DNA from: a bacterium
GTDB taxonomy: Bacteria; UBA8248
NCBI GenBank assembly: GCA_965221165.1
Contig: CBDCRP010000003.1
Location: forward strand, 960,001-1,024,000
Length of the DNA: 64,000 nt
Direction of reading: 5' to 3'
Below, in pieces: positions 1 through 64,000 of this stretch. A program made the position numbers and the translations under genes. The notes beneath the pieces were generated by a model. The model was not told the origin of the DNA. It was given only the letters and a program-made list of their open reading frames with translations, and made no database searches. The number at the start of each line of letters is the position of its first letter. The stretch's first letter is position 1.

Positions 1-148
1 ACGTAACGTAGCCGCCCAGCATCAAAAACGTGCCGTGCAGGACGTTTAAGATGTTCATCACGCCCCAGACGAGCGAGAAACCGACCGCGATGCAGGCGTA
101 TATGCCCCCAAGTAGAATGCTGTTAATCAGAATTTGGGCATAAAGCAT
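1..148 (-). CDS. Branched-chain amino acid ABC transporter permease (LivH-like), runs off the window edge
   Basis: Manual translation from ATG at 148: MLYAQILINSILLGGIYACIAVGFSLVWGVMNILNVLHGTFLMLGGYV, matching the LivH N-terminal pattern. Absent from the ORF track. Confidence 0.85.
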   Translation of the reverse strand, partial: MLYAQILINSILLGGIYACIAVGFSLVWGVMNILNVLHGTFLMLGGYVT

Positions 149-169
149 ATGTTCTACCCGCGGCAGATG

Positions 170-1225
170 CTAGGTGATGATTTCCCATTCGCTCGAATAC
201 CGATCGAGTTGCGCCGCGCTGTATGGGTCCACGTGGTGGTCTCGTTCGGGAATCTCGACGTGTTTTTCCTCCCCGCATAAGGCGGTGGTGAAATAACGCT
301 GTCCCGTATCGTTGATGTTCGTGACGATGTTGAGCAGTTCCGGGTGCCTATGGGCCAGCTTGATGGCGGCCATCACGTTGCAGCCCGAGGAGATGCCGCA
401 GAAAATCCCCTCCTCGCGCGCCAGGCGTTGCGCCATTTCGACCGACTCATCCGTCGTCGTCGTCACGATACCTGAAAGCTGCGACAGATCGAGCGCCTTG
501 GGTACGAAACCATCCCCGATGCCCTCGATGCCGTGCGGCCCCCAGCCCCGCTGACTCAGGAGCGGACATTCCTGAGGCTCCACCGCGTAGAGCCTTACAT
601 CCGGGTTGTCCTCGCGCAGGAATTTCCCCACGCCGCTCACCCATCCGCCGGTTCCTTGCGACGCCACGACGGCGTCGACGCGCCCATCCAACTGCTCGAA
701 AATCTCGGGCCCCGTCGTGAGATAATGCGCCTCGTTGTTGTCTAAATTGTCGAATTGCGCGGGAACCCAGTATTTCTCGGGCGAAGCCGAGCGGATTTCT
801 TCGAGTTTCTCGAGTGCCAAGTCGACGTCGCTCTCCCCGCCCGGCGTAAACACCAAATCCGCCCCATAGGCGCGCATGAGCTTTTTGCGCTCATCGCTCA
901 TGCCCTCGGGCATGACGACGATGCAGGGGTAACCCTTGACCGCGGATACGAACGAACAGGCGATGCCTGCGTTGCCGGTGGAGCATTCAAGCACCGTCAT
1001 GCCCGCGGTCAGATCGCCACGTTCCTCCGCTTTCAAGAGCATGTTGAAGTAGATGCGATCCTTGAGGCTTCCCGAGGGTGAATACCACTCCAGCTTCGCG
1101 TAGACCTCGGGCTCCACATCCGCCGCCACCTTGTTCAAACGCACCAGAGGCGTGCCCCCGATGGCGTCGAAAATGTTTTCAGAATAGCGTCTGTAAGAAT
1201 CCCAAGCTCGTTTCCGAATAACCAT
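170..1225 (-). CDS. PLP-dependent cysteine synthase family protein, paralogue 1
   Basis: IGGTPLVRL, AKLEWYSPSGSLKDR (PLP lysine), STGNAG, GTGG, HGIEGIG, EGIFCGISSG. Confidence 0.93.
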   Translation of the reverse strand: MVIRKRAWDSYRRYSENIFDAIGGTPLVRLNKVAADVEPEVYAKLEWYSPSGSLKDRIYFNMLLKAEERGDLTAGMTVLECSTGNAGIACSFVSAVKGYPCIVVMPEGMSDERKKLMRAYGADLVFTPGGESDVDLALEKLEEIRSASPEKYWVPAQFDNLDNNEAHYLTTGPEIFEQLDGRVDAVVASQGTGGWVSGVGKFLREDNPDVRLYAVEPQECPLLSQRGWGPHGIEGIGDGFVPKALDLSQLSGIVTTTTDESVEMAQRLAREEGIFCGISSGCNVMAAIKLAHRHPELLNIVTNINDTGQRYFTTALCGEEKHVEIPERDHHVDPYSAAQLDRYSSEWEIIT

Positions 1226-1255
1226 TTCTTACGCCTTAATAAGAAGGGAAATACC

Positions 1256-2308
1256 TTATTCGATGATCTCCCATGAGGCCCTGAACTTTTGGAGCATCAT
1301 CTCCCTGTCCCCCTCGACGACTTCCTGTAGCGCCGCCTCCATACCCGATTCGTCATGGCAAAGAGGGGTGGAAAAATAGCGCTGCCCCGAGTCTCCGAAA
1401 ATGGTGACGATTCGACCGGCTTCGGGATAAGAGCGCGCGAACTTTATCGCCGCCGCCAAGTTGCAGCCCGAAGATATTCCGCAGAAAAGACCCTCTTCGC
1501 GTGAAGCGCGCCTCGCCATGCGGAGCGACTCTTCCGTCGAGGCTGTGATGATGCCGTCGATGATGGACAAATCCAGAATGTTGGGGATCAGACCATCACC
1601 GATACCCGCGATGCCGTGCCCACAGCAGATTCCCTCGCTGATCAGGGGTGATTCCGTCGGCTCCACGCCGTAGATTTTGAGTTTCGGGTTTTTCTCCCTC
1701 AAAAACCGCCCCACTCCCGTGAGCCAGCCACCCGTGCCCACCGCCGCAACGAGCGCATCCACGCGGCCGTCGAGTTGCTCCCAGATTTCAGGACCCGAGG
1801 TTGTGTAGTGCGTATCCACATTGTCCATATTCTCGAATTCGGCGGGAACCCAGTATTTCTCGGGGTCGCTCGCGGCTATCTCCTTCATGCGCTCGAGCGC
1901 GACGTCCACGTCGCTCTCTCCGCCCGGCGTCGTAATGAGTTCGGCACCGAAGGCGCGAATCATTTTTTTGCGCTCAGGGCTCATCAACTCCGGCATGACG
2001 ATGATGCACGCATACCCCCTGACCGCGGCCGCCGCCGCGCAGGCGATGCCCGCATTGCCGGATGAGCATTCCAGAATCACCTTGCCGGGCGTCAACTCCC
2101 CCCGCTCCTCGGCGCGTGAGATCATCTGTTCATAAATACGATCCTTCAAGCTGCCCGTGGGGGAAAACCATTCGATTTTGGCGAAAATATCCGGGCGCAG
2201 TCCCCTTGCCACCCGATTGAGTTTCACCAGCGGGGTACAGCCAACGGCGTCGAAGATCGTCTCGGAAACCGAGGACAAACTATCCCACGCTTGCGATGTC
2301 GCTTGCAT
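1256..2308 (-). CDS. PLP-dependent cysteine synthase family protein, paralogue 2
   Basis: VGCTPLVKL, SPTGSLKDR, SSGNAG, VGTGG, EGLFCGISSG. Colinear with the adjacent paralogue. Confidence 0.93.
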   Translation of the reverse strand: MQATSQAWDSLSSVSETIFDAVGCTPLVKLNRVARGLRPDIFAKIEWFSPTGSLKDRIYEQMISRAEERGELTPGKVILECSSGNAGIACAAAAAVRGYACIIVMPELMSPERKKMIRAFGAELITTPGGESDVDVALERMKEIAASDPEKYWVPAEFENMDNVDTHYTTSGPEIWEQLDGRVDALVAAVGTGGWLTGVGRFLREKNPKLKIYGVEPTESPLISEGICCGHGIAGIGDGLIPNILDLSIIDGIITASTEESLRMARRASREEGLFCGISSGCNLAAAIKFARSYPEAGRIVTIFGDSGQRYFSTPLCHDESGMEAALQEVVEGDREMMLQKFRASWEIIE

Positions 2309-2346
2309 TTCTCTACTCCCGTGCGGCGGCGTATGACTCCCTCACC

Positions 2347-3303
2347 CTAACCCGCTCTCAGACGAGGGATAATTTCTTTCGCCACGATTTCAACCTGTTC
2401 CATCTCATATTTATAGGGAACGAAAATGAGCCGGTTCACCCCGGTGTCGATGTGGGCCTGTAGCTGCGCCACGCACTCATCGACATTCCCCATCACGGCG
2501 CTCTCGGCCGTGGATTCACTCCAGGAAGCATAGTCCCACTCCGTGTGGAGCCATTCGTTCATCGGACCCTCGATTTCAGCGCGCGAATCGCCCACCATGA
2601 CGGGAAGCTGGTTCGTGCTCTCGAGCGCGGCGGGGTCGCGCCCCGCCTCCTCCGCAAAGCGGCATACCTTCTCCCAGGACTGCGTGAAGCTCTCCGGCGT
2701 ATAAAAATATGTGAGCCAGCCGTCGCCTTTTTCTCCGGCGCGCTTGAGCACGCGGTCGACGTAGCCCCCGATGAGAATGCCCGGCCTCGGGCTTTGCACG
2801 GGCTTGGGGAACATGACGGAATTTCTGAGGTTGTACTGCCCATATTCCGCGCGCACCATATCCTCGGTCCACAGCCTTGTGATGATTTCGATGTTCTGAT
2901 CCATGATGTTGCCGCGCTTCTCGAAGGGAACGCCCACGGCATCGAACTCGCGCTTGTACCAGCCCGACGCCATGCCCACGATGAGGCGGCCATTCGATAT
3001 CTGATCGATGCTCGAAAGCTGTTTCGCCAGGACGAGCGGATTCCTGAGCGGCAAGACGAGCACGCCCGTGCCGAGTTTGATTCTGCTCGTCCGCGCGGCC
3101 ACCGCCGTCAGAAGCGTCAACGACTCGATGATGGGGAAGTGCGGCTCCACGCCCAGCAGAATATGGTCCCACACCCACAGGGACTCGAAACCCAGCTCCT
3201 CCATGGCGACGCCGTATTCGATGAGCGCCGCCGGGTCGGGGAGTTCGGGATAAGCGGTGAAATTCCGCATGGCGATTCCGTATTTGACGTCTTTTCCTGA
3301 CAT
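2347..3303 (-). CDS. LLM (luciferase-like) flavin-dependent oxidoreductase
   Basis: GFESLWVWDH, RTSRIKLGTGVLVLPLRNP, SNGRLIVG, PKPVQ, GDGW. Confidence 0.92.
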   Translation of the reverse strand: MSGKDVKYGIAMRNFTAYPELPDPAALIEYGVAMEELGFESLWVWDHILLGVEPHFPIIESLTLLTAVAARTSRIKLGTGVLVLPLRNPLVLAKQLSSIDQISNGRLIVGMASGWYKREFDAVGVPFEKRGNIMDQNIEIITRLWTEDMVRAEYGQYNLRNSVMFPKPVQSPRPGILIGGYVDRVLKRAGEKGDGWLTYFYTPESFTQSWEKVCRFAEEAGRDPAALESTNQLPVMVGDSRAEIEGPMNEWLHTEWDYASWSESTAESAVMGNVDECVAQLQAHIDTGVNRLIFVPYKYEMEQVEIVAKEIIPRLRAG

Positions 3304-3318
3304 GTAGGTTTCCTCGCT

Positions 3319-4584
3319 TTATTCCGCCCCGCACCAATCCAGGATGGAGAGCGCCAGTGTTTTCGTCGCGTCGATCACGTCCTCCACCGCCACCCATTCG
3401 TTGTTCGCGTGCATCTGGGTGGTGGGGCCCGGGCCGAAAATCACCGTCGGGATGCCGAAGCCGTTCAAAAAGCGCGTATCGGCCGCTCCCTGACGTCCGG
3501 ATATTTCAGGCGTTCCGCCCGATATTTCCTGATAGGCGTTCGCCACCGTCTTGACGATTGCGTGGTCGGCATCGACCGCGGCCGATTCGGCGTAATACCC
3601 CACGAAACGAACTTCGGGCGGATGATCCTTCATCCAAGGGTCATCTTGCGCAGCCTGCACCACCTGATCGACCAGGCTCTGCTTGGCCGCGTCGTGATCC
3701 TCGCCGGGCACGGTGGCGAGACTCCCCTTGAGCACGCAGGTATCCGGGAAAGCGCTCGGAAAACTCCCGGCCTCCATGGAGCCGACCATGCAGGGAATCG
3801 CATCGATAATTTTGGGATACAGCGGATGGGATACCGTCTCCAGGCGTTTTTTCTCGAGATCGGCCACCGCCTGGACGATCTTGTAGCCCAGGTCGATGGC
3901 GTTCACGCCCTCATACCTTCGCTGGATGCCCGCCGCCTTTCCCCTCACGAGTATCTCGAACCATATTCTGCCGATGCAGCCGGGCTGGACGGCGTTTCCG
4001 CTCGTCTCGCAGCAAATCCCCGCATCCGCCGTATAGCCCCGCAAAATGGTGTCGAGCGTGCCGTGGCCGCTCAACTCCTCATCCACGACGAAATCGAGAA
4101 TAACGTCTCCCCTGGGCCTGAGCCCCGCCGCCATGAAGCATTTGGCCGCCATCATGATGGCCGCCACTCCGCTTTTCATGTCCGAGGCGCCGCGCCCGTA
4201 CAGACGGCCGTCCTCGATGTCCGCAGAGAGCGGCCCATGCTCCCAGGCGTCGTCCGGGCCGTTCGGGACGGTATCGGTGTGGCCGTTCAGCAGAAGCGAT
4301 TTGCCCCCGCCCGAACCCTCGATCACGGCGACCACGTTCGGCCTCCCCTCATAACCCCTGGTGACGGGCACGTATTCGGGGTGTTTTTTGAGTTCCTCCC
4401 AGTCCGACTCCCAGACGTCCACCTCGACGTTCATCTCGCGAAGGAAATCCGCGATGTAGCCTTGAATCTCTTCCTCATCCCCCGTCACGCTCGGTATCTG
4501 AACGAGCTTGGCGAGCAAGGCGATTATCTCATCCCTGTGGGCGTCGACCTGGGCTAAAATTTTCTCTCTGTTCTCAGCGCTCAT
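3319..4584 (-). CDS. ArgE/DapE-family (M20) deacylase
   Basis: LLNGHTDTVP, YGRGASDMKSG, VDEE, FGPG...MH metal ligands. Confidence 0.92.
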   Translation of the reverse strand: MSAENREKILAQVDAHRDEIIALLAKLVQIPSVTGDEEEIQGYIADFLREMNVEVDVWESDWEELKKHPEYVPVTRGYEGRPNVVAVIEGSGGGKSLLLNGHTDTVPNGPDDAWEHGPLSADIEDGRLYGRGASDMKSGVAAIMMAAKCFMAAGLRPRGDVILDFVVDEELSGHGTLDTILRGYTADAGICCETSGNAVQPGCIGRIWFEILVRGKAAGIQRRYEGVNAIDLGYKIVQAVADLEKKRLETVSHPLYPKIIDAIPCMVGSMEAGSFPSAFPDTCVLKGSLATVPGEDHDAAKQSLVDQVVQAAQDDPWMKDHPPEVRFVGYYAESAAVDADHAIVKTVANAYQEISGGTPEISGRQGAADTRFLNGFGIPTVIFGPGPTTQMHANNEWVAVEDVIDATKTLALSILDWCGAE

Positions 4585-4599
4585 GGCGGCTCCATGTGT

Positions 4600-5373
4600 T
4601 CATGCGGTGTAGATCTTCTCCGGGTCCAGATGGCGAAGCGCGGCCAATTCTTCCGCCGTAGGCGGTTCCGTGGTCGAAACGGAGGAGTCGATGAGGAGTT
4701 CGAAGCCCGTGTTCTCCTGCGCCTGCTCCGGTGTGACGCCGGGGTGTAAGGCCTCGACGCGCATCCGGCCCGTCTCGTCGTCGAATCCCAGAATCGCCAG
4801 GTCGGTCACCACGCGGTACATGCCGCCGGCTATCAGGCCCGAATCGCGCCTCGAGGTCCCGCCCCTGATGTAGCCGGGGCTGGTGATGAAATCCACGTTT
4901 TCCACGAAACGGCGCTTTTCCTGCGGCATCGCCACGATCATCCTGGTGAGGCTCGAAATGTCGTTCCCCCCGCCCGTGCCGGGCAGCCGCACGGACGGAT
5001 CATCGGCGCTTCCGATGAAGGAGCTGTTCAAGTTGCCGTACTGATCGATCTGGGCGCCCCCCATGAAGCCCACGTCCACATAGCCGCGCTGAAGCAGGAG
5101 CAAGACCTCGGTGATGCTCACCAGCATGTTCGCCTTGCGCGTGCAGCGCTGCTCGTTCGTGGTGGGCGGAAGCTGGCCGGGCACGACGTGCGGGCCGATG
5201 GTGCCGCCCTCGAAAAGAATCGTCACGCCCGGGGCATGGAGGCGCTGTGCCAGCGTGGCGGCCAGCAGCGGAATCCCCACGCCCGCGAAAACAACCTGCC
5301 CGTCCTCGAGCGCGCGGGCGCTCATGACGCACAAAAGCTCCGACGCCGTGAAGTCTTTCGTCTCAGTCGTCAT
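4600..5373 (-). CDS. CoA-transferase beta subunit (GctB-like)
   Basis: VFAGVGIP, ILFEGG (catalytic Glu position), GGAQIDQYGNLN, RLPGTGGGND. Start set at ATG 5373, overlapping the alpha-subunit end. Confidence 0.9.
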   Translation of the reverse strand: MTTETKDFTASELLCVMSARALEDGQVVFAGVGIPLLAATLAQRLHAPGVTILFEGGTIGPHVVPGQLPPTTNEQRCTRKANMLVSITEVLLLLQRGYVDVGFMGGAQIDQYGNLNSSFIGSADDPSVRLPGTGGGNDISSLTRMIVAMPQEKRRFVENVDFITSPGYIRGGTSRRDSGLIAGGMYRVVTDLAILGFDDETGRMRVEALHPGVTPEQAQENTGFELLIDSSVSTTEPPTAEELAALRHLDPEKIYTA

Positions 5374-6331
5374 AAATGCTCCTCCCCCTGCGGGCCGCAT
5401 CCAAAAGCTTCTCCAGACCGATGAGTTCGAGATACTCCGTCCAGTTCTTCGGCGCGTAGAAGTACTCGTCCAGATACGCCTTCACTCCCTCCATCGGTTC
5501 TTTCCTCGTGAGTTCCGCATAATAGTCCATATGGGAAAACAAGGGTTCATATACGCCGTAGCATTCGTGCGGCGCGCAGCCATAGGGCGCCTCCACCACG
5601 GCATCGACGGTGAAAAAAGGGATTTTCGTCTGGTCTGGCGCTCTTCTAATCTGATCGTTCGAGATGATGCGCTCGGTGGTGATGATAACGCGGTTCGCCG
5701 CCATCGCCATGTCGATATCCATGAACATCAGGCCGTCTAGTTGCGCGTTGCCGTAAGCGTCGCATCGCTGGGCGTGAATCAGGGCGACGTCGGGATTCAG
5801 GGCCGGGACCAGGAGGATTTTCTCGCCCGTGAAGGGACACGTCATTTCCTCGATATTATCGAGCCGGCCCGCCACGTCCGATCCCATCATGGAGCGCATC
5901 GGCATGAACGGAACGCCCATGGCCCCCGCCCTGTAGCGCAGGCCGATGGACATATGGCTCCATTCCTCGAAACGGGCCAATCTGTTTTCGGTGAAATGCC
6001 GCATCACGCGCGAGACGCCCCAGACGATTCCCTGGCTGAACCAACTCGTGAGAATGTGATTCCCCAGCCCCGAGGCGAAGATGAGGTCGCCCTCGGTGGA
6101 GACGATGCTCCGCGAGAAGGACAGGTTCTTCTTCCTCGCGCGGATCAACGCCCATATCATGGCGAAGGGGGTTCTCGAAGCCGTGGAGCCGCCCAGGCTG
6201 ACGTGCTCGCCGTCGCTCACGAAATCACAAGCCTCCTCGAGCGTCATCACCTTGTCTCTCAGGCTGCGATCCCGCGCCTGGGTTTGCTCCCTGAGTGAAA
6301 GATAATCTTGCGTCACGCTTTTCTCCATCAT
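5363..6331 (-). CDS. CoA-transferase alpha subunit (GctA-like)
   Basis: AGAMGVPFMP, CPFTGE, PALNPDVALIHAQRCDAYGN, VDAVVEAPYG. Confidence 0.9.
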   Translation of the reverse strand: MMEKSVTQDYLSLREQTQARDRSLRDKVMTLEEACDFVSDGEHVSLGGSTASRTPFAMIWALIRARKKNLSFSRSIVSTEGDLIFASGLGNHILTSWFSQGIVWGVSRVMRHFTENRLARFEEWSHMSIGLRYRAGAMGVPFMPMRSMMGSDVAGRLDNIEEMTCPFTGEKILLVPALNPDVALIHAQRCDAYGNAQLDGLMFMDIDMAMAANRVIITTERIISNDQIRRAPDQTKIPFFTVDAVVEAPYGCAPHECYGVYEPLFSHMDYYAELTRKEPMEGVKAYLDEYFYAPKNWTEYLELIGLEKLLDAARRGRSIYDD

Positions 6332-6465
6332 ACGGAAGGCGAGGATTTCCCTTGCTCACAACGCCCTGAAATCCTCATCTTGGCTTCTGAAAATACAGAT
6401 TTTCCCCTCGTGTAGATTAAACGCAAGACACCGGATTCGCAACGGGAAAAATGAGAATTAAAACC

Positions 6466-6480
6466 ATTGAATAATTTAAT
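6466..6480. promoter_or_regulatory. Candidate LysR T-N11-A binding box in the divergent promoter region
   Basis: Imperfect palindrome ATTGAATAATTTAAT in the AT-rich gap between the CoA-transferase operon and the LysR gene. Confidence 0.35.
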
Positions 6481-6638
6481 GAATTTTGGGTATAATTTTC
6501 CGGTGCCCCGGAGCGTTGACTTCATTTTGTCTCGTTTTTAGGGTAATCCAGGGAAATCGGGAGCCGGAACGCCGTCTCTATATCATCAAAATACACAATG
6601 AGACAAGGGATCCACGCAAACGGTTTCGCGAGGTTTTC

Positions 6639-7535
6639 ATGTTGAATTTGAGGCAACTCGAATACTTCTATTATGTGGCGAAACACGAAGGCTTCACCCG
6701 CGCGGCGAGGCAACTGCCCTTCTCCATCCAGCAACCCGCCCTCAGCATCCGGGTGAAGGCGCTCGAAGAAGACCTTAAAGTGAAGCTCTACCAGATCGTC
6801 GGCCGCAAGTTTCAACTGACACCGAGCGGCGAGTATCTCTTAGACGCCGTAAAACCTTTTTTCGAGTCCCTCGAGACGGTCGAACGGCACCTGCGCGGAG
6901 AAACGCACGGGCGGCTCATCGTGGCGGAGGCCGCCCCCATGCTGATCCTGAAGGGCCACAGGGCCGCGCTCCTTCAATTTCGCGAACGCTACCCGGACGT
7001 CCAGATATCCGTGCTGGAGCGAAACTGGACGAATCTGCTGGAGCACGTCTCTGAAGGAGCGGTCGATTTCGCCTTCGGCTCGGCACCCGAGGCGCGGGGG
7101 AATTTCTCCTTCGAAGAGTGGACGGAGACGGACTATCTCCTCTTTTATCCCGAGGGGCACGTCGTTGCGAAAGGGGAGAAGATCACTCTCGAAAAGCTCG
7201 TGGCGCATCCTCTCATCCTTCTCGAACGCGGGACGGCGGACCGCCAGCACATCGAGCACACCTTCGAGAAGGAGAACTTGCCGAGCAACGTCGTTTTCGA
7301 GACATCCTCCTACACCCTGATCAACGAAGCCGTCCTGAACGGAGCCGGAATCGCCATCGTCAACGCACTCTGGCCCCGGCCCGAAACCAGAAGCGGGTGG
7401 CGTACCATCAACATATCCCATCTTTTCGGGAAAAAGCGCATCGGCCTGTTCCGGCGAAACGACATCTACCTTCCCCCCTACGCCAACGATTATCTCACCA
7501 TGCTGAGAGAAACTTTGATGACGCAAGAAATGTGA
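6639..7535 (+). CDS. LysR family transcriptional regulator
   Basis: MLNLRQLEYFYYVA...FTRAA...QPALS..VKALEEDL HTH plus substrate-binding domain. ATG 6639 follows GAGG. Confidence 0.93.
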   Translation: MLNLRQLEYFYYVAKHEGFTRAARQLPFSIQQPALSIRVKALEEDLKVKLYQIVGRKFQLTPSGEYLLDAVKPFFESLETVERHLRGETHGRLIVAEAAPMLILKGHRAALLQFRERYPDVQISVLERNWTNLLEHVSEGAVDFAFGSAPEARGNFSFEEWTETDYLLFYPEGHVVAKGEKITLEKLVAHPLILLERGTADRQHIEHTFEKENLPSNVVFETSSYTLINEAVLNGAGIAIVNALWPRPETRSGWRTINISHLFGKKRIGLFRRNDIYLPPYANDYLTMLRETLMTQEM

Positions 7536-7559
7536 CACGGCCTCGCTCCATGCGCACTT

Positions 7560-7588
7560 TTGACGCTCCTCCCCCCATTTGCCATGAT
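7560..7588 (+). promoter_or_regulatory. Sigma70-type promoter, probably giving a leaderless transcript of the UbiD gene
   Basis: TTGACG (7560-65), 17 bp spacer ending TGc, CATGAT (7583-88). ATG lies 6 nt downstream with no Shine-Dalgarno. Confidence 0.55.
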
Positions 7589-7594
7589 ACGCGC

Positions 7595-8923
7595 ATGAAT
7601 GCCCACGACCTCAAAGGCTGGCTTGCGCACCTCGAACGGGGGGGATTGGTCAAGCGCGTATCGCGCGGCGTTTCCCTGCGCCATGAACTCGCCGCTTTAT
7701 CGCAAAAAGCGGATGGCCAAACCGCTCTCATATTCGAGCGAACCGACGGCGCGCCGATGCCCATCGCCGCCAACATCGCCTGCAGGCGAGATTGGTACGC
7801 CGACGCCATGGGAGTGGTGCCCGGGGAATTGCTTCATGAGGTGCAGCGTAGACAGGAAATCAAGATAAAGCCCAACGTGGTTTCCGGTGCGCCGTTTCTC
7901 CACACGGTCATCACGAAAGAGATCGACGTTCAGAAAATTCTCCCCCTGCCCATCTACCATGAACTCGACGGCGGGCCCTACATTTCCGCCGGCGTCTTCA
8001 TCGCACAGGACCCCGATTCCGGGGCCGGCAACGTCTCGATTCACAGGATGCACGCCCTGGAACCCGACCTTTTCGGTCTGCTCGTCCTGCCGCGCCACCT
8101 GAAGGGGATGATAAGGCGCGCCGCCGAGCGCGGAGAACCCCTTAGAGCGGCTGTCTGCGTAGGATTAGATCCCCTGCTCCTGATGGCGAGCCAACTCGTG
8201 CTCGCCCCCGGAGAAGACGAACTAGAAGCGGCGGGCGGCTTGAGGGGCCGCGCCGTGGACGTCGCCCCCGCCCCCTGGTCGGGGATTCCCGTGCCGGCGG
8301 GCGCTGAAATCGTGATCGAGGGGGAGATTCCGCCCGACGAGCGCAGGCGGGAGGGTCCTTTCGGCGAGTTTCCGCGCTACTACAGCCCGGCGGGAGATCG
8401 GGAAGTCTTCCGGGTGAAATCCATCGCCATGCGCGAGAGCTCAGTTTTTTATTCCATCGTGGCGGCGGGGTATGACCATCTGCTGATGGGCGCCGTGCCC
8501 AGGGAGGCGGGACTCCTGCGAGACATCCAGAAGGCGGTTCCGTCCGTGACGGACGTCGTACTCCCCCTCTCCGGCGCGGGCCGTTTCCACTGCGTGATCC
8601 AAATGCGAAAAACAAACGAGGGGGAAGCGAAAAGCGCCCTCATGGCGGCGCTCGCCGCGCATTACGACGTCAAGCACGCCATCTGCGTGGATCACGACAT
8701 CGACATCCACAACCCGGCGCAGGTCGACTGGGCGCTGGCGACGCGCTTTCAGGCGGATAAGGATTTGTTCACCGTTCCCGGCGCCTGGGGCAGCCGCCTC
8801 GACCCCTCCGCCGAGGGCGGCGTCACGGCGAAGATGGGCCTGGACGCCACGGCCCCTCTGGGCGGGCTGGACGGCCATTTCCGCTCTCTCAAGATTCCAG
8901 GCGCCGAGGACGCGGAATTTTAG
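7595..8923 (+). CDS. UbiD family prFMN-dependent (de)carboxylase
   Basis: DGGPYISAG, SIHRM, AEIVIEG, EGPFGEF, VDHDID, WALATR, KMGLDAT. True start placed at 7595. Confidence 0.93.
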   Translation: MNAHDLKGWLAHLERGGLVKRVSRGVSLRHELAALSQKADGQTALIFERTDGAPMPIAANIACRRDWYADAMGVVPGELLHEVQRRQEIKIKPNVVSGAPFLHTVITKEIDVQKILPLPIYHELDGGPYISAGVFIAQDPDSGAGNVSIHRMHALEPDLFGLLVLPRHLKGMIRRAAERGEPLRAAVCVGLDPLLLMASQLVLAPGEDELEAAGGLRGRAVDVAPAPWSGIPVPAGAEIVIEGEIPPDERRREGPFGEFPRYYSPAGDREVFRVKSIAMRESSVFYSIVAAGYDHLLMGAVPREAGLLRDIQKAVPSVTDVVLPLSGAGRFHCVIQMRKTNEGEAKSALMAALAAHYDVKHAICVDHDIDIHNPAQVDWALATRFQADKDLFTVPGAWGSRLDPSAEGGVTAKMGLDATAPLGGLDGHFRSLKIPGAEDAEF

Positions 8924-9039
8924 ACGGCTCGACGCACTCCTCACCACGCAAGACGGCCAAACCTCCCCAATAGAGCATCAACGGGAAAATGTCATGCGCG
9001 GCTGCGCCCTTTTAGCTCGTGAAATCGGGAATGATGCAA

Positions 9040-9535
9040 GCAGGCACGGGGACTTGTCCATACGGCATCAATCTTGAGCGATGAGGGAGGTTTTTATTTT
9101 CTTGTAGGGGCGGACCCCTGTGCCTATCCGCATTTGTTTTAGGTTTTCAATGTAATGTAGGGGCCGCATATATGCGGCCCTTTTGTGGCTTTTGAAAAAG
9201 CCCCTTTGGGGTTGGCTTGCGGGTCGCATGTATGCAACCCCTACACCCCGAATATGCAATGATGGAATGCGTCGGACATATGGGGCCGCCCCTACAACCC
9301 CCCCCTCATAGCTGGGGCTTGATCCACTGCCGTCATTCCGGCGAAAGCCGGAATCCAAAAAGAGACGAGGTGCGCATATTGCGGCATTCCCATTTCTCGA
9401 TGTTCGGGTCGTAAATGACAGTATAAAAACGAAAGGCAAATGGATTCCGGCTTTCGCCGGAATGACGAACAAATCCGAACCACCTCGTATGGACAGGTCG
9501 CGGCCTCGGACAGGCACAGGGGCCTGTCCCTACAA
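9040..9535. repeat. Cluster of GTAG- and CGTC-tagged REP-like palindromes, including an inverted CGTC doublet
   Basis: GTAGGGGCCGCATATATGCGGCCC (~9157), GGGTCGCATGTATGCAACCCCTAC, CGTCATTCCGGCGAAAGCCGGAATCCA (~9331) with its inverse (~9441), GGACAGGCACAGGGGCCTGTCCCTAC. Confidence 0.85.
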
Positions 9536-9643
9536 TACGAAGAGCCGAAAAACCTCGCTTCCCACTCGGGTTTTGCCACTTGTCGTTGCCCCTACCCTGT
9601 TTCTCCTTTGCCGGATGGACGGCAGTGTCGGAGAGAAACCGCC

Positions 9644-10606
9644 TTATTCCAGATTCAGGTGCGGCAGCACCTCCCGGGTGAATCGCTCCAGTTGGCCCAT
9701 CTGATCCTTATGCGTGAAGCGCAGGGAGATGTGCTCCGCCCCCGCATCGATGAAGGCGTTGATGCGCTCTATCAAATCATCGGCGGGGCCATACGTTCCC
9801 CACTTCTCGATGGAATCGCCCCAGAATGGGGTGTAGTAATAATCGAGCAAGAATTCCTCGCCGTTTTTCATGGCGGATTCCTTGTCGTCGTCGATACAAG
9901 TCGTCATGTACCACGCGGGCGTGCCCGGGTCGCGCTTATTCTCCCCGGCGAGCCGGGTAATCTTTCCCCAGGTTTCGCGAAACTCCTCGGGCGTCACGCG
10001 GTTGGGGAACCACCCGTCTCCATACCTGGCAACCCGCTGCCATGCGGTGTCCACCACGGCGGAGGCGATCCACATGGGCACGGTTTTCTGGATGGGCCTG
10101 TGCGCCAGCGTCACGTCGCGCGCCTGGTAATACCTGCCCAGATAAGTCACGTTCTCCTCCGTCCAGAGCCTTCGCATGAGCGTCATGTGTTCCTGCATAT
10201 AGAACATGCGCTTTCTGAACGGAACGCCCAGGGTCTCGAACTCATGCTCGCACTCCTGGGGTTTCGGCGGGCCGATGCCGACGCCGAGAATCACGCGGCC
10301 GCCCGAGATGACGTCGAGCGTCGCCACCTGATAGGCGAGAAAGACGGGGTCTCTGAGACAGGGCAGAAAGACAGCGGTGCCGAGCTTTACGCGCTTTGTT
10401 CTCACGGCGACGGCAGAGAGCACGCTGAGCGCCTCGAGCCTCGGCTTGGCGAGCACCGAATCGCCCACGAACACCGAATCGTAGCCGAGTTCCTCGGCAC
10501 TCACGGCCAAGTCGATGATGGGGCCGACTTCCGGCACACCTTCGTTCCACAGCAGCACCCCACGCGTGGGGAGAAGCACGCCGAGTTTTACTTTTCTATC
10601 CGTCAC
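9644..10606 (-). CDS. LLM flavin-dependent oxidoreductase
   Basis: GYDSVFVGDS, RTKRVKLGTAV, TLDVISGGRVILGVG, GDGW. Confidence 0.92.
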   Translation of the reverse strand: MTDRKVKLGVLLPTRGVLLWNEGVPEVGPIIDLAVSAEELGYDSVFVGDSVLAKPRLEALSVLSAVAVRTKRVKLGTAVFLPCLRDPVFLAYQVATLDVISGGRVILGVGIGPPKPQECEHEFETLGVPFRKRMFYMQEHMTLMRRLWTEENVTYLGRYYQARDVTLAHRPIQKTVPMWIASAVVDTAWQRVARYGDGWFPNRVTPEEFRETWGKITRLAGENKRDPGTPAWYMTTCIDDDKESAMKNGEEFLLDYYYTPFWGDSIEKWGTYGPADDLIERINAFIDAGAEHISLRFTHKDQMGQLERFTREVLPHLNLE

Positions 10607-10614
10607 GTTGAGGC

Positions 10615-11997
10615 CTAGAGGCGGATGCCCGCGCTCGCGAGGATTCCGCGCACGCGCTCTCGCTGCGCGTCGGGTATATGGAGCCGTTCCGCGAAATCGC
10701 GTCCCGCGGGCTTCGTGGCGTCGATGCCCACTTTCGTCAGGGTGTGATCCTCGGGGTCCGAGGTCGGGTCCAGGATGGCGCCCATCGCCCCATGGATGAA
10801 GTTGATGTCCTTATCCGCCCGCGTTCTCGTGATGACCGCCCAGGCGACGTCGGAGAGATTGAAGATGTCCACGTCCTCATCGACGACCACCACGCATTTG
10901 CAGTAAAACTCGGTTCCGAGCGCCGCCATGATGGCCTGCTGCGGCTGGCCTTCGGCCGTTTTTTTCATCTGCACGATGGCCAAGAGCGCGCCCGCCGTGG
11001 TCGAGGGAACGTGCACGGCCGATACGCCCGGCAGGTTGCGTTTGAGCGTGTTCAGGATTTCCGCCTCGCGGCTCACGCAGGAGATGAGTATATGGTCCGC
11101 CGACATGCCCGAGGCCACGCTGTGGAGCATGGCGTCGCCCCGCATCTGCACGCGCTTCACGACGAACACGTTTTGCGTGCTCCGGTAGGAAGCATAGCCG
11201 GTGAACTCGCCGAAGGGGCCTTCGGGTTCGCGCACCTCGGCCAGAATCTCTCCTTCCAGAACGATTTCCGCCCCCGCAGGCGCTTCCAGGTCCGCCGTGC
11301 CGCACCTGGCGACGCGATAGGGCTCGCCGAACAAGGCGCCGATGATCTCGTATTTCCGCACCCCCGGCGGGTAGTGATAGGCCATCGAACCCATGTAGTG
11401 AACCGGGTGAACGCCGATGACGACGGCCGCGGGCAGGGGCTTCCCTAAGTCTTCGGCTTTTTTGTGGAAATGGTACATCCGCCGCCTCGAGTGCAGGGAA
11501 AGCCCAAGCCTGTTTTTTCCCTTGAGCTGCAAGCGGTGAAAACCCGTGGTGTCGACACCCGTCTCGGGGTCTCGTGCCACGATTTGGCCCGCCGTGATGT
11601 AGGGAGCCGCATCCACGGGAAAATGGAAGGGGATGGGGAGTTTATTGAGGTCCACCTCGTCTTCTTCCAGCACGACTTCGCGCCAGGGGGCGTCCTCCAC
11701 CACCTCCACGGGCCGGTAATTCTGGCAGCGATCCTTGTACGCCGTCGGCAATTCGCCCGGCTCCACGTCGAGACACGCCGCCAGGAGATCCCGGTTGGCC
11801 GCGATGTTGGTGACGACCGAACCCTCGAAACCCTCCACGTGCTCGAAGAGGATGACGGGGTATCTGCCCGCGCGCTCGAACTCGAACACCGTGGCCGTGA
11901 TGTCCTCCCTGCCGACGGGTTCTTTGATGCGCACCAGTTCTTCGGGGTGGTTTCGCTCCACCATCTCCAGGAAGCCGCGCAGGCTTTGGTCTACCAT
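10615..11997 (-). CDS. UbiD family prFMN-dependent (de)carboxylase
   Basis: MVDQSLRGFL start, DAAPYITAG, GFHRLQ, AEIVLEG, EGPFGEFTGY, VDEDVD, KVGIDATKP. Confidence 0.93.
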   Translation of the reverse strand: MVDQSLRGFLEMVERNHPEELVRIKEPVGREDITATVFEFERAGRYPVILFEHVEGFEGSVVTNIAANRDLLAACLDVEPGELPTAYKDRCQNYRPVEVVEDAPWREVVLEEDEVDLNKLPIPFHFPVDAAPYITAGQIVARDPETGVDTTGFHRLQLKGKNRLGLSLHSRRRMYHFHKKAEDLGKPLPAAVVIGVHPVHYMGSMAYHYPPGVRKYEIIGALFGEPYRVARCGTADLEAPAGAEIVLEGEILAEVREPEGPFGEFTGYASYRSTQNVFVVKRVQMRGDAMLHSVASGMSADHILISCVSREAEILNTLKRNLPGVSAVHVPSTTAGALLAIVQMKKTAEGQPQQAIMAALGTEFYCKCVVVVDEDVDIFNLSDVAWAVITRTRADKDINFIHGAMGAILDPTSDPEDHTLTKVGIDATKPAGRDFAERLHIPDAQRERVRGILASAGIRL

Positions 11998-12008
11998 GTC
12001 GCGTCTCT

Positions 12009-12800
12009 TTATTTGGCCCAGGAGCCGCGATCCGTATAGGGATTCTCGAGGGGCGGCAGGGGAGGAGCGCCGTCGCGGGGTGGTTCCTCGTCCCAGAACT
12101 CGATGGCGATGACGCGCGCGGGCGCGCCTTCGGTGTCCTTGATCTTCACCGCGCCCGTCACGAGCAGGACGCGCTCTTTCTGGATGGCGCCCATGTTCGT
12201 GCACCACTCGATGAGGCATATCCCGCGTTCCAGAAACTTGATGTGGTTGGGGCTCCAGTTCGGGGCGGGCCACTTGCGCTCCTCGGGGGGATAGAGCGGC
12301 GAGTCGCACGTCATGAAATCCTGCACGAGCGCCTTGATTCCCTTGTCGATGAGCCAATCGGCCGCGTCGGTCGAGAGATAGACCATGTGCTCCCAGAAAT
12401 CGCGCGACCCCCACATGCGGTCGGTCCATTCCGTGCTGACGATGGCGATGTCGCCGGGGCGCACCTCCACCCCCGTGGCTTCCAGGTCCTCGGCCGTCAC
12501 GGTCTCGGAATTGCCCTTGCCCGGCACCTTCAGCACGCAGGCGTCGCCGCATACGTGATCGAGCGGCAACTCGTCGTTCTTCAGCCCGTCGTGAAAAAAG
12601 TGATAGGGCGCGTCGTAGTGCGTGTAGCTCTGCGTGGTGGTGGTGAAGCCGAAGTTGCAGATGTGGTCCACGTCCAGCGTCGCGATGGGGGTGATGGTCG
12701 TGCCCGGAGCCGGCTTGTCGTAAATCTCATCACGCGGAAACTGAACGTAGGTATCTGCCGGGTCGACGGTGAGCGTGAGATCGACGAAGCGGTACGGCAT
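12009..12800 (-). CDS. Cyclase family (kynurenine formamidase-like) metallo-hydrolase
   Basis: VDLTLT, THYDAPYH, C-terminal IEW..N and GAPARVIA. Confidence 0.85.
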   Translation of the reverse strand: MPYRFVDLTLTVDPADTYVQFPRDEIYDKPAPGTTITPIATLDVDHICNFGFTTTTQSYTHYDAPYHFFHDGLKNDELPLDHVCGDACVLKVPGKGNSETVTAEDLEATGVEVRPGDIAIVSTEWTDRMWGSRDFWEHMVYLSTDAADWLIDKGIKALVQDFMTCDSPLYPPEERKWPAPNWSPNHIKFLERGICLIEWCTNMGAIQKERVLLVTGAVKIKDTEGAPARVIAIEFWDEEPPRDGAPPLPPLENPYTDRGSWAK

Positions 12801-12842
12801 GGCATTCCCCCTGTTGGAGCGAACGGATTTTGGAATATAAGG

Positions 12843-12876
12843 CTCCCGCCGTCCATCAAAAGACGGACGGCGGGAG
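12843..12876. terminator. Strong hairpin between the TAXI and cyclase genes
   Basis: CTCCCGCCGTCC-N10-GGACGGCGGGAG, a perfect 12-bp stem with only a weak U-tract. Confidence 0.45.
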
Positions 12877-12962
12877 TGAAACCTTCATCTATGAACCGAT
12901 ACTTGTTCTCGTTCTTGCTTTTCGCTCGGCGGAATTCCTCTTCCCACCGCTTGAGTCATCAA

Positions 12963-13940
12963 CTAATTCCAGCCCTTCTCCTTGCAGTAGCGGGCCGCGC
13001 CGTCATGAAACGGTATGCCCATCTGCGATTCCTTGCAGCCGGTTTTCGCCGGGTCGAAGCCCCTGAGACCCTTATGCCCCGCCCGCAGGTCTTTGACGTT
13101 GTCGAGCAGCGCCTTCACGATATTGTACGCCGCGTCGTTGCTCAGGGCGGTGGAGGCGAGGACCGCGGTTGTGAAGCCGAACGTGTTCTTGGGCTTCTTC
13201 TGCCCCGGGAACGTGTTGGCCGGCATGGTGGCTTTCAGGAAGCCGATGCCCAAAAGCTTGTTGCGGAACTCATCGGCGATGCCTAAGAATTTCAGCTTTT
13301 TCTGGATCGCGATCGAGGTGAGCGCCGGGTGGCCCGCGTTCACGGTGTGGCTCAGCATGTCGGCCTGACCGTCCTTCATCCGGCTCTTGATCGCGCCGAA
13401 GCCGGTGTGCGTGGCCGACCCGCCCATCTTCTTGATGCCCTCATAGGTGATGCCGTGCGCTCCGAGCATGGCGCGCGTGGCCCACTGGCCCAGCCCTCCG
13501 CGCGGAACCGTCACGTAGTTCACGGGCACTTTCTTGAGATCGAGGATGCCGTTCACCTTGGGGTTCGTGGTGACGATGCCCAGGTAGTATTGGTCCAGGC
13601 CGCCGATCAGCCCCCGCAGGTTCTTGTAGGGCTTCTTGTAGGCCACCTTGCCCTGATACGCCCAGGCCGCCGCCACGCTGAAAGTAAGCCCCATGTTGAA
13701 CTTGCCGGTGCCGACGAGCTTGGGGTTGCCCACGCCGCCGCCTTTGGAGAGGGCGTCTATCTGAACGCCCACTTTCGCGTTGTTCACGATGTTCGCCATG
13801 GTGGCCGAATACACGTGCCAGCCGCTGCCTTTTTTCCAACTGCCCATGGTGAGGCGGTCGGCCGCTTCGGCCTGAGCGGCCAGGAAGACCCCCAAGGCCA
13901 CCGCGAGAACGAAACCCATTTTCCAGGATGTGCGCTTCAT
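12963..13940 (-). CDS. TAXI family TRAP solute-binding subunit
   Basis: Signal peptide ending AEA, TMGS...GSGW, GGGVGN, LRGL, IPFHDGAARY. Confidence 0.9.
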   Translation of the reverse strand: MKRTSWKMGFVLAVALGVFLAAQAEAADRLTMGSWKKGSGWHVYSATMANIVNNAKVGVQIDALSKGGGVGNPKLVGTGKFNMGLTFSVAAAWAYQGKVAYKKPYKNLRGLIGGLDQYYLGIVTTNPKVNGILDLKKVPVNYVTVPRGGLGQWATRAMLGAHGITYEGIKKMGGSATHTGFGAIKSRMKDGQADMLSHTVNAGHPALTSIAIQKKLKFLGIADEFRNKLLGIGFLKATMPANTFPGQKKPKNTFGFTTAVLASTALSNDAAYNIVKALLDNVKDLRAGHKGLRGFDPAKTGCKESQMGIPFHDGAARYCKEKGWN

Positions 13941-13998
13941 GTCGAAAACTCCTCTGTTGGAAAAAACACGAATTGTTCCGCCTATAATGCGTTTTTCG

Positions 13999-15870
13999 CT
14001 AAGAAACCGGACCCGCCGATTCTACAGCGAGGGCGCTTTTCTTGGCGCGCACCATATGGCGCCAGAAAACAATGACCAGCAAAACGGAGCCGATGACGTC
14101 CGTCAACTTCTCGGGAACGATCAGCCCCAGGCAGCAGATAAAGAAAACCGCCCGCTCCCAAGCCGCCAGGGGGAGCGATACGTGCCCGGTAATTGCCGCC
14201 GCCAGGGCCGCCACACCGATGATGCAGGTGATCGACACCCAGAGCGTCTCGCCGAGCGGACCGATGAACAGCATGGACGGATTATATACGAACGCGAAGG
14301 GAATGAGAAATCCCGCCAAAGAAAGCTGAAACGCCTTCCAGCCCGTGGCGGTCAAGTCCGAATTGGCCACGCCCGAGGCGACGTAGGCCGATAGCGCCAC
14401 CGGCGGCGTCAGCATCGAGAGTATGGCGAAATAGTAGATGAACATATGCGCCGCCAGAACGGGAAGCCCGAGCTTGAAGAGCGCGGGCCCCAAAAGCGTG
14501 CCCGCCATGATGTAGGCGGCGGCCGTGGGCATCCCCATGCCCATGATGACGCAGCCGATGAGCGTGAGAACCAGTGCGGGCAGGACCATGCCGCCCGAGA
14601 TGTTGACGATGAGGCCCGAGAATTTGAGCCCCAGGCCCGTATCGTCCACCACGCCGACCACGACGCCCGCGATTGCGCAGGGAACCGCGACGGGGACCGT
14701 CATGCGCCCGGCCTTCTCGAGCGCTTCGATTATCTTTTCGGGCCCCATGCGCGTCGCCCTGCGCACCCAGCTGAGCACTACCACGCCGATGGCCGCCGAG
14801 GTGGCCGACCACATCAAAGTGAAACCGGCGATCATGTAGCCCAAGAGCAGGATGATCGGCAAAAGCAGAAGACCGCGCTCCAAGATGATGCTCTTGAGCT
14901 CGGGCATCTCGTCTTTGCTCAATCCTTTGAGGCTCAGCTTTTTCGCCTCGAGATCGACCATGAAGAACAGAGAGACGTAGTAGATGACGGCCGGAATGGC
15001 CGCCGCGCCCGCCACCCTCAAATAAGGGGTTCCCGTCATGTCGGCCAGGATGAAGGCCCCCGCGCCCATGATGGGCGGCATGAGCTGGCCGCCCGTTGAG
15101 GCCACCGCTTCCACCGCGCCCGCGTAATGGGGGGCGAAGCCCAGGCGCTTCATCAACGGAATTGTGAAGATGCCGGTTCCCACGACGTTCGCCGTCGCGC
15201 TGCCGCTGATGGTTCCCATGAGGCTGCTGCTCACTATCGCCGCCTTGGCCGGACCGCCCCGGAACGAACCGGTGAGCCGGATGGCCAGATCGATGAACAT
15301 GCGTCCGCCGCCCGAGACCTCGAGCGCCGCCGAGAAGAGCACGAAATAGAACACCACCTCCACGCTCACGCCAAGCGGAACGCCCAGTAGGCCCTCGATG
15401 CCCAGGATCTGAAACTCGATAAACTCGGGCAACTCGATGAAGCGGTGCCCCAGGGCGCCCGGAATCAAATGGCCCAGAAAATTATAGGCCAGCGCGATGA
15501 CGGCGACCGAGGTGACGCCCCAGCCGAGATAACGGCGCGAGGCCTCTACGGTCAGGAGGATATAAATAAGGCCCAGGTAGATATAGCGCACGGGAACTTC
15601 GTCCACGTCGCGGATGCGCTCGTTCAGGAAGTTCCACTCCCACAGATAGAGCAGCGCGATGACCATGGCGATGACGGTCAGGGCGTAATCGACCACGCCG
15701 ACGCGGCCTTCCTTGCGAAACGGTTTTGTGAGAAAGACTATCCCTAAGGCGAAGCTCAGATGAAGCGGTCTGGAGGTAAAAACATGCAGCATCCCGAAAA
15801 AGGCCCAGTAGAGCTGGATGACAGACCAGACGATGGCCAGCATGGCGATCGGGTTCAGGAACCGCTTCAT
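13999..15870 (-). CDS. TRAP transporter fused 4TM/12TM permease
   Basis: RGGPAKAA, GTISGSATANVV, EAVASTGGQLMPPIMGAGAF, MGMGMPT, TPPVAL. Confidence 0.93.
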   Translation of the reverse strand: MKRFLNPIAMLAIVWSVIQLYWAFFGMLHVFTSRPLHLSFALGIVFLTKPFRKEGRVGVVDYALTVIAMVIALLYLWEWNFLNERIRDVDEVPVRYIYLGLIYILLTVEASRRYLGWGVTSVAVIALAYNFLGHLIPGALGHRFIELPEFIEFQILGIEGLLGVPLGVSVEVVFYFVLFSAALEVSGGGRMFIDLAIRLTGSFRGGPAKAAIVSSSLMGTISGSATANVVGTGIFTIPLMKRLGFAPHYAGAVEAVASTGGQLMPPIMGAGAFILADMTGTPYLRVAGAAAIPAVIYYVSLFFMVDLEAKKLSLKGLSKDEMPELKSIILERGLLLLPIILLLGYMIAGFTLMWSATSAAIGVVVLSWVRRATRMGPEKIIEALEKAGRMTVPVAVPCAIAGVVVGVVDDTGLGLKFSGLIVNISGGMVLPALVLTLIGCVIMGMGMPTAAAYIMAGTLLGPALFKLGLPVLAAHMFIYYFAILSMLTPPVALSAYVASGVANSDLTATGWKAFQLSLAGFLIPFAFVYNPSMLFIGPLGETLWVSITCIIGVAALAAAITGHVSLPLAAWERAVFFICCLGLIVPEKLTDVIGSVLLVIVFWRHMVRAKKSALAVESAGPVS

Positions 15871-16021
15871 GGAAATCCCGTCCCTTTGATGAGGCGTTTT
15901 CCGGAACAAACGCCAGACGCAACAGGAAGCGTCTCACACAAAATTACCAGCGCATTACGAGCGCGTGGGAACTGATTCTTACTTATCGGGCGATTTCATC
16001 CCCTACCATGCGGTGCCTAAC

Positions 16022-17206
16022 TCATTCCGCCCACGGGCGCGTGGTGGTCGTCGTGAGGAGTTCGCATCCATCATCGGTCACGAGCACCATCTGCTCGATG
16101 TTCGTGCCCCCCACCTCGGGCAGCACGAACTGCGGCTCCACGCAGAGCACCATGTTCCGCTCCAGTACCATCGCGTTGTCCGGCCTGATGATGGGCGCTT
16201 CCACGGTTTCCAGGCCGATGCCGTGCCCCGCCATGGGGAATAGATACTGCCCCGCCCCGTCCGCGTTATCATCCAGGAACCGGCTCGCCGCCGCATGAAC
16301 GTCCGAAGCCCTGGCGCCCGCTTGAGCTGCGCCCATCGCCGCTTCCGAGGTCGCGACCGTCAATTCCAGCATCTCCTCCACGCTTTTTTCAAGTTTCTTG
16401 CCGGGAACCACGGCGGTGCGGTTGACGTCGAATCCATAGCCTTCCACCGCACCCACGTAGTCGAAGCGAATCAGGTCGCCCGCCTCCAGTTTTCTTTGGG
16501 TCGCCTGCGGCCAGCGCGAACCCCAACTCGCCCACGGGCCGCTGTGAACGCGGACGTAGCGCACGAAATCAGCGCCCGCGCGCATCCCCGCCGCATGGCC
16601 CTCGGCGCACAGATCGCTCTCGCGCACACCTGGGCGAATTGCCTCGAAAATAGCGGCGTAGCCCGTCTCGACGATTTCCGCCGCGCGCTTGAGGTAGGCG
16701 ACCTCGGTTTCGCTCTTCCTCGCCCGAAGCCGCTCCACCAGGGCGTTCGCGTTCGAAAACCGCGCGTCGGGCAGCGCGGAGGTCAAGTCGATATACATCG
16801 TCGCCGGCATGATGTCCTCTCCGGCGACGCCCACACGCGCGCTCGCGGCTCCCAGGCGCTTGAGCTGATTTACCAGCCCGGCGGAGATGTTCGCCTCCAC
16901 CTGGACATTCTCGACGTGCACCATCTCGCGGCGATAGTTCCGGTGGTCCACGAAAAGCAGCGGCTCTTCTTCTAGCGGCAGGACGAGCACGCCGTGGCCC
17001 ATGCCGCGAACGGTCTCGCTGAACGCTCCCGGCGGAAACGGCGGAAAGTGGTTCGTGAGGTAGGTCAGGCTCCCCATGCGGTCATAAAATGAGCGCCCGA
17101 TGACGAGCAGAACGTCGAGTCCCTCCGTGCGCATGAGGCCGCGCGAATCCGAAATTCTCTTTTGTATTTCCTCGCGGGAAGCGCCCGTTCCGTTCTCTAA
17201 GACCAT
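16022..17206 (-). CDS. M24 (Xaa-Pro peptidase/creatinase-fold) hydrolase
   Basis: LRARKSETE, D-x10-D (RFD...GFDVNRT), GHGIGL, VEP, IEQ. Confidence 0.88.
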   Translation of the reverse strand: MVLENGTGASREEIQKRISDSRGLMRTEGLDVLLVIGRSFYDRMGSLTYLTNHFPPFPPGAFSETVRGMGHGVLVLPLEEEPLLFVDHRNYRREMVHVENVQVEANISAGLVNQLKRLGAASARVGVAGEDIMPATMYIDLTSALPDARFSNANALVERLRARKSETEVAYLKRAAEIVETGYAAIFEAIRPGVRESDLCAEGHAAGMRAGADFVRYVRVHSGPWASWGSRWPQATQRKLEAGDLIRFDYVGAVEGYGFDVNRTAVVPGKKLEKSVEEMLELTVATSEAAMGAAQAGARASDVHAAASRFLDDNADGAGQYLFPMAGHGIGLETVEAPIIRPDNAMVLERNMVLCVEPQFVLPEVGGTNIEQMVLVTDDGCELLTTTTTRPWAE

Positions 17207-18250
17207 CTACCTGAACCTCGGCAAAAGTTCCGAGACGAAATTCTCCAGTTGCTCCTCCTGGCTGCCGCCCGCGAAGCGAACGACGAAAACGCGCGCGCCC
17301 TCCCCCGCATATTCCCGGAGCTGTTCTTCCGCCCTATCGCCATCCCCGGCGATGACGAGGAGTTGCTTGCGCACCTCATCGAACGTCTTGTGGTAGTACC
17401 TGGAGAGAAATTCCCCGCACTGCGCTTCCGCTTTTCCTCCGTCGGGATTCACGTTCATCGTCACGTAGAGGCATTGGGGAATTTTCTGAATCTCCCCGGC
17501 TCTGCCGGCCTCATCGGCATAGCCAAGAATCTTCTCCCAGCACCGGCGGTAGAGATCCGGGGTAATCGAATTCGTTATCCAGCCGTCGGCCAGGCGCGCC
17601 ACGCGCCTTAAGCCTGAATCCACCAGATTGCTCGATAGCCAGATCGGGGGGCCGCCGGGGGTTTTGGGTCGAGGTTCGAGCGCCACGCCGTCCAGGGCGA
17701 AATGCCTGCCCGCGTAATCCGCCCGGGATTCGCGCATGAGGAGCTTGAGTATCTCCACGGTCTCCGAGAAACGGCGCGCGCGTTCGTTCAGAGGCACGCC
17801 CATCGTCTCGAACTCGAACTTGAGGTCCGTGCGCCCCACGCCCAGGCCGGGGATGACGCGCCCGGGGAACATGCAGTCGAGCGTGCTCACCGATTGGGCG
17901 AGCATTACCGGGTGTCTGAGCGCGGCGAGCATCACCGCCGTACCCACCTGAACGCGCTCGGTCGAGGCGAGAACAGCCGCCCAGGTCGTGAAGCTCTCCA
18001 TGCGCGGCTTGGCCAGCACGCTGTCGCCGAGCCACACGGAATCGAGGCCGAGATTTTCGGCCTTTTTCGCGAGAGAAAAAACAGGTTCCGTATCCGGCGC
18101 TCCGCCCGCCGCCGCCACGACGACGCCGCGCGTGGGCAACAGATAGCCGAAATGAAAATTTCCCGCCTCATTCATGGAATCGAATCCCAACCTCATCGTT
18201 AAAGGACGGATGCCCTCATCTGGGGGCGAACGAAAATGCCAGATTTTCAT
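17207..18250 (-). CDS. LLM flavin-dependent oxidoreductase (start uncertain, possibly ~18175-18196)
   Basis: LLPTRG, DSVWLGDSVLAKPR, GTAV, ADGW. Close paralogue of 9644..10606. Confidence 0.88.
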   Translation of the reverse strand: MKIWHFRSPPDEGIRPLTMRLGFDSMNEAGNFHFGYLLPTRGVVVAAAGGAPDTEPVFSLAKKAENLGLDSVWLGDSVLAKPRMESFTTWAAVLASTERVQVGTAVMLAALRHPVMLAQSVSTLDCMFPGRVIPGLGVGRTDLKFEFETMGVPLNERARRFSETVEILKLLMRESRADYAGRHFALDGVALEPRPKTPGGPPIWLSSNLVDSGLRRVARLADGWITNSITPDLYRRCWEKILGYADEAGRAGEIQKIPQCLYVTMNVNPDGGKAEAQCGEFLSRYYHKTFDEVRKQLLVIAGDGDRAEEQLREYAGEGARVFVVRFAGGSQEEQLENFVSELLPRFR

Positions 18251-18285
18251 ACATTAGTAACACTTTTGGCGTTCCCCCGCAAAAA

Positions 18286-18460
18286 CGCCGCATTTGCCGT
18301 CACCGCGCGGGCGCCCGCCCGTGGCACGATGGCGAGCGGCCGGCGACTCAAGGCCGCACCCGCGGGAATATCTGAAAATAGGGGAAAATAGGGGAAAGTA
18401 AGTGAAAATATCTGAAAATTTATATAATTGATAAAAAAGGGGTTACACGGAATTTCCCGT
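18286..18460 (+). repeat. 10-bp-period array element, copy 1
   Basis: CCGCATTTGC motif, then GAATATCTGA AAATAGGGGA AAATAGGGGA AAGTAAGTGA AAATATCTGA AAATT. Confidence 0.8.
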
Positions 18461-18521
18461 GCATGGCGGCCTTTGGGGGCCTACGTGCGGCGGGCGCCGA
18501 GCGGGCCATCATGATTGCGCG

Positions 18522-19292
18522 TCAACGCGACTTCGGAACCACCAGGGTCTTGGGACGGCGCTCTTCCGCCGTCTTGAACAGCGAGAAAGTCTGGTTCACA
18601 TAGTTGACCGCCCCCGAAATGTGTTCGAGGTAGGCGTCGAGTTCCGGCGTGTGCGCGGCTTCGACCAACTGGACCGGCCGGTCCTGGGGCGTTGTTTCGA
18701 ACTGGCAATAAAAGAGCGGCTCGCCGCGAGAGAGCCGCAACTCCTTTTCGACGTCATGCCATTCGAACGCCCACATCAGCGCTCGCGGCCACACGTCGAT
18801 CGGAAAGCGGCCGCCGAAAATCGTGCCCGGCCAAGGCTCCGCGCGGTAATGCATGAAGGGCGCAATCTGGGACATATAGACCGGCTCGTCCGCAATGAAC
18901 ACATAGGGAAGGGACATCTGGATGGTGGGTCGCTCCGGATAGCGCCATTCCGCCTCGGGCGTGAGATGAATGAGGGTGCGGAGTTTATTCGGGCGCACCG
19001 GAGATCTCTGGCCCAGGAGGTTGCGCAGCGCCGGCTTGCCCTTCTTGTCCCGGGCGAAGGCGAGATGCAGGTCGAAAGGGCATTTCACCTCGAAATACCG
19101 GCTCTCGAGATTGAGTGTCGCCGGGCACCGCGAAGCCGATTTCGCATGGCGCTTGTTCATCTCCACCGAGCGCACCCGGGCGGGCGCGTCATAGATGACT
19201 CCGCCGCGCTCCTCGTTCAGCAACCAGCCGATTTTGACCGGGCCCGAACCCGGGCCTTCGCTCGGCAACTCGTGGGTAACGTGAATATCCAT
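18522..19292 (-). CDS. Hypothetical protein (possibly DUF6065/dUTPase-like fold)
   Basis: 256-aa ORF with natural composition, SRCPA near the N-terminus and GEPLFY near the C-terminus. Confidence 0.65.
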   Translation of the reverse strand: MDIHVTHELPSEGPGSGPVKIGWLLNEERGGVIYDAPARVRSVEMNKRHAKSASRCPATLNLESRYFEVKCPFDLHLAFARDKKGKPALRNLLGQRSPVRPNKLRTLIHLTPEAEWRYPERPTIQMSLPYVFIADEPVYMSQIAPFMHYRAEPWPGTIFGGRFPIDVWPRALMWAFEWHDVEKELRLSRGEPLFYCQFETTPQDRPVQLVEAAHTPELDAYLEHISGAVNYVNQTFSLFKTAEERRPKTLVVPKSR

Positions 19293-19396
19293 GACCCATC
19301 CTTATACCGCGAAGACGGGGAGTGTCAACGACTTGTGAGCGCACCGATGGTCTCTATCGCGCATCTGTTGCGGGTAATGAAACTACCATAATGGCC

Positions 19397-20188
19397 TTAT
19401 GCGCCTGAGTCCGGCGGCCATGGAGTGACGCCGATTTCCCCGCGCATCAGGCGGCGGAATGCGGAGCGTCGCTGCGCTTCCCGAATGAGGGCGCCTACCA
19501 TCTGCCTCCAGAACACATACATCACACCGTCGGCACGCTTATGTTTTTTGCGCGCAAGTTTGCGCTCGCGTTCGATCTGGGAATCGTTTTGCTCGTCGTG
19601 CGAGACGACGGGCGGATCGATATAGAATACGTTCAACCCACTTTCCCAGAAACGGGATAGCGCCTGGTCGATTTCCCGCATCATCTTCGGCGTGTTCTCC
19701 AGAAAGTGGCGAGCCGCATCGCGCGTGATGACGTAGCCTTCACTCCCGTAGTCGTGGTAGCGTACGCGGCCCACTCGATGTCCCGTCTCGAGGCGCTCGC
19801 ACGGAATGAAGGTTCTGAGCGAGCGCCGGTTCAGTTTCACGACGTCGAAGGCGAACGGCCTGCGCTCCAGCGCGTCGAGAACTTCCGGGAGTTCCGGCGA
19901 CAACCCGGCGTCGTCCTCCAGTATCGCCGCGGTTTCCGGGCCGTTTTCCGCGATCTCCCGCATAATCTGATGATGACTCATCCAGCAGGCGATTTCCGCA
20001 TCGGCCTGGGGCCAGAGACCCAGTCGCCGTCTGGTTTCCCTGTCGACCTGGGCGTAGGTCTCCTGCGTAAAGTCTCGAATGTCGGCGGCGGGGTGAAACG
20101 CCGCTTCCAGACCAAGCGACGCGAACTGCTCCTCCATCCGGCGGCGGCGCTCGCAGGCCCCGGCGAGATTGATGACAAACAGTTTCAT
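19397..20188 (-). CDS. Glycosyltransferase family 25
   Basis: MKLFVINL...RRRRM, EIACWMSH, ILEDD, GYVITR. Confidence 0.9.
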   Translation of the reverse strand: MKLFVINLAGACERRRRMEEQFASLGLEAAFHPAADIRDFTQETYAQVDRETRRRLGLWPQADAEIACWMSHHQIMREIAENGPETAAILEDDAGLSPELPEVLDALERRPFAFDVVKLNRRSLRTFIPCERLETGHRVGRVRYHDYGSEGYVITRDAARHFLENTPKMMREIDQALSRFWESGLNVFYIDPPVVSHDEQNDSQIERERKLARKKHKRADGVMYVFWRQMVGALIREAQRRSAFRRLMRGEIGVTPWPPDSGA

Positions 20189-20327
20189 GGTTGGGTCCCC
20201 TCGTGTCGGCGAATCTTCTTCATCATTTGCCGGACAATCTTGACACATATCCTCCTGTATATTCAGAACTCCTGTCGATGGCGACGCTCGCGGACTCTGG
20301 ATATCTTTCGTCTTGTCTCTTTGCTCA

Positions 20328-21122
20328 TCATAAATCACTGCTATTCTTCGCTTTCCATACCTTGCGATAAAAAAACACGCGCTTGAGAATCTCTTCCCTG
20401 AGAAGACTGACCGCGCGGTGCGGCAATTTCCAGAAATTCCGGCTCGGGCGGGAATCCGCTGCTTCCTGAAGGAAAGAATGGCCGCCCGCCTCGTTTCCAT
20501 CAATCACGACGGGATTTTCCAAAGAGAAAACGTTCAACCCTGTTTCCCAGTATGCGTGCAGCGTATGATCGGGCCCATGAACTATTCTTGGACAGTGTCT
20601 CAGCAAGCGATTTGCTCCCTTTTGGGAAACTACATAACCTTGCGTTCCCCAGTCCGAAAACTTGGTGATGCCTAGTCTGATACCCTCATCGACTCTTTTT
20701 AGCGGCGCAAAGGCTTTATCCTTCCTGTTTCGATGCAGAAAAACAAAGTCGAATTCCCAGCCCGAGGAATATAGCCGCGCAAGCGCATCGAGCGCGTCGC
20801 CGATTTCCGCAGCCAGAGTTACATCGTCTTCGAGGATTGCAACCAATTCATCATCGCCGGCCGCAACGCCTTCCAGCGCCTTTCTGTGACTGAGATGGCA
20901 AGCGACCATGCCGTCCGAGAGCGGACGGCGGCCCTCCAGGTCACGGGATTTCCTGTCCACGAGGGTCCAGTCTTCTTCGCCCAGATCGCGCCAGTCGATG
21001 GCGTCTAAAATCTCGAATTCCATATCAAGAGCGCTGAACTGCCGGGACATTGCTTCGCACCGCTCTTTGGCGCGCGGCAGATTGATGACGATGCACTTCA
21101 TCGCGCGTGGGTCATGGGCCAC
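20328..21122 (-). CDS. Glycosyltransferase family 25
   Basis: MKCIVINLPRAKER, ACHLSH, ILEDD, GTQGYVVS. Confidence 0.9.
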   Translation of the reverse strand: MAHDPRAMKCIVINLPRAKERCEAMSRQFSALDMEFEILDAIDWRDLGEEDWTLVDRKSRDLEGRRPLSDGMVACHLSHRKALEGVAAGDDELVAILEDDVTLAAEIGDALDALARLYSSGWEFDFVFLHRNRKDKAFAPLKRVDEGIRLGITKFSDWGTQGYVVSQKGANRLLRHCPRIVHGPDHTLHAYWETGLNVFSLENPVVIDGNEAGGHSFLQEAADSRPSRNFWKLPHRAVSLLREEILKRVFFYRKVWKAKNSSDL

Positions 21123-21294
21123 TGCCTTACCTCGTTTATCGTTTCAAGACGGAATCCGGCAAAATTTTTACTTCATGCCGGCCGGCTCCATTCCAACTCC
21201 GGGGGCGATAATAGCATTTCTTCGTCGATGGGGTAACGAGGCGGGAGGGGAATCGGCGGGCGGAGAAAGCGCGGTGGCGTTGTATTGGCAGGGG

Positions 21295-21705
21295 CAGGTC
21301 GCGCTACAGAAGGCTTGTAGGGGACCATCGCGTCCCGCAGGCGCGAACTCTCCTCGGGTGTGGTTTACTCGTCATTCCGGCGCATGCCGGAATCCAGAAA
21401 TGCCCCACACGGGACATTTCACTTTGCCGTTGGTTTTCATCTTCATTTCCGGCAATTGAAGGGAAGAGGAAATGCCACAATTTATGACCGCCTCATCGGT
21501 TCTGGTCAACCTCGCGGTTGCCACCAACATGCGCCGGAACGACGGCGATTCGGCAGGGGGCGCGGGCGGACACGCGGGTCCGCCTCTACCATTTCCTCAT
21601 ACCTGCCGCAGGGGCGAACCCCTCCTCGGAACCGCCCCACGCATACATGCGGCCCGTGGTTGGGAGGCGAAAAAAGCAGGGTTGCATGTATGCAACCCCT
21701 ACAAA
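21295..21705. repeat. REP-like cluster with a CGTC composite element (~21370-21546) and GTAG palindromes
   Basis: CGTCATTCCGGCGCATGCCGGAATCCAG; variant right arm ...CCACCAACATGCGCCGGAACGACGG; GGGTTGCATGTATGCAACCCCTAC. Confidence 0.8.
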
Positions 21706-21742
21706 AGCGTATTTCCTCCCCCCGCCGTCTTTCCCGATCCGG

Positions 21743-22438
21743 TCAATGCCAGGACAGGTTGATGTAGGGCCGTTCGATGCTTCGGGCTTTCTCGTAGAGT
21801 GCATTGATCCGCGGCTTGTGAGCCGGGATCCGTTTTTCGTGCGTTTCCGCGAAGATATGGTCGATGCGCGCCAGGACGTCCGGCCGGTCGAACAAGGATT
21901 CGAGCAGTTCGACCTCGGCGCCTTCGATATCGATCTTCAAAACCCCGACCTCTTCATCGAGACCCTCGAGATAGCTGATGAAGTCTATCTGTCGGACCTC
22001 GACGGCGTCCTCTTCGGCGACGTTCCTCGCGTCGGCAATGACCGAACTTGATTCCGAATATAAGGCGGGATTGTTCTCGAATCGGGTATGCCGATAGAGA
22101 AAAACCTTATTCTCGCACGCGCCCGCCGCTGCGTTCACAATCGTGACGTTGTCGAGATCCGCAACGTTGGCCCGAAGCTCCGCGCAGGCCCACGGGTCGG
22201 GTTCAAAGGCGATCACCTGTTTGGCCCTGAGCGCCATCTTTCTGGTGTACACGCCGATGTTGGCCCCCAGATCGATGCACGTCATGCCTTCTGAGCGGCG
22301 GAGCGCCTCCTCGAACGCCGCCAGAGCGTGCAGCCCCAGAAATTTGCGTTCGTAATAGCGCCCCCATTCCCCCGGCAGCCGACGCAACAGGTTGTATCTG
22401 AAATACTTGTAGGTTCGATAGAGGCCCGATTTCTTCAT
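21743..22438 (-). CDS. FkbM family SAM-dependent methyltransferase
   Basis: IDLGANIG, IAFEPDP, LKIDIEGAE. ATG 22438 follows GAGGGG. Confidence 0.9.
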   Translation of the reverse strand: MKKSGLYRTYKYFRYNLLRRLPGEWGRYYERKFLGLHALAAFEEALRRSEGMTCIDLGANIGVYTRKMALRAKQVIAFEPDPWACAELRANVADLDNVTIVNAAAGACENKVFLYRHTRFENNPALYSESSSVIADARNVAEEDAVEVRQIDFISYLEGLDEEVGVLKIDIEGAEVELLESLFDRPDVLARIDHIFAETHEKRIPAHKPRINALYEKARSIERPYINLSWH

Positions 22439-22615
22439 CGCTTCCCCTCGGCCGGCTCTATTCCATGTCCGGGAGCGGACAGTACCATTTCTTCGTTGAT
22501 GCCGTAACGACTCGAAGCGAGGGCCGCGACAGGCGCGCTCTCTGCCGCGCCGACGACTCAGGGCGCGCGGCAGATTGATGACGACGCATTTCATCGCGCG
22601 CGACGCACGGGCCAC
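22435..22615 (-). pseudogene. Deletion relic: GT25 N-terminus joined to a probable gene tail
   Basis: 22562-22615 closely copies 21069-21122 (MKC.VINLPRA). Another frame ends ...EPAEGKR-TGA overlapping the FkbM ATG. Confidence 0.65.
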
Positions 22616-22731
22616 CGTTATCTCCCATTCATTTTATCTGCTGATTCCGGGCGGAAGATGATGCAACAAGCAGAAAACAGGCATAGAAAAATTCGCTCAA
22701 CGGCGAAATCTCCATAAATCATAGAATTTAT

Positions 22732-22807
22732 TGGTGGAGCTGAGGGGGATCGAACCCCTGACCTCATGACTGCCAGTCATGCGCTCTCCCAGCTGAGCTA
22801 CAGCCCC
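22732..22807 (-). tRNA. tRNA-Ala (GGC)
   Basis: GGGGCTGTAGCTCAGCTGGGAGAGCGCATGACTGGCAGTCATGAGGTCAGGGGTTCGATCCCCCTCAGCTCCACCA, 76 nt, cloverleaf with encoded CCA. Confidence 0.97.
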
Positions 22808-22904
22808 ATACAGAAGGAGACCTTCGAACCCCGAGGGGTGCGAAGGAATGTAGCGGAAACCGCCCATTCTCGTCAATGGAAACCGGAGCGAGACGCGCAG
22901 ATGC

Positions 22905-23990
22905 TCAACCGCCGGGGTCGGGCTCCTGAACGAACGCGCGCACCTGCCCGGAAAGCTCCGCGAAATCAGAACTTCCCGCCGCATCCTCCGCGAGAACCTC
23001 CACCTCCTCCGGCCCGCGCGCGCCGAGCCCGAGTTCGACCGCGCGCCTGATCTGCCGGTGCGACCAAATCGGATAATCGCGCAGGAGTTCAGACCCCATG
23101 GCGCGCACCACCGATGCGCCCACGACGTCCACGGCGACCCGATCATCGCCTACTATCATCACGTTCGGCTCACGCTCCTCTCCGGTATAGGGACCGCCCG
23201 ATATCCAGCATTTCGTCCCGTCCAGCACGATGAGGGAGGGGGAATAGAGCAGGTTCGTCTCCATGATCATCTCCGCCATCTGGGAGACGAAATGGGCGCG
23301 AACGCGATCCCTCGGGTGCACGAACCCGTATACGTTCTTGAGCGAGAGGCTGAAGCGCGGCCCCCCGCCGTGGCTCTTCATCGTGGGCAGGTTGACGACG
23401 TGCCGGCCGGGCCTTAAGAGGCGCTCGATGCAATGCACCCATCCGCCCCAGCGGATCGCCTCGGGCGCGCGGGCCTTCACCCACGGCTCCTCGTCGAAGC
23501 GCAAGACGCTCACGCCCGTTCTCTCCTGAAAATCGCTCATCCCCCAGCGCTCGAAATTCCCGCGCGCGGGCAGGGAGAGGAGGCCGCCCATCTCGCCCAC
23601 GGCCAAATCGTCGCAACCCGCTTCTTTCAGGAGGGCGACGACGGTTTCGAGCGTATCGGGATGCGTCGAGGCCGGGAAAGGATCGGCCGAGTTGAAGTTG
23701 GGTTTCAAGAGCGCGGGCGCGGGAGAATCGATGATATGCCGGATGCCGCCCAGTTTTTCCACCGCCAGGCGTATGGCCTCATCGCGCGTCTCCCCCCGAA
23801 CCATGGCCACGAGGCTCCTGCCCTCTTTCCTAAGACTTGGGCTGCGAAGCGGAGGGACTTCCGCTTCCGGGTAAACTTGTTTCGTCTCCTGCAACTCCCG
23901 GTAGGCCGCCGATTCATCGTAATCGAGGACTTTCCTGAAATTCTCGGCCCGCGTCGCCACGGGCGTATCGAGTGGAACTATCATTATCAC
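22905..23990 (-). CDS. DUF362 domain protein
   Basis: [39 protein letters not shown]. Confidence 0.85.
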
Positions 23991-24344
23991 TCCTCCGGGG
24001 GAAGATGATTATCGGTTTCCATTATTGGAGGCATTCTACACCCCCAAGGCCGATTTTGTGAAACCATCCCTCGATGATTTCGCACCTCCCGATGATGCGA
24101 GAAAAAAACCCGGATGCAAGGAGATGTCGGCGGAATGATGACCTCTTTCGCTTTCCTCTCTCCCACAAGCACTAGCTTACTATTGAAACTAAAGCAGTAT
24201 TCCAGTTTCTTTCGCCTTTATCCTGTATTAGACTCAGGCTCCATCAGCGCAAGGCAGGACAAGCGAGTCCAATAGACATATTGCCTCCCCATACCTCCCA
24301 AAGCGCCTCGACGACGTTTGCTACATCTGATGGAAGGTTTTTTC

Positions 24345-25181
24345 ATGCTTTTTTTCATTCAATTCCTGGCGATGGGCTTAGGGGTCGGCTTCCTCGGCAC
24401 GCTGGTGGGAGCGGGAGGCGGCTTCATCCTCACGCCCCTGCTCTTACTGATCTTCACCGAGCAACCCTCCGAGGTAATCGCCGCCACCTCGCTCAGCGTG
24501 GTCTGCCTGAACGCCCTTTCGGGTTCGGTCGCCTATTACCGTCAAAAGCGAATCGACCTCAAGACCAGCGCTTCTTTCGCCCTGGCGGGCGCTCCTTGGG
24601 TGATCGTCGGCGTCTACGCCACGAGCGAGGTCGCGCGCGGGCCGTTCGACATCATTCTGGGTCTGGCTCTGCTCATCCTGTGCATCTCCATCATCAACCC
24701 GCCGCCTCCCCTGGAAGCGACGCGGGAGAGCGGCGGCGGTCTGGCCGCCCTGGCGCAACGCCGCATCGTCGACAACCAGGGCCGCGTCTATGAGTACGCC
24801 TTCCGCTTCCGGCTCGGTGTCTGCCTGAGTTCCATCGTGGGTTTTCTGGCGAGCTTTCTGGGCATCGGGGGCGGCCCGATGCACGTTCCCGTGATGATAA
24901 GAATCCTGCGGATTCCTCCCCACATCGCCACCGCCACGTCGCAGTGCGAGCTTCTCTTGACCACCGCGCTCGCCGTGGTGGTTCATTTCTTCCACGGAAA
25001 CCTCCATGCGATGAAGAGCGTGATTCTCCCCCTCGCGATCGGGATAATCGTGGGCGCGCAAGTGGGAGCCGCGATATCGAACAAGGTGAAATCCCTCACC
25101 CTCACACGCATTCTGGCGGTGCTGATGACGCTCGTCTCCCTGCAGCTTCTCTATAAGGGCGCTCGCGCGTGGCTGTGGTGA
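24345..25181 (+). CDS. Sulfite exporter TauE/SafE (TSUP) family protein
   Basis: Duplicated GAGGG/GIGGG...P motifs, AATS/TATS, multiple TM helices. Confidence 0.9.
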   Translation: MLFFIQFLAMGLGVGFLGTLVGAGGGFILTPLLLLIFTEQPSEVIAATSLSVVCLNALSGSVAYYRQKRIDLKTSASFALAGAPWVIVGVYATSEVARGPFDIILGLALLILCISIINPPPPLEATRESGGGLAALAQRRIVDNQGRVYEYAFRFRLGVCLSSIVGFLASFLGIGGGPMHVPVMIRILRIPPHIATATSQCELLLTTALAVVVHFFHGNLHAMKSVILPLAIGIIVGAQVGAAISNKVKSLTLTRILAVLMTLVSLQLLYKGARAWLW

Positions 25182-25308
25182 ACCGCGCCTCGGTCTGGCA
25201 AATCGGCGCGTCGTGTGTGAGAATGCGGCCTCTGGTTAAAGACCACTTGGACAATTACATTCAACAAGGCGTCAGCCCGGAGAGGCGGGCGAGAAGGAGA
25301 TTTTGAAC

Positions 25309-26091
25309 ATGTCGGAGAGAGCAACCGTCGTAGAGGTCAAGGACAAAACCCTCTGGGTGGGGCTGAACCGTCCCAAAACGCTGAACGCGATGAATTTTCA
25401 GATGATCAACGAAGTCATCGAAGCCTTCACCCGGCTCGATGAGGACCCCGACATCGGCGCGGGCGTCCTGTACGGCCTGAACGGGAATTTCTCCTCGGGC
25501 GGCGACATGGACATGATGCTGGGCTTGAACTACCAGACGGGCCACATCTGGAACAACAAGATGAGGCGGCTTTGCATGACGCTCAGAAACTCGGGCAAGC
25601 CCACCATCGCCATGGTGCGCGGCTGGTGCATCGGCGGGGGCAACGAATGGCAGCTCTATTGCGATTTGTGCATCGCGAGCGAAAACGCGACGTTCGGGCA
25701 ATCGGGCGCGCGCGTGGGCGCACTGCCGGTGGTGGGCGCCACGCAATACCTCCCCCTGCTCATGGGCGATCGCAGAGCGCGCCAGATGCTGTTCCTGGCC
25801 AAGCGCTATTCCGCGCAGGAGGCCAAGGAAGCCGGGCTGATCAACGAAGTCGTGCCCGACGATGAACTCGAAAAGACGACCGAGGAGTGGTGCGCCACCA
25901 TCAACTCCCACGCCCCGGCCACGCTGCGCTACATGAAGACGAACTTGAATTTCCTGGGCGACCTCCACTATCCCTCATGGATGCACGGCAGCGAACTTCT
26001 GAACGCCGTGTGGAACAACGAGCAATCCGTCGAGGGAATGAACGCGTTCAAGGAAAAAAGGCCAGCCGATTTCAGCCGCTTCCCCCGCTAG
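25309..26091 (+). CDS. Crotonase-fold enzyme, MenB/BadI-like
   Basis: LNRPKTLNA, FSSGGD, GWCIGGGNE, FGQSGARVG, EGMNAFKEKR. AAGGAG RBS. Confidence 0.88.
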   Translation: MSERATVVEVKDKTLWVGLNRPKTLNAMNFQMINEVIEAFTRLDEDPDIGAGVLYGLNGNFSSGGDMDMMLGLNYQTGHIWNNKMRRLCMTLRNSGKPTIAMVRGWCIGGGNEWQLYCDLCIASENATFGQSGARVGALPVVGATQYLPLLMGDRRARQMLFLAKRYSAQEAKEAGLINEVVPDDELEKTTEEWCATINSHAPATLRYMKTNLNFLGDLHYPSWMHGSELLNAVWNNEQSVEGMNAFKEKRPADFSRFPR

Positions 26092-26241
26092 GGGCGGCGG
26101 AGAAATCAGGGGTCGGAAACTTGCTGCGAACAAGGTAGGGGCGCGCCATATTTTGCATGGCGGGGCCTTACACGCTCTACTTGTACGCCTGCCGGTTCAC
26201 TTCATCATGCCGCTTCACTCGATGTCGTTGGAGGAAAATGG

Positions 26242-26721
26242 GTGGCGCGCAAGAAAATCGGGCCGCGCCCCGGTTATATACGCGGCGAATCAGGCGCGAG
26301 CGGTAAGGCGGCGGGCGCAAACGCGCGCTTCGTGGATGAGGAGACCCTGAACTGGCTGCTGCTCCCCCGGGAGGAGTTCGGCCTCGAGGCGAAAAACTGC
26401 GTCGGTGTCGAGATTTTCGGGGGCAGCATGGAGCCGCTCCTGCCGGAGGGATGCCTCGTCCTCATCGACACGAACGACAAAACCTTGCACAAAGACGGCA
26501 TATACGCCCTGCGCGGAACGGATGGGCGGTGCGCGGTCAAACACGTCGAGATACTCGACGCCAGGCGCATCGCCCTCATCCCGGCGAATCGTGCGGAGTT
26601 TCGTGCGGAAATATGGGAACTGGCCGTCGGGGAAAATCTGGAAGATAGAATTATCGGCAGGGTGGTCTGGCGCGCCCATCACCTCAAGAAAAACATGAAC
26701 GGGGAACCGCCGGGCGGTTAG
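26242..26721 (+). CDS. S24 (LexA/CI-type) peptidase domain protein lacking an HTH
   Basis: GGSMEP (Ser), AVKHV (Lys), IIGRVVW. Confidence 0.75.
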   Translation: MARKKIGPRPGYIRGESGASGKAAGANARFVDEETLNWLLLPREEFGLEAKNCVGVEIFGGSMEPLLPEGCLVLIDTNDKTLHKDGIYALRGTDGRCAVKHVEILDARRIALIPANRAEFRAEIWELAVGENLEDRIIGRVVWRAHHLKKNMNGEPPGG

Positions 26722-27401
26722 CGGGCGTAGCCCTTTCGCTTGTAGACGCCGGGGGAGCCGGGAGCCTGCCGGTAATAGCTCCGCACGCGCGCCGTCCATT
26801 CGGAGGCGTTCATGCGCTTCCACTCGGGCGTTTCGCGCACGGATTCATCCTCCATCTCGTAGAGCACGATCATGAGCCTCTCCCCCTCCACGGTATTGTA
26901 GCGGCGCATGCGCCTCACCCCCGGCACCTCCTCGCACAAGGGGCCGCGATCCCGGGAGTACCAGCCGTTAAAATCGGCGAGCCACTCCTGTGGAACATGG
27001 ATTCTGCCGAACTGGATGACGGGACCGAGGCCGGCCGCGTCCACCGACGGGAAATCGGGCTGCCGCGCCGGCAAGCCGGGATAGACCTGCGCGCAGAACA
27101 AGCGGATGCACGTCTTGGGGGAATTGGGAGAGCGCATCTCGTCGGAGTTCATGAGCGAGGCGAACTCCTCGCCATAGAACACATGAATGTTTTCAGCTTC
27201 GATCAAGTTCAGAAAGCGCGGCGCACCATCGATGGCTTCGTAGCCCGCCCCTCCGTTCACACCGGAGATTTTGAGCATTCTCGAGAGGCGAACCTCATCG
27301 AGCCACGCGCGAGCCTCATCCTCCTCGCCTGCTGCAAAATCGAACAATTCGGCAAGCAAACCCATGCCATGTGTGCGCACAAACACTTCTCCGTCTTTCA
27401 C
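26718..27401 (-). CDS. Hypothetical protein with tandem EthD/DUF4286-like barrel domains
   Basis: Two related halves (EDEARAWLDEV; ADFNGWY...VPGVRRMRRY...LYEME). Confidence 0.65.
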   Translation of the reverse strand: MKDGEVFVRTHGMGLLAELFDFAAGEEDEARAWLDEVRLSRMLKISGVNGGAGYEAIDGAPRFLNLIEAENIHVFYGEEFASLMNSDEMRSPNSPKTCIRLFCAQVYPGLPARQPDFPSVDAAGLGPVIQFGRIHVPQEWLADFNGWYSRDRGPLCEEVPGVRRMRRYNTVEGERLMIVLYEMEDESVRETPEWKRMNASEWTARVRSYYRQAPGSPGVYKRKGYAR

Positions 27402-27424
27402 GTCGGGAAAAGGGAGAACCCGCG

Positions 27425-27718
27425 CTATTTCTTCTGGAGCGCCACCCGTATCGTTCCCCCATACTGCGCGGCCACCAGATGATGGGGGCGATATCCTTCC
27501 TTGAGAATTTCGACCGTGAACGTATCCGCGTAATGATCCTTTATCTTCTTCCAGGGGATGACGACCGGCGATTTGCCTATTTTTTCCTTACCGAGCTTCA
27601 CGGTGGCGCCCGGAGGCTCCGTGATCACCTCCACGCCTCGCGGCACCACGTCGCCGCACGCACCCAACACGAAAACCACGGCGAGAAGCACCAATCCCAT
27701 ACCGAGGGTCTTGCGCAT
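27425..27718 (-). CDS. PEGA-like domain lipoprotein
   Basis: Lipobox LGAC; TEPPGATV...IGKSP...KEGY. Confidence 0.75.
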   Translation of the reverse strand: MRKTLGMGLVLLAVVFVLGACGDVVPRGVEVITEPPGATVKLGKEKIGKSPVVIPWKKIKDHYADTFTVEILKEGYRPHHLVAAQYGGTIRVALQKK

Positions 27719-27883
27719 TCCTTGTTTCTCCTTCATTGCCGTACCCATCAAATATCATATACGAGAAGCGGGCGCGACCAGGAAGCCCCGCCTTGACTTT
27801 CAGGGGATTATGAACCCATCGGTTGACAAAATCCACCGCGAAACAGACCCTCTGCGGGATAATCGGGACGGGAGGATTTCCGC

Positions 27884-28357
27884 TTGCGCCGGCACCGCTA
27901 CTATTTCGATCTCATACTCAAGGGCGTGGACAAATACAATCTCGCCGACTGCATCGTGGATGAATACCTGCCTCTCACCGCGCAAATACCCATCTGGGAA
28001 ATCACGGAAAAAATCCGCAAGGGGCACCTCCATTTCGAGCACGAAAGCGTGGAGCCCCTAGAGGAATTCGAAAAAAACCTAATCGCCCTGAGCGCATATC
28101 TTCACGAGGTGCTCAAAGGCTTTCACGCGGTCGAAGAAGTACAAGAAGACAGGCTCCGCCTCGTCGAGGCGCAAAAAATTCTGGCGCTCAGGGGCGAGGC
28201 CGTCACCCTTCCCCTGCGGCTTCCGCCCATGCTCAGGCTCAACGACCTGGACCCCGACGCGGACGACCTCGACCACATCGAGGCGCGCTGGCCGGACTAC
28301 CCACGCTGGTTCCAGGACGGGATGCGCAGAAAACACCCGTATTTAAGACGTCTCTAG
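27884..28357 (+). CDS. Hypothetical protein
   Basis: 157-aa ORF, TTG start after GGGAGG, fills the gap with natural composition. Confidence 0.7.
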   Translation: MRRHRYYFDLILKGVDKYNLADCIVDEYLPLTAQIPIWEITEKIRKGHLHFEHESVEPLEEFEKNLIALSAYLHEVLKGFHAVEEVQEDRLRLVEAQKILALRGEAVTLPLRLPPMLRLNDLDPDADDLDHIEARWPDYPRWFQDGMRRKHPYLRRL

Positions 28358-28376
28358 GGGGTGCAAGCAGAACGAA

Positions 28377-29909
28377 TCAGGGGCTGATCTTCAGGAAGTT
28401 CGGGTCACTCTCATCCCCATAGGTCTCGAGCTTCTCATCCGCACCTTCCGCATCGGCCGCGCGCGGGGCCTTCTCTTCGGGAGACATGTGGTCACCCTCT
28501 TCCTGCGCATTCATCTTACGCGCTTCAAGCTCCTCGGGCGCTTTCTCTACGGGAGATATCCGTACGACATTTTCTTCCTCATCCGCCTCACGCGCCTGAA
28601 GCGCGCGCGGGGTTTTCTCCACGGGGGAAACGAAGTCTATCTCCCCTCCCGGCGCGCTGCCGTAGTCGCTGAATTTTCTCGCCGACACCAGCACCCGCGA
28701 TTCATAGGAACCCACCGCCTTGTTGTAGGCCTCGACCGCGCGGTCCAGTCCCCGGCCCATGGTCTCGAAATGCTTCGCCAGCGTCTTGAGCCTCGCATAA
28801 AGCTCCCCGCCAAGCACACTCACGGCCTGGGCGCTCTCGGCCACCTTCTCCTGCCGCCAGCCATAGGCCACCGCGCGCAACAGGGCGATGAGCGTCGTGG
28901 GCGTCGCCAGTATCACTTGCTGACTCACGCCCTCTTCTATCAGGCCGGGGTCTTGTTCGAGCGCCGCGCTGAAAAAGCTCTCCCCGGGCAGAAACATAGC
29001 CACGAACTCAGGCGTGGACTCGCACTGATCCCAGTAGGCCTTGGAACTCAGGCGGCTCATGTGGTCTCTAATCTGGCGCGCATGTTCTCCCAAAAAAACG
29101 CGGCGCGCGTCCTCATCCTCCGCTTCGAGTGAGTTCAAGTACGCATCGAGCGGCGCCTTGGCGTCGACCACCACGTTCTTCCCGCCGGGCAGCTTCACGA
29201 TGAGGTCGGGGCGCAGGCGCGCTTCTTCGCCCTCGAGCGTCTGCTGCTCCAGGAAATCACAATGCGCCACCATGCCGGCCATCTCCACCACACGCCGCAG
29301 TTGCATCTCCCCCCAGCGTCCGCGCACGTTCGGCGCACGGAGGGCCTTCACGAGATTTCCCGTCTCCGACTGAAGCTCCTTCTGCGTGCTCACGAGGGAT
29401 TTGACCTGCTCGGTGAGCGCGCCATAGGCCTCCCGCCTGGCTCTTTCCAGGCCTTGCACCTGGTTCTCCACCTTGTCGAGCGACTCCCGGATGGGGACGA
29501 CCAGATTTTCCACCGCCTTCTGGCGCGATTCGAGGTCGCCTTTGGCCTCGCTCTGGAATTTTTCGAGCGTCGTCTTCGCCAGGTCGAGAAAAGAGGCGTT
29601 GTTGCTCTTAAGGGCGTCGGCGCTGAGCGCGCCGAAGCTCTCGCGCATATCCTCCGTCGCGCGGCGCAGCAGGTCGATTTTCTCTTCCGCCGATTTTCGC
29701 TCGTGCGTCAAATCGGACTCGAGGCGCGCGACGTCCGACCTTAAGCCCATATTCTTTTCCAGCTCGGCGGCGTGGGCGGCCTGGGCATCGGCCTTTTCCA
29801 TCTCGGCGTTGCGCAGCATTCGGGCCAGACCCGAAATCCGTGACCTCATGGCGAACCAGAAGCACAAGACGAGAGCGGCGGCTCCCAAGGCGACGTGCCA
29901 TGCTTCCAT
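28377..29909 (-). CDS. rmuC: DNA recombination protein RmuC with a repetitive C-terminal tail
   Basis: N-terminal TM and coiled coil, [33 protein letters not shown]. Confidence 0.93.
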
Positions 29910-30029
29910 GCGGGAATTCTCCCTGGGGCGATGATTTCAAGATTCGGGCGAGTAGCGGAAGTTCCAGCGACTTATTGCTTATTGTATCAGTATTTTCCCA
30001 AAAATGCTTCCCGGCGGATTTTGGTACTC

Positions 30030-30428
30030 ATCAAGGCTGCAAGGAGCGAGGGTTTCACTCGGCAAACGCTCGCTCCTCACTCGCGTTTGACCCGCGACGT
30101 ATTCGCCGCCCTGGCGGCGAATACGTCCCTCATCCCGAGTAGGCGCGCTCGCGCGCCGTATCGAGGGTTTGACCCTACCGAGGAGGGAGGGTCAAACGGG
30201 GCGCTTCGATACAAACGCTCCTTTCTCAGTCGCGTTTGACCTTCGGCGGCTACTCAGGGTGAGGTCGATACCGCGGCATGCAAGACGAGGGTTTGACTCG
30301 ACCGATGAGGTCAGTTCCGACTGAGAAAGGAGGAACTGCATTTGCGCTCGCTCCCAGTACCGGGTTTTTCAACAACCCTACTCGAAGCGCGCGGCATATC
30401 AAGGCTACAAGGAGCGAGAGTTCCACTC
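30030..30428. repeat. Structured intergenic element bounded by 31-bp direct repeats
   Basis: ATCAAGGCT(G/A)CAAGGAGCGAG(G/A)GTT(T/C)CACTC at 30030 and 30398; internal perfect 15-bp inverted repeat 30218-32/30318-32 and several hairpins. Confidence 0.75.
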
Positions 30429-30446
30429 CTCTCCGCCCCTATGAAA

Positions 30447-30722
30447 TTATTCCTCCTCGAGGCGCACGGCGGTATCGATCAGAATGCGGTAAATCCGCTC
30501 GAGGACCTCGGGCGGGCATGGCCCCTCGTTGCCGCCCAGAACCTTGGCGATTACCTCACTCTCGCGCGCCGCGTCCTTGACGGCGATTCCCCGCGCGCTC
30601 TTGTATTCGCCGACTTCGAGGCAAATTTTGAGCCGGGTGTTGAGCAGGCGGATAATCTCCGCATCGCACGCATCGATCCGCTCCCTGAACCCGGACAACC
30701 CATCCGCCATGCCGCGCTCCAC
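30447..30722 (-). CDS. Monofunctional chorismate mutase (AroQ)
   Basis: FRERIDACDAEIIRLLNTR...VGEYK...DAARE. Confidence 0.85.
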   Translation of the reverse strand: MERGMADGLSGFRERIDACDAEIIRLLNTRLKICLEVGEYKSARGIAVKDAARESEVIAKVLGGNEGPCPPEVLERIYRILIDTAVRLEEE

Positions 30723-30967
30723 TTGAAGGACGTAGTGAGAATAGAGGCATTACTATACCATTATTCGCGCCTGTTTCATTCCTCCCGGCCCCCAATCTCC
30801 CGAAAACGCTTTCAGACGAGTGTTTCCCTCAGTGCGGAAATCCCGGAGAGCCGCACGTTTTTTTATTGTCGCCGGCGGTGTGAATTTGGTATGTTGCTCA
30901 CACGCGACGCGCGAATCTTTTTGCTATATCGACGTAAATTCTCTTCCGGGAAAGAGGAGTCCTGCAC

Positions 30968-32812
30968 ATGCCCCGTCATCTTCGCCTGCTCGCCGCGCTT
31001 CTTGTCGTTCTCGTCCTCGGACTCGCCGGGAGGGCCTCGGCCCAGAGCTTCAGCAACGTCGTCGTGTTCGGCGACAGCCTGAGCGATTCCGGCAATGCGG
31101 GCCAGGGGCTAGGGCTGCCCGCAGGCACCAGCTTCACCACCAATCCAGACCCCGTCTGGGCCGAGATCGTCGCGCAGGCCTTCGGCGCATCAGGACAAAA
31201 CTCGCTCGCCGGCGGGCCGAACTACGCCTTCGCCGGAGCCTGCGTGAACCCGGCTACGCCCTGCGACCAGGACGATTCGCCGACGGTGACCGAGCAGATC
31301 GACTTACACCTCTCCTCCCGGGAAGGGCGCGCCAACCCGGATGCGCTCTACGCCGTATGGGGCGGGCTGAACGACATCGCCGACTCCGCGCTAAGCGATC
31401 CGACTACTGCACTGGGCTACGTTCTGGCGGCCGCGGACATAAACGCCGCGCAGATAAGACGCCTCCAGGAAGCCGGCGCCCGCCATATTCTGGTGTTCAA
31501 CATTCCCGACGCCAGTGTGGCGCCTTTCGCCGTCACCCAGGGTACCACCGCTCAAGCAGGGCTGAGTGCGCTCGTCGCCCAATACAACAAAAAGCTCTAC
31601 GCCGGGATTCGTGAACGCGAGGACGGCGTCGTCCCCATCAACATCCATGCCTTTCTCAACGAAGTCGTCGCAAACCTCGGGACGTATGGTCTCACCAACG
31701 TCACCGGGACGGCCTGCGGGGAGCCGAACGCGGGGAGTGCGGTCTCCATCACATGCGGGCCCGAGGGCTCCGGCGCTACCGTGACCTATGCGCCCGGTGA
31801 GAGCCAGACATATCTGTTCGCGGACCGGAGCCATCCCACCGGCGCGGTCCACGCGATGCTCGCAACCCTGGTCACCTCCACCCTCGCGGCCCCGCTCCAG
31901 GTTTCGCTCGCAGGCGAGGCGGGCGCAGAGGCGGCGGGGGTTCACCACGGCGTCATTTCGGCGGAGCGCGCTGCTGATTTCGCGCTGCCCGTCGGGAATT
32001 GGCGCGGCTATGCGACGGGGCAGAGCGGGGGGAGCAGCCTGGACGCCCTTCCGCGCCTCGGGGAGACCGAATCCGACATGGCGGTGGTCACTCTGGGGGT
32101 CGGCCACCGCGCCGGACCGGACCTCTCCTGGGGCGCCGCGCTGAGCATCGCCCGCCATGAGAACGAACTCTCGGGCGCGAACCTGGACAGCGACGTCGTG
32201 ATCGGCTCGCTGCACGGCGCGTGGCGCAGCGGGGGCCTACAGGTGAGCGTCGTCCTGAGCCTGGGACAGACATCGATCGATGTCGAGCGCTCGATAATCC
32301 TCGGACCGGCGACGCGTTCCGAGCGCGGCTCCACCGAAGCCGCCCAGTTCGGGGGCGAATTCGATTTCGGGTGGCTCCTCGGCGCCTCCGAGGCTCTCCG
32401 GCACGGCCCGTTCTTCGGTCTTTCCTGGCTCGAACAGGAGGTCAAGGGCTACCGGGAGAGCGGAGAGTCGTCCACTTCGATGAACTTCGCAGACTTCGAT
32501 CGCAATTCCATCATCGCGCGCGGCGACTACCAGATGTCCTGGAACCTCGCCGGAATTCGTCCCCATGTCCGCGTCGCCTATGAGCGCGAACTCGAGGACG
32601 ACCCCGTCCTCGTCTACGCGGGTTCGAACACCATGCCCGGACGCTTCGCGCTTCCGGGCTTTGCGCCGCCGCGCGATTCCGTGAGCGCCAACCTGGGCAT
32701 AAGCGCAAAACTGGGCGAGCGCGCGAGCGGCCGCCTGGGCTACGCCGGACGCTTCGGTGACAACTCGCTCCGGAACCACCGCCTGTCTCTCGCAGTGCGG
32801 ATCGTCTTTTGA
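30968..32812 (+). CDS. GDSL esterase autotransporter (EstA-like)
   Basis: Signal peptide, FGDSLSD, NYAFAGA, GGLND, DRSHPT, C-terminal beta-barrel ending in F. Confidence 0.92.
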   Translation: MPRHLRLLAALLVVLVLGLAGRASAQSFSNVVVFGDSLSDSGNAGQGLGLPAGTSFTTNPDPVWAEIVAQAFGASGQNSLAGGPNYAFAGACVNPATPCDQDDSPTVTEQIDLHLSSREGRANPDALYAVWGGLNDIADSALSDPTTALGYVLAAADINAAQIRRLQEAGARHILVFNIPDASVAPFAVTQGTTAQAGLSALVAQYNKKLYAGIREREDGVVPINIHAFLNEVVANLGTYGLTNVTGTACGEPNAGSAVSITCGPEGSGATVTYAPGESQTYLFADRSHPTGAVHAMLATLVTSTLAAPLQVSLAGEAGAEAAGVHHGVISAERAADFALPVGNWRGYATGQSGGSSLDALPRLGETESDMAVVTLGVGHRAGPDLSWGAALSIARHENELSGANLDSDVVIGSLHGAWRSGGLQVSVVLSLGQTSIDVERSIILGPATRSERGSTEAAQFGGEFDFGWLLGASEALRHGPFFGLSWLEQEVKGYRESGESSTSMNFADFDRNSIIARGDYQMSWNLAGIRPHVRVAYERELEDDPVLVYAGSNTMPGRFALPGFAPPRDSVSANLGISAKLGERASGRLGYAGRFGDNSLRNHRLSLAVRIVF

Positions 32813-32902
32813 TTTATGGATTCGGGGAAATTTCGAGAGGATGATACAGGATTCTTCCGCGGAACTTAGGGATGGGGGGTGAAGGAAAATGCGGCGCCTG
32901 AA

Positions 32903-33349
32903 TCAGGTTTCCAGGTCCGGCTCGACGGCCTCATACGTCTCCTTCGTCATGATCAAGACGTTGCACTCGTTCTTTCGCCGGTATTCGACGCTGTCCATCA
33001 CCTGATTCACGAGGAACAGGCCCAGCCCGGCCAGGAGTTCGTCTTCTTCCAGAGAACTCTCGCCATCGGTTTCCGCCGTGGCCGACAGATCGAACGGCGC
33101 GCTGTTGTCCACGAGCACGACGACGAGTTCTTCTCCCTCGACACGCACGATAACCTCGATCCGATGCGTTTCGTCGTCATCGTACCCGAAGCTGATCCTG
33201 TTGGTGAGGATCTCCTCGATCGAAAGATTGACCGCATAACCGATTTGCGGAGCGTAGTTCCTCTGCGCGCAGAATTCGTCAATCTGCGCGGCGACGACGG
33301 CGATTTCCCTCAGATCGTTGACAAGCGAGATTTCAAGAGCGTCTTCCAA
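32903..33349 (-). CDS. RsbW-like ATP-binding protein (HATPase_c_2)
   Basis: NLSIEEILTN, GLGLFLV...MDSVEYRR...N.L. Confidence 0.82.
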   Translation of the reverse strand: MEDALEISLVNDLREIAVVAAQIDEFCAQRNYAPQIGYAVNLSIEEILTNRISFGYDDDETHRIEVIVRVEGEELVVVLVDNSAPFDLSATAETDGESSLEEDELLAGLGLFLVNQVMDSVEYRRKNECNVLIMTKETYEAVEPDLET

Positions 33350-33380
33350 TATCCCTCCCTCTCACAAAAAAGCGAGCCGC

Positions 33381-34829
33381 CTAGTCCTCTTTCAGGGAAC
33401 GACTGAAAAAGTCCGTCAGCGGCTTGGCGAGATAACTGATCAACGAGCGTTCTCCGGTCTGGATGTGCACCTCCACCGGCATACCGGGCGTAAGGGCCAG
33501 TTCATGAATCGCATTTCGCGGGTCCTGCTCCTTGTTCAAGGGGTCGACCGAATCGCCCGACTCCTCGGGCGAGGTTCCCGTCAACCAACCTATAAACCCG
33601 CTCAACGAGCCGCTCGAAGCTTCGGATTTTTCCGCCGGCCCGCCTGCTCCGTTCGCATCGGGTCTGCCCATCGCGAGATCGAGTTCGTACCACGACAGGC
33701 CGCTGTTCGGATCGATCACCGCATCCGCCGACACCCGAATCACATGGCCCGGGAACTCCGGCGTCACACGCGCGGGAAAGGAAGAAAACCGAAGCCGCGC
33801 CTCCTGTCCCGGATATACCTGATCCACATGAATCGGATTGAGCCGCGCCATCACCACCAGCCCCGAATCCTTCGGCACGACGTGCAGTATCGGCTCGCCC
33901 GGACGCACGACCTCGCGCGGAGCGACCACCTTCATGCCGAACACCTTTCCCGAAACGGGCGCCCGCACCTCCATGCGACCGAGGCGCTCGCGCACCAGCG
34001 CGAGACGGTCCAGTACCTGGTTCTCTTTGGCCCTTGCGTCGCGGGCCCATTCCTCCGCTTCCTCGATCCGCCGCGCGTCGACCTGTAGTATCTGAATTTC
34101 CAACTCCGAGATGCGGCCCCGGGCACCGGCGATGGAGGCGTCGTTCGTTCCCGCCTGGCCTTCGAGGCTCTTCGCCGCGCGCTCGAGCGCGAGAAGCCTG
34201 TCGAGCGAGGTCAGCCCCTTGTCGAACAAGTCGCGATAGGCATTGAGTTGGCGAAAGATGAGTTCCGTTTGCTCCTCCAGCGAGACGGCATGCGCTTCCA
34301 GCCCCTTGATTTCCTTGCGCGTCTGTCCGATGCGCTCGCGAAGCCGCGCGACCTCTCCGTTGCGCGAGGCCATCCGCGCGAGGAAGAGCCTTTCGTGACC
34401 GTCGAGTATGTCGCGCACCCTCGCGTCGGCCTCCGATAACGCGGCGAGTTCTTTCTCCCAGACTATCGTGTCCGCGCCCTTGAGCTCCGCCTCCAGGCGA
34501 TTGCGCCGGGCCGCCAACTCGGCGTATTGCGACTCGAGAATCGCCTCCTCCGAGCGCGGCAGCGCATCGTCGAAGCGCACCAATACGTCGTTTTTTTTCA
34601 CGGAATCGCCGTCGCGAACCAGAATCTGGCTTACGGTACCGCCGTCGATATGTTCGACTATCTGATTGCGGTTCTCTACCGCCAGCCGGCCCGAGGCGAT
34701 CACGGCCCCCGAGAGCGAGGCGAAAATGCTCCAGCCGAGGAGTCCGCCTCCCATCAGGGTCAGTGTCAGAAACCCCATGTTCAGCGCCTTGCGCGCAGAG
34801 AACCGCCGCTCGTTCGTCTGATTGCTCAT
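33381..34829 (-). CDS. HlyD family type I secretion periplasmic adaptor
   Basis: GAVIASG, VEHIDGGTV..ILVRDGD, VRAPVSG, TPGMPVEVHIQTGERSLISYL. Confidence 0.92.
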   Translation of the reverse strand: MSNQTNERRFSARKALNMGFLTLTLMGGGLLGWSIFASLSGAVIASGRLAVENRNQIVEHIDGGTVSQILVRDGDSVKKNDVLVRFDDALPRSEEAILESQYAELAARRNRLEAELKGADTIVWEKELAALSEADARVRDILDGHERLFLARMASRNGEVARLRERIGQTRKEIKGLEAHAVSLEEQTELIFRQLNAYRDLFDKGLTSLDRLLALERAAKSLEGQAGTNDASIAGARGRISELEIQILQVDARRIEEAEEWARDARAKENQVLDRLALVRERLGRMEVRAPVSGKVFGMKVVAPREVVRPGEPILHVVPKDSGLVVMARLNPIHVDQVYPGQEARLRFSSFPARVTPEFPGHVIRVSADAVIDPNSGLSWYELDLAMGRPDANGAGGPAEKSEASSGSLSGFIGWLTGTSPEESGDSVDPLNKEQDPRNAIHELALTPGMPVEVHIQTGERSLISYLAKPLTDFFSRSLKED

Positions 34830-36844
34830 GTCGCATCACCCTGATTCATAGGCGTTTCGGAACCTTTCGGCGGCGCGTCGGGCGCTTGCGTTGACTCATT
34901 TTCACCCGCGCCCGAAGGCGGAGCCGAGCCGCTCACGCGCGCGACGGCGCCGGCGATGAGTTCATCACGCCGACGCCTGACTTCAGAAACCTGCCCCTCA
35001 CCCGCAGGCGCGGGCGTTTTTCGCCCATCACGCGCAGGCGGGCGCACGTCCGCCCTCTCTTGCGGCAGGAGGGCCGCCTGTGCCGCCGAAGCCTCTTTAG
35101 GTTTCGGAGGCTGGATCGCTCCCCTCACCCGCGCGATGGCGCCGGCGATTTGCTCATCGCGCCCACGCTCGGCAGGCGCAGGCGGACGTGCGCGAACTCT
35201 TTCCTGTTGCGCGGGCGCGGGGCGCGCTTGCGCTCTTTGACGCGGAGGCGCAGGCGGCGCCGGACGGGCGGGCTGCTGCTGCGCCTGACCGCCGCCTCTC
35301 GCATCGCGGCGCGCAGGCGAGCGCTGCCGGGCAGCCGCCGGCCTGCCCTCCCCGCTCTCCGCCTTCCTCGCGCCGCCCTCCTGTAATTGCCGTACGGGCG
35401 CCGAGCGACCTCCCTCTCCCCCGGTGGCCGGGACGGGACGCCCGTTCTCCATCACGTACACGGTGTCGCACTGGGCGAACGCGCCGTGGCGATGCGCCCC
35501 GGTGCGTTTCGCCGCATCGACGATGTCCTCGTCTTTCGCATCTTCGGAGAAGCGGGAGATGTTCTCCGCCACGGTCCCATCGAACAAAACCACTTCCTGC
35601 GGCAAATACCCGATATATTTTCCCAGCGCCCCGCCGTACTGGTCGAGTTCCGCCCCGTCGAGGCGCACCGAGCCCGCTATCGGCCGCCACACCCCGGCGA
35701 GAGCGCGCGCGAACGTGGACTTGCCCGCGGCGGATCGTCCCGCGATACCCGCCGCCTATCCCGTTTCGAGACGGAAAGACGCGCCGCGAACAGCCGCCAC
35801 CCGCGCCCCGGGCGCTGCGACCATGAGGCCATCCGTCTCCAGAATCGCGCGTGGAGCGGGAAGCGTCGTCCGGGACGTTTCGGGCGGCGTCTCCCCCAAA
35901 AGGGCGGAGAGCGAACGCCACGAGGCCAGCGCGCGCTGAAGCGTCGGCCAATGCCCGACGGCCTGATCGATCGGGGAGAGCGCGCGCCCCAGGAGGATCG
36001 AGCCCGCTATCATCACCCCGGGCGTCATCTCGCCCTGAATCACGAGAAAAGCGCCGAGCCCGAGCATCATCGACTGGAGGAACAGGCGCAGCGTCTTCGA
36101 GAGCACGCTGTAAAAGCCGTTCCTGTCCGAGGCCGCCAGCGTCCTGTCGAGAACGATGTCACGCAAACCGCCCGAACGCGACACCACCGCGTCCTGCATG
36201 CCGAGACCCTGCACGGTCTCACCGCCCGCGCGCATCTGTTCGAGGAAGATGCCCGAACGAGCGCTCGCCTCCCCGACTTCCTGCTGGATATTACCCGTTC
36301 CCGCCTGGTTGAGAAGGGCGATTCCGGCGAGCAGACAGCCCGAGAAAACCGCCAGGAGGCCGAGCATCCAGTGGAATGAAAACAGCACGAACAAGAAGAC
36401 CGGCGTCCACGGCGCGTCAAAAAAGGCGAAAGGACCCGAACCCGAGGCGAAGCGCTGGATCGTTTCCAGATCGCGAAGGCCCGTCGCCGGGCGCGCGCGT
36501 TCGGCAGGCGACGTCGAGCGGGAAAGGATGGCCCTGAGCACGCGCGAGTCGAGCCGCGCCTGAAGCCGCGCGCCGGCGCGGGCGAGAATCCGTCCGCGCG
36601 CGTGATCCAGCACGCCCATTATCAGGAAGAGAAACGCCACGATGACGACCAGCGCCACCAGCGTCGCCACGGAACGCGAGCCCAGCACCCGGTCGTAGAC
36701 CTGCAGCATGAACAGCGGACCCGTCAGCATCAACAGGTTCACCACCACGCTGAAAAAACCGCACGAAACGAAGAGCCAGCGGCTCTCGGAGAGCACCGCC
36801 CGGATCTCCTTGTCCCCACTCCGGTTCTCTGCCCTTGCGACCAT
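34826..36844 (-). pseudogene. PrtD-type type I secretion ABC permease/ATPase, disrupted
   Basis: NLLMLTGPLFMLQVYDRVL; in-frame TAG at 35756-58 just before Walker A (GRSAAGKST); ABC signature and Walker B missing at ~35492. Confidence 0.85.
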
Positions 36845-37305
36845 CTACAAACCACCTCACGTTCTCGTCGGCGAATTCGGAATCTTCATACGAATTCACC
36901 ACCCGCTTGCGGGTAGGTGTACCCCCAACCCCAGTTTTCACTCGTGATTTTGCAAACAAGGGGCCCTCTGTTGCGTCGCAGTTCACAGAATACACTTTCT
37001 CCAGCCGAAGCGCATCCCCGCTCCTTCCGTGAAGTCGACGCCGGCGTTTGCACCAGGTCGGGACGTTCAGATTCTCAAAACCGGCAGCGCCGGAGATCGG
37101 CGGCATCTTCCCAATCCCCGCACGAATCACCGTCATTGCCCCTGTTCCTTCGATGTTTCGCGCCGTATCCCTTCTCCCTCCCATTTTCGGTCCGGCGCCC
37201 GGGAGGAGTTTCGGGGTGGTGGGCCGCTCCGTAAGTTCAAGGTCTCGTTGTGGTAGTATATCCCCGGATAATCAGGGCATCTCACCACAAGGGAGAGGGT
37301 GCGTG

Positions 37306-37611
37306 ATGGATCAACCCGAAGCGAAAGAGCAGGAATCCCCCGAAATACCGGAAGGCGAAAAGCGCGAATCGAGGCGAAGCATGGTGCGGGTATACGTGAC
37401 GTACGCCGCCGCCATATTCCTGTTCGGCGGCGGCGCATTATTGGTGACAACGTTGTTCATCACCGGCAGAGTAGATGACGCCAAAGACCTGTTCCTGGCC
37501 ATCATGCCGGTCAGCGCGGCGGTGATATCCTACTGGTTCGCCACCCGCCGGCCCGCTTCTGCGGCCGGGGGTGGGGATACGAAAGCCGATGAACGGCAGG
37601 GGGGTGCGTAG
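37306..37611 (+). CDS. Small two-TM membrane protein
   Basis: GGGAGAGGG RBS; two hydrophobic helices ending ISYWFATR. Confidence 0.65.
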   Translation: MDQPEAKEQESPEIPEGEKRESRRSMVRVYVTYAAAIFLFGGGALLVTTLFITGRVDDAKDLFLAIMPVSAAVISYWFATRRPASAAGGGDTKADERQGGA

Positions 37612-37651
37612 GCGAGAACCTGCGTGTTCTCCCTTGTGGTTTTGGAAGCGT

Positions 37652-37718
37652 CCTTACGGATGCGCGCCTTTCGTCAGCATCAAAATCCCCGCGATGCGCC
37701 TCGCGGTGTCGGTGAAGA
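37652..37718 (-). pseudogene. Orphan duplicate of the R-M gene 3' end
   Basis: Encodes FTDTARRIAGILMLTKGAHP*, versus FTETARRIAGILMLTG* at 37924-37975. Confidence 0.75.
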
Positions 37719-37727
37719 CGGCGTATG

Positions 37728-37905
37728 ACACTCCCCCTTTGAGGGGGAGTCGGCAAGGCGAGAACGCAAGCCCGAAGTCGCGCCGGCTTTGTTGTAGGGG
37801 CCGCATATATGCGGCCCTCTCGTCGGCATGCGGGTCGCATATATGCGACCCCTACAATGGATGTGGTTTCCGTTCGTCATTCCGGCATCCGCCGGAATGA
37901 CATGA
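37728..37905. repeat. REP-like palindrome cluster
   Basis: ACTCCCCCTTTGAGGGGGAGT; inverted GTAG pair; CGTCATTCCGGCATCCGCCGGAATGAC. Confidence 0.8.
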
Positions 37906-37923
37906 ATTTTTGCTAGTGGAAGC

Positions 37924-40900
37924 TCAACCGGTCAACATCAAAATCCCCGCGATGCGCCTCGCCGTCTCGGTGAAGTGATGGACTTCCTCGGGCTTGAGAG
38001 GGCGCCCCAGGATGTCCTGTTCTCTATACGAGAGCCACTTCTTGAGCACTTGGTAGCCGCCTAACTTGTAGCTCCAGACAGCGGCGGGGACACATCGCCA
38101 AAAGGCGCGACCATTCAGATAGACATCAAAAGCCGTATCGCCGAGTACAAAGCGCGCATCGTCCAAGGCGGTGCGTTCCTCAATCGTATAGGCCCGCTCG
38201 ACGGCGCGGCCTTTGCCGGGCATCACGGCGTCCCCCGCTCCGAAGTGTCCCCATCCAGCCGTCACTGCGAAATCATCACTCATCATCTGGCCTTCCCGCA
38301 CCGTCTTGGGAACGGCGAGGACGGCCATCTCAGGTCTCAAGGGAGCCTGCGTAACGCAGGGAACGCTTGCGTCGGTATCCAGTAAGCGGGCGAGTTGGCG
38401 GCCCCGCGCAGCGGATTGGGCTAGCACTTCCGCAGCGTCTTTCGCCCCGCCGTTCGGCCAGCCGGGCAGGGGTATGCGAGGCCACTCCATTCTGAGCGCG
38501 CCCACGTTGGCCTCGCGGTAGGCGGGATCGTGCAGCGTGGCGAGGGTGTGATGAAACAAATCCTCCACGCTCGCGCCGATACGCTTCAAATAGCCTTGCG
38601 CCGATTCGGATAGATTCGGACGACGCTCAGAGTTTACTGAATTTAAGCCTTCATCGAAAAGCCATAATGGAACGTAAGTGGTGCTACTATCCATGTGATT
38701 GATGTCACCGATACTAAAGGCTACTGGCGGAGGTGACCATTCTTTACGTTGTTTCGCAGGCGTAGCCAACCATATATTTCCCTCGAATACGTGCGGCCTG
38801 TAATCAGCGCGCTTCTCATCAAGCAATTTTGTTTCCGCCTCCCAATAAAGCCAACGGTTGTCGAATGGTCGGTAAACATGGCGGATGAAACCGCTCTCGT
38901 TCGGACCACCTCGCGCAAGCAGCACGTTGCGTACGGATTGAGCGTTGAACCGCTTGGTGTTCTGCATTACGCGGGGATAAGACCGGGCGATTTCTTCATG
39001 ACTCAAACTTGGGTCGAAGTAGTCGGTTATGCGGGTTTTGAGGCGTTCAAGTTCGGTATCTACGAGAAACGAGTCACGGCTGGTCTTGACGCCGGGGAAC
39101 GAGGTGGGGAACAGATCGGGTAGAGCGGGACAGTTGAACCAGCCTTCACTCACTTTCGTCTTTACGGGGGTGAAGGGAAGACCTAGAAGAATAATTGGTT
39201 CGACGTTTTCATACATCGTTTCTGGTTTAGCCTCGGATGATTCCAGTAGTTTCTCTCGTTTGAATTTTGCTTCTCCCCACAGATGGCGGAAAGCGATCTC
39301 TCGGGCGGGGGCGTGCTCCGACTTGCGCACCAACGTCGCGACTGCCGTGCCGAGTTTGATGCCCCCTGTATTGTCTGTCGTAAAAACATTCCCGTCGGTG
39401 TTTCCGTCCGGTGTTTTTCCGCCACTGCGAATGTCCCCGTTCAGACAATCGATTCGCACCATGTCGAATACTTCCAGATAACGTTCGCGCATTCCAGTAA
39501 AGGAAGGTTTATCAAGTCATGAAAAGTTGGAAATGAAGCACACGACTCCCCGGCCCGTCTTTTCGACGATGCGCCGCTCCGCCATGCGAAAAAAACGCAC
39601 ATATGGGTCGTTCAATCCCGGACCCTTCTGTTTTCTTACGCGCCGCGTAATACGATAGGCTTCGGTTAGTTGCCGCTCCTCTTCCTCTAATGCCACGCTT
39701 GCGTAGCCGTTGTAGGGGGGATTGCCGAGAATCACGAGAACGGGCGTTTCCTGTTTCACCCGCTCCGCGCGGTCGCGCTCTTCCTCCAGTTCGGGGAAGG
39801 GCAGCGGTTTGTTTGCCCTGGGTTCCCAGCCAGTCAACGCGTTGGTGAGAAAAACGTCCGCGCGCTCCTCCTCCGCCAGCGGCGCGCCGAGTCCGTCCAA
39901 GGCGAGACCGACCTGTAAATGCGCGACGACGAAGGGAGCGGGCATGATCTCGAAGCCGAACACGCGCTTCAAGGCCGCTTCCTTCACCCGCGCGCCCGCG
40001 AGCGCGCCTACGCCCTGACCTTCGAGATTGGCGGCGATGCGCCTCAGCACTTCGGCCAGGTAGGCCCCCGTTCCGCAGCAGGGGTCGAGCACGTAGACGT
40101 TCTCGGCTGCGAGGCCATCGGCGATCCCCAGATCGTCTTTCAGCGCCTTGTCCACGCGGGCGACCATGTAGCGCACGACTTCCGTCGGCGTGTACCAGAC
40201 GCCGAGTTGTTTTCTCAAGGCGGGGTCGAAGGCCTCCAGAAACGGCTCGTAGAAATAGGGCACGGCCTCGCCTTCGTTGAAACGAGCGAAAAAGGCTTCC
40301 CTGTCCACGCGGTCGAGCGCGGCGGCGGTCCAATCCAGCACTTCGACCAGATTCAGAGAACGAAGGCGACCCGGGTCGGAGAGTTGCTGGAAGAGACTAC
40401 GCATCACCGGCGCGCGCAGGTGCCAGACGGACTCATGCCAGTTGAACTTCGCCGTAGGCTGAGGGGTTTGCCGCGCCCAGAGGACCCAGGCGGAAAACAC
40501 GCCGTAGAAGAGAGTCTGCACCAGCGTTGAGTGAAAAAAACGAATCCCTTGTTCGTCATCGAAGCGAACGCCCAGCGCCTCTTCCAATGCGGAACGCACC
40601 GCCTCAAGCTGGGGCGCATCGCCCGCCACTTCGACACGCGCAAGGCCGTCGCGGGCATAGGACGCCAGAAGCCACGCCAAATCCTTGGGTTCCGCTATCG
40701 CCGCCTGATGCGAAAGGGCGCGGGTCAAGTATTCGGCCAGTCCGGCGCCTACACTTCGGGCGAAGGCGCGGGGGGTATTCAGCCGCCGCTCGAAATCCTC
40801 CGCGTCCTCGGCGAGCCTGAAGGATTCCAGCTTCACCTGCTCGCCTGCTCGCTCGCCGAGCAGGAGAAAATCGTGCATGTTCGTCACCAGCACGAGGCGG

Positions 40901-41253
40901 TAGCGATTCCAGTAGTCGCTCACCTGCTCACCCTCCGCCGTGAGCCAGGCGTCATCCTCTGCGGGCTTCATCTCCACCACGCCGCGTTCGGGCGTCTGGC
41001 CCTCGCGCGGTCGGCCCCTTTGTATCTGCCGCGCCGCGTAGAGGCCGAAATCGGGCCGGCCCGCACCCTGATCCGCAAGCTCCGGGACGCAGAAAGCCTT
41101 GGGTCTCAGCGCGCCGCCGACCGCGTTCAGCAGGTTCGCGAGAGGGGTGTAGTATGACAGTTCTCCCGTCGCCCCGCCCGATGCGCGCGTGCGCGCGAGA
41201 TCGGAGAAGTAGGTTTCCACCGCCGCCGTCAAGTTTTGGTTCACTGTGCTCAT
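37924..41253 (-). pseudogene. Single-polypeptide restriction-modification enzyme (nuclease + m6A MTase + type ISP-like C-terminal domain) with an in-frame TGA
   Basis: PDFG..VEMKP nuclease motif, GVWYTP, DPCCGTG, NPPY, YRPFD. The two ORFs are in frame across TGA 39517-19 (ISNFS*LDKPSFTGMR). Confidence 0.85.
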
Positions 41254-41372
41254 GGCCTAAGTTTTCGCCGATTGTGCGGGGATGCGCAAGGGCGGGTCGT
41301 CCGATGAGGGAGGGATTGTTCCGACCGGGGGAGGGATTGCCGTAGTGGGGACAACCCCCCGTGGTTGTCCCT

Positions 41373-41990
41373 GCCCCCGTGGTTGTCCTTGTTCAAGGCG
41401 GACCCGATCAGGACAGGCGCGGGGGCCTGTCCCTACAAGGGCTCTCTCCAATCACGGCGATTCCCGCAGGAGTCTTGGCAGGGGACGCATACGTGCGTCC
41501 CGTATTTCACGGAACCAGGAGGGCCGCATATATGCGGCGCTCCCAAGAAGGGAGCGCCACCTACATGATGGCCGGCGAACCATCTTTCCTCCCCCGCGTT
41601 TGACCCCGCATTTCCCCGCATTTGCGGTCGGGGCATATCGGTCGCGCCCGTGTATGCCGGCGAAGCGGGCCGTCACGTCCGGGGATGAGTGAATATCCGA
41701 ATAAAAATGAAAAAAGGTGAAAAATAGTGAAAATATCTGAAAATAAGTGAAAATTTAACGCGTTGATTTTAATGTGGTTATGTGGATTTCAAGGCGAAAG
41801 GGAGGCATGCGCCCCCGTGGTTGTCCTTGTTCAAGGCGGACCCGATCAGGACAGGCGCGGGGGCCTGTCCCTGCAAGGGATCTCTCCAATCACGGCGATT
41901 CCCGCAGGAGTCTTGGCAGGGGACGCATATATGCGGCGCTCCCAAGAAGGGAGCGCCACCTACATGATGGGCGGCGAACCATCTTTCCTC
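41373..41990 (+). repeat. ~180-220-bp direct repeat pair flanking 10-bp-period array copy 2
   Basis: 41373-41591 and 41811-41990 are near-identical, the second lacking 39 bp; array at 41691-41760. Confidence 0.85.
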
Positions 41991-43077
41991 AGTCTGGACA
42001 ATCCCTCCCTCCCCGGTCTGGATTGATTTCCCGGATGAAGCGATCGGCCACTGCTCGCCAACTGTAAGAGGCCGCGCGCTCGATTCCGCATCGTCCCAGT
42101 TCTTCGCGTAATTCTTTGTTTTTCAGCAGATTGACGAGCGCATCGGCCAGGGATTCCCCATTGCCCGAAGGCGGCAGCAGAACGCCCGCATCGCCCACTA
42201 TCTCGGGCGTCGCCGCGAGGTCGAGCGCCACCACGGGCAGGCCCGCCGCCATGGCTTCCAGGAACACGATGCCGAAGCCCTCCTGAAGCGAAGGCAGGCA
42301 GAAGACGTCCGCCGCCGCGTATTCACGGAGCACGTCCTCATCGCCTGACACCTCGCCCAAGAGCGTCACGGCGCCCTCGAGGCCCAGTCTACCCACCTGT
42401 TTTTGAAGGAGACTCAAGCTCGGCCCCCCGCCGACGACGCGCAGCTTCGCCTCAGGAATGGCCGAGAGGACTCCGGGCATGGCCTGGATGAGGCTTTTGG
42501 TGTTCTTTCTGGGATATTGCCGCGCCACCGAGAGAATGGTGCAGCCTGCCGGACGCCTCATCCCGCGCACGCGCCCCCAATGGGCCGGGTGAATCCCGTT
42601 TCCCACGACGCCGACTTTCTCCGCCGAGAGTCCATAAGCCTCGCAGGCCACGCCCCGGCTGTATTCGCTGGTGACGATGACCCTGTCGGCACGGCGCGCG
42701 TTGGCCCGCTCTAGATGGGAGAGGGCGCGTAGATACTGACGCGGCGCACCGCGCTCGAAGCGCATCTCATCGGCCGAGATTCCGTGCAGATACACGATAA
42801 AGGGGGTTTTCAGGCTCAAATCGAAACCGTCGATGTCGAAACCCACGACGAGGTCGTAATCATCGGGCGATATTCGATCCTTCAACTCCAGATTGTACAG
42901 GAGCCTTTGGAGCAGAAGGCTCGACGCGCGCTCGTTGGGGCCGATAATCTTCACCATATGCCCGTTTGCTTCCAGCCCGCCCGCCAGGCCCGTGATGGCC
43001 GCCGCCGTGCCCGTGCCTTTCGCTATATCGAGGGTCCAGGAGTTCAAAAAAGCAATCCGCAAATCTTCCCTCCCCAA
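41989..43077 (-). CDS. Glycosyltransferase family 4
   Basis: VGNGI, RKN, DVFCLPSLQEGFGIVFLEAMAAGLPVV. Confidence 0.9.
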   Translation of the reverse strand: MGREDLRIAFLNSWTLDIAKGTGTAAAITGLAGGLEANGHMVKIIGPNERASSLLLQRLLYNLELKDRISPDDYDLVVGFDIDGFDLSLKTPFIVYLHGISADEMRFERGAPRQYLRALSHLERANARRADRVIVTSEYSRGVACEAYGLSAEKVGVVGNGIHPAHWGRVRGMRRPAGCTILSVARQYPRKNTKSLIQAMPGVLSAIPEAKLRVVGGGPSLSLLQKQVGRLGLEGAVTLLGEVSGDEDVLREYAAADVFCLPSLQEGFGIVFLEAMAAGLPVVALDLAATPEIVGDAGVLLPPSGNGESLADALVNLLKNKELREELGRCGIERAASYSWRAVADRFIREINPDRGGRDCPD

Positions 43078-43108
43078 AACAAAAGAGGGCGCAGCCCCGC
43101 GCCCTCTT
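43078..43108 (-). terminator. Intrinsic terminator-like hairpin after the PCD gene
   Basis: Minus strand AAGAGGGCGC-GGGGCT-GCGCCCTCTT followed by TTGTTTT. Confidence 0.55.
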
Positions 43109-43137
43109 CACCCGTCCTCACGATAAGGATGCTCTCC

Positions 43138-43470
43138 TTATAAGGCCTTATCCGATTTGGCCGCGAAGACGAAATCGCTCTCCGTCAAGCCGTCTATCTT
43201 ATGCGTCCAGACGGTGACCCGGACCTTCCCCCACGCCAGATGGATATCGGGATGATGACCCTGCTCCTCCGCCATCTCGCCCACGCGATTCGTGAAATCA
43301 AGCGCCGCCTGGAAATCGGGAAACCCGTATTCTTTTTCCAGATGGTGCTCATCCACCACGCTCCAATCGCCACCCAACTGTTCCTGGAGAGCGGAGAGAG
43401 CCTCTCCCTGAAGCGGGGGCACGCCACCTTTGCAAGGCACGCATTCCTTGGCCGCAAGCTCGCTGCTCAT
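43138..43470 (-). CDS. phhB: Pterin-4a-carbinolamine dehydratase
   Basis: CVPCKGG, AEEQGHHPDI, WTHKIDGLTESDF. Confidence 0.9.
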   Translation of the reverse strand: MSSELAAKECVPCKGGVPPLQGEALSALQEQLGGDWSVVDEHHLEKEYGFPDFQAALDFTNRVGEMAEEQGHHPDIHLAWGKVRVTVWTHKIDGLTESDFVFAAKSDKAL

Positions 43471-43571
43471 GGGTTTTCCACTCCTCTATGCAGAATGATG
43501 AAATAACCTGGTTGTTCGCCTCGAAAGAACGCCTCATCATCGCGTCTTTCCCGAAAAGCCGCAAGGCCGCA

Positions 43572-44717
43572 TCATCCGCCTTTAAGCGCGGGCATCACCT
43601 CCCGGGCGAACTTCTCCATGCTGGATGCGGCTTTCTCCACGCCCAAGTTCCCGAAATGAAAATAAATGACCATGCCGCCGAAATCCATCTTTTCCCTTTG
43701 CGCCATCAACTCATCGCGCACCTCATGGGCGGTTCCCACGGCCGCCATTCCGTCGCGCATGAGTTGCGCGGGCGTTCTCACCTCCTCGCCGAGTAGTCCC
43801 AAAGGTTTCCCTCGCGCGTCCCCGGTTTCGGGGCCTGAAGGCGCGGGACCCGGCAAACTGCCCGGAAAACGGCGCCTGAGTTCCGCCAGAATCTCGGGCT
43901 GTGCTCCATAGAGATTTCGCCAGTAATACGAGAGAGCAGGCCCCGCCTCGTCAATCGCCCGGGAGCGGGAATCCGCCACGTAGACCTGATGTTCGAGCCA
44001 GACGTGCTCCGCTCCCGCCTCCCAGCCATGGGCGCGGCAGCGCTCGCGGTAATAGGCCGCTTTTTTGAGCAAATCATTGAAGGGTCGATGGCTCAGCACC
44101 ACGGGAGTTCTCATCCTGGCTCCCCAATCGAGCGAGGCCTCGGAATCTGCCGGAAAGAGAATCGGTGGATGAGGCTGCTGCCAGGGCCGCGTCCAGAGTT
44201 GGCAGCGCGGGTAGTGGAAATACCCGCCCTCCCAGTCGAAAGGCTCGGGCTCGCTCCAGGCCTTGAGAATGAATTCCCACGCCTCCTGAAAGCGCCCGCG
44301 GCTCTCGGCCGGATCCACGTTGTAGGCCAGGTATTCCCTGTGCGCGCCGCGCAGGAAACCGGCCACGATGCGTCCACCGCTCAACACGTCGAGCGCCGCA
44401 ATTTCTTCCGCCACGCGCAGCGGCTGAGGGTATAGCGGCAGGCAATAGCCGAGTATCGCGATTTTGGCCCTTTTCGTCCTCGCGGCGATGTGGCCCGCAT
44501 AGACGCCGGGCGTGGGCATCGAGCCGAAGTGCGTGCCGTGGTGTTCGTTCAGGCCGATGCCGTCGATTCCCGCCGCCTCCACGCGCTCCCAGAACCGAAA
44601 ATGCGCCTCCCAGAGCGCGTGGGCCTTCCGGGCGTCGAACTCCGACGCATCGTGCGGATAGCGCGTCTTTCCCTCGAGGTAGGGCCAGGGAATGGTGTCG
44701 AACGAATAGATTTCCAA
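43572..44717 (-). CDS. LLM flavin-dependent oxidoreductase
   Basis: LNEHH, PLRVAEEIAALDVLSGGR, PWQQPHPP. Confidence 0.9.
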   Translation of the reverse strand: MEIYSFDTIPWPYLEGKTRYPHDASEFDARKAHALWEAHFRFWERVEAAGIDGIGLNEHHGTHFGSMPTPGVYAGHIAARTKRAKIAILGYCLPLYPQPLRVAEEIAALDVLSGGRIVAGFLRGAHREYLAYNVDPAESRGRFQEAWEFILKAWSEPEPFDWEGGYFHYPRCQLWTRPWQQPHPPILFPADSEASLDWGARMRTPVVLSHRPFNDLLKKAAYYRERCRAHGWEAGAEHVWLEHQVYVADSRSRAIDEAGPALSYYWRNLYGAQPEILAELRRRFPGSLPGPAPSGPETGDARGKPLGLLGEEVRTPAQLMRDGMAAVGTAHEVRDELMAQREKMDFGGMVIYFHFGNLGVEKAASSMEKFAREVMPALKGG

Positions 44718-44987
44718 GCCCCGCTCCTCACCGAAAACCGGATTCGTGCACCCTCACCCGGCTCTTTTTAACATATTTCCTCATCCGGAATGATGGCGTC
44801 GACGCGATGGAGGCGTGTTCAATGGGTGTCAATCCCGACTGATGAGAAAGGGATTGCCCGGTTTTCCGGATACGTGGTTCATCGCGGATTTATGGATTTC
44901 GCTTTGTGGCCTTATTCACCAGGCTTATTTTCACCCAAACCTCATCAATAAATCCGACATCTCCCGTCTACGTCCGCTGCGCCGCCC

Positions 44988-45467
44988 TCAGCGCCTGAAA
45001 CCGGGTTTGTTCTTCACCCAAAGGGCCGCGCCCCGCAGCCTGCGGAACCAGGGATAAAAGGCGCGCACGCGCTTTGGATTCGAGGCGAACCACTTGACGA
45101 GCCCGCCCAACCAGCCGCCTCCGCTCGTCATCGTCCCGAGCGCCGTCATCGCCTCGGCTCCCTTGTGCCGCCGGCCACCGAAGACGAGAACCATCCCCTC
45201 CTCGACCTCGCAGCCTTGCGCGCGCAACCCGGCGACGAGTTCGGGCGCCCGGTTCGCGTCGATGAGCGTTAGAGGCCGACCGGCCTGCGTCTTGAACCTT
45301 GATTTTCGCGCATAAAAACTACAGAACGGGCATTCGCCGTCATAAAGCAGAAATTCGTCCTGCGAGGAAATATCGGCGGGTTCACTGCGCTCGGCCTCTG
45401 GTGAAGTCATGATTGCCTCCTCCGTTTCCACGTCCGTATTCTCCGCGCGGGAGGACATCGAAAGCAA
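44988..45467 (-). CDS. DCC1-like thiol-disulfide oxidoreductase (DUF393), start uncertain
   Basis: LLYDGECPFC motif. Confidence 0.78.
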   Translation of the reverse strand: MLSMSSRAENTDVETEEAIMTSPEAERSEPADISSQDEFLLYDGECPFCSFYARKSRFKTQAGRPLTLIDANRAPELVAGLRAQGCEVEEGMVLVFGGRRHKGAEAMTALGTMTSGGGWLGGLVKWFASNPKRVRAFYPWFRRLRGAALWVKNKPGFRR

Positions 45468-45570
45468 GCGATAGCGCCCGCGCGGGACTATTCATAAGTT
45501 GGAGAGCAGAGTTCTCCGAGGAGGGGGGATTACCGACCGATGAGGCTTCTATTCCTCAGCCTGTTATCCC

Positions 45571-46266
45571 TCAAGTTTTGCGACTACGTGGTGGACGAGG
45601 AAAACCGCTGCTGAGGCCGTCGATATGTTCGAACAATTCCGGAGCGACCGTGCGCCAGAGCGGATCGAGAATGATACGCACGCCCTCTCGTCGCGCGAGT
45701 TTCGCTGCAGGAACGAAGTCGGCGTCGCCCGCGACGAGGATGATCGTATTCGCCTGTCGTTTAAGTGTGATCGACGTGATGTCTACCCCGATCCGCATAT
45801 CCACCGCTTTCTGGCGAAGGCCGAGAGCGAAATCGTCATCTTTAAGTTCGCTGACCGTAAGTTCGCCTTTCAATAGCCGTTTTTGCGGGGTTTCTTTCAG
45901 CACCCAGCCGCGTTCGCGTCGCACCTCGCCAAGCCGCACGGCGGTGTTGGGTGCGCGTCGCAGTTGCTCGAACAGGTCGTGCCTGAATTGCGCTTCATCG
46001 GTTTTTGCGTAGTCGATACTATGATTGCTGACGGGTTTGTGCTCCTTGCCGTCATAAGGGCTGGCGTCGTAATAGAAAACGCGATAGAGCAACGAGTTCA
46101 CATTGGCGGCGCAAGCGATCTTGTTCTCACGCTTCAGATGCGATGCTACCAATTGACGTATCGCCAAATTGACGGCTTTCGCGTCGTGATGTCTAATTTT
46201 CGGGCGGACTGTCGGAAGACGCTTGAGCAGATAGCCGCCGTCGATGAGAATTGCCACTTTCGCCAT
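45571..46266 (-). CDS. NYN (LabA/DUF88, PIN-fold) domain ribonuclease-like protein
   Basis: ILIDGGY, RVFYYD, QKAVDMRIGVD, AGDADFVPA acidic catalytic residues. Start set at ATG 46266. Confidence 0.9.
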   Translation of the reverse strand: MAKVAILIDGGYLLKRLPTVRPKIRHHDAKAVNLAIRQLVASHLKRENKIACAANVNSLLYRVFYYDASPYDGKEHKPVSNHSIDYAKTDEAQFRHDLFEQLRRAPNTAVRLGEVRRERGWVLKETPQKRLLKGELTVSELKDDDFALGLRQKAVDMRIGVDITSITLKRQANTIILVAGDADFVPAAKLARREGVRIILDPLWRTVAPELFEHIDGLSSGFPRPPRSRKT

Positions 46267-46291
46267 AGAAACGCCGCCGGACATAAAGACA

Positions 46292-46362
46292 TAAAAATGC
46301 CCCCAGGGATCGGCTGCGCTCATGATCGCTAGGAGCACAGCGTACTGCCAAGGGGCGAATCA
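46292..46362 (-). ncRNA. Candidate structured small RNA/attenuator upstream of the NYN gene
   Basis: GCCCCUUGG-CAGUAC-GCUGUGCUC-loop-GAGCGCAGC-CGAUC-CCUGGGGGC-AUUUUU, a two-tier stem followed by a U-tract. Confidence 0.6.
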
Positions 46363-46367
46363 AACTT

Positions 46368-46396
46368 AACATAAGACTTGTAGGCGCAAATGTCAA
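46368..46396 (-). promoter_or_regulatory. Sigma70 promoter driving the candidate RNA and NYN gene
   Basis: TTGACA (46396-91), 17 bp, TATGTT (46373-68). Confidence 0.7.
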
Positions 46397-46454
46397 CTCC
46401 ACGTTTACTCATACATCGGAAGTCAAGCTCCCCCTTCCCCAGCCGGGCTTGCTT

Positions 46455-48221
46455 CTACCACCCTGCGGCGTAGGATTCGCGCCTCGGGTCGGCCCCGCCG
46501 AGGAGGTAGCCCGTCTCGGGGTCTTTCACGATCGCGCAGACGCTGCCCGCAGGCCAGTGGAAATCGGGCCACGAATCGATTCTGTAGCCCAATTCTGAGA
46601 GCGCGCCGCCCACGTCTTTCAGGAGCCGCGCCTCCGCGCGTGCGCTCGCGGGTTCGTAATCGTGGGGCCAGAAGGAGTCGGGGAAATTGTAGGTGGCGGC
46701 GCGGGGAGCTTCGACCGCCATCTGCGGCTGCATGCCGAAGAGCACATGGTTCAGGAAAACTTGCAACATGACCTGGGGCTGGGTGTCGCCCCCCGGCGTG
46801 CCCAGCGTCATGTAGAACGCGCCGTCTTTAAGCGCGAGTGCGGGGTTCGGCGTGAGCCTCGGCCGCTTCCAGGGGGCCAGGCAGCTCGGATGCGCGGGGT
46901 CGAGCCAGCTTTGAGAACCGCGTCCAGAAACGGTGGCGCCCACTCCGGGGACGAAGGGCATCGCGTTCGATGGGTCCGAGGGCGTACAGGAAAAAGCGTT
47001 TCCCGCTGAATCCACCGCCGTGCAGTAGGAAGTGTCGTGCTGGTATTCGGGCGCAGCTTCTTTTGGAACCCGGTGCGCGCCATCGCAACGCCACGGATGC
47101 GCGCCCCCCTGGTGCGCCCAGGGGTCTCCGGGTTCGGGCATATCGGCGAAGGCGGCTCCTGCCTCGACCCGCTTCGCCTGTTGCGCGGCGTATTCGCGCG
47201 AGAGAAGGCCGTCTATGGGCACGTCCACGAACTCCGGATCCCCGATGTAGGCTTCTCTGTCCGCAAACGCGAGATTGAGTGCGGCCATGATGGAGTGGAG
47301 ATACCCGGAGGAATTGTGGGCCAAGGATGCGAGGTCTAAATTGGCGAGAATGTTCATCGCTTCGAGCAGCGTCGGCCCCTGACACCACGGACCGCAGGCG
47401 TAGACCTGATGGCCCATAAATTCCGTTACCACCGGTTCTTCTTCCTGAACGTGGAAATCGGCCATATCACCCAGCGTCAGCAACCCGCCGTTTCGCTGGA
47501 TGAAATCGACCATTAGGCGGGCCGTCTCTCCGGTGTAGACCTCATCGCGCGCCGCGCGCACACCCCCGGCACGCCCCCCCGCCGCTTTTTGCTCCGCGCG
47601 CACCATGCGCCTCATGGTTTCGGCCAGATCGGGAATCCGCACCCGCCCGCCCACGGGGATGAGCTCGCCTTCGGGAAAATAGATGGGCCGCGCGGATTCC
47701 CACCGGGCGTAGGATTCTTCCGCCGCCTTGATGTGGTCGTACATGAAGTTGTGCATGGGAAAGCCGTCTTCGGCCAGGGAGATGGCGTCCTCACTCACTT
47801 CCGCGAAGGTCCTTGTGCCGTAGCGCTCAAGCGCCGTGAGCCAGGCGTCGGCCGCTGCGGGCGTGACGGCGCGCCGGACTCCGGGAGGAATCTCACCATT
47901 GCAGTTTTTCTCGAACCACTCGATGGAAGCCGCCTTGGGCCAGCGGCCCAGCCCGCTGATGGTGAGGACGCGCTCTTCTTTCGCCAGATAGATCATCGTG
48001 GGCGCGACGCCCAGGAACGAAACCATGTCGGTTTGCAGGACGCTCAGGCAAATCCCCGCCGCGACGCCAGCGTCTATCGCGTTCCCGCCTTTTTCCAGGA
48101 TTCTAAGGCCCGCCTGGCTCGCGTAATGATGGCCGGATACGACCATCGCCTCGCGCGCGATGAACTGCGGCCTGTGGGAGATGTATTCTTGGCCATCGGG
48201 TGTGGTGTGGCGAAACGCCAT
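46455..48221 (-). CDS. ggt: Gamma-glutamyltransferase family (Ntn hydrolase)
   Basis: GGNAIDAGVA, AFADRE, DTS nucleophile Thr, GTPGGDTQPQ, GGADPRR. Confidence 0.92.
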   Translation of the reverse strand: MAFRHTTPDGQEYISHRPQFIAREAMVVSGHHYASQAGLRILEKGGNAIDAGVAAGICLSVLQTDMVSFLGVAPTMIYLAKEERVLTISGLGRWPKAASIEWFEKNCNGEIPPGVRRAVTPAAADAWLTALERYGTRTFAEVSEDAISLAEDGFPMHNFMYDHIKAAEESYARWESARPIYFPEGELIPVGGRVRIPDLAETMRRMVRAEQKAAGGRAGGVRAARDEVYTGETARLMVDFIQRNGGLLTLGDMADFHVQEEEPVVTEFMGHQVYACGPWCQGPTLLEAMNILANLDLASLAHNSSGYLHSIMAALNLAFADREAYIGDPEFVDVPIDGLLSREYAAQQAKRVEAGAAFADMPEPGDPWAHQGGAHPWRCDGAHRVPKEAAPEYQHDTSYCTAVDSAGNAFSCTPSDPSNAMPFVPGVGATVSGRGSQSWLDPAHPSCLAPWKRPRLTPNPALALKDGAFYMTLGTPGGDTQPQVMLQVFLNHVLFGMQPQMAVEAPRAATYNFPDSFWPHDYEPASARAEARLLKDVGGALSELGYRIDSWPDFHWPAGSVCAIVKDPETGYLLGGADPRRESYAAGW

Positions 48222-48344
48222 GTGGAGCCTCCTCACTCCAGGAGCATAGAGTAGTCGATATCTTGCCAGATGTATTCAGAGGAACGCAAAGAGTCAGTTC
48301 CGACCGAAGAGGGAGGAAATGTCGCAGAAGCCGAGAAGAGAGAA

Positions 48345-48562
48345 CCCGTCATTCCGGCGCATGTTGGTGGCAACCGTAAGGTTGACCAGAGAATTGATGA
48401 TTTCGTTTTTCCCTTTTCGCCGCCATTCCCACCCAATCATGGAGGGAATGAGATACCACCATATTTTCACTCGCATCAACTCTGGATTCCGGCATTCGCC
48501 GGAATGACAAATCAATTTCCTCCATCCCCGTAGCTGTAGGGGCCGTTCGCGAACGGCCCCTA
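48345..48562. repeat. CGTC composite palindromic element plus GTAG palindrome
   Basis: CCGTCATTCCGGCGCATGTTGGTGGCAACC (inverse of ~21515-21546) ... CTGGATTCCGGCATTCGCCGGAATGAC; GTAGGGGCCGTTCGCGAACGGCCCCTAC. Confidence 0.8.
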
Positions 48563-49462
48563 CGCGAGCGCTTGCTCCACGAAGCGCATGTCCACCGCCT
48601 GCTCGTATGAAACCCCCGTCTCAATCAGCCCACCGCTCAGGCACGCGGCCCGGAGCCACTCGAAGCTCTCTCGCGCGAGTCGGGGATTCTGGTTCCAAAG
48701 ACCGAGGCTTTTGTAGCGCGCGACCGCCTGAGCCAGAAGTTCGAAGTCCATATCCTCGAACCAGGACTTCACGAGCCGGGCAATCGCTTCGGCGTCATGC
48801 GCGGCGAGCCAGCGCTCGGTCTCCCGCATGGCGCGCGTCATGCCGAGGACGGATTCGGGCTGTTCCTTCAGGAATTCATCCGGCGCGTAAAACGCCGTAT
48901 AGGTGGTCAAACCCCGCTCCGCCGCCTGATACCAGATATGGCCCGCGCCCTCTCCCACCAACTCCTCCGCAAAGGGCTGAAACACCTGGATGACGTCGGC
49001 ATCGCCCCCGCGCAGAGCCTCTGCGTTCTCGCCCATCGTCCGGTTCGGGATTCTATCCAGGCCTTGCGGCTCGAGCCCGGCGAGGCGCAAGTCGTGTTGA
49101 AGGCACATCCAGGGGGTGGGCACCTCGCTCACCGTGGCGATTTTCGGACCCATCAGATCGCCCATCCGAAACGCCGGGTTCGGCTCCCGCCCGATGAGAA
49201 AAAACGGGTCTCGGCAGACGACCTCGCAGAAAACCTTGAGGTCGCAATCCGGATTTTTGTCATACGCCACCATGACGCGCATGGGGCCGCCCCAACTCAC
49301 CTGGGCGGCGCCTGCCATCAGCAGGTTCGCGGTCCGGGCGGGATCGGGCGAGGCTTCCAGGCGAACGTCGACGCCTTGCTCCTCATAGGCCCCCAACGCG
49401 AAGGCGGCGTAAAACGGCGTGTAGAAAACGGCCCTGAAATTCTCGAGCAGCGTGATACTCAA
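48560..49462 (-). CDS. NMT1/SsuA-like ABC substrate-binding protein with no obvious signal peptide
   Basis: ENFRAVFYTPFY, GGPMR, DPFFLIGR, FQPF. Confidence 0.82.
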   Translation of the reverse strand: MSITLLENFRAVFYTPFYAAFALGAYEEQGVDVRLEASPDPARTANLLMAGAAQVSWGGPMRVMVAYDKNPDCDLKVFCEVVCRDPFFLIGREPNPAFRMGDLMGPKIATVSEVPTPWMCLQHDLRLAGLEPQGLDRIPNRTMGENAEALRGGDADVIQVFQPFAEELVGEGAGHIWYQAAERGLTTYTAFYAPDEFLKEQPESVLGMTRAMRETERWLAAHDAEAIARLVKSWFEDMDFELLAQAVARYKSLGLWNQNPRLARESFEWLRAACLSGGLIETGVSYEQAVDMRFVEQALA

Positions 49463-49472
49463 ATCGATCTCC

Positions 49473-50696
49473 TCATAAGATCGGCGTCAGGGTTTTGGCC
49501 ATCAATTCCCGCTCGTCTATCCCGAACACCCCGGCGAGCCAGTCGGCGGGTATCTCCTGGCCGATGGTGGGATTGTCGTGCTGGCAGTGGTCGGCGCCGG
49601 TCTCCTCTTGATCGACGAGCCGCAAAGTGACGTCCACCCCCGCCGTTCGGGCGGCCTCGTAGACTTTGCGCGCCTGGGCCACGCCGAGCACGTCGTATCC
49701 CCCGTGGACGATGAGATAGGGACACTTCATGCGCCCGATGTGTCCCTCCAGCGTATAGGGCGCGAGCTTCTCGACGGCTTCTTTCACGCTTTTCGCTCCG
49801 AATACCCATTTGATGGAATCGGCCAGGCGGTGGTCCTCACCAGCGTCGCGCCATAATTCCTGTAAACTCCAACCGGCGGTCTGGGAGATGGCGGCGACGA
49901 GCCGCCCTTCGTAGCAGGCCGCCCGGGCGGCGAAATGGCCCCCGATGCCTCCACCGCAGACGGCGATCCGCGAGGCGTCCACGTCTCCCCTCGCCTCCAG
50001 ATAGTCGATGCAGCGGCCCACCGGAACCTCGTAGTCGTGGCGGCTGGTGATGCCCCCCCGCCTGAGTGTGCCGCCCTGGCCGGGGCCGTCGATCATGAGG
50101 GTCGATATGCCGCGCTGTAAGAAACCCCGGCCCGCCATGAACCACATTTCATCCTTATAGGCGTCCAGGCCACCGAAGCAGATGAGGGCGGGTTGCTTTT
50201 CCACGCGAAAGGGAGCGGGCACGAAATAGGCGTCCAGATGCGTCCCGTTCTCGTAAGGAACGCGCACCACCTCGCCGGGAGGGGTGAGATGGCCGAGAAA
50301 CGCCTTCGAGCAGACTTCTACCTTCTCGAAGGTCTCGAGCCTGCGCGGATCGTCCGACTCGAGCCAGAACTCCGCACTCCGGTAGTAATCCACCGCGCGC
50401 AGCCAGCAGTTGCGCGCCGTCTGGATATGTCCCGCAGCGGCCGCCTCATCCCCGCGCGCGCGGTTGCGATCGCCCACGCGGGTCCACTCCACGTGCCAGC
50501 TCTCGTTGTCGCCCGGCGTCATGCGGCTCGCGGCCAGGAAACACTCGCTCACCGAGCCGCCGCCCTCCTGGGTCTCGCCCAGGGCGCGCCTGAACTGATA
50601 GGACATCCAAGGATGCTCGGGCCAGTGGTGCCAGCCGTAGGGTTCGTAGTGTGGTCCCCGGGATTCGTCGATCCGGTCGATCGCTCTTTCTTCCAT
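49473..50696 (-). CDS. Alpha/beta hydrolase (2,6-dihydroxypseudooxynicotine hydrolase/FrsA-like) with Gly at the nucleophile position
   Basis: GGLD..K.E, IDGPGQG, IAVCGGGIGG, LIVHG..D, GADHCQ. Confidence 0.82.
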   Translation of the reverse strand: MEERAIDRIDESRGPHYEPYGWHHWPEHPWMSYQFRRALGETQEGGGSVSECFLAASRMTPGDNESWHVEWTRVGDRNRARGDEAAAAGHIQTARNCWLRAVDYYRSAEFWLESDDPRRLETFEKVEVCSKAFLGHLTPPGEVVRVPYENGTHLDAYFVPAPFRVEKQPALICFGGLDAYKDEMWFMAGRGFLQRGISTLMIDGPGQGGTLRRGGITSRHDYEVPVGRCIDYLEARGDVDASRIAVCGGGIGGHFAARAACYEGRLVAAISQTAGWSLQELWRDAGEDHRLADSIKWVFGAKSVKEAVEKLAPYTLEGHIGRMKCPYLIVHGGYDVLGVAQARKVYEAARTAGVDVTLRLVDQEETGADHCQHDNPTIGQEIPADWLAGVFGIDERELMAKTLTPIL

Positions 50697-50865
50697 GAGA
50701 AACCCTCCCTGTGGTCTGCCTGAATGGTGGAAGCGCTCGCCCGGTCGGCGGATGAAAGGGACTAGCCACACGCGAGCGGAATCAAAATCAGGGGCTGACG
50801 GTGAATCCATCCACCTTCATGCGAATCACGCAGCCGTCAAACGGCCCCCGAAGCGGCCCATCCCC

Positions 50866-52839
50866 CTATGCGGAAGCGGCTCCTCCGGCCACGGGAGCGG
50901 GCGTGGGTTCTCCCTCCTCGGCGAGGCGTCTTTTCTGCATGAGGAAAACCGCGCCCAGCATGACCGCGCCCGCCAGGTGGTTCAAATAGCCCGGCCAGAA
51001 CAAAAGCCCCGCCGCAATAAACAAAAACGCGCGCATCGGGGTCGAGAAGCGGAAATACATGAACCCGACCATGCCGGCAGCCAGGGCCTGGAAGCCGAGA
51101 AGCGCCGCGGCGAAAGTCTCGAGTGAGAGCCAGGGCTGGCGAATCAGCAGAATCGGGGTGAAGGCGAACATCAGGGGCAGGATGTACATGCCCTTCGCCG
51201 TGCGGAAAGACGCCCAGGCGGCCTTTGCCGGGTTGGCGTCCGCTATCCCCGCCGCCGTATAGGCGGGCACGCACACGGGGGGCGTGAAACAACTGTCCAG
51301 GCTGTACCAGAACACGATGAGGTGGGCGGAGATCAACGAGAGCTTGAACGGCTCTCCGAGTTCCAAAAGCGCGGGCACGGCCATGACCGACAAGACGATG
51401 TAGGCCGCGCTCGTCGGCAGTCCCATACCGAGCACGAACGAGGCCACGCCCACCAGGAGGATGCCCAGGAACAGGTTGTCGTTCGCCATGTTCGTGACCA
51501 AAGAGGAGAACTTGAGGCCCAGGCCGGTCTGGAAGAGCGCCCCCATGATGATGCCCACCGCGCCCACCGCCGCGCAAATGGGAAGGGATTGCACCGCGCC
51601 TTTCTCGAGCGCGAGGACGATGTTCCAAAGTCCCCTGCCTATTTCGCTCACTATTTCCTGGAGGCTCGTGCCCTCCCTTCTGGCTTTTTCCAGCAATACG
51701 AGTGCGCCCTTTAGCCCCGCCAGAAGCACGACGGAGAGAATGCCGGCGAGCCCGGCTAAGGGTACGGTTCTGCCCGTCATGAGGATTCCCAGAATCACGA
51801 GCGGGGGCAGAAGGTAGAACCACCCTCCTTTCATGATGGGTCCAAGAGGGGGTATCAACTCCCGGGGCATGCCCACCAGACCCCCTTTTCTCGCTTCTAA
51901 ATGCACGATCGCGTAGACGGAGAAGAAATACAAAACGGCGGGCAGGACGGATACCTTCACGATCTCCCAATACGATATGCCCGTGAACTCCACGATCAAA
52001 AACGCAGACGCCCCCATGACGGGCGGCATAATCTGCCCCCCCGTGGAAGCCGCCGTCTCGATGGCAGCCGCCGTTTCGGCCTTGAAGCCGGTGCGCTTCA
52101 TCATCGGGATGGTAAACGAACCCGTGGTGACCACGTTCGCGTTCGCGCTGCCCATGATGGTGCCCGTCATGGCGCTGGCGAAAACCGCCGCCTTCGCCGG
52201 TCCGCCGCGCAGCCTGCCGGCGATCGACACGGAGAGTTTCACGTAGAAATCGGCCGCCCCCATGCGATCCAGAAACGCGCCGAAGAGGATGAACAAGAAG
52301 ATATAGACCGAAAAGACGCTCATAGGCGCCGTCCACAGGCCGTCGTAGGTAAAGTACTGGTGATCGACGATGAGCATATAGGTGGCCCCTTTGTGCGCCA
52401 GATACAAGGGAAAATAGGGGCCGAAATACGAATAGACGATGAAGAAACACGATATCAGGGGAAGCGCCAGGTTGATGGTCCTTCGCGCCGCCTCCCAGGT
52501 GAGCAACAGGACCGCGGAGCCCAGGAACATATCGATGGGTTCGAGCGGGTCGACGTAATACAGGCGATCCAGAAAATAATCGGTGTACAGTACCGGGTAG
52601 GCGATGGAGGCGACCGCCAGGAGGCAGACGGCGGCCGACACGGCGGCGCGCCACCCGCCTCCAGCGGGTTTTCTGTAGATGATGAATATCAGGGACATCC
52701 CGAACAGATACGAAAGCGCCCTCTGGTACAGCGGCTCATACCCTCCCGTATAGGCTATCTGGATGTGATAGACGGACATCCCGACCGCTATCACCAGGAC
52801 GAGCCAGTCCAGAGAGGTCCTTCCCTTGTTATCGCTCAC
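50866..52839 (-). CDS. TRAP transporter fused 4TM/12TM permease
   Basis: RGGPAKAAV, ANVVTTGSFTIP, ASTGGQIMPPVMGA, LGMGLPT, TPPV. Confidence 0.93.
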   Translation of the reverse strand: MSDNKGRTSLDWLVLVIAVGMSVYHIQIAYTGGYEPLYQRALSYLFGMSLIFIIYRKPAGGGWRAAVSAAVCLLAVASIAYPVLYTDYFLDRLYYVDPLEPIDMFLGSAVLLLTWEAARRTINLALPLISCFFIVYSYFGPYFPLYLAHKGATYMLIVDHQYFTYDGLWTAPMSVFSVYIFLFILFGAFLDRMGAADFYVKLSVSIAGRLRGGPAKAAVFASAMTGTIMGSANANVVTTGSFTIPMMKRTGFKAETAAAIETAASTGGQIMPPVMGASAFLIVEFTGISYWEIVKVSVLPAVLYFFSVYAIVHLEARKGGLVGMPRELIPPLGPIMKGGWFYLLPPLVILGILMTGRTVPLAGLAGILSVVLLAGLKGALVLLEKARREGTSLQEIVSEIGRGLWNIVLALEKGAVQSLPICAAVGAVGIIMGALFQTGLGLKFSSLVTNMANDNLFLGILLVGVASFVLGMGLPTSAAYIVLSVMAVPALLELGEPFKLSLISAHLIVFWYSLDSCFTPPVCVPAYTAAGIADANPAKAAWASFRTAKGMYILPLMFAFTPILLIRQPWLSLETFAAALLGFQALAAGMVGFMYFRFSTPMRAFLFIAAGLLFWPGYLNHLAGAVMLGAVFLMQKRRLAEEGEPTPAPVAGGAASA

Positions 52840-52863
52840 GCTCTCGCCTCTTCGCCAGGATGG

Positions 52864-53847
52864 TTACATCGAACCCCCGGCTTCCTTGTAGAAACGCTTG
52901 GCGCCCTCATGCAGGGGTATCCCGACGTTCATGCCCGCCTTCTTGGGGACCCAGTTCTTGTAGATCTTGTGGACGCCCCCGAGGAACTTGTGCTCGTTCT
53001 TCGCTATCTTGAGGATAGAGTAGACCACGTCGGCGCTCATCTTGGTCGTGGTGAACAGGATGCCCGAAAGCCCCATCGAGTCCTTGGGCTTGGGGTTGCC
53101 CTTGTACATGCCGCCCGGAATCTGGCAGGGCGTGAAGCCGTGGCTCGCCAACAGCTTCTTCACGTCGTCGGCCATGTCCAGGAACACGAGGTTCCGGCCG
53201 ATGGCCGCCTGGATGCCCGCGCCGTTGGGGTCGCCCGAATTATGGAAGTAGAAATCGATCTGGCGCGCCCTGATCGCGCGCGACATGCCGCCGGCGCCCG
53301 GGAAGGTGAGCTTGTAGCCGCGCTTGTTGAGCTTCTTATAACTCGACCCGTAGTGCTTCACGATCACGCTCGCAATGTACTCCGTGCTCGTTCCCTTCTT
53401 TGCCGGGGCCAGTTTGAGCGGCTTTTTCGACTTGATGATGTCGCCCCAGGTCTTGACCCCTGCGTCATACTGCTCCTTGGCGGCATACTGGTGGTAGCAA
53501 GAGGGCCAGAAAGCGGCGATGCCCCGGAGGTTCTTGTAGGACTTCTTGTAAGGAGTCTTTCCGGCCATCGCGGCGCCGGCGAAGCTCGAGAACGAATAGC
53601 CGAAATCCGCGCCTCCTCCTCCCACACGCGCCGGGTTCGCGCGCCCGCCGCCGGGCGTCACGTTGAGGATGAACTTTTTCTGTTTCCTGTTGACGATTTC
53701 GCTGAGGCCCGCGCCCAGCCTGCCCATCGTGCCGCCCAGGCTGCCGACCGCAACGTCGTATTTCGCAGGCGCGGCGTAGGCGTCGCCCACCGTCAGAAAC
53801 GGCAGGGTCAGAGCCAGAATTCCGAACATCATGACGATTCTCTTCAT
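52864..53847 (-). CDS. TAXI family TRAP solute-binding subunit
   Basis: Signal peptide AYA, GSLGGT, GGGRAN, IPGGMY, IPLHEGAKRFY. Confidence 0.9.
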   Translation of the reverse strand: MKRIVMMFGILALTLPFLTVGDAYAAPAKYDVAVGSLGGTMGRLGAGLSEIVNRKQKKFILNVTPGGGRANPARVGGGGADFGYSFSSFAGAAMAGKTPYKKSYKNLRGIAAFWPSCYHQYAAKEQYDAGVKTWGDIIKSKKPLKLAPAKKGTSTEYIASVIVKHYGSSYKKLNKRGYKLTFPGAGGMSRAIRARQIDFYFHNSGDPNGAGIQAAIGRNLVFLDMADDVKKLLASHGFTPCQIPGGMYKGNPKPKDSMGLSGILFTTTKMSADVVYSILKIAKNEHKFLGGVHKIYKNWVPKKAGMNVGIPLHEGAKRFYKEAGGSM

Positions 53848-54102
53848 TTTTCCTCTCCTTGATGAAGTGATGCAGGACTTCGACGATGTGGTTCAAAAAG
53901 CTCCCGCTCATCGAGACGCATTCCAGTGAGAACCAACCCACTCGCCGCGTTCTCAAAGAGCGCTCTTTTCTGTATGCTTGGGCCTGAATCTTACAGACGG
54001 GAGCGTTTCGCTGTCAATGAATCATGGGCGTCGAGCGAGCGTTTCAGTCTCTAAATCTGGAACGACCCGAAAAAATCGTTTTCTTCGATAAGGAGCAGGA
54101 AC

Positions 54103-54453
54103 ATGCCGTTTTACCGTTGGGAGGAGATGAAGCGAAAAAACCTGGCGAGGCCGTCCGATTCGGAGGGCAGCATCATCATCGGCGAGCGCGTCACCCTGAA
54201 CCGCTCGGTGAGCCGGCCGGGCAAGCTGGCCCGCCCGCACACGCACGATTGCGAACAGATCATCAACGTCGTCGAGGGAACCGCCTGGTTCCGGGTGGGG
54301 GATGAGGAAAAAACCGTCACCGCAGGCGACATCGTCCACATCCCCGAGGGGACCGAGCACGAGTTCAAAAACGAGAGCGACGGCGAATTCATCTACCTCT
54401 CGTTCAAGAACAAATCGGAGGGCTGGCCCCCGCCGACCGCGACGATGGACTAG
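54103..54453 (+). CDS. Cupin domain protein
   Basis: PHTHDCEQ...VVEG and GDIVHIPEGTEH. AAGGAG RBS. Confidence 0.9.
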   Translation: MPFYRWEEMKRKNLARPSDSEGSIIIGERVTLNRSVSRPGKLARPHTHDCEQIINVVEGTAWFRVGDEEKTVTAGDIVHIPEGTEHEFKNESDGEFIYLSFKNKSEGWPPPTATMD

Positions 54454-55580
54454 GTTCTCGCTTTTAACCCCGCATGCAGATCTTCGGGGTCGATGGGGAG
54501 TTTGACGACTTGCCTGCGCTTGGCGGATAAATCGCACGCCATGCAGAGCATGAGGTTCCGGTGTCCCTCCGCACCCGTGGCGTGGGGCATGTCCGTACCC
54601 GTAAAGACGTGCGCGAGCCAGGCGATGGATTCATCGCGCATCGGACCCCAGAACTGCCCCTTGGACATATCCCCCGCAGGGTAGCTCTCGAGCAGATGCA
54701 CGTGGCGCTCCTCCCCCCGGTGGGAGGCCAGCGGGTTCTCGGACGCCATGATGAAATCGGCATGGGTGTCGTCGATGGTGAGCGCGCCCTCGGTGCCCAC
54801 CACGCTGATGGTGACGCCATAGGTCGAGGCGGGCCAGATGGTGGGCATCCCCCAGTTGCACTCCATGCTCCAGATGGTCCCATCGTCGAAGGTGAAGATG
54901 CTGAAGGTGGCGTCCTGCGTGCCGATTCCCGTCATCACCCTGGATATCGAGCGCGAGACGACCTCTACGGGCCTTTTTTCCGGCCCCATCACGAACAGCA
55001 TGACGTCCAGCGCATGGGTACCGGAGATCACCATGGGCGTAAGTGCGGAGCGATCCTCGTTTTTCGACAGCCGGGTGATGCCGACCTGGCGGTTTAACAG
55101 CGCGCGCGTCGTCGCGGAGGTAACCTCGCCCAATATCCCCGACTGCACGTGCTCGCGCGCCGTCAGCCAGCGCCTCCTGAAGCGCTGGGTGTAGCCCACC
55201 AGAAGCTCCACGCCCGCCGCTTCGGCGGCTTCCACGATTTTCGCCGATTCGGTCACGCTCGTAGCCAGTGGTTTTTCCACGAGTATCCTGTGGCCCTGCT
55301 CTATAGATTCCCAAAGCGGCTTCGCGTGCCATTCCTCGTCCGTGGCGATGATGACGGCGTTGACCTCGGGCCTCCGGATGAGTTGCGCGAAATCGGTCGT
55401 GAAAAAATCCGCCTCGAACTCCCCGGCCATCGCCCTTCCCTTTTTCTCGTCGATGTCGCAGCAGCCGAGCCACTCCGTGCCCGGGTATTCCCTCGCGCAG
55501 CGCGCGCGAATGCGCCCCACCCGGCCGCAGCCGACCACGGCCAGACCAATCGGGTTTTTCTCCCCTCCCAAAACCGCCAT
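54450..55580 (-). CDS. Gfo/Idh/MocA oxidoreductase, paralogue 1
   Basis: VVGCGRVG, LVEKPLA, GYTQRF, ISGTH. Confidence 0.9.
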   Translation of the reverse strand: MAVLGGEKNPIGLAVVGCGRVGRIRARCAREYPGTEWLGCCDIDEKKGRAMAGEFEADFFTTDFAQLIRRPEVNAVIIATDEEWHAKPLWESIEQGHRILVEKPLATSVTESAKIVEAAEAAGVELLVGYTQRFRRRWLTAREHVQSGILGEVTSATTRALLNRQVGITRLSKNEDRSALTPMVISGTHALDVMLFVMGPEKRPVEVVSRSISRVMTGIGTQDATFSIFTFDDGTIWSMECNWGMPTIWPASTYGVTISVVGTEGALTIDDTHADFIMASENPLASHRGEERHVHLLESYPAGDMSKGQFWGPMRDESIAWLAHVFTGTDMPHATGAEGHRNLMLCMACDLSAKRRQVVKLPIDPEDLHAGLKART

Positions 55581-55758
55581 CACCCTCTCCCGTAAATTTA
55601 TCAAGACGTATAAAAAACGCGCCGGAGTCCAATCCGACGCCTTTTGGATTCCCCTTCATACCAGCTTCGGGGGATGCGCGCATCTTCAACCGCCTTTACG
55701 CAGATCCATTCCGACTGAAAATAGGAGTTGCGCCTTCACATCGGACGGGACAACACGC

Positions 55759-56075
55759 CGTAGGGACAGGCCCCCGTGCCTGTCCTGTGTTTGGAAGAAG
55801 TCCACGTAAGGACATTTAGGTTCGCCCGTACGAGAATCCCCGTACCGAAGGTTGTCGTCATTCCGGCGCATGCCGGAATCCAGAACGGACGAGGCGGGCA
55901 TGTTACGGCGGTTCATACCCCTTCGATGAAGTCGGAATGCCACCGGAGAATGAAAGTCGAAGGGCAAATTCCCTGGATTCCGGCATGCGCCGGAATGACG
56001 AACAAAAACGAATACCGGGCGCGGACAGGCACGGGGGCCTGTCCCTACCAACTCCCCCTCAAGGGGAGTGATTCA
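55759..56075. repeat. Nested inverted element: GTAG arms enclosing a CGTC doublet
   Basis: GTAGGGACAGGCCCCCGTGCCTGTCC (~55760) and its inverse (~56023-48); CGTCATTCCGGCGCATGCCGGAATCCAG (55856) and its inverse (~55973-56000). Confidence 0.85.
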
Positions 56076-56118
56076 CCAAGCTAAACTCCGGGAGAAATAA
56101 TGATACACGACCCAAAAC

Positions 56119-56760
56119 CTACCGCCCCTCCCGCATGAACAGACCCGTGTCGGCGAGAGCCGCCTTGACGACCTCATCCTTTAGAGAACCGGCGGGTAGC
56201 GGCGCCCCGAAGCGCAGTCGTATCCGCTCCTTGAAGATGGGGATCATGAAGCCGGTGCGCATCAGTTCCGCGTTGTCGAGCCTTAATAAACCCTCCGCGG
56301 TCCGCCGGACCCGGATGCCGTAGAGAAAAAACTCCTTGCCCTTCACGAATAGGTAGGTGACCGGCCCGGGCGCGTGACGCAAGGCGTTCAGTTCCCGGTA
56401 ACTGCCCAGAGGAATATCCTCGGGCACGATGAAAAAGTGCTGCGCCGTGCAGCGCATGCAGGGGGCGCCGCCTGCTTTTTCTCTCTTCGAAGTCCTCACG
56501 CCCGAAGGCCCGGCGGTATTCATCATCCGAAGCGGGACGCCGCTTCGCCACTCCTGCGGCGCGTCCATATTCTCAGGCGGCGGGGGCAGTTGCTGTACGA
56601 CCGCATACAAGGCGGCTTTATCCTGGCGGTCCTGCGCGGGATAAATGCCGACGATTTGAGCGTCGGGAGTTTCCGAATATGCCACCAGCGAGGCAAGAAC
56701 CAGCGCCATCGCCAGAACCGCCGCTTGAAAAAAACGAAACCGCAAGGAGCGAGAATTCAC
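56119..56760 (-). CDS. Hypothetical exported protein with a CxxC motif
   Basis: Signal-like N-terminus, PCMRC; abuts the stop of the upstream oxidoreductase. Confidence 0.6.
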   Translation of the reverse strand: MNSRSLRFRFFQAAVLAMALVLASLVAYSETPDAQIVGIYPAQDRQDKAALYAVVQQLPPPPENMDAPQEWRSGVPLRMMNTAGPSGVRTSKREKAGGAPCMRCTAQHFFIVPEDIPLGSYRELNALRHAPGPVTYLFVKGKEFFLYGIRVRRTAEGLLRLDNAELMRTGFMIPIFKERIRLRFGAPLPAGSLKDEVVKAALADTGLFMREGR

Positions 56761-57870
56761 TTATTCAAAATCCTCAGGCGATGCCGGGAGCGATACCGCC
56801 CGTCCGGTTTTGGCCGAATGATCCATCGCCAGACACAGCATCAAGTTATCGTGCGCCTCCCGCGCGGTGGTGTGCGGCGTGGGGACGCCCAGATAAATCC
56901 TGTCGAACCACGAGCGCGTCTCCTCGCGCATGGGGCCCCAGAGTTGATCGAACACCAGATCCCCCGGCGGATAGCTGGTGAGAAAACTCACGTTGCGCTC
57001 CTGTTTCAGGCGCGCCGATTCGTGCGGCTCCTCGGTGGCGAATACGATATCGCGGTGCGTGTCGTCTATCGTGAGCACGCCTCCCGTACCCACGATGCCC
57101 AGTTCGAGCGAATAGACCTCCGCCGGCCAAACGCGCGGCAGCGCCCAGCTCACGTTCATGCTCCATATCGTCCCGTCCTCATAGGTGACGATGGCGAAGG
57201 TGGAATCCTTCGTGAGGTAGGGCGCCATCGCCTTGTCCACCGAGCGCGCGTACACCTCCACCGGCCGCCGCCCCTCCAGAAGCCAGGAGCACAAATCCAC
57301 GCTGTGAGTGCCGGAGATGACCATGGGGGTGAATTTCGTGGGAAATTCGGTTTTGGTGGAATTCGCCACCGGGTTCATGCGGTTCAAGAAGGCGCGGCCC
57401 GTGACGGAGGAGACGTCGCCCAACTCTCCTGTGCGAATCTTCTCCTTCGCCACCAGAAAGCGGCGGCGGAACCTCTGCGTATAGCCCAGGACGGCATCGA
57501 TTCCCGCGTCGTCGATGGCGCGCACCAGCTTTTCGGACACGTCGGCATCCACCGCAAGGGGCTTTTCGATCAGCATCCGGTGGCCGCGCTCCACGCCGAT
57601 GAAGATGGGTTCGAGCCGCTCATTCGCGTATGTGGCCAAAACGGTGCTGTTCACCTCATCGCGCTTTAAGAGCTCGCGGTAATCCGTGGTAAAAAAATCG
57701 GCCTCGACATCTTCGGCCAGTTTTCTTCCCACCTTCTCGTTAATATCGCACAACCCCATCCATTCGACCGCCGCATTCTGGCGCGCGAATTCCGCTCGGA
57801 TGCGCCCGATCTTCCCGCATCCCACCACGGCCAGGCCGATGGGCCTTCTCGTCTCACTCGATAGGGTCAT
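56761..57870 (-). CDS. Gfo/Idh/MocA oxidoreductase, paralogue 2
   Basis: VVGCGKIG, LIEKPLA, GYTQRF, ISGTH; colinear with paralogue 1. Confidence 0.9.
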   Translation of the reverse strand: MTLSSETRRPIGLAVVGCGKIGRIRAEFARQNAAVEWMGLCDINEKVGRKLAEDVEADFFTTDYRELLKRDEVNSTVLATYANERLEPIFIGVERGHRMLIEKPLAVDADVSEKLVRAIDDAGIDAVLGYTQRFRRRFLVAKEKIRTGELGDVSSVTGRAFLNRMNPVANSTKTEFPTKFTPMVISGTHSVDLCSWLLEGRRPVEVYARSVDKAMAPYLTKDSTFAIVTYEDGTIWSMNVSWALPRVWPAEVYSLELGIVGTGGVLTIDDTHRDIVFATEEPHESARLKQERNVSFLTSYPPGDLVFDQLWGPMREETRSWFDRIYLGVPTPHTTAREAHDNLMLCLAMDHSAKTGRAVSLPASPEDFE

Positions 57871-58038
57871 GGATATCACCTTGTTCAGAGAGCGCTGATT
57901 CCAAAGCCGGGCGCATCTTCCCACCCGAGCCCTTCGCGGCGCAAGCCGGGGTTCAAAGGCCGCCCTGGTTCCAAAAATTCGCATTTCATCGGAAAATGGG
58001 CCATTCTCTTGGTAACTAATCCCGAAAGGAGTGACACC

Positions 58039-58689
58039 GTGTCCCGCGTACCCATGCTCAAATCCGGCGCCGACGACCCCGTTGTGAACCACCTCTTCGA
58101 CCATGCGGGTGTTCTGCTGAACCGAATCCCCAACGCCTGGCGCGTGATGGCGAACCAGCCTTTCATCACGAAATTCATGCTGCCGCTCACCTCCTCACTC
58201 CTGCGCCAGGGCCTTGGTTCGGCCCTCGACACGAGGACGAAAGAACTGGCCATCATCAAGACCAGCCAGCTCAACAACTGCGCCTACTGACTGGCGCACA
58301 ACACGCCGGTTGGTCAATCGGTGGGAATCACGGAAATCCAGATAGCGGCCATCAGCGAGGGTGACTATAGCCCCTTCACCGAAAAAGAACGCGCCGTCCT
58401 GCTCTGGGCGGAACACGTCACTCTCAATACGGCCAGGGAGCGGGACGACGTCTTCGAGGAAGTCAAAAAACATTTCAGCGACACCGAAATCGTGGAACTC
58501 ACCATGGTCATCACCTATTTCAACATGAGAAACAAATTCAACGACGCGCTGGGCATTCCCATCGAGGCGCAAGAAGAGATCGACAGGAACAAGATTCGCC
58601 AAAAAAATCCCGATGACTTGAAAGCGTATCTGGAGGCCCTGCTCGCCGACTGGCCGGATGAATTTCCCGAAGCGGGAAGCGGAGCATGA
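58039..58689 (+). CDS. AhpD/carboxymuconolactone decarboxylase family protein, probable selenoprotein (CxxU)
   Basis: GTG after AAAGGAG; TKELAIIKTSQLNNCAY-TGA-LAHN reads in frame into ...G.TE.QI...FTEKERAVL...FSDTEIVEL. Confidence 0.85.
58291..58323 (+). promoter_or_regulatory. Bacterial SECIS-like hairpin
   Basis: CGCCGGTTG-GT-CAATCGGTG stem (58304-58323) with apical GU about 22 nt 3' of the UGA. Confidence 0.7.
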
Positions 58690-58949
58690 CGAAAACCCTC
58701 ATCCGAAACGCGACTATTCTTTCGATGGACCCTGAAGTCGGGGAGATCGAAAGCGGCGACTTACTCATCGAGGGCGAGCGGATTTCCGAGGTGGGCGAGA
58801 ACCTCACAGAGACGGACGCGGAAACCATCGACGCGCAAGATATGATCCTCCTGCCCGGCCTCGTGAACGCGCACATGCACACCCGGCAGACCGCACTTCG
58901 CGGCCTGGGAGGCGACTGGGGCGGGCGCGGGGGGTTCGAGCCGAGCTAG
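58686..58949 (+). pseudogene. Truncated amidohydrolase (N-terminal fragment)
   Basis: TLIRNATILSMD...GDLLIEGERI...LPGLVNAHMH then abrupt end; ATGA-coupled to the AhpD gene. Confidence 0.82.
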
Positions 58950-59218
58950 GAGCAGCACGCGGTAGTGGACGACGCGCGCGGTGCGGCGCGGTCTTGAGAA
59001 CATGAAGATACAGTCCTACCTGACGGCGGCGGCGATCAACCTCAAGCGGCTCGCCGCCGCGCTTGCTGCAAATCCGTGCGCCGTCCGGAAGGCCTGGAGC
59101 GCCCGAGAAGAGCCGCTGCATGTCCATCGCGCCCACGCACCGAGAATGGGCTTCCCGTCCGCCGCCGCGTGACCCTCCATACCGCCCGCTCCCAAAACCG
59201 GGTTATTCAACAACCCCG
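58950..59218 (+). mobile_element. IS1182-like transposase C-terminal remnant and candidate terminal sequence
   Basis: RRGLENMKIQSYLTAAAINLKRL resembles the DDE_Tnp_1_6 tail; GGGTTATTCAACAACCC at ~59200 has a relative at 30362. Confidence 0.65.
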
Positions 59219-59269
59219 GGGAGGTCAGTCTTCCCGAGGAGGGGGAGACTGCGCCCTTGCCGCCCGGTG

Positions 59270-59750
59270 TGCAAATGCGGGGAAATACGGGGAAATGCGG
59301 GGGGCCGAAAAACTTTTTTTTATGGGAAAACCGGCGAAATTCGTTTCTTTTTTACTTCATGTATCCTTCGTAAATATTTGAAATATAGTATGTTATCGTT
59401 TTGATAAAATTTTCTGAATTTTTCACTTATTTTCACTTATTTTCACCTTTTTTCAGATATTTTCAGATATTTTCACTTGATATGATTATTTTCATTATCT
59501 TCCCATATGAAACGGCTACGAGGAATTTCGTCATTTCGCCGACCCTGCCCTTATCAAACGGCTACGAAAGATTTGCTTGCGCCATCGGCCCTGCCCTTAT
59601 GAAACGGCTCCTCTCCCTCATCGTCGGTATACCTTCCTTCTCGGTCGGTATATCCTCCTTCTCGGTCGGGTTTGACCCACGTCGCGCGCACGATATCGGA
59701 GTACGGGACTTCACGGGGTACGGCAAATGCGGGGAGATGCGTGGGCGAGG
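59270..59750 (-). repeat. 10-bp-period array element, copy 3, with an embedded 21-bp tandem repeat
   Basis: Minus strand AAATATCTGA x2, AAAAAGGTGA, AAATAAGTGA x2 (~59410-59478); (CCCCGYATTT)x3 at 59271-59302; CCGACCGAGAAGGA.G units at ~59615-59670. Confidence 0.8.
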
Positions 59751-59878
59751 GGGTGGACGATTGCCTTTGCAGGGGCAATCCCTCCTCGGGACCTCGCGAG
59801 CCGCCCGCGTTCCCTTGAAATTGCCGCCATTCAAGTGAGATTGCCGTCACCCCCGCCCGCGCGATAATCCTCCCGTCT

Positions 59879-60874
59879 TTACGCTCGTCCGCCCGCGCGC
59901 TCGAAAATTTCTTGTAATTCCCCTGAATCCTGCGTATGCGCCAGCGCCACCATCAGAAGCGTCCGGGCCTTGATTCCGCTCAGATAGCCTGCGGATATCG
60001 CCCCGCGCTCGAGCAGGCTTAAGAAAGAACCCGCGTGGGCCTTCGCTCGGTGCGGCGCGCCCGCGAAGATGCGCACGCCTATCACCACGGGGATTCCCGC
60101 CGCAAGGGCGTCGCACAAGGCGTGATAAAAGGGAACGTTCACGTTGCCCGCGCCGACTCCCTCCACCACGACCCCGTCCACCCGCTCGCGGATGCAGGCG
60201 CGCACGAGCAGGTCGTTCACCCCCTGGGTCACGGTGAGGTGCTGCACGTTTTCCTTCACATGGCCGACCTCGAAGTGAAGACGCCGCTCGGGACGGTAGT
60301 GAAAGAAGACGCCCTCATCCGAAACGACGCCTATCGGCCCGCCGTCTCTCGACGCAAAGGCGTGGGGACGCTGGCTGTGCACCTTGATGACGTCGCGCGC
60401 GGCGAATATCTCGCCATCCAGCGCGACCAGCACGCCCCTCCCCCGCGCCTCGGGCGCTGCGGCGATTTTCGCGGCGTAGAAGATGTTTCTGGGACCATCC
60501 GCGTCGCGGGCGACGGAATTGCGCATGGCGCCCGTTATCACGACGGGCTTCTCGCCGCCCAGGGTGAGGTCCAGGAGATAGGCCGTCTCCTCCATGGTGG
60601 CCGTCCCGTGGGTGATAACCGCCCCTGCCGTCTCCTCGTCCGCCAGAATCCCGCGCAGGCGGTCGCGGAGACCAAAGGCCGTAGCCGTCTCCATGACGTC
60701 GCTGGTGACGTTCGAGTGCTCGACGACGCGCACCTGGGCCGCACCGCCGAGTTCTGGAACCGAGGCGATCAACTCCTCCGCACCCGCCGCCGGCGCGTTC
60801 TCCCCTCCCCGCGTGTCGTATTTCGACGATATAGTCCCTCCGGTCGTCACTATCGCAACGGACGGCTTGTTCAT
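59879..60874 (-). CDS. Asparaginase/glutaminase family protein (HGTAT variant)
   Basis: TTGGTISS, HGTATMEETAY, KPVVITGAMR, DGPRN, GVGAGNV. Confidence 0.88.
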   Translation of the reverse strand: MNKPSVAIVTTGGTISSKYDTRGGENAPAAGAEELIASVPELGGAAQVRVVEHSNVTSDVMETATAFGLRDRLRGILADEETAGAVITHGTATMEETAYLLDLTLGGEKPVVITGAMRNSVARDADGPRNIFYAAKIAAAPEARGRGVLVALDGEIFAARDVIKVHSQRPHAFASRDGGPIGVVSDEGVFFHYRPERRLHFEVGHVKENVQHLTVTQGVNDLLVRACIRERVDGVVVEGVGAGNVNVPFYHALCDALAAGIPVVIGVRIFAGAPHRAKAHAGSFLSLLERGAISAGYLSGIKARTLLMVALAHTQDSGELQEIFERAGGRA

Positions 60875-61023
60875 GGTTTCTCCTTTTCGGGATGGGGTTC
60901 GCGAACCACGGCCGCGCCTCCCGGGCGCAAGAGGCGAGCGCATTGTGGCCCCGTGGGAGTGGTGGCCGCAAGATCGATTTCGGGTTGGGGAGGGTCAATT
61001 CCGGCTAATGCGGGAGGGATTGC

Positions 61024-61340
61024 GTAGGGGCGGCTCGCGCTCTTTCGATGTTGCCGTCATTCCGGCGCATGCCGGAATCCAGAGAATTTATCTTTTGGCC
61101 TTTTGCTTTTCGCCTTCATTTCCATCCGAGCAAAGAGAATAAAACGCCGCAGCATCTTCACCCTCTCCGGCTCTAGATTCCGGCATCCGCCGAAATGACG
61201 GGGGTGTGAATCACTCCCCCCTTGAGGGTCGAGCTTCCCCGAGGAGGGGAAGTTCATCGGTGAAGTAAGGGCGCAAGCCCGTAAGCGAGCCCGTTGGGGG
61301 AGGTTCTGGTTTCGAGTAGGGGCGGCTCGCGAGCCGCCCG
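61024..61340. repeat. REP-like cluster: GTAG palindromes and an inverted CGTC doublet
   Basis: GTAGGGGCGGCTCGCG at 61024 and ~61316; CGTCATTCCGGCGCATGCCGGAATCCAG (~61055) and its inverse (~61173-61201). Confidence 0.8.
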
Positions 61341-61387
61341 ATTCTATTTGGAGAGCACCGGGAGCAGCGTAGTACAAACTCTAAATT

Positions 61388-62071
61388 TTATTTCAGGAAA
61401 TCCGCGCAAAACTTCTGTACAAATAGCAGCATTTGCTTGGTCTGTTCAGCGTCGTATTGATCATAGCGACCGTGCGCCGCATCATTTCTAAGATTCGCCC
61501 AAGATGTAATCTGCTTTTGGATCAGAGGACTATATAGCCCTTTTTTACAGAGCGACACATTCATGGGATCTATGGTGAGAGGCTTGCCTTTCACATTGAC
61601 TGTTTTTATTCCTTGTGAATCCGCAATTTTACGCAAGGCATTTTCGAGGACGGCACCAAGCAATACCGCAGCAGCATCTTTATAACCTTCCCCGAGGAGA
61701 TACTCCGCCATTTCAAGGAAATCCGAGAAAACCTCCGCTCGAATCAAGCTGCGGAAATCGGTTAACATTCCACATTCGATGTCATGTTTTACAGCTTTCA
61801 AAATCCCGACCATGTTGGCAACATGATTGTAATAACCACTATGCATCATGTCGAAATGAGGCGTTTCCAGAACAGATTGAAACATTTTAAGATGGTGGCT
61901 TTCAGAGCCGTATAATCGTGTAATTAGTTGCCCTCCACGCGCGGCGATTGATGTGAGTTCCTGAATCCGATCATAGCCAAGACCTGAATCAGAAGAAGCG
62001 GCATCTGTCGCCAGCCTTTCGCCTATGGCAACAATATCTTCTATTTCTCGATCGATTAAATCATGCATCAT
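61388..62071 (-). CDS. Hypothetical protein with a C-terminal HEPN-like (DUF4145-like) Rx4H motif
   Basis: AAAVLLGAVLE..LR and LRNDAAHG; AT-richer than the flanks. Confidence 0.7.
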   Translation of the reverse strand: MMHDLIDREIEDIVAIGERLATDAASSDSGLGYDRIQELTSIAARGGQLITRLYGSESHHLKMFQSVLETPHFDMMHSGYYNHVANMVGILKAVKHDIECGMLTDFRSLIRAEVFSDFLEMAEYLLGEGYKDAAAVLLGAVLENALRKIADSQGIKTVNVKGKPLTIDPMNVSLCKKGLYSPLIQKQITSWANLRNDAAHGRYDQYDAEQTKQMLLFVQKFCADFLK

Positions 62072-62152
62072 TTCACTCCAATTTCGGTATAGGACTTCTT
62101 AGGTGAACATAATGATGTGTCCGACCATCTCAACTTAATGGTGTTTCGTAGA

Positions 62153-62788
62153 TCAATTGCTGGACATGAGTGGAAAACTTCCTGACCAGAATACAGCAGT
62201 GATGGAAGCGACAATAGGGACAAAAAGATGCCAAAAATAAATATACCACCACGCGTATGAATTGACTTTGAGGACGCTACATCTAATTTCATCTAGCCGT
62301 TCCAGTATGATGTTGTGCTCTTGTTCATTACCGATTTTTTCTTTAACGATTCTTATAACGCTGTCTAACCTCGTTACAAGAGCAGTATCGGAGCCGAAAC
62401 CTGCGGCAGTAGTTACTTTGGCTTCAATGTTCCACCCTTGATAGCTGATATGGTCTCCGAACCAATTAACAACATGGCTTGTCAAAATAAATAGCATGAT
62501 AACTACTTGGGCAGTCAAATATTCCAGATCCGGCGGCAACCTTACCCCATAAAAATTCAAGTTCTCAAGCTGTACGCCATAGAATTTAATGAAAAAAATC
62601 GCGAATGATAGAGAAAGAAGAATGCGGCTTGTTCCGCGCGTCGGACGCGAAATAGCTTGTTGTCCCATAAAATGCATCTTTGAAACCTCATTTTGCAATC
62701 TATGTAAACGAGGGACTGAACCCCTCCAACTCTCTATCCTCGCCCATATCACCACTCCCACATTAGGCTCTGGCCTCTCGCCATTCAC
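62153..62788 (-). CDS. Hypothetical membrane protein, about 3 TM (start uncertain)
   Basis: Hydrophobic helices, AT-rich; GTGA overlap with the endonuclease stop. Confidence 0.65.
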   Translation of the reverse strand: MNGERPEPNVGVVIWARIESWRGSVPRLHRLQNEVSKMHFMGQQAISRPTRGTSRILLSLSFAIFFIKFYGVQLENLNFYGVRLPPDLEYLTAQVVIMLFILTSHVVNWFGDHISYQGWNIEAKVTTAAGFGSDTALVTRLDSVIRIVKEKIGNEQEHNIILERLDEIRCSVLKVNSYAWWYIYFWHLFVPIVASITAVFWSGSFPLMSSN

Positions 62789-63507
62789 CCTTCCCGCATG
62801 TTTACGAAAGCGTGCGCATGCGCACTCAACGAGGTGGCGAAGTTCCTGAAGCCGATTTCCGGGTCAGGCTCAGAATAGCGCCCACCCAAACCTTCATTTC
62901 TGTCCGACAGGATCAAACAGGCGGCATTATACAATCGCTCCCGAATCAGGCGTTCGCAAAACACCTCATATCGCCTAGCGTAGGATGCCTCTTTCAGTTC
63001 CCCGAATACCTCAAAATGGGGTTCCGATACCCGAACGGGATATCGTGAGCCATGCGCATCCTCCAACAGCATAAGCCAACCCATCCAAGGCTTTAATGAA
63101 GGTTTGAACGCCCCTTCACGATATGCGGCCAAGATATCAGTCGCGCTTCCCAGAGCTTCTTCGACCCGATTGTTGAAGTTGTTCCCGAACGAACCGACTT
63201 GAGACTTGAATTCGATGGTAGCCAGCAGTTGCCCATCGACTACGGCCACCAAGTCCCACTCTTTCGTGGGCCTGAAATAGCCGGGCAATACGGTTTGCTG
63301 AGTGTGAATCGTATGCTCCGGGAGGCCTGCGTCCTCTAGGATGGATGCGAGAAGGCGAATGAACCCATCGAGTTGCGCCCCGCCGGTTACGGCGCTTCTG
63401 CCGCTCGTATCCTTGACACCGGTCGTCGAACCTTGACTCTCGCCTTGTTTCAGCCGTGTCCGCCAGAAGTGCGCAACGGCGTCTGCGACTTTTTCCGAAT
63501 AATTCAC
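62785..63507 (-). CDS. PaeR7I/XhoI family type II restriction endonuclease
   Basis: RSAVTGG.QLDGF, LPGYFRPTKEWDL, IEFKSQVGSFGNNFNNRVEEALG. Confidence 0.88.
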   Translation of the reverse strand: MNYSEKVADAVAHFWRTRLKQGESQGSTTGVKDTSGRSAVTGGAQLDGFIRLLASILEDAGLPEHTIHTQQTVLPGYFRPTKEWDLVAVVDGQLLATIEFKSQVGSFGNNFNNRVEEALGSATDILAAYREGAFKPSLKPWMGWLMLLEDAHGSRYPVRVSEPHFEVFGELKEASYARRYEVFCERLIRERLYNAACLILSDRNEGLGGRYSEPDPEIGFRNFATSLSAHAHAFVNMREG

Positions 63508-63519
63508 TTTACTACTTCT

Positions 63520-64000
63520 TCATCTCGATTCGGTACTGATTTCTGCGCGGGACAACAAGGAACCCGTCGATTTTCGGATTCTTTTTTCGGCGATATCCAA
63601 GTAATGCGGGTCTATTTCCACTCCTATGGAGTTTCGCCCCCACCTTGCGGCGGCGACCGTGGTCGTGCCCGTACCTATAAAAGGGTCCAGCACGGTATCG
63701 CCTGCGAAGCTGAACATTCTCACGAGACGCTCCGCGATTTCCTCCGGGTAGGGGGCGGGGTGATTCCGGGTGGATGCGCCCGTAACGCCGGACCAGATGC
63801 ACTGAAACCATTCTTTGTGGTTTTGGTCTGAAATCACGGAGAGGACTCGGTTCGTTACGGATGGCTTGCGGTATCCCCCGGGTTTGCGCTCCATCAGAAT
63901 GAACTCGATGTCGTTCTTGATAACGGCGTTCGGCTCATAAGGTTTGCCGAGAAAACCACCGCCGTTTCCCGATGCCTCGAACGCGGCGTTGGCTATCTTG
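63520..64000 (-). CDS. Site-specific DNA methyltransferase (N4/N6, beta-class order), 5' part outside the window
   Basis: HPAPYP...[11 protein letters not shown]...NSIGVEID; frame open to the window edge. Confidence 0.88.

Follow-up and report, generated by a model that had tools for sequence, protein, structure and literature searches.

A structured leader RNA linked to LabA-like NYN nuclease genes in a mobile bacterial cassette: candidate feedback attenuator or RNA antitoxin

What is the role of a hairpin RNA that appears to be transcribed from its own promoter and to end in a run of uridines immediately upstream of a nuclease gene? The question is raised by a 64,000-nt stretch of bacterial DNA (hereafter the window) that carries, on the minus strand, a gene for a NYN/LabA-like nuclease (45571..46266; 231 aa from the family-conserved start ATGGCG at 46266). 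An earlier note on this DNA had suggested that the RNA is the antitoxin of the nuclease in a type III-like toxin–antitoxin system. Our analysis indicates that RNA and nuclease very probably form a functional pair. The reading that we prefer, and to which we give somewhat less than an even chance, is that of a portable RNA–nuclease cassette in which the terminator-embedded leader would be the nuclease's own RNA ligand; it would attenuate nuclease synthesis by feedback and might also be an antitoxin in trans.

The predicted sigma-70-type promoter (46368..46396, minus strand) lies where the earlier note had placed it, with TTGACA at 46396-46391, a spacer of 17 nt and TATGTT at 46373-46368; it matches the consensus at 10 of 12 positions and is one of two promoter-like sites in a 3-kb scan for which 0.7 were expected. 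Its spacing predicts a transcription start at or near A46360, the first residue of a conserved 5′ leader AUUC (46357..46360, minus strand; consensus AUYC), whose four positions are occupied by A in 58, U in 57, Y in 61 and C in 57 of the 65 sequences of our alignment A6 (columns 1-4). The structured RNA core that follows (46299..46356, minus strand) was folded with RNAfold and scores 97.9 and 86.9 bits with covariance models R1 and R2, respectively. All the parts of the two-tier hairpin described previously could be located. The outer stem P1 pairs GCCCCUUGG (46356-46348) with CCUGGGGGC (46307-46299), including one U.U and one U-G, and the 9-bp inner stem P2 pairs GCUGUGCUC (46341-46333) with GAGCGCAGC (46321-46313); the two are separated by the internal loop CAGUAC (46347-46342)/CGAUC (46312-46308), and P2 is capped by the 11-nt apical loop CUAGCGAUCAU (46332-46322). 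The U tract AUUUUU (46293..46298, minus strand) comes directly 3′ of P1 and ends 26 nt before the conserved start codon, as against the 25 nt or so estimated earlier. With a GC-rich P1 and a U run at once after it, the element bears the signature of an intrinsic terminator, at which termination is predicted; a simple terminator scanner, which accepts loops of at most 8 nt, does not list it. Just 3′ of the stem lies an 8-nt tandem duplication, UUUAUGUC repeated twice (46280..46295, minus strand), found only in the window genome and absent from the relatives L002-L004; contigs from three runs lack 7 nt at 46286. The folding energy of −29.5 kcal/mol (z −2.69), equalled by 3 of 200 shuffled sequences, makes the single-sequence fold only moderately unusual in itself, and the case for more than chance rests on comparison.

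The protein fits the description of a stand-alone NYN protein that keeps its Asp residues. It matches Pfam PF01936 with 40 bits (cut-off 24.2; E 6.9e-10), over residues 150-199 only, and an alignment of 30 homologues shows no variation at D9, D67, D156, D162, D181 and D183, some of which are presumably catalytic. In an AlphaFold2 model (pLDDT 84.7), the protein is predicted to adopt a PIN-like alpha/beta fold with conserved acidic residues. The top structural matches returned by Foldseek were the LabA-like protein VPA0982 (2qip, E 5e-5) and the NYN domain of MARF1 (E 6.7e-4), and the NYN domains 5yaa and 6fdl were, with 2qip, among the best. A sequence search of the PDB gave no significant match, and NCBIfam and PADLOC gave weak, sub-threshold matches only, including a PADLOC candidate NYN model at E 2e-4. 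The LabA-like NYN family is very large: for the window subfamily alone, 7434 database clusters of the 8000 scored are homologues at E ≤ 0.001. An in-frame ATG at 46284, 8 nt past the U tract, would yield a 237-aa form and is the start used in the gene calls of close relatives. The flanking genes, ggt (PF01019) and a DCC1-like gene (PF04134), are those named previously. Only 188 nt separate the stop codon of ggt (46455) from the start of NYN, too little for a protein gene of antitoxin size, in agreement with the earlier claim that no such gene adjoins.

The association of the RNA with NYN genes extends far beyond the window. When a covariance model made from the window element was used to search upstream of NYN homologues, the motif was found directly upstream of NYN, on the same strand, at 71 of 80 loci in at least seven phyla, 66 of them at E ≤ 2.3e-6 and five more at E 5.5e-4 to 0.037. 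It was likewise present upstream of NYN in 38 of 54 viral contigs; among individual replicons, it scored 52.5 bits in phage phiE202, 40.5 in phage Mcat4, 30.8 in a Xanthomonas plasmid and 22.3 in a Thermus plasmid, while a relative from a lambdoid phage matched model R2 weakly (11 bits, E 0.08). Every locus of the subfamily for which upstream sequence was available had a hairpin there, and in NYN paralogues within the host genus, too, the start codon is immediately preceded by a promoter, hairpins and a terminator. The motif occurs once in the window's own genome, once in each of five other genomes and once in each of five phage records, and in tandem (two copies) at only one of the 80 loci, L035. 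The gene downstream is NYN throughout, with the exception of one integrase gene in a NYN-bearing prophage, which is what would be expected of an operator for a trans-acting protein encoded alongside. A promoter-like site occupies the same position relative to the stem at 53 of the 71 loci, the distance from the end of the −10 element to P1 being 10-13 nt in 48 of these 53. The phylum scan gave 15 weak R2 matches (≤ 28.6 bits), and the 11 of them that were inspected proved to be coding sequence or generic GC-stem terminators. Rfam 15 contains no match to the element in a search of the window at E ≤ 10, nor to 10 related loci at E ≤ 1. The check proposed with the original idea, a search for a conserved covarying structure upstream of NYN homologues and its comparison with Rfam, returned a structure present across phyla and belonging to no catalogued family. 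No conserved protein partner emerged across loci from neighbour clustering, which was polluted by shadow ORFs in GC-rich DNA and served only to choose loci for Pfam and PADLOC. In the freely accessible article texts covered, we found no description of a structured RNA upstream of a NYN gene, or of an RNA antitoxin associated with such a gene.

The alignments show which features of this RNA are conserved. Double changes affect 17 of the 18 stem pairs and both P1 and P2 covary; 88.9% of the paired cells are occupied by pairs as compared with 77.4% in shuffled alignments, none of 500 shuffles reached the observed score, and slid controls gave 28-58%. Parts of both stems were also recovered by RNAalifold from an unfitted MAFFT alignment; the recovery of only 10 pairs from alignment A3 is due to MAFFT, which in A2 and A3 misregisters the 3′ halves of one RNA class. 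Non-canonical combinations are asymmetric, G-U occurring 50 times and A-C 11 times, which indicates that the fold belongs to the sense RNA. Within the internal loop, AGUA is kept in 62-63 of the 65 sequences of A6, and the opposite strand has G in 57 and A in 63, followed by a third base that varies (U 25, C 15, A 14, G 11). In the loop E or sarcin–ricin (bulged-G) consensus, AGUA stands opposite GAA in an internal loop. An apical RAUCAU strand remains constant while the stems covary, as does a U.U/U.U step within the terminator stem that is mismatched in most cases, and columns 118-122, which correspond to the U tract, are U in 53-62 of the 65 sequences. A variable hairpin, P3, is inserted in 32 of the 33 long apical regions.

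The cassette is mobile and frequently occupies defence or moron positions. In the host genus it is patchy (4 of 23 genomes), and most other members hold a different two-gene cassette in the slot between ggt and the DCC1-like gene, one with a weak, below cut-off PIN match (E 0.01). In the family around G058, it is present in at least 2 of 151 genomes, a lower bound given that about 31 candidates were scored per genome. Conjugative plasmids and temperate phages carry it: in phiE202 it lies beside a toxin–antitoxin pair and an integrase, and in a lambdoid phage between the repressor and N genes, an interval that we take to be the rex position. At loci L016 and L065 and in a Thermus plasmid, it is flanked by a helicase resembling those of type III restriction systems on one side and by methyltransferase/HNH genes on the other. 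Two genomes, G016 and G018, have kept promoter and RNA intact and have lost NYN wholly, both deletions stopping within 12 nt of the 3′ side of the hairpin.

According to the reading that we prefer, the cassette would comprise its own promoter, a structured leader RNA of 60-100 nt and the gene for a NYN-fold nuclease. Transcription would begin 3-5 nt 5′ of the outer stem, so that the hairpin would be made first in nearly every transcript. The outer stem and the U tract probably form an intrinsic terminator at which the majority of transcripts are expected to end, yielding a short RNA; NYN mRNA would arise from read-through only, and the nuclease would thus be kept scarce. The loop-E/sarcin–ricin-like AGUA/GA loop, the RAUCAU strand and the U.U/U.U step would constitute a putative protein-binding site, and the protein bound there would most likely be NYN itself. 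Binding or cleavage by NYN would then close or stabilise the terminator and so feed back on NYN synthesis, this being the direction that we infer, and surplus short RNA could titrate the protein as well. A contig from a metatranscriptome library that spans the leader, the U tract and part of NYN (46025-46349) gives a weak hint of read-through; contigs from RNA libraries cover part of the window in one run only, may reflect DNA carry-over and carry no information on ends, strand or level. Some observations sit less well with such an attenuator. A purely cis-acting leader would be useless in the two genomes devoid of NYN, unless the deletions are recent or the RNA functions in trans; a stem as strong as this one (−29.5 kcal/mol) may terminate constitutively with no need for a protein; and mobile, defence-island-like contexts fit a toxin–antitoxin or abortive-infection system at least equally well.

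A reading along the lines of the earlier note, in which a toxic NYN RNase would be neutralised in trans by an excess of the terminated RNA and freed when infection or loss of the cassette lowers RNA levels, is a real possibility, although we consider it less likely than not. The cassette shares the operon logic of type III systems, namely a promoter, an RNA, a Rho-independent terminator and a nuclease gene in this order: a single promoter is predicted upstream of both RNA and nuclease gene, the 26-nt gap between U tract and start codon leaving no space for a second one, and the terminator between them is the same structure as the RNA. The absence of a conserved protein partner, the sporadic occurrence in the genus (4/23) and in another family (at least 2/151), the conjugative plasmids and temperate phages among the carriers, the presumed rex position, the neighbouring toxin–antitoxin pair and integrase in phiE202, the restriction-like surroundings at L016, L065 and in the Thermus plasmid, and the alternative cassette with its weak PIN match in the same chromosomal slot all point the same way. 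So do the loci that have the RNA without NYN, set against the presence of a hairpin at every subfamily locus with available upstream sequence, but this asymmetry comes down to two deletion events and to the way in which the loci were collected. Moreover, the RNA is a single hairpin and terminator in one, with nothing like the repeat array of type III antitoxins (a search with TRF for tandem repeats at the locus found only the 8-nt duplication 3′ of the stem), and the NYN fold is not ToxN/AbiQ-like. No membership in the ToxN/AbiQ, CptN or TenpN families was found, Pfam giving NYN only and the best structures being NYN domains; the PADLOC match is weak, and the motif once stands before a prophage integrase, a position that a regulatory operator explains no less well than an antitoxin does. 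The cassette falls outside the type III families. What survives of the type III-like claim is the operon logic, the mobility and the covarying RNA linked to NYN, whereas the repeat array and the ToxN-like fold are missing.

Other explanations dispense with recognition by NYN altogether. The hairpin might respond to a small molecule or ion, or else to a transcription factor of host or phage origin, for example an antiterminator. Many OFF switches are built in this way, with constant unpaired nucleotides inside a terminator; the U.U/U.U step would make the terminator stem tunable, and an integrase gene stands behind one copy. The conserved aptamer of a metabolite riboswitch would be expected before metabolism or transport genes of one ligand, usually from several gene families, but NYN follows at every locus found, plus the one integrase, so that a single gene family without metabolic or transport link lies downstream in at least seven phyla; since the transcript is predicted to begin at the base of the stem, there is also no alternative antiterminator sequence, and no related Rfam family exists. 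We regard this explanation as unlikely. Slightly less likely still, in our view, is that the hairpin binds no specific ligand and is just a common constitutive terminator, an insulator or a 5′ stabiliser, which would block read-through, here from ggt, and allow leaky, low NYN expression. The hairpin does lie 98 nt past the ggt stop on the same strand, with no other terminator found by the scan in between, and its GC-rich stem is followed by a U tract. Such elements, however, do not keep AGUA/GA, RAUCAU and a common architecture across phyla with covarying stems, and in most loci the promoter separates the upstream gene from the hairpin. The element also travels with NYN rather than with ggt: it adjoins NYN where ggt is still upstream at 1.4 kb (G013), elsewhere on the chromosome in G016, and in plasmids and phages devoid of ggt, which disposes of the notion that it is merely the ggt terminator. 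A DNA-level role, in which the hairpin forms in single-stranded DNA and is the site at which the cassette recombines or inserts, would account for the mobility, for the exchange of cassettes in the ggt–DCC1 slot and for NYN deletions that both end 12 nt or less from the 3′ side of the hairpin. We hold it to be very unlikely, as the excess of G-U over A-C (50 vs 11) shows that only the transcribed strand has kept its pairing, the positions of promoter and U tract are conserved, and no recombinase is consistently linked.

Known systems offer partial parallels. Type III toxin–antitoxin loci, as described in PMC5086642, consist of one promoter, a non-coding RNA, a Rho-independent terminator and an endoribonuclease gene, and are borne by plasmids and phages. 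ToxIN, CptIN, TenpIN and AbiQ share with the window cassette the gene order and the expected excess of short RNA over read-through mRNA; their antitoxin, in contrast, is a tandem array of 34-36 nt repeats and their toxin ToxN-like, whereas the window has one hairpin, itself the terminator, and a NYN/PIN-like protein. A second parallel is provided by Escherichia coli, in which the rne 5′ UTR and the rnc and pnp leaders are recognised by the encoded nuclease, limiting its own synthesis. Like the leader in our proposal, these are structured leaders in the nuclease's own transcript, but they work via mRNA decay in housekeeping genes and not through a promoter-proximal terminator in a mobile cassette. 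Rsr (Ro60)–Y RNA loci resemble the window cassette in that the gene of an RNA-binding protein adjoins the sequence encoding the structured non-coding RNA that this protein binds, although Y RNA is a separate gene rather than the rsr leader or terminator and Ro is not a nuclease. The eukaryotic NYN-related, PIN-like RNase Regnase-1 (ZC3H12A) recognises specific stem-loops, including one in its own mRNA. It acts on 3′ UTRs and has a different domain context, so that only the fold class is common to both; Pfam places it in another family than PF01936 (PMC5499597, section 22). The LabA-like NYN proteins (COG1432; 2qip VPA0982; MARF1 NYN) match the window protein in family and fold, and its acidic residues are invariant among its homologues, but the window subfamily lacks an OST-HTH domain and has an insert, some 80 residues long, at about positions 70-150. 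Section 22 of PMC5499597 states that, as of 2017, nuclease studies of any PF01936 member were lacking, and that section mentions no RNA partner.

A motif so strictly linked to NYN across phyla thus provides a concrete candidate RNA ligand for the LabA-like NYN family, and an uncatalogued structured RNA, of which Rfam 15 has none, is added to the known set. It is conceivable, though on balance doubtful, that the cassette represents a new RNA–protein class of toxin–antitoxin or abortive-infection systems, spread on phages, plasmids and chromosomal islands among eight or more bacterial phyla, in which a single structured RNA that is also the operon terminator neutralises a NYN (PIN-like) nuclease. 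To our knowledge, the known antitoxins of PIN-like nucleases are proteins. If the toxin–antitoxin reading were true, RNA antitoxins would join the protein ones of these nucleases, and a first function could be assigned to the large LabA-like NYN family. The cassette is carried by temperate phages and conjugative plasmids of culturable bacteria, which makes the choice between regulator and RNA antitoxin answerable by ordinary genetics; either outcome would be new for PIN-like nucleases.

Eighty NYN loci were taken from species-representative genomes of Binatia, Alpha- and Gammaproteobacteria, Chloroflexota, Bacteroidota, Acidobacteriota, Verrucomicrobiota and others, and almost throughout them the same upstream pattern could be read directly: AUYC-GCCCCUUGG-CAGUAC-stem-loop-stem-CGAYC-CCUUGGGGC-UUUUU. 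A covariance model built from seven sequences (R1) matched 66 of the 80 loci directly upstream of the NYN gene and on the same strand (E ≤ 2.3e-6), and five more at the equivalent place (E 5.5e-4 to 0.037). Six loci from Bacteroidales and Opitutales carry, by eye, a variant hairpin and a U run, while in the other three the contig holds no sequence upstream of NYN. In an alignment of 65 sequences, which was fitted to the covariance model and thus favours the structure, paired cells amount to 88.9% as compared with 77.4% in shuffles, 17 of the 18 pairs show changes on both sides, and sliding the partner columns leaves a pairing of only 28–58%. RNAalifold, run on an unfitted MAFFT alignment, recovered parts of both stems, and 6 of its 14 sequences have a GC pair exchanged for AU. 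The conserved covarying structure that the earlier note proposed to seek upstream of NYN homologues is therefore present, in 71 of the 80 loci and with a covariation score reached by none of 500 shuffles; the comparison with Rfam 15 that it likewise proposed gave no matching family for the window or for ten relatives. No description of the leader RNA was found in the main texts of openly accessible articles.

On the minus strand of the window, the ggt gene ends at 46455 and is followed by a sigma-70-type promoter (TTGACA-17 nt-TATGTT, 46396–46368; 10 of 12 matches), 7 nt past which come AUUC (46360–46357), a two-tier hairpin of 58 nt (46356–46299) and the tail AUUUUU (46298–46293); the NYN gene runs from the family-conserved ATG at 46266 to a stop at 45571. 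The computed fold of the hairpin (−29.5 kcal/mol) agrees with the structure already drawn from the sequence, and its z-score of −2.69 is by itself unremarkable. A 255-aa ORF that spans the hairpin region is not coding; relatives show a 7–8-nt indel and inserts of many lengths there. Directly 3′ of the terminator stem, the window has an 8-nt tandem duplication (UUUAUGUC twice on the minus strand, 46280–46295), which lengthens the spacer, brings in an out-of-frame ATG and is missing in close relatives and in contigs of three runs. Across the family, stem P1 consists of nine pairs, namely five G–C pairs beside the U tract, two positions that lack pairing in 40 and 51 of the 65 sequences, usually as U.U, and a further two pairs. 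Almost no variation is seen in the internal loop: AGUA occurs in 62–63 of 65 sequences and is faced by G (57 sequences) and A (63 sequences), the next base being variable, an arrangement that presumably resembles the loop-E/sarcin–ricin motif. Stem P2 shows the most variation and the most covariation. The apical region is 7–11 nt long in 32 sequences and 15–45 nt in 33, of which 32 fold an additional hairpin there, P3, with a conserved RAUCAU strand after it. The U tract is conserved as well. The sole repeat-like case among the 80 loci is found in Poriferihabitaceae, where two tandem RNA motifs (L035:2780–2859 and 2868–2951) precede one NYN gene.

At a threshold of at least 8 of 12 matches, a promoter-like site lies before the stem in 53 of the 71 loci, and in 48 of these 53 its −10 element ends 10–13 nt before the stem; Bacteroidota loci have, by eye, TAnnTTTG-like boxes in place of the usual promoter, TAnnTTTG being the consensus box in that phylum. 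Judging from this position, transcription should start 3–5 nt before P1, so that each NYN transcript would pass the terminator. A contig from the metatranscriptome library of a related strain, which runs from the hairpin across the U tract into NYN coding sequence (46025–46349), is a weak hint of read-through, since RNA ends are not visible in contigs and the library may contain carried-over DNA. The possibility, raised at the outset, that the hairpin is only the terminator of ggt does not hold: the RNA stays beside NYN in genome G013 though 1.4 kb away from ggt, and in genome G016 it lies elsewhere in the chromosome. The window copy may terminate ggt as well, but this is not its main role. 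A second NYN family in the genus (~36% identity; L005, L006, L007 and L012) has its own conserved leader ~170 nt upstream, in which a consensus-like promoter precedes a small hairpin, and a strong GC terminator reaches to within a few nucleotides of the TTG start. This different leader suggests that NYN genes generally carry a terminator hairpin close to their promoter.

The window protein matches Pfam NYN with 40 bits (cut-off 24.2). Its AlphaFold2 model (pLDDT 84.7) is closest to the LabA-like protein 2qip and the NYN domain of MARF1, with an additional predicted region of ~80 residues. Thirty homologues share six aspartates without exception, and the subfamily comprises at least 7434 clusters with E ≤ 0.001 among 8000 scored. 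Section 22 of PMC5499597 counts no PF01936 protein studied as a nuclease by 2017, and names no RNA partner there. At one locus (L060:2848–3525), the NYN match does not begin until residue 53, and the place expected for the N-terminus is taken by the RNA motif, which reflects a truncated gene or an assembly problem.

Within the host genus, NYN orthologues (86–98% identity) occur in 4 of 23 genomes, and a scan of another family gave at least 2 carriers among 151 genomes. One copy of the RNA is present in its own genome, and one in each of five other carrier genomes and five phage records. Full-length NYN relatives (37–46% identity) are present on 163 plasmid records, among them 134 from Campylobacter (mostly conjugative), 14 from Xanthomonas and 2 from Thermus, and on 65 phage records, 48 of them from Stx2a-converting phages and others from Moraxella phage Mcat4 and Burkholderia phage phiE202. 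By the broader covariance model R2, the motif precedes NYN in 38 of 54 IMG/VR loci, and it lies just upstream of NYN in phiE202 (52.5 bits), Mcat4 (40.5 bits), a Xanthomonas plasmid (30.8 bits), a Thermus plasmid (22.3 bits) and lambdoid phage ev099 (11 bits, E 0.08). The cassette lies between the repressor and N genes in a lambdoid phage, beside a TA pair and the integrase in phiE202, and between IS elements in Xanthomonas. On the Thermus plasmid and at L016 and L065, it is flanked on one side by a type III restriction-like helicase and on the other by methyltransferase/HNH genes. These contexts are accessory and the cassette is mobile. About a quarter of the loci have NYN placed between a type III restriction-like helicase-nuclease on one side and, on the other, genes with matches to the N-terminus of a type III methyltransferase and to an HNH nuclease, a gene order unusual for an R-M locus (L016:252–5229, L065:57–5496, L146:1–5687).

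The slot between ggt and the DCC1-like gene exists in four states in the genus. Promoter, RNA and NYN fill it in G000, G007 and G004, and also in G013 with an additional 1.4 kb. In G018 it holds promoter and RNA only (L097:1173–1242; model score 94.9 bits), the sequence diverging immediately past the U tract. Seven genomes carry a two-gene cassette instead (L098:2448–3198 in G003; also L099, L102, L104, L105, L107 and L110), and G022 a decayed copy (L096); a 94-aa gene without family match is followed after 4 nt by one of 153 aa whose PIN match is sub-threshold (E 0.01), and the two look like a type II TA-like pair in the slot of the RNA–NYN cassette. Finally, the slot is an empty spacer of ~200 nt in G016 and G009. 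A second RNA-only locus, elsewhere in G016 (L114:1501–1570) and with promoter and U tract intact like that of G018, has a hairpin identical to the window's, and similarity stops 12 nt past the U tract. The two deletion end points differ, no NYN match was found in either genome (completeness 97% for G016 and 93% for G018), and NYN has been lost at least twice with promoter and RNA left intact; the RNA-only state was seen again in a DNA contig of another run. In G001, a decayed cassette (L119:1501–1700) has AGUA changed to GGGA and NYN reduced to a degenerate N-terminus. GC-rich palindromes (e.g. GGGACAGGTCGCGACCTGTCCC and GGGCGGACACATGGGTCCGCCC) are found repeatedly next to the cassette sites of the genus (~140–170 nt upstream of the promoter in L003, L114:1405–1435, gaps of L097 and L103) and are possibly REP-like elements marking insertion/deletion hot spots.

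Constant unpaired bases in covarying stems, association with a single gene and single copy number point to a protein-binding site, of which the NYN protein encoded next to it is the obvious candidate ligand. These signs lead us to favour, at a little under even chances, an NYN-responsive attenuator. The hairpin would halt most transcripts, NYN would tune this stop by binding the AGUA/GA loop together with the mismatched stem, and some of the protein may in addition be titrated by the short RNA that is set free. Such a leader is akin to those through which rne, rnc and pnp are autoregulated, and its binding is akin to the stem-loop recognition by Regnase-1. An operator-like role is supported by a provirus (L157) with a clear motif copy (37 bits, 2437–2500) and U tract before a tyrosine integrase gene (2519–3625), 250 nt downstream of an NYN gene whose own leader is a divergent hairpin variant. 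A riboswitch or an attenuator answering to another factor is improbable, and a plain terminator slightly more so. A site acting at the DNA level is hardly credible; G–U pairs outnumber A–C pairs in the leader (50 versus 11), and the pairing is therefore maintained on the sense strand, as RNA.

The main rival, which we regard as possible but rather unlikely, is a true RNA antitoxin with a mode of action like that of type III TA systems. It is favoured by the RNA-only remnants, by the alternation of this and the two-gene cassette in one slot, and by contexts that are mobile and resemble defence loci. Among loci of the subfamily with upstream sequence, no NYN gene lacking a hairpin was seen, and RNA-only without NYN-only loci is the asymmetry that antitoxin logic predicts, although the events behind it are few and it depends on the locus collection. 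The type III-like system proposed in the earlier note survives in its operon layout, which matches that of type III TA loci as PMC5086642 describes them. In two defining traits it departs from these, as the RNA has no repeat array and the protein is not ToxN-like, and the cassette is therefore not a type III member, although it may have a like mode of action. The two readings overlap and are told apart only by whether a toxic protein is the trans target of the RNA. Whether as NYN-responsive attenuator or as antitoxin, the leader RNA is a real, widespread and uncatalogued motif, paired with an uncharacterised nuclease family.
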